From: Clostridia bacterium | Lineage (GTDB): Bacteria; Bacillota; Clostridia; Oscillospirales; Acutalibacteraceae | NCBI GenBank assembly: GCA_024404065.1 | Contig: JAKSQR010000001.1 | Span: 1-42,692 of the forward strand | Direction: 5' to 3' | Length of the DNA stretch: 42,692 nt | Shown here: piece by piece, positions 1 to 42,692 of the stretch | How the letters are laid out: each line of letters opens with the position of its first letter | How positions within the stretch are numbered: position 1 is the first letter of the stretch | The notes under the pieces: generated by a model | What the model was told of the DNA's origin: nothing | What the model saw: the letters and a program-made list of their open reading frames with translations, nothing else | The model's database searches: none | Program-made: the position numbers and the translations under genes

Positions 1-840
1 GACCATAAAATTCACCTTGTTGCCCATAGCTTCGGCGGTAATGCAGCACGTCTGCTTACCTATCTGCTTACATACGGTGACGAGGCCGAAATGAACGCCT
101 GCGATAATCCCTCACCCCTTTTTGAAGGCGGTCACGGCGATTTGGTAGCATCATGCACAGCACTCTGCTCACCTCTTAATGGCACTACTGCCTATAATTT
201 CCAGGCAAAATGGGGCATTATGAAGCCCCTTAAAACCTTTGTTACCCTTTGGGCAACCGTATTTGGCAGGTCCATTTTTAACGGCACAATAGTTGACTTC
301 CACCTTGAGCAGTTTGGTGTTTCCGCTGTTCCCGGCGAAAAGCAGAATAAGAGTGCTGCAAAGGCATTCAAAGAGTTTATGGACTCCAATGATTCAGTTG
401 AATCTTTGCTGAGCTTAAAAGACTGTAAGGAGTTTAACGATAAAATTGAGCCTACTGACAGCGTTTATTATTTCTCACTTGCTTATGACTGCACAAAGGA
501 TACGTTTTTGGGCAGAATGCCTTTGAGCGCAGATTTCTTCCTGCTTGCAATTTTTGCAAAGTGTATGATTAACCTTGGTGAGTTTACAGATAAGGCTTCG
601 GGCATTGTATGTGATAAATCCTGGTACCCCAATGATGGCCTTGTAAATGTTATATCAGCTCAGTACCCCTTTGATGAGCCCCATAAGGACCTTGATAAGA
701 ACAACATAGAGCAGGGTGTATGGAATGTAATGCCCACAAGGACAGGCGACCACGGTACACCCATAGGTCTTTTTGCAGACCAGACCGAAACCTATGACCT
801 TTACATTGAGCTTTTTGATATGCTTATATCTGTTGAATAG
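1..840 (+). CDS. Alpha/beta-hydrolase lipase (Geobacillus/Staphylococcus-type), 5'-truncated by window edge
   Basis: Frame 1 is open from base 1 (DHKIHLVAHSFGGNAAR...), giving an AHSxGG nucleophile elbow. Downstream NDGLVN (Asp) and GVWNVMP..GDH (His) motifs match family I lipases. Confidence 0.8.
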   Translation, partial: DHKIHLVAHSFGGNAARLLTYLLTYGDEAEMNACDNPSPLFEGGHGDLVASCTALCSPLNGTTAYNFQAKWGIMKPLKTFVTLWATVFGRSIFNGTIVDFHLEQFGVSAVPGEKQNKSAAKAFKEFMDSNDSVESLLSLKDCKEFNDKIEPTDSVYYFSLAYDCTKDTFLGRMPLSADFFLLAIFAKCMINLGEFTDKASGIVCDKSWYPNDGLVNVISAQYPFDEPHKDLDKNNIEQGVWNVMPTRTGDHGTPIGLFADQTETYDLYIELFDMLISVE

Positions 841-849
841 GTTTAATAT

Positions 850-879
850 AAGTGATGGCTGAAATATGCCATCACTTTT
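850..879 (+). terminator. Intrinsic terminator after lipase
   Basis: AAGTGATGGC-8 nt-GCCATCACTT followed by T-rich tail. Confidence 0.7.
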
Positions 880-903
880 GCTTTTTCAGGCAGTATATTT
901 TTA

Positions 904-932
904 TTGCAATAAAATTATCAATATGATAATAT
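904..932 (+). promoter_or_regulatory. Sigma-A promoter of GH5 gene
   Basis: TTGCAA-17 bp-TAATAT with extended -10 TG. Confidence 0.5.
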
Positions 933-976
933 AAATGTGTATGTGATTTAATTTACCGAAAGGATTGAATTTTACT

Positions 977-2440
977 ATGCTTAAAATTACAACTGAAGGC
1001 AAATATTTTGTAGATGAATACGGCAGACAGCGCATTTTCAACGGCATCAATACCGTTGATAAGGGCAACAATGATGACGGCAGATATAAGCGTTCATACA
1101 CTATGGATTTTGATGAAGCACTCATCAAAAAGCTTGCTGATAACGGCTTCAACATTATCCGCCTTGGTATGACCTGGGACGCAGTTGAGCCCGAACCCCG
1201 TCAGTATGATGAGGCTTTCCTTGATAAGGTTGAAAAGGTTGCAGACCTTTGCGAAAAATACGGTCTTTATTTCTACCTTGATATGCATCAGGATTTATTC
1301 TTTGGTGCAAATAACACCGCAGGTGACGGCGCTCCTCAGTGGGCATGCATTACAGATGGTGCAGAGTTCAAGCCTGTAAAATTTGTATGGGCTGAGGGCT
1401 ATTTCTGGGGTAAGGCAACACAGACAGCCTTTGATAATTTCTGGAATAATACTCCTATTAATGGTGTAGGTCTTCAGGATTACTTCTGCGATATGTGGAA
1501 GCATGTTGCTGAAAGATTCAAAGACCATCCTGCACTTTTCGGCTTTGACTTCTTCAATGAGCCCTTCCCCGGCAAAGACGGCGGTAAGGTATTCAGAAAG
1601 CTTATAGGTGGCGTTGCAAAGGCAGTGCTTACAGATAAGCGTGCACCTATTCCCTTCCTTGCAAAGCAGCTTTTCAGCGGCAATGTAATCAGATGCCTTG
1701 AGCCCTTTGCAGATTACTCCCTCTTCCGCAAGGCAACAAGCGGCGGTGATAAGCTTATTGAAAAGTTTGATAAGGAAAGATATTCACCCTTTATCAATAA
1801 AATGGCAGCAGGCATCAGAGAGGTTACCGATAACGGTATTATCATGATGGAAAACTGCTACTACTCAAATCTTGGTATTCCCTATTCAGTACCTGCTGTA
1901 ACAGTAAACGGCGAAAGAGAAAAGAAATTCTGCTTTGCTCCTCACGCTTATGACCTTATGGTAGATACACCTGAGTATAAGTATGCTTCAAATACCCGTG
2001 TAGGCGGTATTTTTGATGAGCACCGCAGAAGTCAGGAAAGACTTGATTGCCCTCTGCTTGTAGGCGAATGGGGCGGTCAGAGCGAAGGCACAGACTGGCT
2101 CTTCCATATTGATTACCTGCTTGAAAAGTTTGATAATTATCAGTGGAGCAACACCTACTGGTGCTATCACAAGAGCTTCTTTGATGATCCAATCAACACC
2201 CGCCTCAACAGAACATCTCCCATCGCAGTATGCGGCAGAATTGAAAAGTACAGCTGGGACAGAGAGAATAAGATATTTACCCTTGAGTATAATCAGGATA
2301 AAGATTACGAAGTACCCACAGAGCTTTTCTTACACGCAGAGCCTAAGGAAGTTGAATGCACAGGCGAGTACGAAATCGAAGGCAACAAGATGTATGTTGC
2401 AGCCCCCGCCGGCAAGAACAAAATTGTTATTAAGTATTGA
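977..2440 (+). CDS. Glycoside hydrolase family 5, endoglycoceramidase-like, with C-terminal beta domain
   Basis: GFNIIRLGMTWDAVEP, LDMHQD, GDGAP, acid/base NEP and nucleophile GEWG motifs. No signal peptide. ATG 977 follows GAAAGGA. Confidence 0.85.
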   Translation: MLKITTEGKYFVDEYGRQRIFNGINTVDKGNNDDGRYKRSYTMDFDEALIKKLADNGFNIIRLGMTWDAVEPEPRQYDEAFLDKVEKVADLCEKYGLYFYLDMHQDLFFGANNTAGDGAPQWACITDGAEFKPVKFVWAEGYFWGKATQTAFDNFWNNTPINGVGLQDYFCDMWKHVAERFKDHPALFGFDFFNEPFPGKDGGKVFRKLIGGVAKAVLTDKRAPIPFLAKQLFSGNVIRCLEPFADYSLFRKATSGGDKLIEKFDKERYSPFINKMAAGIREVTDNGIIMMENCYYSNLGIPYSVPAVTVNGEREKKFCFAPHAYDLMVDTPEYKYASNTRVGGIFDEHRRSQERLDCPLLVGEWGGQSEGTDWLFHIDYLLEKFDNYQWSNTYWCYHKSFFDDPINTRLNRTSPIAVCGRIEKYSWDRENKIFTLEYNQDKDYEVPTELFLHAEPKEVECTGEYEIEGNKMYVAAPAGKNKIVIKY

Positions 2441-2449
2441 TAAAAAATT

Positions 2450-2477
2450 AAGCCTCCGCTGTGAAGCGGAGGCTTTT
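2450..2477. terminator. Bidirectional intrinsic terminator
   Basis: AAGCCTCCGCT-GTGA-AGCGGAGGCTT between convergent genes, with A-run upstream and T-run downstream. Confidence 0.8.
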
Positions 2478-2487
2478 GCATGTTCTG

Positions 2488-3645
2488 TTATGCAGCAATC
2501 AATTTGCCAAGTGCTTTAAAGAAATCAATAAGCACAAGAGGATTTATCTTAAACTGTGGGAATCTGCCTGTATAACCCATTTCTTTTGCAGCAAAACGGC
2601 AGGGGATAAGGCAATCAACAACCTGACCATTTTCGGTTACAAGCTTATCTGTGCCATAAACAAGAAGAGGCACGTTAGCCTCTGTGTGGTTGCCTGTTGT
2701 AAATTCGTAGGTCTGTTTGCTTTCGTTGTATGTGATACCACCTGTTTCGTGGTCTGCACTTACTATAACAAGTGTTTCGCCATCTTCCTTTGCCCATTCA
2801 ACAGCATTTTCAATAGCCTTATCAAATTCAATAACGCTTTCAACCATGCCTTCCTTGATGTTGCTGTGGCTGTTTTTATCAATGTGAGCGCCCTCTACCA
2901 TAAGGAAGAAGCCCTCGTCATTATCAAGGTTTTCAATGGCAAGTGTGGTAAGTTCACTGAGAGGAGCGTCGTTATCCTCACCTGTTCTGTATTCAACCTT
3001 ACCCTCAAACTGAGCAAAGGACTTTGTGCCGGGCTTAAGGTCCTTGATTTCATCTATATCGTCAATAAATGTCCAGCCTGCTTTTACAATTCTGTCCTCA
3101 GTAGCCTCAGCGCTTGATGCACTCCAGATAAGGTCAAGGTCAGATTTAAGCTGCTGTGCTGTAATTTCCTCAGCAAGCTCACGCTTTGTGGTGTGAGCGC
3201 TGAATGATGCGGGGGTAGCACCGGAGTTTACGTCTGATGTAACAATACCTGTTTTCTTGCCCATTTCGTGAGCAATCTCAGTAATGCTCTTATATGTGGC
3301 AACAGTAAAGCCCTGACCATTCATAAGCACAGAGAGTGTACCTATGTTTGAGTTAAAGGCTCTGTAACCGCAGGAGAGGGTAGTGCCACCGGCGGCTGAA
3401 TCTGTAAGACCATTAAGTGAGTTTGTGGTGCGGTATCCACGGTATGGCATTGTATCCATATAAAGCTGTACGCCCTTGTCAGCCTTAGTCCATTCAAGAT
3501 GGTTAGGGCCCATACCATCACCAATCATAATAATTACATTTTTGAAAGTGGCTGTTTTCTCTTTTGCGGCAAATGCAACGCAGGAAAGAGAAGAGAAAAT
3601 AAGTGTAATTGCAAGCAAAACAGCAAGCAGTTTTCTGGATTTCAT
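2488..3645 (-). CDS. Secreted alkaline phosphatase (PhoA superfamily)
   Basis: IGDGMG, TDSAA (catalytic Ser), ATPA, VEGAHIDKNSH, ADHETGG and NHT motifs. Signal peptide MKSRKLLAVLL. GGAGG RBS supports start 3645 rather than 3684. Confidence 0.92.
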   Translation of the reverse strand: MKSRKLLAVLLAITLIFSSLSCVAFAAKEKTATFKNVIIMIGDGMGPNHLEWTKADKGVQLYMDTMPYRGYRTTNSLNGLTDSAAGGTTLSCGYRAFNSNIGTLSVLMNGQGFTVATYKSITEIAHEMGKKTGIVTSDVNSGATPASFSAHTTKRELAEEITAQQLKSDLDLIWSASSAEATEDRIVKAGWTFIDDIDEIKDLKPGTKSFAQFEGKVEYRTGEDNDAPLSELTTLAIENLDNDEGFFLMVEGAHIDKNSHSNIKEGMVESVIEFDKAIENAVEWAKEDGETLVIVSADHETGGITYNESKQTYEFTTGNHTEANVPLLVYGTDKLVTENGQVVDCLIPCRFAAKEMGYTGRFPQFKINPLVLIDFFKALGKLIAA

Positions 3646-3669
3646 AATTATTCCTCCATCATTTTTATA

Positions 3670-3686
3670 CATTGTATTATACAATG
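3670..3686. promoter_or_regulatory. Palindromic operator-like site over the -10 of the alkaline phosphatase promoter
   Basis: CATTGTAT-T-ATACAATG with perfect 8-bp arms. It contains a minus-strand TATAAT (3676-3681). Confidence 0.45.
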
Positions 3687-3785
3687 ATAAAAAAACAAAT
3701 AAAAGCCCGAAATCTATACAAATATTTTATTGTTTATTTGGTAACCTTGTGATACAATAATTTAAGACTCTGCAGGAGGGAAATT

Positions 3786-5033
3786 ATGACATATCAGAAT
3801 GGTTTTATAAAAATCGGCAAGCTTCAGATAAGCATTAAATTTGTGCTGCTTGCCGCTGCAATACTTGTGCTGCTTGTTGCAATTATTTCAGGCGTTGCTC
3901 ATCAGAGCAAAATGAAAAAGGAAAGGCAGATTGCAGGCTACTCCTTTGAGGAGCTTAAAGAAATAAAAGACGCAGAATGTATCGGCGAAAAATTCATAGC
4001 CTATACAGATTCAAGCGATAAAAAAGGCATAATGACCCTTGACGGCACCATAACCGAAAAAGCAGAGCAGGAAGATATTTTTGCAGTGAGCGAAAAATGG
4101 GGTACAGTAAAATTTGTATGTGAGGGTCCCCGCTCAGAGTATATGCTTTTAATTGACCCCGAAAAGGGCGAAATACAGAAAAAGCAGTATCACGGCACCA
4201 TAGAGCCTGAGGAAATTGCAATATGGGCTGAGGAGCTTGACTGCGCAGTATTCGTAAATAAAAACGAAGAAACAACAACTGTTCCCACCACAAAGGAAGG
4301 GGACACAGAGGTTACCTCAACCACCAAAAAGATAGAGGCTATAAAGCCCGCAGAGCTTATGCTCTCAGCAGGTCTTCATCCAATCTCCAACTCAGTAAAG
4401 AAAAATATAAGATACGGCTACGTTAATGCTGACCTTCAGCTTGTTATAGCTATCAAGTACGACGAGGCAAAGGCTTTCAGCGATGGTCTTGCCGCCGTAA
4501 AGAAGGACGGCAAATGGGGCTATATAGACGAAACAGGCAAAAGTGTTATTGATTTCCAGTATGACGATGCATACGGCTTTGTAAACGGTCTTGCCCCCGT
4601 TCAGAGAAACGGTAAATGGGGCATCATCAATAAGAATAATGAGGATATGACATCCTTTAACCTTGAAAAAATACTGCAGGGCAAAGATGGTAAATACGTT
4701 GCAAAAATGGGCGGCAAGTGGGGTATACTCACACTTAACGAAGAAACAATGAGCCAGGTAAATGCAACCTCAAAGGTTGAAACCACCACAGAAACCGCTG
4801 ACGATGAGTATATTGTAAGAACAAATGGCAGCGCTCTTAATATGAGAGCAGCGGCTGACGCAAATTCTGCTAAAATAACGGAAATTCCTAATGGTACAGC
4901 AATAAAAATTTCAAAAATTTCTGGAAATTGGGCATACACAATATATGGCACTCACGAAGGTTGGGTGTACACACAATATATTGAAAAAGCAGTAAAATCA
5001 ACGGTTGCAGAACCTCAGTCAGAGGTTGACTGA
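3786..5033 (+). CDS. Membrane-anchored WG-repeat protein with C-terminal bacterial SH3 domain
   Basis: N-terminal TM helix, FSDGLAAVKKDGKWGYID-type WG repeats, T-rich linker, and LNMRAAA...W...GWV SH3b signature. GGAGG RBS. Confidence 0.85.
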   Translation: MTYQNGFIKIGKLQISIKFVLLAAAILVLLVAIISGVAHQSKMKKERQIAGYSFEELKEIKDAECIGEKFIAYTDSSDKKGIMTLDGTITEKAEQEDIFAVSEKWGTVKFVCEGPRSEYMLLIDPEKGEIQKKQYHGTIEPEEIAIWAEELDCAVFVNKNEETTTVPTTKEGDTEVTSTTKKIEAIKPAELMLSAGLHPISNSVKKNIRYGYVNADLQLVIAIKYDEAKAFSDGLAAVKKDGKWGYIDETGKSVIDFQYDDAYGFVNGLAPVQRNGKWGIINKNNEDMTSFNLEKILQGKDGKYVAKMGGKWGILTLNEETMSQVNATSKVETTTETADDEYIVRTNGSALNMRAAADANSAKITEIPNGTAIKISKISGNWAYTIYGTHEGWVYTQYIEKAVKSTVAEPQSEVD

Positions 5034-5056
5034 TAAGGTTTTTTGCAAAAAAATGC

Positions 5057-5085
5057 TTGACTATTACTGAATCACAGTATATAAT
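5057..5085 (+). promoter_or_regulatory. Strong sigma-A promoter with no protein gene behind it
   Basis: TTGACT-17 bp-TATAAT preceded by A-tract+TGC, the same context as the rpsJ (5990) and infC (40890) promoters. Confidence 0.8.
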
Positions 5086-5091
5086 AAGCGT

Positions 5092-5183
5092 GCATGAGAA
5101 ATCATGCGTCTGCATTTGTGAGCAACAATGACAGAGCCATCCGATAAAAGGCGGAGAATGTTCATCATTCTCCGCCTTTTATC
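5092..5183 (+). ncRNA. Candidate ~90-nt structured small RNA of unknown family
   Basis: Lies between the promoter and a terminator. Contains a GCATGA-GAAA-TCATGC tetraloop hairpin, a second hairpin (5110-5134) and an 18-bp perfect stem. No RBS. Confidence 0.6.
5143..5183. terminator. 18-bp perfect hairpin, potentially bidirectional terminator
   Basis: GATAAAAGGCGGAGAATG-TTCAT-CATTCTCCGCCTTTTATC. Confidence 0.8.
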
Positions 5184-5192
5184 ACCCATTCC

Positions 5193-5226
5193 ATTATTTT
5201 ATAAAATAATTTATTTTATATATAAT
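5193..5226 (+). promoter_or_regulatory. Second candidate promoter with an 18-bp palindrome over its -35
   Basis: TTTATA(5198)-17 bp-TATAAT(5221) and perfect palindrome ATTATTTTATAAAATAAT at 5193-5210. The region is very AT-rich, so a chance match is possible. Confidence 0.4.
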
Positions 5227-5299
5227 AATCCTTACTATGTAGTCTGCAAAAGAAAATGCAGCATAAAAGCAGGGATTATGTACGGAAGGGGAGGCAGAG

Positions 5300-5335
5300 G
5301 TGAAACGAAATCTGTTTTATGGATGGCTCTGGTAA
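5300..5335 (+). CDS. Candidate 11-aa mini-ORF MKRNLFYGWLW
   Basis: GGAGG at 5290-5294, GTG 5 nt later, TAA at 5333-5335. No homology evidence. Confidence 0.3.
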   Translation: MKRNLFYGWLW

Positions 5336-5805
5336 AGATATATTTCACCATAGTTTTTCGCATAGAAATAATTATTTAAGCTTCAGGACAGAAGACGAAA
5401 ATAATGAATATAACTATGATAATAATTACATTATATATAATATAGCAGAAAAAATTTGGCAACTAAGCCTGCGATTTATCCTGTGAAAAGGGACAGTGAT
5501 TTTTCTGAATTTTATTTAATTCTGAGATAATAACGCCTTGAAAACGGCTGTAAACAGCAACCTAAACGGTATTAAAACCGACCGTAATTGCAGCTCAGGT
5601 TTTGCAAATTTCTGCTTTGAAAATCTCTTTTTCAGATAAAATTTTGGATTTTTTAAGAAAAATTTCAAAAAAATTTCAGTTTTTTCAAAAAATTTTTTAA
5701 TGATTTTTAACCCAAAAAAGAAAAATTTTGAGGGTTTCTGAGAAAAATTCAGAAAAAATGTTTACAAAAATAAAAATTATCTTTGTAGGAATTAACAAAA
5801 ATTTT

Positions 5806-5849
5806 TCCTACATTTTGTGAAAAATCAAACTTCAGCACTACATCTTGTG
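5806..5849. promoter_or_regulatory. Tandem NrdR-box-like sites
   Basis: TCCTACATTTTGTG (5806-5819) and CACTACATCTTGTG (5836-5849), 30 bp apart, resembling the NrdR consensus acaCwAtATaTwGtgt. Confidence 0.45.
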
Positions 5850-5989
5850 GTTGTTATAGTTCATATATCATTACATTATATTAGGGCAAAAAATTGCTGC
5901 AATATGCACAGGGCGAAAAGCCTTGAAATACAAGAAAAAACCGGAAATTCAGATATGAAAAATTATTTGAAAAAATTTTTAAAATATGC

Positions 5990-6018
5990 TTGACATTAGT
6001 ATATATATATGATAATAT
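5990..6018 (+). promoter_or_regulatory. Sigma-A promoter of S10 operon
   Basis: TTGACA-17 bp-TAATAT with extended -10 TG and an A/T-rich UP element. Confidence 0.8.
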
Positions 6019-6074
6019 ACCGAAGCACGCTGTAAAGAAGGGGCGAATTATGCCCATATTTCAGCGACATGATA

Positions 6075-6150
6075 TGCGATGATGTGGGAGGTGGCCGTCC
6101 TCGAGGCGGGAAATTTCCACGGAGTATGTCCGATTTTCAAACCGGGCGAT
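6075..6150 (+). ncRNA. S10 (rpsJ) ribosomal-protein leader core
   Basis: TGCGATGATGTGGGAGGT...TTTCCACGGAG..TGTCCG resembles the conserved Firmicutes rpsJ leader. GTGGGA/TTCCAC helix, located in the rpsJ 5' UTR. Confidence 0.65.
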
Positions 6151-6437
6151 AATTTACCCAGGGGTGCACATGCGCTTCCTGCAGGTTTTTCGTCACAGTA
6201 CTCAAAAACCCAGCTACTTGCGAAAGCTGCGGACATTTGAGTGCAATGATGGAAAATGTCAGGTAGCCATTGTAATCTCCGTATGCCGTTTCCCAGGCAC
6301 ACAGGGTAAAGGTTAGTTGCAGATATGCGAAAGCAATCCCGGAAATAGTGTTTCCGGTTTTTGAATCGGAAGGGTTGAAACACCCGGGTCAGTTTTCAAA
6401 ATTTGCGTGCCCAACCAATTTTAAGGAGGCAAATCCA

Positions 6438-6749
6438 ATGGCAGTTAAGGGAAAAATCAGAATCAGACTTAAAGGCTATGATCACAGCGTTGTAGACAAG
6501 GCTGCTGAGAAGATCGTTGAAACAGCTAAGAGAACAGGTGCTGAAGTTTCAGGTCCCGTTCCCCTTCCCACAGAGAAGGAAATTGTTACAATTCTTCGTG
6601 CTGTTCATAAGTACAAAGATAGCCGTGAACAGTTTGAACAGAGAACACACAAAAGACTCATCGACATTATCAGACCTTCAACCAAAACTGTTGAAGCACT
6701 GACAGGTCTTGAGCTTCCCGCAGGCGTTGAGATCGAAATCAAGCTTTAA
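6438..6749 (+). CDS. rpsJ: 30S ribosomal protein S10
   Basis: [39 protein letters not shown] gives start 6438. Confidence 0.99.
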
Positions 6750-6819
6750 TTTCGGAACCGACCCATGCAGGTCATGTTGGCAGGTAACTGTCAACCAATA
6801 ACCAAAGGAGGAAACAAAT

Positions 6820-7452
6820 ATGCAGAAAGCACTCATCGGCAAGAAGATCGGTATGACACAGATCTTCGATGAAAAGGGAAACGTAATTCCCGTAACAGTA
6901 GTTGAAGCAGGCCCCTGCACCGTTGTTATGAAGAAGACAACTGAGAACGACGGTTACGAAGCAGTACAGCTTGGTTTCGGCGATGTAAAAGTTCAGAGAG
7001 TTAACAAGCCTATGATGGGCCACTTCAAGAAGAATGATGTAGCTCCCAAGAAGACTCTTAAAGAGTTCAAGCTTGATGACATGAACGCAGTTAATGTTGG
7101 TGATATCCTCACCGCAGACATCTTTGCAGTAGGCGACAAGGTTGACGTTGTTGGTACAAGCAAAGGTAAGGGCACAGCAGGTGCCATTAAGAGATGGAAT
7201 TTCTCAAGACTTAAAGAATCACACGGTACAGGTCCTGTTGCAAGACATGCCGGTTCACTTGGCGCTTGCTCCGATCCCTCAAGAGTTTACAAGGGAAAGA
7301 AACTTGCAGGTCACCTCGGTTGTGAAAGAGTTACCATCCAGAATCTCATGGTAGCAAAAATTGATGCAGACAATAACCTCGTAGCTATCAAGGGCGCCAT
7401 CCCCGGCCCCAAGGGCGGCATCGTAGTTATTCGTGATGCTAAGAAAGCATAA
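6820..7452 (+). CDS. rplC: 50S ribosomal protein L3
   Basis: GKKIGMTQIF, DGYEAVQLG, SKGKG; operon position. Confidence 0.99.
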   Translation: MQKALIGKKIGMTQIFDEKGNVIPVTVVEAGPCTVVMKKTTENDGYEAVQLGFGDVKVQRVNKPMMGHFKKNDVAPKKTLKEFKLDDMNAVNVGDILTADIFAVGDKVDVVGTSKGKGTAGAIKRWNFSRLKESHGTGPVARHAGSLGACSDPSRVYKGKKLAGHLGCERVTIQNLMVAKIDADNNLVAIKGAIPGPKGGIVVIRDAKKA

Positions 7453-7469
7453 GGAAAGGAGTAGAACAA

Positions 7470-8093
7470 ATGCCTACAGTAGCAGTTAAAGACATGACAG
7501 GTAAAAAGGTTTCCGACCTTGAGCTTGCAGAAAGCATTTTCGGAATCGAGCCCAGCATTCCTGCTATGCACCTTTGCGTAGTAGCATATCTGGCAAATCA
7601 GCGTCAGGGCACACAGTCTACCCTTACCAGATCAGAAGTAAGCGGCGGCGGCAAGAAGCCCTGGAGACAGAAGGGTACAGGCCGTGCAAGACAGGGTTCA
7701 ACAAGAGCTCCACAGTGGTATCACGGTGGTATCTCACATGGTCCCAAGCCCCGTACTTATCACAAGGACGTAAACAAGAAGGTAAGAAGACTTGCTATGA
7801 AGTCTGCTCTTTCAGCTAAGGTTGCTGATAACGAGCTTATCGTTCTTGACGATCTTAAACTTGACTCAATCAAGACCAAGGAAATGGCCAAGGTTGTAAA
7901 GGCACTCGATGCTGGCAAGAAGGTTACATTCGTACTTCCTGAGAAGAACGATACAATCTACCTTTCAGCTCGTAACATTGCCGGTGTTAAGACAACTCTT
8001 GTAAACACACTCAACGTTTATGACATCCTCAACTGCGACACAATCGTAGTTCTTAAGGACGCTGTAAGCAAGATCGAGGAGGTATATGCATGA
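7470..8093 (+). CDS. rplD: 50S ribosomal protein L4
   Basis: [14 protein letters not shown]. Confidence 0.99.
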
Positions 8094-8386
8094 GTAGATT
8101 AGCAGAAGACATCATCATCCGTCCTATCATCACTGAAAACAGCATGGACGGTGTTGCAGATAAGAAGTACACCTTCGAAGTTGCAAAGGATGCAAACAAA
8201 ATTGAAATTGCTAAGGCAGTTGAAAAGCTTTTCGATGTAAAGGTTGCTAAGGTTAACACAATCAACGTTAACGGCAAGCTCAGAAGATATGGCCGTTTTG
8301 AGGGCTATACAGCTTCTATGAAGAAGGCAATCGTTACTCTTACAGAAGATTCCAAGACTATCGAATTCTTCGATGGTATGATGTAA
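8090..8386 (+). CDS. rplW: 50S ribosomal protein L23
   Basis: [20 protein letters not shown]. Confidence 0.98.
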
Positions 8387-8466
8387 TCTGGTAAACCAAT
8401 AAACTAAATCCAGCGGTAAGGTATGGAGTCGAATGACTCCGCAAAGCTGCTATAAGGAGAAAGAAT

Positions 8467-9300
8467 ATGGCTATTAAATTCTACAAGCCGACTACAAACG
8501 CAAGACGTAATATGTCGGTTACAGATTACTCCGAGCTTTCAAAGGTTGCTCCCGAAAGAAGCCTTCTTGTTTCACTCAAGAAGAACAGCGGCCGTAACAG
8601 CTACGGAAGAATCACAGTTCGTCACAGAGGTGGCGGCGTTCGCACAAAGTATCGTATTATCGACTTTAAGAGAGATAAGTTCGATGTACCTGCAACAGTT
8701 GAGTCAATCGAATACGATCCCAACCGTTCAGCATTCATCGCTCTCCTCAAGTACGAAGATGGTGAGAAGAGATACATCCTCCAGCCTGTAGGTCTTAAGG
8801 TTGGCGACACAGTTCTTGCTGGTCCCAATGCAGACATTATGCCTGGTAACGCTCTTCCCCTCAAGAATATCCCTGTTGGTACAGTTGTTCACAACGTAGA
8901 GCTTTATCCCGGCAGAGGCGGCCAGCTTGCAAGAGCAGCAGGTAACTCAGCACAGCTCATGGCTAAGGAAGGCGTTTACGCTCTCCTCAGACTTCCTTCA
9001 GGCGAACTTCGTAACGTATCAGCTGACTGTATGGCTACAGTTGGTCAGGTAGGTAACGCAGACCATGAAAACGTTAAGATCGGTAAGGCTGGTCGTAAGC
9101 GTCACATGGGTTGGAGACCTACAGTTCGTGGTTCTGTAATGAACCCCAATGACCACCCCCACGGTGGTGGTGAAGGTAAATCCCCCATCGGCCGTCCCGG
9201 CCCTGTTACTCCTTGGGGTAAGCCTGCACTTGGTTACAAGACCAGAAAGACAAAGAAAGCATCAGACAAACTCATCGTAAAGCGTCGTAACGACAAATAA
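8467..9300 (+). CDS. rplB: 50S ribosomal protein L2
   Basis: [25 protein letters not shown]. Confidence 0.99.
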
Positions 9301-9319
9301 GTGAAAGGAGCAGATAATA

Positions 9320-9601
9320 ATGGGCAGAAGCGTTAAAAAAGGACCCTTTGTGCAGCCTAAACTGCTCGAAAGAGTTCAGGAGATGAATAAGAATGGTGAG
9401 AAGCAGGTTCTTAAGACCTGGAGCCGTTCATCAACAATCTTCCCCGATTTTGTTGGTCACACATTTGCCGTTCATGACGGACGCAAGCATGTTCCTGTTT
9501 ATGTAACAGAGGATATGGTTGGCCACAAGCTTGGTGAATTTGCACCTACAAGAACCTTCAAAGGTCATGCAGGTTCAAAGACTTCAAATAATGGTAAATA
9601 A
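9320..9601 (+). CDS. rpsS: 30S ribosomal protein S19
   Basis: [24 protein letters not shown]. Confidence 0.99.
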
Positions 9602-9624
9602 TCAGCGAAAGGAGTGTATTACTA

Positions 9625-9987
9625 ATGTCAGATAAGGAAATGATGAGCGTGCCCACAGCAACAGCTAAGGCCACTTACATCCGTATTGCTCCTCGTAAGG
9701 TTCAGATCGTTCTCGATCTTATCAGAAACCAGCCCGTGGAGAAAGCAATGGCAATTCTCAAGTACACACCCAAAGCTGCGTGTGAACCTTTAGAGAAGCT
9801 CTTAAAGTCAGCTATTGCAAATGCTGAAAACAACAATAATATGGACGTTGATCGTCTTTATGTTGCAGAATGCAGCGTAAGCCAGGGCCCCACTCTTAAG
9901 AGAATCAGACCCAGAGCACAGGGCAGAGCTTACAGAATTAACAAGAAGACATCACACATTACCCTTGTACTTAAGGAAATGGAATAA
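9625..9987 (+). CDS. rplV: 50S ribosomal protein L22
   Basis: [24 protein letters not shown]. Confidence 0.99.
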
Positions 9988-10006
9988 TCGAAGAGGAGGT
10001 TAGACA

Positions 10007-10702
10007 ATGGGACAGAAAATTAATCCTACCGGTCTTAGAATCGGTGTTATAAAGCCCTGGGAATCCCGCTGGTATTGCGATCCCAACAAGTTCGGCGACA
10101 CTCTCATTGAAGACTATAATCTTCGTGAGTATCTCCTTGAGAAGCTTGCTCCCGCAGGCGTTCCTAAGGTAGAGATCGAACGTGATGCAAAGCGTGTATA
10201 CGTTAACATCCACTGCGCAAAGCCCGGTATGGTAATCGGCAGACAGGGCGCAGAAATTGAGAAGCTTAAGGAAATCTGCTCCAAGAAGCTTGGTGGCAAG
10301 GAAGTTTCCCTTAATATTATTGAAATCAAGAATCCTGATCTCAATGCTCAGCTTGTTGCTGAAAACATTGCTTCTCAGATTGAAAGAAGAATCTCACACC
10401 GTCGTGCAATCAAGCAGTCAATCGGCCGCATCATGAAGCTCGGCGCAAGAGGTATTAAGATTCAGTGCTCAGGCCGTCTTGGCGGTCGTGAAATCGCTGG
10501 TTCTGAAACTTATAAAGAGGGTACAATTCCTCTTCAGACAATCCGTGCTGACATCGACTATGGTTTTGCTGAGGCAAAAACAACATACGGTCGTATCGGC
10601 GTTAAGGTTTGGCTTTACAGAGGCGAAGTTCTTCGTGAAGCAAGAACTAACAATCGTCCTCGCAGACAGCGCAGAGAAAACAGAGAAGGAGGTAACTCAT
10701 AA
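10007..10702 (+). CDS. rpsC: 30S ribosomal protein S3
   Basis: [15 protein letters not shown] domain [17 protein letters not shown]. Confidence 0.99.
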
Positions 10703-11127
10703 TGCTTTTACCTAAGCGTGTTAAGTACCGTAGAGTACAGAGAGGCAGACTTACTGGTAAAGCTACAAGAGGTAACAAAGTTACTTACGGTGATTTTGGT
10801 CTCGTAGCTATGGAGCCTGCATGGATTACCTCAAACCAGATCGAAGCAGCCCGTGTTGCTATGACAAGATATATCAAGCGTGGCGGTCAGGTTTGGATTA
10901 AGATTTTCCCTGATAAGCCCATCACAGAGAAGCCTGCTGAAACCCGAATGGGTTCAGGTAAAGGTTCACCTGAATATTGGGTAGCAGTTGTTAAGCCCGG
11001 CAGAGTAATGTTTGAAATCGCCGGCGTTGATAGAGAAGTTGCAGCAGAAGCTATGCGTCTTGCAGCTAACAAGCTTCCTATCAAGTGTAAGTTCGTAACT
11101 AAGGAAGAAATGGGGGTTGAGCAGTAA
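10702..11127 (+). CDS. rplP: 50S ribosomal protein L16
   Basis: [18 protein letters not shown]. Confidence 0.99.
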
Positions 11128-11330
11128 TGAAAGCAAGTGAAATCAGAAATCTTTCCGCTGCAGAGCTTGATGCTAAGCTTGCAGAACTCAAAGACGAGCT
11201 CTTTAAACTTCGCTTCCAGCAGGCAGTAAACCAGCTCGACAACCCAATGCGTATAAGTGCCGTTAAAAAGGATATCGCTCGTATTAAGACAGTACAGAGA
11301 GATATCGAACTCCACGGCACAAACGCTTGA
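11127..11330 (+). CDS. rpmC: 50S ribosomal protein L29
   Basis: [17 protein letters not shown]. Confidence 0.98.
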
Positions 11331-11350
11331 GAAAGGGAGGTTAACAGACT

Positions 11351-11605
11351 ATGGAAAGAAACCTCAGAAAAACTCGCGTTGGTATCGTAACCAGCGATAA
11401 GATGGATAAGACTGTAGTTGTTTCCGTTAAGGACAGAGTCAGACATCCTCTCTATAAGAAAATTGTTAATAATACTTATAAGCTTAAGGCACACGATGAA
11501 AACAACGAGTGCGGTTTAGGCGACAGAGTACTTGTTATGGAAACCCGTCCCATGTCAAAGGACAAGAGATGGCGTGTAGTAGAAATCATTGAGAAGGCTA
11601 AATAA
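11351..11605 (+). CDS. rpsQ: 30S ribosomal protein S17
   Basis: [27 protein letters not shown]. Confidence 0.99.
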
Positions 11606-11631
11606 TTAGCCGATGTAAGGAGGAAAACACT

Positions 11632-12000
11632 GTGATACAGCAACAGAGTTACCTCAAGGTTGCCGACAATACCGGTGCAAAAGAAATTATGTGCATCCGT
11701 GTACTTGGCGGTTCCGGCAGGAGGTATGCCAATATTGGCGACGTCGTAGTTGCTTCTGTTAAGAAGGCAACACCCGGCGGCGTAGTTAAAAAAGGCGAAG
11801 TTGTTAAAGCTGTTGTAGTTCGTACAGCAAGCGGTCTTCGCCGTGAAGACGGTACTTACATTCGCTTTGATGAGAATGCAGCCGTCATCATTAAGGACGA
11901 TAAGAGCCCCAAAGGCACCCGTATCTTTGGGCCAGTAGCTAGAGAGCTCCGTGAAAAGGATTATACAAAGATTCTTTCACTTGCTCCCGAAGTACTTTAA
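11632..12000 (+). CDS. rplN: 50S ribosomal protein L14
   Basis: [19 protein letters not shown]; GTG start. Confidence 0.99.
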
Positions 12001-12013
12001 TCGGAGGTGCGGT

Positions 12014-12331
12014 ATGAGTAAGGTTCATGTTAAGACAGGCGACGAAGTAGTCGTAATTAACGGCAAATACAGAGGCACAACCGGTAAGGTAATGCAGGTA
12101 AGCCCCTCAGAAGGCAAAGTTATTGTTGAAGGCGTTAACATCGTTAAGAAGCATGTTAAGCCCAAGAGAATGGGTGAGCCCGGCGGCATTATCGAAGCAG
12201 AAAGTGCTCTTTATGCTGAAAAGGTTCAGCTTATTTGCCCCAAGTGTGGCAAGCCCACAAGAGTTGGTAAGAAAGTTACCGACGATGGTAAAAAAGTACG
12301 TGTTTGCAAGAAGTGCAACGCAGAATTTTAA
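12014..12331 (+). CDS. rplX: 50S ribosomal protein L24
   Basis: KOW motif [12 protein letters not shown] and C-terminal CPKC..CKKC. GGAGGTG RBS gives start 12014. Confidence 0.98.
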
Positions 12332-12350
12332 TTAGAGGAGGATACAACTA

Positions 12351-12890
12351 ATGGCAAGATTAAAGACTAAATATGTTGAAGAAGTTGCACCTGCTCTTAT
12401 GAAGAAATTCGAGTACAAGAGTGTTATGCAGATTCCCAAGCTTGATAAAATCGTAGTTAACGTAGGCTGCGGTGAAGACAAGGACAACAGCAAGGCTCTC
12501 GATGCTATTTCATCAGACCTTATGCAGATTACAGGTCAGAAGCCCGTTCTCTGTAAGGCTAAGAAGTCCGTTGCTAACTTCAAGCTTCGTGAAGGCATGG
12601 TAATCGGTGCAAAAGTAACTCTCAGAGGCGACAGAATGTATGAGTTCCTTGACAGACTCTTCAATCTCGCTCTTCCCAGAGTTCGTGACTTCAGAGGTAT
12701 AAACCCCAACTCCTTCGATGGCAGAGGTAACTACTCAATGGGCATCAAGGAACAGCTTATATTCCCTGAAATCGATTATGATAAGATTGACAAGGTTAGA
12801 GGTATGGACATCTGCTTTGTTACTACAGCAAATACAGACGAAGAAGCAAGAGAGCTCCTCACACTTATGGGCGCTCCATTTGCAAAGTAA
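12351..12890 (+). CDS. rplE: 50S ribosomal protein L5
   Basis: [24 protein letters not shown]. Confidence 0.99.
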
Positions 12891-12902
12891 GGAGGGAAAA
12901 CC

Positions 12903-13088
12903 GTGGCTAAAACATCACAGAAAGTTAGACAGGCACGTCCTGCTAAGTACAGCACAAGAGCTTACTCAAGATGTAAGATCTGCGGAAGACCTCATGCTTA
13001 TCTTCGTAAGTATGGCGTTTGCCGTATATGTTTCAGAGAGCTTGCACATGCAGGCCAGATCCCCGGCGTTAAGAAAGCAAGTTGGTAA
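12903..13088 (+). CDS. rpsN: 30S ribosomal protein S14, zinc-binding 61-aa type
   Basis: [15 protein letters not shown]. Confidence 0.99.
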
Positions 13089-13116
13089 TTGAGCAATTGC
13101 AAAGGAGGTAAACAGT

Positions 13117-13515
13117 ATGCAAATTACTGATTCCATCGCTGATATGCTCACCCGTATCCGTAATGCGAATGCGGCAAAGCATGATACAGTGAAAGTTCCC
13201 GCATCCAACATGAAGAAAGCGATTGCTCAGATTCTTGTTGATGAGGGTTACATAAAGAGTTTCAAAGTTGAGGACGACGGTAAGCAGGGCGTTATCGAAA
13301 TCGCTCTTAAGTACGGTCCCAACAAGTCTCAGGTAATCACCGGTCTTCGCAGAGTTTCAAAGCCCGGCCTGAGAATTTACACAGACGTTGAGAATATGCC
13401 CAAGGTTATGAAGGGCATCGGCATTGCCATTCTCTCAACATCTAAAGGCGTTATGACTGATAAGGACGCTCGTAAAGCCAATGTTGGCGGCGAAGTTCTT
13501 GCATTTATTTGGTAA
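13117..13515 (+). CDS. rpsH: 30S ribosomal protein S8
   Basis: [30 protein letters not shown]. Confidence 0.99.
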
Positions 13516-13529
13516 GGAGGTAGCATTCA

Positions 13530-14075
13530 ATGTCACGTATAGGCAAACAGCCCATCGTTATACCTGCTGGTGTTGATGTTACTGTTGAAGGCAACCTTGT
13601 TACCGTAAAGGGCCCCAAGGGCACTCTTTCAAGAGAAATTCATCCCAACATCACAGTTGAAAAGGATGGTAACGAAATTAAGGTTACTCGTCCTGACGAC
13701 AAAAAAGAAAACAGATCACTTCATGGTCTTTCAAGAACTCTTATCGCTAACATGGTATATGGTTGCAGCGAGTCCTTCAAGAAGGAACTCGAGGTAAACG
13801 GTATCGGTTACCGTGCAGAGCTCAAGGGTAAAGAGCTTGTACTTAAAGTAGGTTACTCACATGATGTTATCATGGCAGTTCCCGAAGGTATCACAGTAGA
13901 AGTTCCCGGCCCCAACAAGATCATCATCTCTGGTGCCGATAAGCAGAAGGTTGGTCAGTACGCTGCCAACGTTCGTGAGAAGAGACCTCCCGAACCCTAC
14001 AAGGGCAAAGGCATTAAGTATGCTGATGAGCATATCCGCCGTAAGGAAGGTAAAGCCGGTAAGGGCGGCAAATAA
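13530..14075 (+). CDS. rplF: 50S ribosomal protein L6
   Basis: [18 protein letters not shown]. Confidence 0.99.
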
Positions 14076-14099
14076 TAAGAGTATAAGGAGTGAAATAAA

Positions 14100-14459
14100 A
14101 TGGTTTCTAGACCAGACACTAATAAGGCCAGACAGCATCGCCATAAGAGAGTTCGTGGTAAAATCTCTGGTACAGCTGAATGTCCTCGTCTTAATGTTTA
14201 CCGTTCCCTCCAGCACATCTATGCACAGTTAATCGATGATGTTACAGGTACAACACTTGCAGCAGCATCAACTGTTGAAAAAGATTTTGAAGAGTACGGT
14301 GGAAATAAGACCGCAGCTCACAAAGTGGGCGAAATGATCGCAAAGCGTGCCGCTGAAAAGGGTATCACTGAGTGTGTATACGACAGAGGCGGTTATGTAT
14401 ATCACGGCAGAGTTCAGGAACTCGCCGAAGGCGCCCGTGAGGGTGGCCTCAAATTCTGA
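14100..14459 (+). CDS. rplR: 50S ribosomal protein L18
   Basis: [19 protein letters not shown]. Confidence 0.99.
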
Positions 14460-14476
14460 GAAAGGAGAAAATCATT

Positions 14477-14977
14477 ATGGCAAAACTTGATGCTTCAAAC
14501 TATGAGCTTACAGAGCGTGTAGTAGCTATCAACCGTGTATCCAAAACCGTAAAGGGCGGCCGTATCATGAAGTTCTCCGCTCTCGTAGTTGTTGGTGACG
14601 GCAACGGCGTAATCGGCTTCGGCCTTGGTAAGTCAGGCGAAGTTCCCGACGCTATCCGTAAGGGTATTGAAGATGCAAAGAAGAACCTTATTCAGGTTTC
14701 TCTTAAGGGCACAACAATTCCTCACGAAATCACCGGTAAATTCGGTGCTGGCGTTGTTCTTCTTAAGCCTGCTGCACCTGGTACCGGCGTTATCGCTGGT
14801 GGCCCCGTTCGTGCTGTTATCGAAACAGTAGGTATTAAGGATATCCGTACAAAGGCTCTCCGTTCAAACAATCCTTGCAACGTTGTAAGAGCTACTATTG
14901 ACGGACTTTCAAAACTCCGTACAGCTGAAGAAGTTGCTGCAATCCGTGGCAAGACAGCTAAGGAAATTATAGGTTAA
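14477..14977 (+). CDS. rpsE: 30S ribosomal protein S5
   Basis: [20 protein letters not shown]. Confidence 0.99.
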
Positions 14978-14991
14978 GGAGGGCGGAAAGA

Positions 14992-15174
14992 ATGGCAGAT
15001 TTACAGGTAAAGCTTGCAAAGAGCTTAATCGGTTCAACAAAGTCTCAGATTGCAACCGCCCACGCACTTGGTCTTCACAAGATTGGCGACGTTAAGGTTC
15101 AGCCCGATAACGAAGCTACTAAAGGTAAGATCAAAAAGCTTGCTCATCTTCTTGAAGTAAGCGAAGTTAAATAA
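14992..15174 (+). CDS. rpmD: 50S ribosomal protein L30
   Basis: KSLIG..ALGL.KI; position between rpsE and rplO. Confidence 0.97.
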   Translation: MADLQVKLAKSLIGSTKSQIATAHALGLHKIGDVKVQPDNEATKGKIKKLAHLLEVSEVK

Positions 15175-15188
15175 GGAGGAGCGGCTAA

Positions 15189-15632
15189 ATGAAATTACAT
15201 GATCTCGCACCCGCAGCTGGTGCTTCAAAAGAGCGTAAGCGCATTGGTCGTGGTCCTGCTTCAGGCCAGGGCAAAACAGCTGGTAAGGGTCATAAGGGCC
15301 AGAAGGCTCGTGCCGGTAGAGGTATGAGACCCGGTTTTGAAGGCGGTCAGATGCCCCTTCAGAGAAGAATCCCCAAGCGTGGATTCAATAACATTTTCGG
15401 TACTGAGATGGCTATCGTAAACGTAGCTACTCTTGATAAGTATTATGAGGACGGCGCAACTGTTACAGTTGAAAACCTTCTTGAGAAGGGTATCCTCAGC
15501 AAGTCTATGGACGGCGTTAAAGTTTTAGGACAGGGCGAAATTTCCAAGAAGCTTACCGTTCAGGTTAATGCTTTTTCCGAAAGCGCAAAGTCTAAGATCG
15601 AAGCTGCCGGAGGAAAGGCAGAGGTGATCTGA
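15189..15632 (+). CDS. rplO: 50S ribosomal protein L15
   Basis: [27 protein letters not shown]. Confidence 0.99.
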
Positions 15633-15633
15633 G

Positions 15634-17019
15634 TTGTTCCAGACTATCGTTAATGCTTGGAAGATCGCTGATATCCGTAAGAAGATTCTTTACACAGCAC
15701 TTATCGTGCTTATCTTCAGAATCGGTTCAGCTATCCCAGTTCCATTCACTGCTATTGCTTCAACCGGTCTTATCGGTGCAAATGAAGCAGGCACATTCAT
15801 GAACTACCTTACAATGATGACAGGTGACGCATTCAACTATGGTACCATTTTTGCAATGTCAATCACCCCCTACATCAACAGTTCAATTATTATGCAGCTT
15901 CTTGCTGTAGCTATCCCCGCTCTTGAGAGACTCTCTCAGGAAGGCGAGGAAGGCCGTAAGAAGATTGCTTCTATCACAAGATTTGTAACTATCGTACTTG
16001 GTATTCTCCAGAGTACAGCTTACTTCTTCTATCTTCGTAGTAAGCGTTACATCACTCTTGACTACACAACAAACCCCAACGGTGATCTCTTCAAGGGATT
16101 CCAGGGCGTTTTCCAGGCTCTTGTAATCATACTCTGCTTAACAGCAGGTACTGCTCTTATCATGTGGCTTGGTGAAAGAATTAACGACAACGGCATCGGC
16201 AATGGTATTTCAATTATCCTTTTTGCTGGTATCGTTTCAAGAATTCCTACTCTCTTAATGAACCTCTATTCACTTAACCCTCAGATCGGTTATATGGGCA
16301 GAGGCGGCGCATATTACTTCCTTTCACCATTCGTTGGTGTAATCGCTCTTCTTATGATTGCATTCATCGTTTGGATGGATAACGCCGAGAGAAGAATTCC
16401 CATCCAGTACGCAAAGAGAGTTGTTGGCCGTAAGATGTACGGTGGTCAGAACACCCACATGCCTATCAAGGTTAATATGTCAGGTGTTATGCCCGTTATC
16501 TTCGCATCATCAATCCTTTCCCTTCCTCCAACAATCCAGATGTTTATTTCATCATCAAAGATTGAAAAGAGTCCTTTCTGGAAAGGCTTCTTCAACCTCT
16601 TTACTTCTACACACTGGGCTTACGCAATAATCTATTTCGTATTCATTATTGCTTTTGCTTACTTCTATGCAAGCATCCAGTATAACCCCGTTGAAATGTC
16701 AAAGAACATCCGTGAAAACGGTGGTTCAATCCCCGGCATCCGTCCTGGTGAGCCCACCGCAAGATACATTGGCAAGATTATAGGCAGAATCACCCTTCTT
16801 GGTGCTCTCCTTCTCAGCGTTGTAGCTCTCTTCCCAATCGTATTCTCACAGGTTACTACCGCTATCCTTCATGCTATTGATGAAACAAAGTATGCAAGCG
16901 GTATGAACATTTCACTTGGTGGTACATCAATCATCATTCTTGTTGGTGTTGCTCTTGAAACAGTTAAGCAGCTTGAAAGCCAGATGATGATGAGACACTA
17001 TAAGGGCTTCCTTGACTAA
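15634..17019 (+). CDS. secY: Preprotein translocase subunit SecY
   Basis: ITPYINSSIIMQLL, MWLGERI..GIGNGIS, IPGIRPG, GGTSIII; TTG start after GAGGTGA. Confidence 0.99.
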   Translation: MFQTIVNAWKIADIRKKILYTALIVLIFRIGSAIPVPFTAIASTGLIGANEAGTFMNYLTMMTGDAFNYGTIFAMSITPYINSSIIMQLLAVAIPALERLSQEGEEGRKKIASITRFVTIVLGILQSTAYFFYLRSKRYITLDYTTNPNGDLFKGFQGVFQALVIILCLTAGTALIMWLGERINDNGIGNGISIILFAGIVSRIPTLLMNLYSLNPQIGYMGRGGAYYFLSPFVGVIALLMIAFIVWMDNAERRIPIQYAKRVVGRKMYGGQNTHMPIKVNMSGVMPVIFASSILSLPPTIQMFISSSKIEKSPFWKGFFNLFTSTHWAYAIIYFVFIIAFAYFYASIQYNPVEMSKNIRENGGSIPGIRPGEPTARYIGKIIGRITLLGALLLSVVALFPIVFSQVTTAILHAIDETKYASGMNISLGGTSIIILVGVALETVKQLESQMMMRHYKGFLD

Positions 17020-17059
17020 GATAAGCCCTGGGCTATGCCCAAACTAATGGAGGATTAGC

Positions 17060-17809
17060 ATGATAGTGCTTAAGACAAACGGCGAAATCAAAGCCATGCA
17101 GGAAGCTGGCAAGATAGCAGCCGGAGCATTAAGAGCGGCGGGTGAGGCTGTTGAGCCTGGTGTTTCAACAGAAACCGTAAACCGCATCGCTGAAGAATAT
17201 ATAAGAAAACACGGTGCGATACCCACATTCAAGGGTTACAGTGGATTTCCCGCTGCATCATGCATTTCCATAAATGATGAGGTTATTCACGGCATTCCAA
17301 GCAAAAACCGTATCATTCAGCCTGGCGATATAGTCAGCATTGATACAGGTGCTACCTTTAAGGGCTATGTTGGCGATAATGCCGCAACATTTGCAGCAGG
17401 TGAGATTTCACCTGAGGCACAGCGGCTGTGTGACACCACCAGAGAGAGCCTTTACGAAGGCATCAAGATGGCTGTTGCAGGCGGCAGACTTGGCGACATC
17501 GGCTCCACAATCCAGAGGTATTGTGAGGAAAGAGGCTTTTCCGTCGTAAGAGAATATACCGGTCACGGTGTAGGAAGAGTTATGCATGAAGACCCCAGCG
17601 TACCGAATTATGGCACACCAGGAAGAGGTGTGCGCCTGTTACCAGGCATGACAATCGCCATTGAGCCTATGATAAATCAAGGCGTAGCAGGTATAAGGCA
17701 ATTGCCAGACGGTTGGACTGTCAAAACCAAGGACGGCAAACTCTCAGCTCACTTTGAGCACACTGTTGCAATTACATCAAATGGGCCCATTATTTTAACA
17801 ATGGTATGA
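17060..17809 (+). CDS. map: Type I methionine aminopeptidase
   Basis: CISINDEVIHGIP, GHGVG..HEDP, IEPM, SAHFEHT. Confidence 0.98.
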   Translation: MIVLKTNGEIKAMQEAGKIAAGALRAAGEAVEPGVSTETVNRIAEEYIRKHGAIPTFKGYSGFPAASCISINDEVIHGIPSKNRIIQPGDIVSIDTGATFKGYVGDNAATFAAGEISPEAQRLCDTTRESLYEGIKMAVAGGRLGDIGSTIQRYCEERGFSVVREYTGHGVGRVMHEDPSVPNYGTPGRGVRLLPGMTIAIEPMINQGVAGIRQLPDGWTVKTKDGKLSAHFEHTVAITSNGPIILTMV

Positions 17810-17813
17810 TGTT

Positions 17814-18071
17814 ATGGCAGAGCTTGAAAGAGGCAGAGTAGTTAAATCCATAGCGGGCAGAGACAGCGGCTACCTGCTTGTAGTAATACAGGCAGACAGT
17901 AAAACTGTAACAGTCTGCGATGGCAAAGAACGACCTTTAGACAGACCGAAAAGCAAAAATATCCGCCACACAGAGCCTACGGAGTATATGCTGACTGAAG
18001 CTGATATGCTTACAGACAGAGCTCTCAGAAAGGCACTCAGGCGAATAGATGTTCTAAACTGCAACAATTAG
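17814..18071 (+). CDS. KOW-domain RNA-binding protein (L14e-like)
   Basis: GRVVKSIAGRD..DG..R....PK.KN..H; usual position between map and infA. Confidence 0.88.
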   Translation: MAELERGRVVKSIAGRDSGYLLVVIQADSKTVTVCDGKERPLDRPKSKNIRHTEPTEYMLTEADMLTDRALRKALRRIDVLNCNN

Positions 18072-18080
18072 GAGGCTATT

Positions 18081-18299
18081 ATGTCCAAGCAGGATATGAT
18101 TGAAATTGAAGGTACGGTAATCGAAGCAATGCCCAATGCAACCTTCCAGGTTGAGTTGGAAAACGGCCATAGAATTATGGCACACATTTCCGGAAAGCTC
18201 AGAATGAACTACATTCGTATACTTCCCGGTGACAAGGTGACTGTAGAAATGTCACCATACGACCTTACAAAGGGTCGTATTACATGGCGATCAAAGTAA
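18081..18299 (+). CDS. infA: Translation initiation factor IF-1
   Basis: [30 protein letters not shown]. Confidence 0.99.
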
Positions 18300-18317
18300 T
18301 TAAGGAGGTATTCTAAT

Positions 18318-18431
18318 ATGAAAGTCAGACCTTCTGTTAAGAAAATGTGCGAAAAATGCAAAGTAATTAAGCGCAAGGGAAAGATCATGGTAATCTGTGA
18401 GAATCCTAAGCACAAACAGCGTCAGGGTTAA
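18318..18431 (+). CDS. rpmJ: 50S ribosomal protein L36 (not in ORF track)
   Basis: Hand translation [37 protein letters not shown]; AAGGAGGT RBS. Confidence 0.99.
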
Positions 18432-18470
18432 TCCCGACGAAAACCAATTTATTGGAGGTGCAACTGACAA

Positions 18471-18839
18471 ATGGCGCGTATATCAGGTGTAGACCTTCCT
18501 AGAGAGAAGAGAATTGAAATTGCTCTTACTTACATCTATGGTATAGGTCGTAAAACAGCAGGCGACATTATTGCAGCAACAGGAATCGACCCCGATCTCA
18601 GAGTTAAGGACATGACTGAAGATGACGTTTCAAAGATTCGTGACTACATCGATCATAACCTTAAGGTAGAGGGCGATCTCCGTAGAGAAACCGCATTCGA
18701 CATCAAGAGACTTATTGAAATCGGATGCTACAGAGGCGTACGTCACAGAAAGGGTCTCCCCGTAAGAGGCCAGCGTTCAAAGACAAACGCTCGTACACGC
18801 AAGGGTCCCAAGAAGACAATTGCTAATAAGAAGAAGTAA
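18471..18839 (+). CDS. rpsM: 30S ribosomal protein S13
   Basis: [27 protein letters not shown]. Confidence 0.99.
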
Positions 18840-18853
18840 TAGAGGAGGATATT

Positions 18854-19249
18854 ATGGCTAAGGTAACAAAGAAAACATCAGGCCGCAAACGCCAGCGCAA
18901 GAATATCGAGCGCGGTGCAGCACATATCCAATCCACCTTTAACAACACAATCGTTACTATCACTGATACTCAGGGCAACGCAGTTTCATGGGCAAGTGCT
19001 GGTGAGATGGGCTTCAGAGGTTCTAAGAAGTCAACTCCCTTCGCAGCTCAGACCGCAGCTGAAACAGCAGCAAAGATTGCTATTGATAACGGTATGAAGA
19101 CTGTTGAAGTTTACGTTAAAGGCCCCGGCCAGGGACGTGAAGCAGCAATCAGAGCTCTTCAGACAGCAGGACTTGAAGTTAACATGATTAAGGATGTTAC
19201 TCCTATTCCTCACAACGGCTGCCGTCCACCCAAGAGAAGACGTGTATAA
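18854..19249 (+). CDS. rpsK: 30S ribosomal protein S11
   Basis: [27 protein letters not shown]. Confidence 0.99.
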
Positions 19250-19266
19250 TTAGGAGGATATAGAAT

Positions 19267-19866
19267 ATGGCAAGAAATATGCAGCCTATTGCTAAGCGCT
19301 GTAAGGCACTCGGTATTTCTCCTGCAGTTATGGGTTACAAGGGTAAGGAAACAAACCGTAATCCCAAGGGCCAGATGAGAAGAAAGAAATCCGAATATGC
19401 AATGCAGCTTGATGAGAAGCAGAAGGTTAAGTTTGTATATGGCATGCTTGAAAAGCAGTTTGCTTCATATTATGAAAGAGCTACAAAGATGCAGGGTAAG
19501 GCTGGTGAAAACCTTCTTATTCTCTGTGAGCGTCGTCTTGACAACGTTGTATTCCGTCTTGGTTTTGCAGCAACTCGTCGTCAGGCAAGACAGCTTGTAA
19601 CACATGGTCATTTCACCATCAACGGCAAGCGTGTAGACATTCCTTCATATCAGGTTAAACCCGGTGAAGTAATCGCTATCTGCGAGAATAGCAGAACAAA
19701 GCCCGTTTTCACAGAGCTTACTGGTGAGAACGCTCCCGTTGTTCTTGTTCCCAAGTGGATAGAAAAGACAGAGGCTTATGCAGGTAAGATTATCGCTATG
19801 CCCGCTCGTGACGATATCGACTTCCCTGTAGAGGAACACCTCATTGTCGAACTTTATTCAAAGTAA
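19267..19866 (+). CDS. rpsD: 30S ribosomal protein S4
   Basis: SEYAMQLDEKQK, ERRLDNVVFRLG, ARQLVTHGH, IVELYSK. Confidence 0.99.
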   Translation: MARNMQPIAKRCKALGISPAVMGYKGKETNRNPKGQMRRKKSEYAMQLDEKQKVKFVYGMLEKQFASYYERATKMQGKAGENLLILCERRLDNVVFRLGFAATRRQARQLVTHGHFTINGKRVDIPSYQVKPGEVIAICENSRTKPVFTELTGENAPVVLVPKWIEKTEAYAGKIIAMPARDDIDFPVEEHLIVELYSK

Positions 19867-19974
19867 TCAATGCCATGCTGTATGCCGTAAAGGCATACGC
19901 AGCAGATTACTGCGGCTTATTTTTGAATGCATTATACAGGACTAATCCTGTCTACTTATAAGGAGGGTTTTTAA

Positions 19975-20925
19975 ATGATTGGTATCGAAAAGCCCAGAAT
20001 TGATACAGCAGAAATCAGTGCTGATGGTACTTACGGAAAATTTGTTGTAGAGCCCCTTGAGAGAGGCTACGGTACTACTCTCGGCAACAGCCTCAGAAGA
20101 GTACTTCTTTCCTCACTTCCCGGCTATGCAATCACATCAGTTAAAATTGATGGCGTTCTTCATGAATTCAGCACAATTCCCGGTGTTAAAGAGGATGTAA
20201 CTGAGATCGTTCTCAACCTCAAGGAGGTTATCCTCAAAATCAACGGTGATGGTCCCAAAACTATATATATCAATGCATCCGGTGAAGGCGAAATTACTGC
20301 TGGCGATATTAAGACCGACTCAGAAGTTGAGATTCTTAATCCCGAACTTCATATCGCTACATTAAATGAAGATGCCCGTGTTAACATGGAGCTTACATGT
20401 GACAGAGGCAGAGGCTATGTTTCATCAGAAAGAAATAAGAGCCTTCTTCAGCCCATCATTGGCGTAATTGCTATTGATTCAATTTATACACCCGTATTAA
20501 AGGTTAATTACACAGTCGAGAACACACGTGTTGGCCAGATCACAGACTATGATAAGCTTACACTTGAAGTGTGGACAAACGGAACTATAACAGCTATGGA
20601 ATCCGTTTCTCTTGGTGCCAAGATTCTCAACGAGCATCTCAGCTTATTCGGAAACCTCTCAGGTGAGGCTTTTGATACAGCCGTTATGGTCGAGAAACAG
20701 GACAGTGGCAAAGAGAAGGTCCTTGAGATGACCATTGAGGAACTTGACCTGTCTGTGCGTTCCTTCAACTGCTTGAAGAGAGCTCAGTATAATACGGTTG
20801 GTGACCTTATCACTAAGACCGAGGAAGAAATGATGAAGGTTCGTAACCTCGGCAGAAAGTCTCTTGACGAAGTTGTTGCAAAGCTCAACTCACTTGGCTT
20901 TGACCTTCGCAGAGATGACGATTAA
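19975..20925 (+). CDS. rpoA: RNA polymerase alpha subunit
   Basis: [44 protein letters not shown]. Confidence 0.99.
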
Positions 20926-20946
20926 GAAATAAGGAGTGTGAACTAA

Positions 20947-21288
20947 ATGCCCGGAACCAGAAAACTTGGCCGTACAACTGACCACCGCAAGGCAATGCTC
21001 AGAGGCCTCGTAACATATCTTTTGGAAAACGGCAGAATAGAGACCACCGTTACAAGAGCTAAGGAAGTTAGCGCAATGGCAGAAAAAATGATCACCATTG
21101 CTAAGGTTGACTCCCTTCAGTCAAAGCGCAAGGTTCTTGCTTATGTTACTAAGGAAGACGTAGTTAAGAAGCTCTTTGATGAAATTGCTCCCAAGTATAA
21201 AGAAGTAAACGGCGGTTATTGCCGTATTATCAAGACCGGTCCCCGTAGAGGCGATGCAGCTGAAATGTGCATCATCGAGCTGGTTTGA
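20947..21288 (+). CDS. rplQ: 50S ribosomal protein L17
   Basis: [27 protein letters not shown]. Confidence 0.99.
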
Positions 21289-21308
21289 TTTTACATAATT
21301 CCTAAATC

Positions 21309-21340
21309 AAAAGGCACTGCTTTGGCAGTGCCTTTTTTCT
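21309..21340 (+). terminator. Terminator of ribosomal superoperon
   Basis: AAAAGGCACTGC-TTTG-GCAGTGCCTTTTTT. Confidence 0.9.
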
Positions 21341-21414
21341 TTCCTGCCACCTGAATTTATGGCAGAATTTATATTTTGTTACATTTAATATTATATTGTA
21401 AAATTGATATTAAC

Positions 21415-21443
21415 TTGACAATCTTTTGTTTTTGTGGCAATAT
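21415..21443 (+). promoter_or_regulatory. Sigma-A promoter
   Basis: TTGACA-17 bp-CAATAT with extended -10 TG. Confidence 0.55.
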
Positions 21444-21491
21444 TACTATGTATATAAATATAATAAGTGTCTTAAGGACAGGAGAAATATT

Positions 21492-22004
21492 ATGAAAAAC
21501 TTTGCAAAGTTTATGGCATTGCTTCTTGTATTTGCCACATTATTTACAGTTACAGCATGTAAAAAGAAAGTGTATTTTGATGAGGACGAGTATAATAAGC
21601 AGGTTTCAATAAATGAAAGTAAAAGCGAAAAAGAGCAGTCTGAAAGAAGCTCAAAAATTGAAGAGGATAAGAGTCAGGTTGAGCAGAGCATAGGCAAAAC
21701 CGAAAAGAATAAGAAGATTATCGTAAAGCTTACATACGGTGAGCATACTGACTATGAAGAAATCCTCTTTGATAAAAACGGTATCGCAAAGGAAAAGAAT
21801 TATTACAAGTATTACAATACAGAGGAAATGTATAAATTCTCATTAGAGCAGGGCAGCAAGGGTAATCAGAAGCTTGTAGACCATGACGATACTTTACTTA
21901 TGATTAAGTATACAGTTAAGGATTTCGGCGGCACAGATTATGACACTTTGCTTGACAGCTACAAGAGAAAAGATGCAGAAATCTGCGATATTATAGGTGG
22001 ATAA
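21492..22004 (+). CDS. Hypothetical lipoprotein
   Basis: Signal peptide with lipobox VTAC; AGGAGA RBS gives start 21492. Confidence 0.8.
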   Translation: MKNFAKFMALLLVFATLFTVTACKKKVYFDEDEYNKQVSINESKSEKEQSERSSKIEEDKSQVEQSIGKTEKNKKIIVKLTYGEHTDYEEILFDKNGIAKEKNYYKYYNTEEMYKFSLEQGSKGNQKLVDHDDTLLMIKYTVKDFGGTDYDTLLDSYKRKDAEICDIIGG

Positions 22005-22012
22005 TAAAAATT

Positions 22013-22043
22013 AAGGTTCCGTATTATGTGCGGAACCTTTTTT
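22013..22043 (+). terminator. Intrinsic terminator-like hairpin
   Basis: AAGGTTCCGTA-5 nt-TGCGGAACCTT-TTTT. Confidence 0.7.
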
Positions 22044-22056
22044 ATGGAGGAATAAT

Positions 22057-23052
22057 ATGTCACAAAGGAAAAGAGTAATAGCTTCAATACTGCTTTTTGT
22101 TGTAGTGTTCGGCGCACTGCTTGCAGTTGCAACAGTATATGATTTGCAGATTGACCACATACTTACAAGAAACACAATAGGCAAAGACCATACCCATATT
22201 TTCACAAATGATGTATTCGGCACAACCTTTGAAATTGTAGGTACATTACCTCAGTTTTTTGCAATTTCCTTTGCAATGCACATACTTTTCTGGTATGGAG
22301 TTTATAATTTTGATAAAATTAAAATGTACCTTACCGCTATTGTAACTACTGTAGTTTCAGTTGCCCTTTACAATGTGGCATTCAGCGGCGTAGGCGGATA
22401 TATGAAGGACCATGTTGCCCTTGAGGCAGGAGTAGAGGAGCTTAATATAGGCGGATACTTAAACCCGGCTTTTATGCTGCTTGCAATTTTTGCAACTGTT
22501 ATGGGCACATTCGCTTTTAAGAGTATTAAGCCCGAAACAATAAAAAAGCTTTTCGGCTTTGCCTTTGCTATGATTGCGGTTATGGCACTTTCCACAGTGA
22601 TAATAGAAACCGTGAAAAATCCTGCAGGCAGAGTTCGTTACAGAGTAATGAATTTAAGACCTGACGATGCAAAATATGGCTTTGCCGCCTTTGCAAAATG
22701 GTATGAGTTTGGCAAAATGCCTATGACAAGGGAAGAAAAATTAGAGATTTACAAGACCACAGAAGCACTTAAATCCTTCCCTTCAGGTCACACAGGCGGT
22801 GCAGGTGTATCCTACTGTGCTATTATGCTTATTTCCGCCCTTGGTATTACTGATAAAAAGAAAAAAGCTGCCCTCTGGATTGCACCCATTCTCTGGACCG
22901 GCACAGTAGCAGTAAGCCGTCTTGTAGTAGGTGCACACTTCTTTTCAGATGTACTTGTTGGCGGCACAATCAGCTTTTTAAGCATGATACTTGCAAGAGA
23001 AATATTTATACTTAAAGGCGCAAATATCAAAGCACTTTTCGGCAAAGAATAA
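22057..23052 (+). CDS. PAP2-family integral membrane phosphatase
   Basis: K..GRVR, SFPSGH and SRLVVGAHFFSDV motifs; multiple TM helices. Confidence 0.9.
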   Translation: MSQRKRVIASILLFVVVFGALLAVATVYDLQIDHILTRNTIGKDHTHIFTNDVFGTTFEIVGTLPQFFAISFAMHILFWYGVYNFDKIKMYLTAIVTTVVSVALYNVAFSGVGGYMKDHVALEAGVEELNIGGYLNPAFMLLAIFATVMGTFAFKSIKPETIKKLFGFAFAMIAVMALSTVIIETVKNPAGRVRYRVMNLRPDDAKYGFAAFAKWYEFGKMPMTREEKLEIYKTTEALKSFPSGHTGGAGVSYCAIMLISALGITDKKKKAALWIAPILWTGTVAVSRLVVGAHFFSDVLVGGTISFLSMILAREIFILKGANIKALFGKE

Positions 23053-23066
23053 ACTGTATAATATAC

Positions 23067-23095
23067 AAAAAGAGCAGGCCTTATGGTCTGCTCTT
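23067..23095. terminator. Terminator between convergent genes
   Basis: AAGAGCAGGCC-TTAT-GGTCTGCTCTT with upstream A-run. Confidence 0.75.
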
Positions 23096-23100
23096 AATCT

Positions 23101-23874
23101 TTATTGCTGAGAGTATAACTGCTCTGGAGTGTATATAACATCCTCTATTGCATCAAAGGGAACATAGCAATAATAGGTGCCAACTCGTGAGCCGCCTGAA
23201 AGCTCTTCAAGGGAATATACAAAGTTTATTCCGCTGCCTGTGTATAAGAAATTTTCTTCGTTGTAGCACTTGTTGAAATCCTGAATCTTATCTGCACCAA
23301 GCAATGTTCCGTTAGGGGAGTAGGTGGTGTTTGCGGTTGCAATAATTGCCTTTTTAACTACATCCTCATAGCCGTTTTCACTATCCTTTGCAAGGTCGCT
23401 TATGGATAATTTTTTGCCCGTAATGCAGGAGATAGTAAAGGCACTGGTTGCAGGCTCAACCTGCTCAGGGTCGGTATCTGTAACCTGAGAGGTTTCAATG
23501 GAAACGGCGTATTTATCAATGAATGCAACCTCAAACTTAAATATTGTATATTCGGTGCCGTCAATATCAAAGCGGGTCATATAATCCCTTACGTTATCTG
23601 CGTTTGCAGTCATGGATTTGATTAAGTCTTTTTTCTTCTGCTCAAAAATGAAGGTTATTGTGTCCCTTGCGTCCTTCTGCAGGTTTTCATCAAAAACGGG
23701 GTAATGAAACTCAAGCTTTGATGTAATGTTGCCGTCGCTGTCCTTAAAAAATTCAGTATAGGTTTCATCTGTATATTTCGGCACAATATAGGCCGTTTTT
23801 ATAGTTTTGCCGCAGGATGCAAAAATAAGCAGTATAAGTGTGAGTGCAGTAAAAACTGAAAGGCATTTTTTCAT
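23101..23874 (-). CDS. Hypothetical lipoprotein, possibly DUF3298/RsiV-PdaC-like
   Basis: Lipobox FASC; HYPVF, TGKKLSISDL and NFLYT..GINFVY segments reminiscent of the family; GGAGGTGA RBS. Confidence 0.7.
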   Translation of the reverse strand: MKKCLSVFTALTLILLIFASCGKTIKTAYIVPKYTDETYTEFFKDSDGNITSKLEFHYPVFDENLQKDARDTITFIFEQKKKDLIKSMTANADNVRDYMTRFDIDGTEYTIFKFEVAFIDKYAVSIETSQVTDTDPEQVEPATSAFTISCITGKKLSISDLAKDSENGYEDVVKKAIIATANTTYSPNGTLLGADKIQDFNKCYNEENFLYTGSGINFVYSLEELSGGSRVGTYYCYVPFDAIEDVIYTPEQLYSQQ

Positions 23875-23891
23875 ATTATCACCTCCCGCAA

Positions 23892-23920
23892 ATTATATAC
23901 TGTTGTGGCTATAAAGTCAA
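23892..23920 (-). promoter_or_regulatory. Sigma-A promoter of minus-strand lipoprotein
   Basis: Minus strand TTGACT-17 bp-TATAAT. Confidence 0.75.
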
Positions 23921-24000
23921 ATATAGAAATAATGCACAATAAAGCATTGAAAACAAAGAAAAATATTCAATTTTTATGCACCATTATTTTAAAAAAAATA

Positions 24001-24029
24001 TAGAAAATAAAAAACGGCTATGATATAAT
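24001..24029 (+). promoter_or_regulatory. Candidate promoter of hydrogenase operon
   Basis: TAGAAA-17 bp-TATAAT with extended -10 TG. Confidence 0.55.
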
Positions 24030-24128
24030 AGCTAAAATAGTGTAATAATGGGTTAATGTGAGTAAATATGTCTATTCACAAGCGCCTGACATACAATACA
24101 TAGCAATTTATTTAGGAGGAATACTTCT

Positions 24129-24623
24129 ATGGTTAAGAAAATGAGCAATATTCCCTTTAGCGGAACACCCGAGCAGGAAGCTCAGCTTAAGGCAGTTATC
24201 GATGCAAGCAAGCACGATGAGCATCTCCTTATGTCTGTAATGCAGGAAGCTCAGGGTATCTATGGTTATCTTCCTATCGAAGTACAGGAAATGATAGCTG
24301 AAGGTATGGGCGTTTCTCTTGAGAAAGTATTTGGCGTATCCACCTTCTATGCACAGTTCGCTCTTTCACCCAAGGGCAAGTACAATGTATCAGTTTGCCT
24401 TGGTACAGCTTGCTACGTTAAGGGTTCAGGTGAGCTTCTTGATGAAATCTGCAACGTTCTTGGCGTAGGCTCAGGCGAATGCACAGATGACGCAAGATTC
24501 TCAGTTGAAGAGTGCCGCTGCGTAGGCGCATGTGGTCTTGCTCCCGTATTCATGGTTAATGATGATGTTTACGGCAGAGTTAAGCCCGAAGAAATCAAAG
24601 ATATCCTCGCAAAGTATAACTAA
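24129..24623 (+). CDS. hndA: NuoE-like [2Fe-2S] subunit of multimeric [FeFe]-hydrogenase (HndA/HydC)
   Basis: CLGTACYVKG and CVGACGLAP; YGYLP, TFY. Confidence 0.92.
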   Translation: MVKKMSNIPFSGTPEQEAQLKAVIDASKHDEHLLMSVMQEAQGIYGYLPIEVQEMIAEGMGVSLEKVFGVSTFYAQFALSPKGKYNVSVCLGTACYVKGSGELLDEICNVLGVGSGECTDDARFSVEECRCVGACGLAPVFMVNDDVYGRVKPEEIKDILAKYN

Positions 24624-24646
24624 TACATTTACAAAGAGGGATTGAA

Positions 24647-25003
24647 ATGACCATTAAAGACATTAAAAATCTGCTTGATGCAGAAGTAGTCTGCGGCGAA
24701 GAAAGCCTTGATAAAGAAATACACTCAGCCTGCGGTAGTGACATGATGAGCGATGTGCTTGCTTATGTTAAAAATCAGGCAGTGCTTCTTACCGGCCTTC
24801 TCAATGCTCAGGTTATCCGCACAGCAGAGATGATGGATATGATCTGCGTAGTTTTTGTAAGAAATAAAAAGCCAACCCCTGAGATGGCAGAGCTTGCTGC
24901 TGAAAGCGGTATAGTAATCCTCTCATCACCTAAGCGTATGTACGAAGCCTGTGGCATACTCTACTCAAATGGCTTAAGGGGCGAAGGTGAGATCAATGGC
25001 TGA
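24647..25003 (+). CDS. DRTGG-domain protein
   Basis: GSDMMSDVLA..LLTGL..QVIRTAEM pattern; hydrogenase-cluster context. Confidence 0.8.
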   Translation: MTIKDIKNLLDAEVVCGEESLDKEIHSACGSDMMSDVLAYVKNQAVLLTGLLNAQVIRTAEMMDMICVVFVRNKKPTPEMAELAAESGIVILSSPKRMYEACGILYSNGLRGEGEING

Positions 25004-25418
25004 ATCCCTTTATTTTGAATATCCCGTTGACGGTGAAAACTTTGCGTCAGCAGGTCAGGCATCCACAAGGGTTAAACGTAACCTGCGTGAGTTAGGTCTT
25101 GATTCTGAAACAATCCGCCGTGTATCCATTGCCATGTATGAGGGCGAAATCAATATGGTAATCCACGCAAGGGGCGGCGTAGCAAAGATTGAAGTAACCG
25201 ACAGCCAGATTATAATTATCCTTGAGGATAAAGGTCCCGGTATTGCAAACATAGAGCAGGCAATGCAGGAAGGCTTCTCCACAGCGCCTGATGATGTACG
25301 CTCACTGGGTTTTGGTGCAGGCATGGGTCTGCCCAATATGAAAAGATATACTGACTATATGAATATTGACTCTGTAGTTGGTGAAGGTACAACCATTACA
25401 ATGAAAGTGAATTACTGA
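24996..25418 (+). CDS. RsbT/anti-sigma-like Ser/Thr kinase (HATPase_c)
   Basis: E..INMVIHA N-box, EDKGPGI, GFST, GAGMGLPN, GEGT. Confidence 0.85.
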   Translation: MAESLYFEYPVDGENFASAGQASTRVKRNLRELGLDSETIRRVSIAMYEGEINMVIHARGGVAKIEVTDSQIIIILEDKGPGIANIEQAMQEGFSTAPDDVRSLGFGAGMGLPNMKRYTDYMNIDSVVGEGTTITMKVNY

Positions 25419-25435
25419 GGTAGAGGAGAGGTTTT

Positions 25436-26725
25436 ATGTCTTCCTATATTCATTCCGTTTCACTCGATTCAAGTAAATGTACAGGCTGCACTACCTGTAT
25501 GAAGCATTGTCCTACTGAGGCAATCAGAATACGAAATGGCTGTGCAGTAATAGATGCTGACAGATGCATTGACTGCGGTGAATGTATAAGAAACTGTCAG
25601 AATCACGCCAAAAAAAGTATATACAATACTTTTGACGAAATAAAAGCTTATAAGTATACAATCGCACTTCCGGCACCTGCCCTTTTTGAGCAGTTTGAAA
25701 ACCTTGATGATATTGATATAGTGCTTCAGGGTTTGCTGGATATAGGCTTTGATGATGTTTTTGAGGTAGCTCAGGCAGCAGAGATTGTTTCTGACTACAC
25801 AAGAAAATATCTTAAAACCGAAGGCATAAAGAAGCCTGCCATAAGTACAGCCTGCCCCGTAATTGCAAGGCTTGTATGCTTAAGGTTTCCATTCTTAAAG
25901 GATAACCTTGTGCCACTGCTTCCTCCTATTGAGATTGCAGCATCTATGGCAAGGGAAGAGGCTCTTAAAAAGAATCCCGACTTAAAGCCTGAGGATATAG
26001 GCATCTGCTTTATTTCCCCATGCCCTGCCAAGGTAAGCTATATTAAAAACGGTTTTGGCAGCTATAAGAGTCAGGTTGATTTAGCCATATCAATGAGCGA
26101 AATCTACTTTATGCTTATAAATGTAATGAAGAGGGAAAAGGTACGCACCATCACCTCAAAGGCTGGTCGTATAGGTATCAGCTGGGCAATGTGTGGCGGC
26201 GAAGCCTCAGCGCTTTTCAATGATAAAATCATTGCTGCGGACGGAATAAAAAATGTTATTTCCGTACTTGATCAGCTTGAGGATGGCAACATTCCTCCCG
26301 TTGATTTTGTGGAGCTTAATGCCTGCCCCGGCGGATGTGTAGGCGGTGTGCTTACTATTGAAAACCCCTTCGTTTCAAAAAACAGATTACACGCTTTAAG
26401 GCGCTATCTTCCCGTTTCACAGTATGTTGAAACAGAGGATTATGTACCTGATAAGGGCTACAGCCCTGACCTGCCCGACTATAAACCACTTAACAGATTA
26501 AGTGACAGTATAGGCGAATCCATGAGAATTATGGCTCAGATTCAGGCTATCAAAAAGTCACTGCCCGGTATAGACTGCGGCTCCTGTGGTGCTCCTACCT
26601 GCAGAGCCTTTGCAGAGGATATTGTTAAGGGCAAGGCAGACCAGAATGATTGCCTTATTGCGTATAAAGATATAATCAAACAATACATTGAGAATTACTC
26701 CGGAGGCGAAAAGAGTGACAGTTAA
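25436..26725 (+). CDS. Divergent, putatively sensory [FeFe]-hydrogenase (group D/HydS-like)
   Basis: Two N-terminal CxxCxxCxxxC motifs, altered H-cluster motifs STACP, SPCPAK and ELNACPGGCVGG, and C-terminal LPGIDCGSCGAPTC FeS domain. Confidence 0.8.
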   Translation: MSSYIHSVSLDSSKCTGCTTCMKHCPTEAIRIRNGCAVIDADRCIDCGECIRNCQNHAKKSIYNTFDEIKAYKYTIALPAPALFEQFENLDDIDIVLQGLLDIGFDDVFEVAQAAEIVSDYTRKYLKTEGIKKPAISTACPVIARLVCLRFPFLKDNLVPLLPPIEIAASMAREEALKKNPDLKPEDIGICFISPCPAKVSYIKNGFGSYKSQVDLAISMSEIYFMLINVMKREKVRTITSKAGRIGISWAMCGGEASALFNDKIIAADGIKNVISVLDQLEDGNIPPVDFVELNACPGGCVGGVLTIENPFVSKNRLHALRRYLPVSQYVETEDYVPDKGYSPDLPDYKPLNRLSDSIGESMRIMAQIQAIKKSLPGIDCGSCGAPTCRAFAEDIVKGKADQNDCLIAYKDIIKQYIENYSGGEKSDS

Positions 26726-27044
26726 GGATATTCTTGCAACCGGTAATTTTACAGCAATTTCACTGCCTGATGAGGGCAGAGAGATTAACGGCGTTTACAT
26801 CGGCGATTTGCTCAGCTGGGTTATGGGCAGGGCACAGGCTGATAACGCATGGATTACAATAATGTCAAATATCAACATTGTAGCCGTAGCATCCCTTGCG
26901 GATGTTGCCTGCATAATACTTGCAGAGGGTGTAACTGTGGATGAGACCATTAAAACCACCGCAGAGGCTAAGGATGTTAATATTATAAGCACTTCAATGC
27001 CTGCTTATGAAGCAGCTATGGAGCTTGCAAAAATGACTGTATGA
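26715..27044 (+). CDS. DRTGG-like domain protein
   Basis: YIGDLLSWVMG..AWIT..NIVAVASL; GTG start after GGAGG. Confidence 0.78.
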   Translation: MTVKDILATGNFTAISLPDEGREINGVYIGDLLSWVMGRAQADNAWITIMSNINIVAVASLADVACIILAEGVTVDETIKTTAEAKDVNIISTSMPAYEAAMELAKMTV

Positions 27045-27772
27045 AAAAATACTACTACGATTTACATATTCACTCCTGCCTGTCACCCTGCGGTGATAAT
27101 GATATGACACCAAATAACATTGCAGGTATGGGTGTGGTGGCAAAGCTGGATATTATGGCTCTTACGGACCATAACACCTCAAAAAACTGCCCTGCATTCT
27201 TTGAAACTGCACGTGCAAACGGTATTATTCCCATAGCGGGCATGGAGCTTACAACTGCAGAGGATATTCACCTTGTGTGTCTCTTTGAAAAGCTTGAGGA
27301 CGCAATGAAATTTGATGAGGTGGTGGAAAGCCACAGAATCAGAATTAAAAACAGAGTGGATATTTTCGGTGAGCAGCTGATTATGAATCAGGATGACGAA
27401 GTGATTGGTGAGGATGAATTTCTTCTTTCAAACGCTACGGACATCACAGTAGACGAAGCCCCCGCCCTTGTAAAGGAGTGTGGAGGAATCTGCTACCCTG
27501 CTCATATAGACAGGGAGGCAAACGGTATAGTTGCTACCCTGGGCGTATTTCCTGAGTTTCCCCACTTTGATACAGCAGAATTTCACGATGAAACCAAGAT
27601 AGAAAAATACAAAAGTGATTTTCCCATTCTTGAGGGTAAAAACATTGTGGTTTCCTCCGATGCTCACTATTTGTGGGATATAAACGGCAGGCTCAATTAT
27701 TTTGAGCTTGACTGTGCAGAAAATGAGGAAGCAATACGCAAAGCACTTATTGAAAGGCTGTCAGGCCAATGA
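27041..27772 (+). CDS. PHP-domain phosphoesterase
   Basis: DLHIHS, LTDHN, GME, PAH, SSDAH. Confidence 0.9.
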   Translation: MKKYYYDLHIHSCLSPCGDNDMTPNNIAGMGVVAKLDIMALTDHNTSKNCPAFFETARANGIIPIAGMELTTAEDIHLVCLFEKLEDAMKFDEVVESHRIRIKNRVDIFGEQLIMNQDDEVIGEDEFLLSNATDITVDEAPALVKECGGICYPAHIDREANGIVATLGVFPEFPHFDTAEFHDETKIEKYKSDFPILEGKNIVVSSDAHYLWDINGRLNYFELDCAENEEAIRKALIERLSGQ

Positions 27773-28326
27773 AAGAGTTATCATTAAATATACTTGATAT
27801 AGCCAAAAATTCCGTAAAGGCAAAGGCAGATAACATTGAAATAATCCTTACAGAAACAGAAGAAACCCTTGAGATTAAAATCAAGGATGACGGCTGTGGT
27901 ATGACAAGTGAGCAGGTAAGCAGTGTTATGGACCCCTTCTTTACAACCCGCACTACCCGCAATGTAGGCATGGGCATACCCCTTTTGAAGCTTGCTGCGG
28001 AGCAGACGGGAGGCTGTGTTGAGATTAAATCTGTAAGTGAAAAGGATGACCCTGCAAATAAGGGCACAGTAACAAGTGCAAAATTCTGCAAAAACCATCT
28101 GGATTTTACTCCCCTCGGAGATGTGGTTTCGTCAATCACAATTTTAATTCAGGGAGCGCCCGATATAAGATGGGTTTACAGGCACACTACTCCTTATGGA
28201 GATGTGGAGCTTGATACTGCAGAGCTTAAAGAGGTTTTAGGGGATGTACCCCTTGATAACTATGAGGTAATAAAATGGATTGAGGAGTACCTTAGAGAAG
28301 GGTATGAATCAATTTCATATAAATAA
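27769..28326 (+). CDS. Stand-alone HATPase_c (histidine-kinase-like ATPase)
   Basis: DIAKNSVKA, DDGCGM, DPFFTTR, GMGIP; no HisKA or sensor domain. Confidence 0.85.
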   Translation: MKELSLNILDIAKNSVKAKADNIEIILTETEETLEIKIKDDGCGMTSEQVSSVMDPFFTTRTTRNVGMGIPLLKLAAEQTGGCVEIKSVSEKDDPANKGTVTSAKFCKNHLDFTPLGDVVSSITILIQGAPDIRWVYRHTTPYGDVELDTAELKEVLGDVPLDNYEVIKWIEEYLREGYESISYK

Positions 28327-28359
28327 TTTGTTTATTATTATACAGAGAGGATAGATATT

Positions 28360-28725
28360 ATGAAATCATTAGCTGAACTCGCTGCAATCAGAGAAAAAAT
28401 GAAGGATAAGGTTGTTCTTCGTGAAGGCACAGGCGACGTAAGAGTAGTTGTTGGTATGGCTACCTGCGGTATCGCTGCCGGCGCAAGACCTGTTCTCAAC
28501 GCTTTTGTTGAAGAGGTTAATAAGGCTGGCCTTGCTGAGAAGGTTACCGTATCACAGACAGGCTGCATCGGCATCTGCCAGTATGAGCCCGTTGTTGAAA
28601 TCTTTGAAGCAGACAAGGAAAAGGTTACTTACGTAAAAATGACAGCTGAAAAAGCTGCTGAGGTAGTTGAAAAGCACCTTAAGGGTGGCCAGGTAATTAC
28701 CGAATACACCATTACAAACGCATAA
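28360..28725 (+). CDS. hndB: Thioredoxin-like [2Fe-2S] subunit (HndB/HydD)
   Basis: VGMATCGIAAGA, TGCIGICQYEP. Confidence 0.88.
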   Translation: MKSLAELAAIREKMKDKVVLREGTGDVRVVVGMATCGIAAGARPVLNAFVEEVNKAGLAEKVTVSQTGCIGICQYEPVVEIFEADKEKVTYVKMTAEKAAEVVEKHLKGGQVITEYTITNA

Positions 28726-28747
28726 TAATCATCGGAGGTAAATAGTT

Positions 28748-30550
28748 ATGATTCGTTCTCAGGTACTGATTTGTGGCGGTACCGGCTGTACCTCTTCAGG
28801 CAGCAAGGTGCTTATGTCCACATTCGAAGAAGAAATCAAAAAGAATGGACTTGAAGAAGAAGTAAAAATTGTTCCTACTGGTTGTTTTGGTCTTTGCGAA
28901 AAGGGTCCCGTTGTTATCGTTTACCCTGAAGGCACATTCTACAGCCACGTAGCAAAGGACGATGTTGCAGAAATCGTTTCTGAGCATCTTCTTAAGGGCC
29001 GTCTTGTAGACAGACTTGTTTACAAGGATGTTGACGAAAGCGTTGTAGCAGAGGCAGGCAAAACTGTTTCACTTAACGATACAAACTTCTATAAGACACA
29101 GAAGAGAGTAGCTCTTCGTAACTGCGGTCTTATCAACCCCGAAGTAATTGATGAGTACATTGCTATGGATGGTTATGCAGCCCTCGGTAAAGTACTTACA
29201 GAGATGACTCCTGAAGATGTTATCAAGTGTGTTTCAGATTCAGGTCTTCGTGGCCGTGGCGGCGGCGGATTCCCCACCGGCAGAAAGTGGAGCTTCACAG
29301 CAGCACAGCCCAAGGGTCAGAAGTATGTTGTATGTAACGCTGACGAAGGTGACCCCGGTGCATTCATGGACCGTTCAGTTCTTGAAGGTGACCCCCACTG
29401 TATCGTTGAAGCTATGACTATCTGTGGTTATGCTACAGGTGCAAGCGAAGGTTACATCTACGTTCGTGCAGAGTACCCCATCGCTGTTAAGAGACTTCAG
29501 ATTGCTATCAAGCAGGCAAGAGAATACGGCCTTCTTGGTAAGAATATTTTTGATTCAGGCTTTGACTTTGACCTTCACATCCGTCTTGGTGCAGGCGCAT
29601 TCGTATGCGGTGAAGAAACTGCTCTTATGACCTCTATCGAAGGTAACAGAGGTGAGCCCAGACCCCGTCCTCCATTCCCTGCAGTTAAGGGTCTTTTCGG
29701 CAAGCCCACTACAGAGAATAACGTTGAAACCTTTGCAAATATCCCCCAGATCATCCTCAAGGGTGCAGAATGGTTTGCATCAATGGGTACTGAAAGATCA
29801 AAGGGTACCAAGGTATTTGCTCTTGGTGGTAAGATTGCCAACACAGGTCTTGTAGAAATCCCCATGGGTACAACCCTTCGTGAGATTATTGAAGACATCG
29901 GTGGCGGTGTTCCCAATGGTAAGAAATTCAAGGCTGCTCAGACAGGTGGTCCCTCAGGCGGATGTATCCCTGCAAGCCTTATTGATACACCTATCGATTA
30001 TGATAACCTTACAGCAATCGGCTGTATGATGGGTTCAGGCGGACTTATCGTTATGGACGAAGACAACTGTATGGTTGATATCGCTAAGTTCTTCCTTGAC
30101 TTCACAGTTGATGAATCCTGTGGTAAGTGTGCTCCCTGCCGTATCGGTACTATGAGAATGAAGGAAATCCTTGAAAAGATTACTTCAGGTAATGGTACTC
30201 TTGAAGATATTGATAAGCTTGAAGAGCTTGCTAACTACATCAAGGCTAACTCACTTTGTGGTCTTGGTCAGACTGCTCCTAACCCTGTACTTGCTACACT
30301 TAAATTCTTCCGTGAGGAGTACATTGCTCACGTTGTTGAAAAGAGATGTCCCGCAGGCGTATGTAAGGCTCTCCTTAACTACAGCATTATTGCTGATAAG
30401 TGTAAGGGCTGTACTAAGTGTGCAAGAAACTGCCCCGTTGGTGCTATTACTGGTTCAGTTAAGAATCCTCACGTTATTGATACTACTAAGTGTATCAAGT
30501 GCGGTGCTTGTATCAGCAACTGTAACTTCGGTGCAATTGTAAAAGGTTAA
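28748..30550 (+). CDS. hndC: NuoF-like flavin/NAD(P)H-binding subunit (HndC/HydB)
   Basis: GRGGGGFPTG, NADEGDPG, FVCGEETAL, ESCGKCAPCRIG and C-terminal 2x[4Fe-4S]. Confidence 0.95.
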   Translation: MIRSQVLICGGTGCTSSGSKVLMSTFEEEIKKNGLEEEVKIVPTGCFGLCEKGPVVIVYPEGTFYSHVAKDDVAEIVSEHLLKGRLVDRLVYKDVDESVVAEAGKTVSLNDTNFYKTQKRVALRNCGLINPEVIDEYIAMDGYAALGKVLTEMTPEDVIKCVSDSGLRGRGGGGFPTGRKWSFTAAQPKGQKYVVCNADEGDPGAFMDRSVLEGDPHCIVEAMTICGYATGASEGYIYVRAEYPIAVKRLQIAIKQAREYGLLGKNIFDSGFDFDLHIRLGAGAFVCGEETALMTSIEGNRGEPRPRPPFPAVKGLFGKPTTENNVETFANIPQIILKGAEWFASMGTERSKGTKVFALGGKIANTGLVEIPMGTTLREIIEDIGGGVPNGKKFKAAQTGGPSGGCIPASLIDTPIDYDNLTAIGCMMGSGGLIVMDEDNCMVDIAKFFLDFTVDESCGKCAPCRIGTMRMKEILEKITSGNGTLEDIDKLEELANYIKANSLCGLGQTAPNPVLATLKFFREEYIAHVVEKRCPAGVCKALLNYSIIADKCKGCTKCARNCPVGAITGSVKNPHVIDTTKCIKCGACISNCNFGAIVKG

Positions 30551-30568
30551 GGAAGGAGGAAGACAACG

Positions 30569-32320
30569 ATGGAAAATATGGTAAATGTAAAAATCAACGG
30601 CGTTGAGTACAGCGTACCCAACGGTGTATCCATTCTTGAGGCTGCAAGATATGCAGGTATCGAAATCCCCACTCTCTGCTTCCTTAAGGATATAAACGAA
30701 ATCGGCGCTTGCCGTTTCTGTATGGTAGAAGCTACAGGCCCCCGTGGTCTTGGTCTTGTTACCGCTTGCGTACTCCCCGTTAACGAAGGTATGGAAATCT
30801 TCACAAATACAGAGAAGGTTAGAAACGCACGTAAAAAGAGCCTTGAGCTCATCCTTTCAACCCACAATAAGGCTTGCCTTACCTGTATTCGTTCAGGTAA
30901 CTGTGAGCTTCAGAAGCTCTGCAAGGAGTATGGTGTTGAAGATGCTAACTACTATGCAGGCAAAATGCCTGAGTTCATCTATGATGACTCTGCAGCACAC
31001 ATGATCAGAGATAACAGCAAGTGTATCCTCTGCCGTCGCTGTGTAGCAGCTTGTAAGCAGCAGTATGTTTCCGTTATCGGTGCAAACAACAGAGGCTTTG
31101 ATACTCACATCGCTTCTGCTTTTGATAAGAACCTCAGCGAAGTTCCTTGTATCTCCTGCGGTCAGTGTATCGTAAACTGCCCCGTTGGTGCTATTTATGA
31201 AAAGGACGACACAGCTAAGGTATTTGAAGCAATTAACGACCCCGAAAAGTTTGTAGTTGCACAGACCGCTCCTTCAATCCGTGTTACACTTGGTGAAGCT
31301 TTTGGTAAGCCCATCGGTACAAATGTTGAAGGCAAGATGGTTGCATCACTTCGCAGACTTGGTTTTGATAAGGTATTTGATACCGACTTTGCTGCTGACC
31401 TTACAATCGTTGAGGAAGCAAATGAGCTTCTTGAAAGAGTTCAGAATGGCGGCACTCTTCCCATGATTACATCCTGCTCACCCGGTTGGATTAACTTCTG
31501 TGAGTATTACTATCCTGAGCAGCTTGGTCACCTTTCAAGCTGTAAGTCACCTCAGCAGATGTTTGGTGCTACACTTAAGACCTACTATGCAAAGAAGATG
31601 GGCATTGACCCCAAGAATATCGTTTGCGTAGGTATTATGCCCTGTACTGCTAAGAAGTACGAAACAGGCAGAGACGATCAGAACGCAGCAGGCGTACCTG
31701 ATGTTGACTATGCTCTTACCACAAGAGAGCTTGCAAGAATGATTCAGACCGCAGGTATCAACTTTGATATGGTACCCGATGAGAAGTTTGATAATCCTCT
31801 TGGCGACAGCACAGGTGCTGCAGTTATCTTTGGTGCTACTGGCGGCGTTATGGAAGCTGCCCTCAGAACAGCTGTTGAAAAGCTTACAGGCAAAGAGCTT
31901 GAAGCTGTTGAGTTTACAGATGTTCGTGGCACAAAGGGTATTAAGGAAGCTACATACAATGTAAATGGTATGGAAATCAAGGTTTGCGCTGCAAGTGGTA
32001 TTGAAAACGCAAACAAGGTTATGGAAGATGTTAAGAATGGCACAAGCCCCTACACCTTCATTGAAATCATGGCATGTCCCGGCGGTTGTGTAAACGGCGG
32101 CGGTCAGCCTGTTCAGCCTGCATCAGTTCGTAACTTCACAGACCTTAAGGGTCTCAGAGCAGCAGCTCTTTACGAAGCAGATAAGAACATGCCTCTCAGA
32201 AAGAGCCATGAGAATCCTGCTATTATCGAAGCTTATAAGGAATTCTTCGGTGAGCCCGGCAGCCATGTAGCTCACGAGGTACTTCATACTACATATAAGG
32301 CAAGAAAGAAGTACAACTAA
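30569..32320 (+). CDS. hndD: Catalytic subunit of group A multimeric [FeFe]-hydrogenase (HndD/HydA)
   Basis: N-terminal [2Fe-2S], His-ligated and 2x[4Fe-4S] motifs; H-cluster motifs TSCSPGW, MPCTAKKYE and EIMACPGGCVNGGGQP. Confidence 0.96.
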   Translation: MENMVNVKINGVEYSVPNGVSILEAARYAGIEIPTLCFLKDINEIGACRFCMVEATGPRGLGLVTACVLPVNEGMEIFTNTEKVRNARKKSLELILSTHNKACLTCIRSGNCELQKLCKEYGVEDANYYAGKMPEFIYDDSAAHMIRDNSKCILCRRCVAACKQQYVSVIGANNRGFDTHIASAFDKNLSEVPCISCGQCIVNCPVGAIYEKDDTAKVFEAINDPEKFVVAQTAPSIRVTLGEAFGKPIGTNVEGKMVASLRRLGFDKVFDTDFAADLTIVEEANELLERVQNGGTLPMITSCSPGWINFCEYYYPEQLGHLSSCKSPQQMFGATLKTYYAKKMGIDPKNIVCVGIMPCTAKKYETGRDDQNAAGVPDVDYALTTRELARMIQTAGINFDMVPDEKFDNPLGDSTGAAVIFGATGGVMEAALRTAVEKLTGKELEAVEFTDVRGTKGIKEATYNVNGMEIKVCAASGIENANKVMEDVKNGTSPYTFIEIMACPGGCVNGGGQPVQPASVRNFTDLKGLRAAALYEADKNMPLRKSHENPAIIEAYKEFFGEPGSHVAHEVLHTTYKARKKYN

Positions 32321-32350
32321 TCTGAAAAATCCTATATGATTTCATAATAA

Positions 32351-32382
32351 GGCACCCTGCTCTAAAAAAGCAGGGTGTTTTT
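32351..32382 (+). terminator. Terminator of hydrogenase operon
   Basis: GCACCCTGCT-loop-AGCAGGGTGT-TTTT. Confidence 0.85.
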
Positions 32383-32383
32383 G

Positions 32384-32412
32384 TTGAATAATATATAATT
32401 TAATTGTATAAT
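32384..32412 (+). promoter_or_regulatory. Sigma-A promoter of GH31 operon
   Basis: TTGAAT-17 bp-TATAAT. Confidence 0.6.
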
Positions 32413-32442
32413 ATTTTTATCATTATTATTTAAGGTGAGCTT

Positions 32443-34395
32443 ATGAAAAATGTAATAATCGAAGGCAATAAAATATTATTTAACAGAGCAGGTGAGCTTG
32501 TAAGGCTTACACCCTGCGGTGAGAATGCAATCCGCTTTGAGGGCTTCCCTGATGGCAGAGAATTTACCGAGAATTTTACCCTTATGCCAATTGAAACCGA
32601 AGCGGTTATAGATAACAGCAGTGACTATTTTGTTACTATGACAGTAGGTCGTGCCATGGTTAAATTAGAGCGCAGAGGCAAGGTTACCTTCTACAAAGAC
32701 GACGAAATGGTTATTGAGGAAATGCCTGAGATGGCCTTTGAGGATGGCTACCGCCATTATGACTGCAACGCAAGTGGCTTATGGGCAGCCCGTGAAACCT
32801 TCAAGGCTCAGAAGGGTGAGCATTTTTATGGCCTCGGTCACGAAAACAGCAATATGCTGGATTTAAAGGGCTGCTCCTTTGACCTGAGAAATGTAAATGC
32901 AAAATGCACTATACCCTATGTTTACTCCTCAAGAGGCTATGGCTTTATATGGAATAACCCCGCAGTAGGTAATGTGGAGCTTTCAGCTAACAGAACCCGT
33001 TGGAGTGTTGGTGCAACCCGCAAGATAGACTATGTTGTAATTGTAGGCGATCCTAAATCTGTTACTGAAACACTTACCGATTTAACAGGTCACGCCCCTG
33101 TAATGCCTCATTGGGCAACAGGCTTCTGGCAGTCAAGGCTCCGTTACGAAACTCAGGAGCAGCTGCTTGAGGTTGCAAGACGCTATAAGGAGGATAATAT
33201 TCCTCTCTCTGTTATAATCTGCGATTATTTCCATTGGACAGAGCAGGGCGACTACAAATTTGACCCACAGTATTGGCCAAATCCCAAAGAGATGACAGAC
33301 GAGCTTCACTCTATGGGCACAAAGCTGGTAGTATCTACCTGGCCTACAATAAATGAAAACAGCGAAAACTACTGGTATATGCGTGATAATAATATGCTTA
33401 TGCGCACTACCCGTGGCTCAGACAGAGTATTCAGCTTCTACGGCTGGCAGGCAGAGATTGATGTTACAAACCCTGCCACAAGAAAGTATGTATTCAGCAA
33501 ATTAAAAGAGAATTACCTTGACAACGGTGTAGATTCTCTCTGGTTTGACGAGGCAGAGCCTGAAATACACCCTGAGCAGTTTGATAACCTTATTATGTAC
33601 CTTGGCAGAGGCGATGAGGTAGCAATGCTTTACCCCTATTATTACTCAAAAATGGCTTTTGATGGCTTTAATGAGATGGGCATAAGCAACCCCGTTACCC
33701 TTACAAGATGTGCCTACCTTGGCAGCCAGAAATTCGGCTCACTTGTATGGAGCGGTGATATTCCCTCAACCTTTGAGTGCTTGCAGAGTCAGGTTAAAGC
33801 AGGTCTTAATATGTCCCTTTGTGGCATAGTATGGTGGAATACAGATATAGGTGGTTTCTGGGGCGGTGACCCTGAGAAGGAAGAGTACAAGGAGCTGTTT
33901 ATACGTTGGTTCCAGTATGGCGTATTTTCACCTGTTATGCGTGCTCATGGTCACAGAGAGAAGCATACTCCCCGCAGCAAGCTGAAGGAGGCTTCAGGCG
34001 GCGGTAACGAAATATGGAGCTATGGCGAAGAAAATTACGAAACACTTAAAAATCTTATCTTATTGCGTGAAAGATTAAGACCATATATTGAAAAGCAGAT
34101 GGAGATAGCTTCAGAGAAAGGCTACCCCATTATGAGAGCAATGTTTTTTGATTACCCTGATGACGAAATCTGCTATACCTTAGGTGAGCAGTATATGTTT
34201 GGTGAGGATATTCTTTTTGCTCCCATTGTAAATCAGGGTCAGACAGTAAAGAGCGTTTACCTGCCCGAAGGTGATTGGATTCTTACTAAAAACAAGCAGG
34301 AGTATAAGGGCGGTAAAACCTACGAAATTGAGGCAAAGATTGATGAGTTTGTAGCCTTTGTAAAGAAGGGCAAAAGCGTTATAGATTGCTTCTGA
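32443..34395 (+). CDS. Glycoside hydrolase family 31 (alpha-xylosidase-like)
   Basis: EHFYGLG, GFWQSRLRY, WFDEAEPE nucleophile, WSGDI acid/base, WNTDIGGF, RWFQYG. Confidence 0.92.
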   Translation: MKNVIIEGNKILFNRAGELVRLTPCGENAIRFEGFPDGREFTENFTLMPIETEAVIDNSSDYFVTMTVGRAMVKLERRGKVTFYKDDEMVIEEMPEMAFEDGYRHYDCNASGLWAARETFKAQKGEHFYGLGHENSNMLDLKGCSFDLRNVNAKCTIPYVYSSRGYGFIWNNPAVGNVELSANRTRWSVGATRKIDYVVIVGDPKSVTETLTDLTGHAPVMPHWATGFWQSRLRYETQEQLLEVARRYKEDNIPLSVIICDYFHWTEQGDYKFDPQYWPNPKEMTDELHSMGTKLVVSTWPTINENSENYWYMRDNNMLMRTTRGSDRVFSFYGWQAEIDVTNPATRKYVFSKLKENYLDNGVDSLWFDEAEPEIHPEQFDNLIMYLGRGDEVAMLYPYYYSKMAFDGFNEMGISNPVTLTRCAYLGSQKFGSLVWSGDIPSTFECLQSQVKAGLNMSLCGIVWWNTDIGGFWGGDPEKEEYKELFIRWFQYGVFSPVMRAHGHREKHTPRSKLKEASGGGNEIWSYGEENYETLKNLILLRERLRPYIEKQMEIASEKGYPIMRAMFFDYPDDEICYTLGEQYMFGEDILFAPIVNQGQTVKSVYLPEGDWILTKNKQEYKGGKTYEIEAKIDEFVAFVKKGKSVIDCF

Positions 34396-34419
34396 TAAAA
34401 GGAAGGTGGTTATGTGACA

Positions 34420-35310
34420 ATGGAATATATTGCTCATTTCCACCTGCCCGGTTTATTTGAGTTTTACGATTTTTACAAGGCATTTTTATCCGTTTACAAT
34501 GAGCACAGAGATTGGTTTTATGAATGGTGCAGAATTGACTCTATCTATGGTGCCCCTGCAGATTGTATATGGGGCGGAGGCAGAGTAGGCTATGGCGATA
34601 ATGACCCTGTGAAAGTGCTTGAGCTTACCCGAAAGTATGGCATTTCATCCCGTCTCACATTTTCAAATTCGCTTCTTGAAAAAGAGCATTTAACCGATAA
34701 AAAATGCAATCGGCTTTGCGAAATGTTTGAGGGTGAAAACAGCGGAATAATCGTAAGCTCCGATATACTGATTGACTATATAAAAGAGAAATATCCGCAG
34801 TATTACTTTGTATCTTCCACAACAAAAGTAATTACTGATTTTGATGAACTTAAAAAAGAATTAAACCGAAAAGATTTCAGGTTTGTGTGCCCTGATTTCA
34901 GGTTTAATAATGATTTTGAAAAGCTGAATTTATTCAAACAGAGTGAAAAAGCAAAGCTTGAAATGCTTGTGAATGAGTGCTGCGATGTAAATTGCAGGGA
35001 GCGAAAGACCTGCTATAAGAATGTAAGCCAGAAGGCACTTATGGCAGATTGTCCCGACCATATCTGCTCATCACCCAAAGCAGGGGAGGGCTATAAATTC
35101 TCACGTGCAATGGAGAGCCCTGCGTTTATCAGCATAGAGGATATAAAAAATAAATACCTGCCTATAGGCATCAGCAATTTCAAAATTGAGGGCAGAAGCC
35201 TTGGCAGTGCAATAATTCTGGAGTTTTTGCTCTATTATCTTACAAAGCCTGAATATCAGCTTAAGGTGAGAGAAAGCATTTATCTTGACAGCAGTCTTGA
35301 TTTATTTTAG
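34420..35310 (+). CDS. Uncharacterised peptidase-U32-like (probable Fe-S TIM-barrel) protein
   Basis: C-terminal FKIEGR motif; LEMLVNECCDVNC...C...C cysteine cluster. Confidence 0.6.
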   Translation: MEYIAHFHLPGLFEFYDFYKAFLSVYNEHRDWFYEWCRIDSIYGAPADCIWGGGRVGYGDNDPVKVLELTRKYGISSRLTFSNSLLEKEHLTDKKCNRLCEMFEGENSGIIVSSDILIDYIKEKYPQYYFVSSTTKVITDFDELKKELNRKDFRFVCPDFRFNNDFEKLNLFKQSEKAKLEMLVNECCDVNCRERKTCYKNVSQKALMADCPDHICSSPKAGEGYKFSRAMESPAFISIEDIKNKYLPIGISNFKIEGRSLGSAIILEFLLYYLTKPEYQLKVRESIYLDSSLDLF

Positions 35311-35320
35311 GGGGAGAAAA

Positions 35321-36277
35321 ATGGAAGCTTATAAGAGTTTATACGAAAATCCAAAAGCAGTTATTGCCATTGTAAGTGACGTGCATATTGATTATAACGG
35401 CAGTGAAATAAAAAGAAGAATTAAAATGGTGCGCAAGGCTTTTACCGACGTTGAAGCAAACTGCGATGCAGACGCCCTTATAACTGTTGGTGATACCACA
35501 TCAAGAGGTGTAAATAAAAACTGGGATGGCGTAAAGGAATGCTTTGAAGGTATTAACCCTGCAAAAAATATTATTTTCACCCTCGGCAATCACGATACAT
35601 GGGGTGATGATAAGGGCTACGGCGGTTATGAAAAAGCCATTGAGAGATACTATAGCTATAGCAAAGAAATCTGCAACCTTCAGATTGATAAGCCCTACTT
35701 TTCAAAAGATATAAACGGCTATAAATTTATCTTTTTAGGCAATACTGAAAGCGGAGCGGACCAGGACTGTGCCGCATTCTCTCAGGAGGAAATTGACTGG
35801 CTCAAAGCTGAAATATCTGCTGAGGATGAGCAGAAGCCTGTATTTGTATTTTGTCATCAGAGCGTAAATGGCACACACGGTCTGCCACGCACATGGTCAA
35901 AAAAAGAGGACCCCACATGGCCTGCAGATAAGGGCGGTATAGGCATAGATTCCGACTCTGTGTGGGAGATACTGAAATCACATAAGAATGTTTACTTTTT
36001 CAGCGGTCATCTTCACATGGCTCTCTGCGGTGAAAAGATGATAAAAAAAGAGGGTTACTCCACCTTTGAAAATAAAGAGGGCGTTACTCTCATAAATGTG
36101 CCTTCTCTCACCCGTGAAAATCATCACGGCGAAACTAAAAAAACAGGCACAGGCTTAATGATGGAAATCTATGATAATAAGGTAGTGCTTCGCCCACGCA
36201 GGTTTACTAAGGGCAAAATGTTTGAAAAGATAACCTATAAGAATGGCAACCCCTGGTATGAAAGCGAAATAAGGTGA
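35321..36277 (+). CDS. Calcineurin-like metallophosphoesterase
   Basis: SDVH, GD, GNHD, CHQ and GHLH motifs; ATG 35321 after GGGGAG. Confidence 0.9.
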   Translation: MEAYKSLYENPKAVIAIVSDVHIDYNGSEIKRRIKMVRKAFTDVEANCDADALITVGDTTSRGVNKNWDGVKECFEGINPAKNIIFTLGNHDTWGDDKGYGGYEKAIERYYSYSKEICNLQIDKPYFSKDINGYKFIFLGNTESGADQDCAAFSQEEIDWLKAEISAEDEQKPVFVFCHQSVNGTHGLPRTWSKKEDPTWPADKGGIGIDSDSVWEILKSHKNVYFFSGHLHMALCGEKMIKKEGYSTFENKEGVTLINVPSLTRENHHGETKKTGTGLMMEIYDNKVVLRPRRFTKGKMFEKITYKNGNPWYESEIR

Positions 36278-36281
36278 CAGT

Positions 36282-36536
36282 ATGGCATTTTTAATAGCAG
36301 AAACAACAAAAGAAGAGCGTGAAAAAATTGTAGAGGAGTCACTTGGCAATCTTTCAGATTGTGATGGCTGTATGGGCGGCCTTGCGGAGATGTATCAGGA
36401 TTACATTGATGGCAAAAAGGAGCTCAGCGAAATAAATATGGCATTCAGGGCAAATTACTACCACGATGACGATATGCCACATAAAGAGAGCTGCCCTATA
36501 AACTACGGCGACCCTGAATTTGACCTTATGTTTTAA
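36282..36536 (+). CDS. Small acidic hypothetical protein with CxxC
   Basis: 84 aa, CDGC motif, AAGGTGA RBS, tight packing with neighbours. Confidence 0.75.
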   Translation: MAFLIAETTKEEREKIVEESLGNLSDCDGCMGGLAEMYQDYIDGKKELSEINMAFRANYYHDDDMPHKESCPINYGDPEFDLMF

Positions 36537-37171
36537 TGGAGATTACTATGGACGATAAGCAAAAATGGATTGATTGGGTGATTGAGCTGCAGAGCCTTGC
36601 ACAGGCAGGTCTTTACTACTCAAAGGATGTATTTGACCTTGAGCGCTTTCAGCGAATCAGAGATATTACCGCAGAGATGATGGCTCATCAGACCGAGATG
36701 CCCTTTGACAAAGTAAAAGAATTATTCTGCAATGAAATCGGCTATCAGACACCTAAAATTGATACTCGTGCAGCAATAATTCAGGATGGAAAAATCCTGC
36801 TTGTTAAAGAAACCCTTACAGGCACATGGAGTATGCCCGGCGGCTGGGTGGATATAAATAAATCCATTAAGGAAAACACTGTAAAAGAGGTCAAGGAGGA
36901 AGCAGGGCTTGATGTAACTGCAGACAGGCTTATAGCCGTGCACGAAAAGTCAAAGCATTGCAGGCATAATTATCCTTATGGTGTGATAAAGCATTTTGTT
37001 TTATGCACAGTTTTAGGTGGTGAATATGCACCTAATTCAGAAACCTCAGAGGCAGGCTGGTTTACCCCCGATAATCTTCCTGAGCTTTCTATAGGCAAAA
37101 ATACACCTGAGCAGATTGCAATGTGCTTTAAGGCATACAACGACCCTGATTGGGTAGTAGAATTTGATTAA
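36536..37171 (+). CDS. Nudix hydrolase with N-terminal helical (Nudix_N) domain
   Basis: LQSLAQAGL, GYQTPK, Nudix box PGGW...KEVKEEAG. Confidence 0.92.
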   Translation: MEITMDDKQKWIDWVIELQSLAQAGLYYSKDVFDLERFQRIRDITAEMMAHQTEMPFDKVKELFCNEIGYQTPKIDTRAAIIQDGKILLVKETLTGTWSMPGGWVDINKSIKENTVKEVKEEAGLDVTADRLIAVHEKSKHCRHNYPYGVIKHFVLCTVLGGEYAPNSETSEAGWFTPDNLPELSIGKNTPEQIAMCFKAYNDPDWVVEFD

Positions 37172-37176
37172 GACTT

Positions 37177-37205
37177 AAAAAGAGCCCTCAGCGGCTCTTT
37201 TCTTT
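37177..37205 (+). terminator. Intrinsic terminator
   Basis: AAAAGAGCC-6 nt-GGCTCTTTT-CTTT. Confidence 0.8.
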
Positions 37206-37311
37206 ATGCCATAAAGCATAAATATATAAAATATTTTATTTTACTACTACACAAAATAATATGGGTGTGGTATAATAAACTGAATATTTGTAAATTGGGG
37301 AGGTGGCGCCT

Positions 37312-38106
37312 GTGAATTATAGGGACAGCAAGAAACCGGACGACAGAGCATTTGATAAATCAAGAGATAATCAGGATGAGGAGCAGGACCTTATAATTGG
37401 CAGAAATGCATCCATGGAAGCGCTCAGAAGCAACAGAGAAATCGACACTCTGTTTGTTGCAAGAGGTGACAGAAGCGGCTCAATAGGTGCTATAATCGCT
37501 ATCGCTCACGATAAAGGTATAGTAGTAAAAGAGGTGGACCGCCGTAAGCTTGATGGTATGTGTGGCGGTGCTAACCATCAGGGCATTGCAGCCCGTGCTG
37601 CAGCCCATAAATATGCAGATGTTGAGGATATAATAAAAGCGGCAGAGGATAAAGGCGAAGAGCCATTTATAGTAATCTGCGATGAGCTTGAGGACCCTCA
37701 CAATTTAGGTGCAATAATCCGTACGGCTGACGCCTGCGGAGCTCACGGCGTAATCATACCAAAGCGCAGAGGTGTTTCACTCACTTATGCAGTAGGCAAG
37801 GTTTCAGCAGGTGCAGTTGAGTATGTGCCTGTTGCAAGGGTAAGCAACCTGCCTCAGACAATAGATGACCTTAAAAAGAAGGGCTTCTGGGTTTATGGTG
37901 CTGATATGGACGGCAACCCCTACGATAAGCAGGATTACAGCGGCAAGGTAGCCCTTGTAATCGGCTCAGAGGGTAAGGGAATAGGCCGACTTATCAGAGA
38001 GAAATGTGACTTTATAGTTTCCCTTCCCATGAAGGGTAAGATAAATTCCCTTAATGCAAGTGTTGCAGCGGGAATACTTATGTACGAAGTAATTAAGAAC
38101 AGATAA
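37312..38106 (+). CDS. rlmB: 23S rRNA Gm2251 methyltransferase RlmB (TrmH/SPOUT)
   Basis: NHQG, DPHNLGAIIRTA, IGSEGKG, NSLNASVA. GTG 37312 fits the GGGGAGG RBS, and a TG-n-TATAAT promoter lies at 37268-37276. Confidence 0.93.
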   Translation: MNYRDSKKPDDRAFDKSRDNQDEEQDLIIGRNASMEALRSNREIDTLFVARGDRSGSIGAIIAIAHDKGIVVKEVDRRKLDGMCGGANHQGIAARAAAHKYADVEDIIKAAEDKGEEPFIVICDELEDPHNLGAIIRTADACGAHGVIIPKRRGVSLTYAVGKVSAGAVEYVPVARVSNLPQTIDDLKKKGFWVYGADMDGNPYDKQDYSGKVALVIGSEGKGIGRLIREKCDFIVSLPMKGKINSLNASVAAGILMYEVIKNR

Positions 38107-38116
38107 GGTGAGTAGA

Positions 38117-40882
38117 ATGAGTGATTTTCTTAATTCAATGTCAAATGATGACGAGCTTGAATCAATACTCAGAGAGATGAAGGGTATTAAGGCTGAGGAT
38201 GAGAATACCGAAGCTGAAGCCTCAAGAAGCTGGTCCCTTGATGATATAGATAAGCTTATTGCAGGCGAAAAGGTTGAGCATAAGCCAGAGAAGCTTGCAC
38301 CTAAAACATCAAGATTTTTCAGTGATGAGCTGGATTCAGATTTATTCTCCGTTAAGCCTATTACAGAGGATGCTCCTGTAATTGAGGACATCTCTTCAGG
38401 TAGCACAGATGACCTTGATGGTCAGGAGAAATTCTTTGAGGAAGAGGCTCAGCAGGATAATTTTGATGCTGAAAGCTTTGAGATTGAAACTGTAATTATG
38501 CCTGATGATATTCCTCAGGCACGTGTTAATAAATATAACAATGCTCCAAAAGAGCCCGAAGAGCAGGCTCCGCCCAAAATTGAGGAGGAAAAGCCTGAGG
38601 AGAAGGCTCCCATTGATTACAGAGAGAGATTTTTCAAGAAGCTCACCCTTGATGATATCGGCTTTGTGCCTGACAGCGACCCTGAGCCCACAGGCCCTAT
38701 TGATAAGCCGGGCACAGTAGTATTTAAGCACGATGAGAGCAAAAATGATAATTTCCTTGACCCACTGCCCACAGTAAAGGCTGCAGAGGACGCAAGCAAA
38801 TTTGATATGGAAAAAACCCGCATTGCAGGTACAGCTGCTCCTGTATCAAAGCCTGCTGAAAAGCAGAATGACGATGTAGAGGGTCAGATTGTACTTACAG
38901 GCTTTGTAGATATTCCTGAGGAGGCCATCCCCGAAAAGGATACAGAGGGCAATATGGAAGAGAGCCTCTGGAACAGACGCCAGGAAAAGGCTAAGACCTT
39001 TGTTGTTGAGGGCATTGATGACGAAGGCTTCGGCGAAGGCTTTGACGAAATTTCAGAGAATGTTGATGATTACGTAGCTCCTGAGGTAAAAGAAAAGAAG
39101 GAGCCTAAGAGCCACCTGCTTGTAGATCACGTAGGCGAATATACAAACGTTTCAGAGAGAAACACCATCTACAATAAGCTGGGCAACAGAGTTAAGAGAA
39201 AGCAGAGGTCAGCTATTATAGTAGCTGCAATTGAGGGCGTACTTCTTCTGCTCACAATTGTTCCTGCAATTATTAACCTTTTAAGTGGTGAGGGTGCACT
39301 TGGTGCCCTTGCAGGCAATGAATTTTTACTCAGCATTTTAAGTGCAGTGCTTATTATTGTTGCAATAGCTATTGATACAGAGAAATTCATAGACTCCCTC
39401 AAGGGTCTCTTCAGCGGTAAAATTACAGGTGACACCGCAGTTGCAGTTGCCGCAGCCGTTGCATTTTTACAGAATACTATTTCAGCAGTTACAGGTGGCG
39501 AAACACCTACCTTCGGTGTAATAGCAGTAGCAGGTCTTCTTATCAGCAGAGTTACTGAGCTTATAGATGCAAAGCGTGTATTCAATAACTTTGCAGTGTG
39601 TGCCTTTACCTATGAGCATAATATGAGTGCAATTCACAGCCTTGATAATGAGAGCGAAGTATTTGAGCTTGGCAGAGGCTTGCTTATGGGCAATGCAGAC
39701 CTTATTTATTCATCTAAAGCAGAATTCCCCGAAAACTTCATTAAAAACTCAGACAGCAAGCAGGATAGTGAAAAGTATACATCTATCTTACTTATTGCTT
39801 CCCTTGCACTTTCAGCAATAGTTGCTGTTATAGTTGGCGCCGTAATTAAGGATTACAGAGCAGTTCTTGCAGCCTTTGCAGCAGGCGTTACCCTGAGCGC
39901 TCCCGTATTTGCAAAGTTTATACCATCATATATTACTTACATCCATAACCGCAGCCTCAACCATGAGGGCACTATGATTGTATCCCTTGATGCAGCAGAA
40001 AAGGTTGCATCTGCAAACGCAGTGGTAGTTGACGCAGCAGATATATTTGACCGTGATTCCTGCACAATGCACGGTATGAAGAGCTTTGAAACTATGAGAA
40101 TAGATGTAGTTCTTCTTTATGCAGCTGCAATGGTTATTAAATCCGGCGGACCTCTCAAGGAGAGCTTTGAGCAGGTTGTAGACGGCAGGCAGGATTTACT
40201 TCCCCCTGTAAGAGAGCTTGTTTATGAGGATAAAATGGGTATCTCTGCAAGAATTTATGAGCAGAAGGTATTACTTGGTAACAGAAGTATGCTTACCCAC
40301 CACAATATTGAAGCTCCCGACCCCAAGCTTGAGGAGAAGTATTCACACGATGGCAGAAAGGTAATTTACCTTGCTGTTAACGAGAAGCTTGCAGCTCTGT
40401 TTGTAGTAAGCTACAGTGCAGATGAGGAAACCAGAATTTACTTTAAGCAGCTTGAAAAGAGCGGCATACAGACCCTTATCCGTACAAATGATGTAAACGT
40501 AACAGAGGACCTTATTGCTGAAAGATTTGAAATAAACGCAAGTAATTTCAAGATTCTTTCATCTGTTGCAGGCAGACTTTATAAGAGAAGAAAGGATGCC
40601 ATCAGCGAAACAGTAGAGGCAGGCGTTATTCACGACGGCAAGCCACAGTCTATGCTTAAGGCTATTGCAGCAAGCTGCAAGATGAGCACAAGAAGCAAGA
40701 TAGGCACAGCCCTTCAGTTTGTGCTTGTGGTAGCTATGGTAGCCCTTACTGCAGTATTTGGTATTACAGGCGCTGTAACAGGTATTGCCACATGGATTGC
40801 AATACTGCTTATGATAGGTGAAATAGCAGTTGTTGTAGCTGCACTTACACCTTTTGATTATATCTTTAATAAAAAACAATAA
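38117..40882 (+). CDS. Large membrane protein: acidic low-complexity N-terminus plus degenerate P1B-type ATPase-like C-terminal region
   Basis: About 340 D/E/P-rich residues, then TM helices. LDAAEKVASANAVVVDAADIF aligns to ..ALE......VVFDKTGTL, and LLGNRSML and GRKVIYLAVNEKLAALF resemble P1B N/P domains. Confidence 0.7.
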   Translation: MSDFLNSMSNDDELESILREMKGIKAEDENTEAEASRSWSLDDIDKLIAGEKVEHKPEKLAPKTSRFFSDELDSDLFSVKPITEDAPVIEDISSGSTDDLDGQEKFFEEEAQQDNFDAESFEIETVIMPDDIPQARVNKYNNAPKEPEEQAPPKIEEEKPEEKAPIDYRERFFKKLTLDDIGFVPDSDPEPTGPIDKPGTVVFKHDESKNDNFLDPLPTVKAAEDASKFDMEKTRIAGTAAPVSKPAEKQNDDVEGQIVLTGFVDIPEEAIPEKDTEGNMEESLWNRRQEKAKTFVVEGIDDEGFGEGFDEISENVDDYVAPEVKEKKEPKSHLLVDHVGEYTNVSERNTIYNKLGNRVKRKQRSAIIVAAIEGVLLLLTIVPAIINLLSGEGALGALAGNEFLLSILSAVLIIVAIAIDTEKFIDSLKGLFSGKITGDTAVAVAAAVAFLQNTISAVTGGETPTFGVIAVAGLLISRVTELIDAKRVFNNFAVCAFTYEHNMSAIHSLDNESEVFELGRGLLMGNADLIYSSKAEFPENFIKNSDSKQDSEKYTSILLIASLALSAIVAVIVGAVIKDYRAVLAAFAAGVTLSAPVFAKFIPSYITYIHNRSLNHEGTMIVSLDAAEKVASANAVVVDAADIFDRDSCTMHGMKSFETMRIDVVLLYAAAMVIKSGGPLKESFEQVVDGRQDLLPPVRELVYEDKMGISARIYEQKVLLGNRSMLTHHNIEAPDPKLEEKYSHDGRKVIYLAVNEKLAALFVVSYSADEETRIYFKQLEKSGIQTLIRTNDVNVTEDLIAERFEINASNFKILSSVAGRLYKRRKDAISETVEAGVIHDGKPQSMLKAIAASCKMSTRSKIGTALQFVLVVAMVALTAVFGITGAVTGIATWIAILLMIGEIAVVVAALTPFDYIFNKKQ

Positions 40883-40889
40883 AAAATGC

Positions 40890-40918
40890 TTGACAATTAA
40901 GCATTATTGTATTATTAT
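40890..40918 (+). promoter_or_regulatory. Sigma-A promoter of infC operon
   Basis: TTGACA-17 bp-TATTAT. Confidence 0.75.
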
Positions 40919-40930
40919 AACTGCACAACA

Positions 40931-41050
40931 AAGAAGAGCAAGCAGGCTCTCACCTTCCGGATTTAGTCCAGGTTGGTCAATAGCAGCAGACCTTAAAGGG
41001 TCATTTTGCATTGATTAATTACGAGGTGGAGTATGCTCCGCCTCGTTTTT
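40931..41050 (+). ncRNA. L20 leader (attenuator) of infC-rpmI-rplT
   Basis: GAGC..GCTCTCACCT 5' element can pair with AGGTGGAG, competing with terminator CGAGGTGGAG-TATG-CTCCGCCTCG-TTTTT (41022-41050). Position matches the Firmicutes L20 leader. Confidence 0.8.
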
Positions 41051-41077
41051 GTGTTATTAAATTTGGGGGTGCTTATT

Positions 41078-41596
41078 ATCAGTAAGCCAGAGCAGCAAAT
41101 CAATGAAGAAATCCTTGACAAGGAAGTAAGACTTATATCTGAAGAGGGCGAGCAGATGGGCATTATGTCCGCTGAAGAGGCTCTTAAAATTGCAGAGGAA
41201 AGAAACCTTGACCTTGTAAAAATTGCACCTATGGCAAAGCCACCTGTGTGCAAGATTATGGATTACGGTAAGTTCAGATTCGAAAAGGCTAAGAAAGAAA
41301 AAGAAGCTAAAAAGAATCAGAAGATTATTGAGACTAAGGAAATCAGACTTTCTCTCAACATTGATACTCACGACTTTGATACCAAGATTAACCACGCAAA
41401 GAAATTCCTTGCAAGTGGCAACAAGCTTAAGGTATCCATCAGATTCAGAGGCCGTGAAATGGCTCATCCTGAAATAGGCCTTGGCATTATGAAGAAGGCA
41501 GAAGATGCACTTGTTGACGATGCCATTGTTGAAAAGCCTGCAAAGCTTGAAGGCAGACAGATGCTTATGTTCATGGCTCCCAAAGGCTCAAAGTAA
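41078..41596 (+). CDS. infC: Translation initiation factor IF-3, non-AUG start (ATC 41078 or ATT 41075)
   Basis: [24 protein letters not shown]; RBS GGGGGTG at 41065-41071. Confidence 0.97.
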
Positions 41597-41619
41597 AAAT
41601 TATTAAGGAGGATATACAA

Positions 41620-41817
41620 ATGCCTAAGATTAAGACTCACAGCGGCGCTAAGAAGCGTTTCAAGATTTCAAAGGGTGGCAAGCCCATGCGTGCACATGCT
41701 TACAAGTCACACATTCTCAACAAGAAGAGCACAAAGCGTAAGAGAAATCTTCGTAAAGTTACAGTTGCTGATACAACTAACGTTAAGCAGATCAAGAGAC
41801 TTGTACCTTATAAATAA
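41620..41817 (+). CDS. rpmI: 50S ribosomal protein L35
   Basis: [14 protein letters not shown]. Confidence 0.99.
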
Positions 41818-41855
41818 TTAACAAATTTACCTAATACTATCGGAGGAAATAAATT

Positions 41856-42212
41856 ATGGCACGTATTAAAGGCGCTACAATGACTCGCAAGAGAAGAAAT
41901 AAAGTTCTTAAGCTTGCAAAGGGCTACTACGGCTCAAAGCACGCACTTTTCAAGACAGCTAAGCAGGCTGTTATGAAGAGCGGTAACTATGCATACATCG
42001 GCAGAAAGCAGAAGAAGAGAGACTTCAGAAAGCTCTGGATCACCAGAATTTCAGCTGCTTGCAAGATGAACGGCATGAACTACTCAACATTTATGAACGG
42101 CCTCAAGAAGGCTAACATCGATCTTAACAGAAAGATGCTCTCAGAAATCGCTATTTCTGACCCCGCTGCATTCACAGCACTTACAGAGAAGGCAAAGGCA
42201 GCTCTTAACTAA
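41856..42212 (+). CDS. rplT: 50S ribosomal protein L20
   Basis: [30 protein letters not shown]. Confidence 0.99.
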
Positions 42213-42226
42213 GAGTTACTTTTGAT

Positions 42227-42262
42227 AAACCGCTTTCCCAATAGGGAGAGCGGTTTTCTTTT
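42227..42262 (+). terminator. Terminator of infC operon
   Basis: AAACCGCTTTCCC-AATA-GGGAGAGCGGTTT-TCTTTT. Confidence 0.85.
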
Positions 42263-42305
42263 GTTTATATGCGGGTATAACAGAAAAGCAAAATAATATC
42301 AGACC

Positions 42306-42340
42306 AAAAAGAAAGAGCCCTGATTTTTCAGAGCTCTTTT
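42306..42340 (-). terminator. Terminator of ANTAR gene
   Basis: AAAGAGC.CTGA..TCAG.GCTCTTT hairpin with A-run on the left. Confidence 0.65.
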
Positions 42341-42692
42341 ATGCATATTTGTTTATAACAATATTTGCTATTTCAACCTTTGTTGCACAGGCGTCCATTG
42401 CCTGCTTCTCAATATACTTATGGGCAGCCTCTTCCGTCATGCCCTCTTTATCTATAAGCACCCATTTGGCTCGGTTTACAAGCCTTATTTCTTCCATTCT
42501 GTCCTCAAGGGTTGAGGCCTTCTTTTCCATCTTGCGCAGCTTTTCTCTGGCAGCCTTCATCCAGTTTACGGCAAGCACAAAGGTTTGGGTTGAGAGGGGC
42601 TTTGCAATAGTAAATACACCGCCCTGATTTACTCGTGGGTCTATATCGTCATAATCCTCAGATTTAAGCAGCATAAGGCATACCGTATTGGG
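42339..42692 (-). CDS. ANTAR-domain antiterminator/response regulator, 5'-truncated by window edge
   Basis: VNRAKWVLIDKEGMTEEAAHKYIEKQAMD ANTAR signature, preceded by a coiled coil and receiver-like KP; frame open to the window end. Confidence 0.9.
   Translation of the reverse strand, partial: PNTVCLMLLKSEDYDDIDPRVNQGGVFTIAKPLSTQTFVLAVNWMKAAREKLRKMEKKASTLEDRMEEIRLVNRAKWVLIDKEGMTEEAAHKYIEKQAMDACATKVEIANIVINKYA

What the first reader, a model, noticed from the sequence alone, without database searches (positions are those of the whole stretch)
5057..5379. Orphan sRNA that is antisense to a neighbouring mini-ORF transcript (type-I-TA-like or RNA-regulated pair)
Seen, upstream unit: a near-consensus promoter (TTGACT-17-TATAAT, same AAAATGC-TTGAC context as the two ribosomal operon promoters) is followed by two hairpins and an 18-bp terminator, giving an ~90-nt RNA with no RBS. 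Seen, downstream unit on the same strand: a second -10 (5221), a hairpin (5227-5278), GGAGG plus GTG mini-ORF MKRNLFYGWLW (5300-5335), and an overlapping hydrophobic frame MALVKIYFTIVFRIEIII (5323-5379, or 33 aa from ATG 5278). The sRNA is co-linearly complementary to that message. CAGAGCCATCC-g-ATAAAA (5132-5149) pairs with TTTTAT-GGATGGCTCTG (5315-5331), 17 bp with one bulge. The terminator loop TTCAT (5161-5165) pairs with GTGAA over the start codon (5300-5304). CTCCGCCTTT (5170-5179) pairs with the RBS region GGAGGCAGAG, with one mismatch. Known: type I toxin-antitoxin systems (hok/sok, ibs/sib, tisB/istR) use this logic. Inference: this is an undescribed tandem, non-overlapping antisense pair controlling a small peptide or an RNA effector. 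I do not recognise either RNA.
Basis: partly seen in the sequence, partly recalled or inferred. Interest (0 to 1): 0.8.

Follow-up and report, generated by a model that had tools for sequence, protein, structure and literature searches.

The report
Uncatalogued gut-clostridia small RNA, no toxin
This is a conserved, uncatalogued ~93-nucleotide RNA gene, found once in most genomes of one genus of uncultured gut bacteria, that likely regulates distant messages through a short exposed sequence; the proposed neighbouring toxin partner is missing from related species and varies between strains, so it is probably not a toxin-antitoxin pair.

Summary
The upstream RNA gene is real at DNA level. Promoter (5057-5085), two hairpins, a 7-nt unpaired linker GCCAUCC and an 18-bp terminator (about 5092-5184) recur as one full copy in 103 of 132 genomes of the genus (relatives are titled mostly Acutalibacteraceae). 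The terminator covaries and hairpin 1 changes sequence freely. Rfam has no family for it.

The pairing with the downstream unit is in the sequence (shuffles: 1 of 1000), but it is not conserved. No other genus genome of 131 carries the unit. The closest relative keeps the same seed, terminator loop and position before the S10 operon, yet lacks it. In three conspecific strains, the GTG start (2 strains), the TTTTAT arm (3) and the stop of the hydrophobic frame (2) change, with no listed compensation in the RNA. Only the 11-bp core duplex is energetically favourable, and the hydrophobic frame has no ribosome-binding site.

Verdict: a new orphan sRNA family, likely trans-acting through CCAUCC. 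Type I toxin-antitoxin is unlikely (about 7%); a species-specific local target remains possible (about 20%). Transcription was not shown.

The parts
3786..5033 (+). Upstream gene, WG-repeat plus SH3 protein (415 aa); the usual but not obligatory upstream neighbour of the RNA
   Evidence: Pfam PF14903 and PF08239; upstream in most printed loci, but not in L004, L011 or L179
5057..5085 (+). Sigma-70-type promoter of the RNA
   Evidence: 11 of 12 consensus; a TTGAC...TAnnnT pattern precedes 95 of 98 distinct homologues
5092..5184 (+). Predicted ~93-nt small RNA; start inferred 7 nt after the -10 box
   Evidence: Fold z -8.6; covariance model finds it in 103 of 132 genus genomes; homologues 78-101 nt
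5092..5107 (+). Hairpin 1 at the 5' end; sequence variable, fold kept; absent in a few short homologues
   Evidence: 69 distinct sequences among the 87 of 95 homologues that fold into three hairpins; short forms
5109..5135 (+). Hairpin 2 with conserved U-GAGCA-A apical loop (5119-5125)
   Evidence: Closing U-A in 59 of 59 distinct regions picked by a motif that includes it; stem rebuilt with other letters in divergent homologues; no two-sided change in alignment A1
5136..5142 (+). Unpaired linker GCCAUCC, the likely seed; CCAUCC is the most constant part
   Evidence: Unpaired probability about 0.7-0.9; CCATCC in 116 of 117 homologues picked by a motif that includes it
5143..5183 (+). 18-bp terminator hairpin with U-tracts on both strands
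   Evidence: 100% complementary arms; 7 of 19 pairs with compensatory change
5185..5210 (.). Left arm of an AT-rich inverted repeat that is complete in close relatives; similarity to relatives ends here
   Evidence: L002, L003, L179, L231
5198..5226 (+). Promoter-like site of the downstream unit (unverified; AT-rich)
   Evidence: 10 of 12 consensus; not found in relatives
5290..5318 (+). GGAGG-containing predicted hairpin; its loop is highly polymorphic between strains
   Evidence: Folds; 7 listed differences in 5299-5317
5300..5335 (+). 11-codon GTG mini-ORF with a strong SD; start codon lost in other strains
   Evidence: SD duplex -10.5 kcal/mol; 5301 T>C in X7 and X9
5315..5331 (+). Complement of the RNA seed: exact 11-mer 5321-5331 plus polymorphic TTTTAT extension
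   Evidence: 5315 differs in X7, X9, X10 and 5317 in X7, X9; no listed change in 5321-5331
5323..5379 (+). 18-codon hydrophobic frame without an SD; stop codon lost in other strains
   Evidence: SD duplex +0.1; 5377 T>G in X7 and X9; no family or homologue
5410..5413 (.). Indel point: strain X9 has about 970 more letters here and X7 continues with other sequence
   Evidence: Record 26 (1-195 and 1164-1269 fit) and record 17 with loose end
6070..6149 (+). S10-Clostridia leader of the downstream ribosomal operon; context only
   Evidence: Rfam RF03136, 42.8 bits

Best explanation
Window 5057-5184 is a stand-alone, genus-wide small RNA gene whose predicted ~93-nt product likely acts in trans, by pairing its exposed CCAUCC linker with start regions of unlinked mRNAs, and the complement 180 nt downstream is likely a species-specific coincidence. 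Shown: the promoter, fold and linker are conserved independently of any neighbour, and the downstream unit is not conserved. Inferred: transcription from about 5092; 5' hairpin and terminator as stabilising ends; seed pairing with GG-AUG-G, or with GGAGG through one bulged A, which would block ribosome loading. The targets are not identified.
For: One full copy in 103 of 132 genus genomes, 43 of 59 high-quality ones (second matches are the palindromic terminator read backwards, apart from a separate terminator in G099). Promoter pattern before 95 of 98 distinct homologues; three hairpins in 87 of 95; linker fully unpaired in 60 of 95. Terminator covaries (7 of 19 pairs). Downstream genes differ in identity and direction, so it is not a leader. 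Flanking stem arms change in divergent homologues while the GAGCA loop and CCAUCC stay. Downstream unit: not found in 131 genomes, absent from closest relative L179, 9-mer complement near 2 of 109 loci in 421,957 flank bases (about 3 expected by my arithmetic). An unpaired anti-AUG stretch between two stem-loops is the design of streptococcal csRNAs (PMC3091779, passages).
Against: No transcript was seen. No conserved target was found. The neighbour is the best seed partner in this genome (-25.5 kcal/mol, next -22.9), with shuffle frequency 1 of 1000, and its 11-mer has no listed change in X7 and X9 although 7 sites just upstream differ. The terminator stem is more conserved in sequence than termination needs (11 of 19 pairs never vary), which may mean protein binding instead. 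Motif counts are inflated because homologues were picked with those motifs, and kin are not independent.
Confidence: 0.55

Rival explanations
1. In this species only, the conserved RNA has gained a real local partner: an 11-bp duplex with the adjacent transcript, which would be either the leader of the variable ~970-nt cassette seen in other strains or a sponge that titrates the RNA.
For: Best seed site in the genome; net about -9.6 kcal/mol for 11 bp after opening both RNAs, cofold gain -10.9; no listed change in 5321-5331 in X7 and X9; 4 of 7 strain changes lie in the loop of the GGAGG hairpin and 2 add or strengthen pairs (read by hand).
Against: About 10% divergence leaves an 11-14-nt stretch unchanged roughly one time in four (my arithmetic); 18 difference rows were not shown; the site overlaps no conserved start; X2 has no cover at 5228-5473; no transcript evidence.
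Confidence: 0.2
2. The RNA works by binding a protein through the U-GAGCA-A loop and the long, sequence-conserved 3' helix, not by base pairing; the neighbour is again coincidence.
For: Loop nearly invariant; terminator stem letters conserved; no conserved mRNA target found. The loop resembles GNRA-like pentaloops such as boxB (recalled, from no call).
Against: A C-rich, anti-AUG single strand between two helices is typical of base-pairing sRNAs (PMC3091779 passages); no co-occurring protein gene was identified.
Confidence: 0.15
3. Type I toxin-antitoxin module in tandem layout: the RNA represses a toxic peptide encoded at 5300-5379.
For: The 18-codon frame just passes the loose filter of PMC2887945 (10 hydrophobic residues in 15; passage); the 11-codon ORF has a strong SD inside a predicted hairpin.
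Against: The hydrophobic frame has no SD. GTG start lost in X7 and X9, stop lost in X7 and X9, X9 contigs diverge before 5289 where the 33-codon start lies. No family or homologue. The RNA persists in 102 other genomes where the unit was not found. Loop and RBS pairings are unfavourable.
Confidence: 0.07
4. The complement is a decayed fold-back (inverted) copy of part of the RNA gene, made when this intergenic region was rearranged, and has no function.
For: The three matching segments are co-linear, and similarity to relatives breaks at about 5210.
Against: Outside the 11-mer the match is poor, and the other strains' alleles match less well at 5315 and 5317.
Confidence: 0.03

Closest known systems
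Streptococcal csRNAs (CiaR-dependent sRNAs; PMC3091779, passages)
   Same: Short RNA from a strong promoter; conserved unpaired stretch with CAU (anti-AUG) between stem-loops
   Different: No Rfam match; single copy; three hairpins; a 7-nt linker; found in a Clostridia genus; CiaR control not tested
Type I toxin-antitoxin systems (hok/sok, par fst/RNAII, ibs/sib, ldr/rdl per PMC2887945 passages; tisB/istR recalled)
   Same: A structured sRNA beside a complementary stretch and short ORFs, one hydrophobic
   Different: RNA conserved without the ORFs; ORFs not kept even within the species; no covariation; no SD on the hydrophobic frame; no toxin family match
Gram-positive C-rich-seed sRNAs such as RsaE/RoxS (recalled, from no call)
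   Same: Exposed C-rich motif able to pair with G-rich ribosome-binding sites
   Different: No sequence match in Rfam; one CCAUCC rather than repeated UCCC motifs
Rfam BTnc005 (Bacteroides sRNA), best E-value hit on the RNA
   Same: 5' hairpin and terminator align weakly
   Different: 24.9 bits against a gathering score of 174.8, with 103 model positions missing: not a member

Membership tests
Type I toxin-antitoxin | Small (<60 aa) hydrophobic protein | tested here: inconclusive
   The window's 18-codon frame has 10 hydrophobic residues in 15 (filter of PMC2887945) but also K, R and E; its stop is lost in 2 of the 2 strains that cover 5377
Type I toxin-antitoxin | Toxin ORF has a translation start signal | tested here: not met
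   SD duplex +0.1 for ATG 5323 and -4.5 for ATG 5278; the strong SD (-10.5) serves GTG 5300, which is lost in X7 and X9
Type I toxin-antitoxin | Antitoxin pairs with the toxin mRNA so as to block translation | tested here: inconclusive
   Only the 11-bp duplex is net favourable (about -9.6); 17 bp about -2; loop about +2; RBS arm about +19 kcal/mol
Type I toxin-antitoxin | Toxin and antitoxin co-occur and co-vary | tested here: not met
   RNA in 103 of 132 genomes; unit in 0 of 131 others; strain changes at 5301, 5315, 5317 with no listed change in the RNA
Type I toxin-antitoxin | Homology to a known toxin family | tested here: not met
   0 Pfam and 0 NCBIfam families for the 33-, 42- and 55-aa frames, 0 Pfam for the 83-aa frame; 0 hits among 1.84 billion representatives for the 45-residue read-through. 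The 11-aa ORF was too short to scan
Type I toxin-antitoxin | Toxicity relieved by the RNA | not testable with these tools
   Needs expression in a laboratory strain
csRNA | Unpaired anti-SD or anti-AUG stretch between stem-loops | tested here: met
   GCCAUCC unpaired; feature as described in PMC3091779
csRNA | Sequence and structure match to the family models | tested here: not met
   No such hit at gathering score or at E up to 10
csRNA | CiaR-dependent promoter | not tested
   No CiaR site search was run
Any Rfam 15 family | Score at or above the gathering threshold | tested here: not met
   Only RF03136 at 6070-6149 in the whole window
Cis-regulatory leader or riboswitch | Consistent co-directional downstream gene | tested here: not met
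   Downstream genes differ and are often convergent
Trans-acting base-pairing sRNA | Conserved complementary site in unlinked mRNAs | tested here: inconclusive
   No strong start-region site among 1078 predicted genes of G000; prmA 3' site carries a central mismatch in 25 of 30 genomes
Trans-acting base-pairing sRNA | Transcribed as a discrete RNA | tested here: inconclusive
   Three RNA runs had no contig over 4900-5570 and barely held the organism

The most novel reading that the evidence does not exclude
A core chromosomal sRNA has captured a newly arrived, strain-variable neighbour as an 11-bp target (leader of a ~970-nt cassette, or a sponge), so that an sRNA-target or proto toxin-antitoxin pair is seen while it forms within one species.
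Probability: 0.15. Interest if true: 0.6.

Novelty: new member of a known kind. Interest (0 to 1): 0.3.

Why it matters
I found no small RNA described for Acutalibacteraceae. This one is single-copy, has an rRNA-protein-like strong promoter and has a compact two-motif design (GAGCA loop, CCAUCC linker). That makes it a clean candidate for a new RNA family and for target mapping. It does not add a new toxin-antitoxin layout. If the local pairing proved real, it would be a rare view of an sRNA gaining a target within a species.

Tried and rejected
RNA evidence: three metatranscriptome runs (X18-X20) gave no contig over 4900-5570 and only two short near-identical pieces near the S10 leader at depth 2-3; uninformative. 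X14 (DNA) and X2 also leave the unit uncovered, which proves nothing.

Distant homologues: 35 of 151 family genomes matched the model at E <= 0.05, but only the two genus genomes scored above 100 bits and the best outsider 39.8. Of 8 outsiders inspected, 7 show terminator-like hairpins and none shows the GAGCA hairpin; L241 has a similar linker before its terminator. In 4 genomes without a model hit, no RNA was seen behind the WG/SH3 gene; the 4 motif matches were not inspected. Viral contigs: 0 for the RNA motif, 2 uninspected matches for an 18-mer of the unit. A strict metagenome pattern found 0.

Targets: the seed 11-mer occurs in 45 of 61 genomes, but 44 of 48 non-RNA rows lie in open frames of 230 codons or more. 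The recurring prmA 3' site reads GGC at the central Gly in 21 of 30 genomes. Its Leu codon is CTC in 25 of 30, against 178 of 706 in the gene and 74 of 198 before Cys in genus loci; 9 of 31 further genomes have Arg there. A weak lead only. A 28-aa hydrophobic ORF with two GGATGGC sites (G000:C119) looked toxin-like but weakly matches DUF1648 (E 0.002) and has no full-length DNA match in 131 other genomes.

The ~970-nt segment could not be retrieved: 0 of 132 genomes and 0 viral contigs for its first 25 letters. Read-through frames on either strand found no longer homologue. MITE or IS ends were rejected because the left arm is an ancestral part of the RNA. Four look-ups of earlier findings returned nothing.

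Full report
Setting. The interval lies between a WG-repeat/SH3 gene (3786-5033) and the S10 operon, whose leader is the window's only Rfam hit (RF03136). An exact degenerate 30-mer of the RNA core matched 86 stretches among GTDB genomes; the 80 listed are titled mostly Acutalibacteraceae or unclassified Clostridia gut MAGs. It also matched 47 metagenome stretches.

Observation. The predicted RNA 5092-5184 folds into hairpin 1, hairpin 2 with loop GAGCA, a free linker GCCAUCC and an 18-bp terminator (z -8.6). The neighbour complement is 11 nt exact, 17 bp with a bulge. It is matched in 1 of 1000 shuffles by energy and in 14 of 1000 by exact length, and it is the best seed partner in the 1.47-Mb, 83% complete genome.

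The RNA is a genus-wide gene. BLAST found it in 30 of 36 other genus genomes. A covariance model built from 36 homologues found it in 103 of 132, one full copy each. Outside the genus, 33 of 149 family genomes gave weak hits of at most 39.8 bits, none convincing among the 8 inspected. Of 98 distinct homologues, 95 have the promoter pattern; 87 of those 95 fold into three hairpins, with 69 different hairpin-1 sequences. The terminator has 7 of 19 pairs with two-sided changes. Hairpin 2 shows none in that alignment, but divergent homologues rebuild its stem with other letters. The constant parts are the U-GAGCA-A loop and CCAUCC (115 and 116 of 117); these counts are inflated because the picking pattern contained the motifs. 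Downstream genes vary in identity and direction, so it is not a leader.

The partner is not conserved between species. DNA 5205-5500 matched 19 of 131 other genomes only in pieces of 24-56 nt, 18 of them in the AT-rich stretch 5384-5452; the 8 of these inspected are greA promoters. None covers 5290-5335. Among 109 distinct RNA loci with 421,957 flank bases, a same-strand 9-mer complement occurs twice: here, and in L231, where it is the arm of a local hairpin. About 3 are expected by my arithmetic. L179 has the same seed, terminator and loop and also precedes S10, yet has no such unit and a shorter spacer. In its genome and four other relatives, the 17-mer has no match with fewer than 3 mismatches except one coding site (L087).

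The partner is unstable within the species. Contigs of four runs from four studies were laid on 4900-6100. No difference is listed in 5057-5184, and X2's contig has one change over 4900-5189. The unit differs at 5262, 5265, 5267, 5299, 5301, 5302, 5306, 5307, 5315, 5317, 5338, 5340, 5359, 5373 and 5377. This removes the GTG start and the loop pairing (X7, X9), turns U-A pairs of the extension into mismatches (5315 in X7, X9, X10; 5317 in X7, X9) and removes the stop of the hydrophobic frame (X7, X9). X9 contigs also diverge before 5289. Against my reading: 5321-5331 has no listed change, and most changes at 5299-5317 spare or strengthen the GGAGG hairpin. However, 18 rows were not shown, and an unchanged 11-14 nt is expected about one time in four at this divergence. 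X9 carries about 970 extra letters at 5410-5413 and X7 continues differently there, so the unit may be the flank of a variable cassette that this strain lacks. I could not retrieve that segment.

Energetics and ORFs. After the cost of opening both RNAs, the 7-bp and 11-bp duplexes are favourable (about -5.7 and -9.6 kcal/mol), the 17-bp one is marginal (about -2), and the loop (about +2) and RBS-arm (about +19) pairings are not. The three-part co-linear pairing is therefore unlikely to form. The hydrophobic frame has no SD. None of four frames is in the 15-billion-protein collection. No family matched, and read-through frames found no homologue.

Mechanism. Shown: a conserved promoter-to-terminator unit with two constant motifs that does not depend on its neighbours. 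Inferred: a stable RNA whose linker pairs with GG-AUG-G or GGAGG at translation starts in trans, as proposed for csRNAs (PMC3091779, passages). Target searches were inconclusive, so protein binding through the loop remains a rival. RNA runs were uninformative.

Literature. PMC2887945: passages, used for type I toxin features. PMC3091779: passages. PMC8040213: search listing, and 6 of 8 held supplementary files searched for four motifs with no hit; two archives were unreadable and three further files too large. These may hold the alignments, and homologues occur in human gut assemblies, so an earlier unnamed prediction cannot be excluded. Searches for Acutalibacteraceae with small RNA (0 papers), for the motif letters (26 papers; the 20 listed look unrelated by title) and for sRNA with family names (7 papers, listing only) showed no description. 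Searches were seen as listings only.

Verdict. Observation confirmed; interpretation partly supported. A new orphan sRNA family of a known kind, interest 0.3. Type I toxin-antitoxin about 7%; real species-specific local pairing about 20%.

Noticed in passing
window 5212-5226 and 5430-5444: A 15-nt inverted repeat, each arm holding a TATAAT box pointing inward, brackets the downstream unit. It could be convergent promoters or AT-rich chance.
   Followed up: no
window 5410-5413: About 970 letters present in strain X9 (and different sequence in X7) with a 4-letter overlap at the junction: an insertion element or a deleted gene.
   Followed up: partly
window 5447-5465: Nine differences in 19 nt in strain X9: a second hypervariable patch.
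   Followed up: no
window 5185-5210; L002, L003, L005, L231: An AT-rich hairpin directly follows the terminator in one subclade; only its left arm remains in the window.
   Followed up: partly
L068, L069 (G076); G000:C107:27391 and C125:279: Terminator-like hairpins whose stems contain the RNA's seed sequence; G076 has no model hit for the RNA.
   Followed up: no
L361:337-860 (G000:C119): SPP1-type holin gene followed by a 28-aa hydrophobic ORF with SD, two GGATGGC sites and a terminator, just upstream of rpsO; weak DUF1648 match, probably a remnant.
   Followed up: yes
prmA 3' end, L271-L300 and L309-L340: An 8+3 bp seed complement about 25-35 nt before a coupled downstream gene, with CTC-biased Leu codon but a central mismatch.
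   Followed up: yes
L047 (G076) and G000:C46:19366: Seed complement over a start codon (L047) and at the apparent 5' end of a leader, 16 nt before an SD (C46): candidate targets, conservation untested.
   Followed up: no
window 5115-5129; L018, L019, L305, L306: Hairpin 2 as DNA resembles a lac operator lacking its four central letters (recalled, from no call); probably coincidence.
   Followed up: no
window 5840-5855; upstream of the RNA promoter in L005, L016, L017: A palindrome resembling an NrdR box (recalled, from no call) lies upstream of the S10 promoter and of some RNA promoters.
   Followed up: no
window 6040-6420: The S10 leader region is about 380 nt, much longer than the 80-nt Rfam match, and 76% alike in L179.
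   Followed up: no
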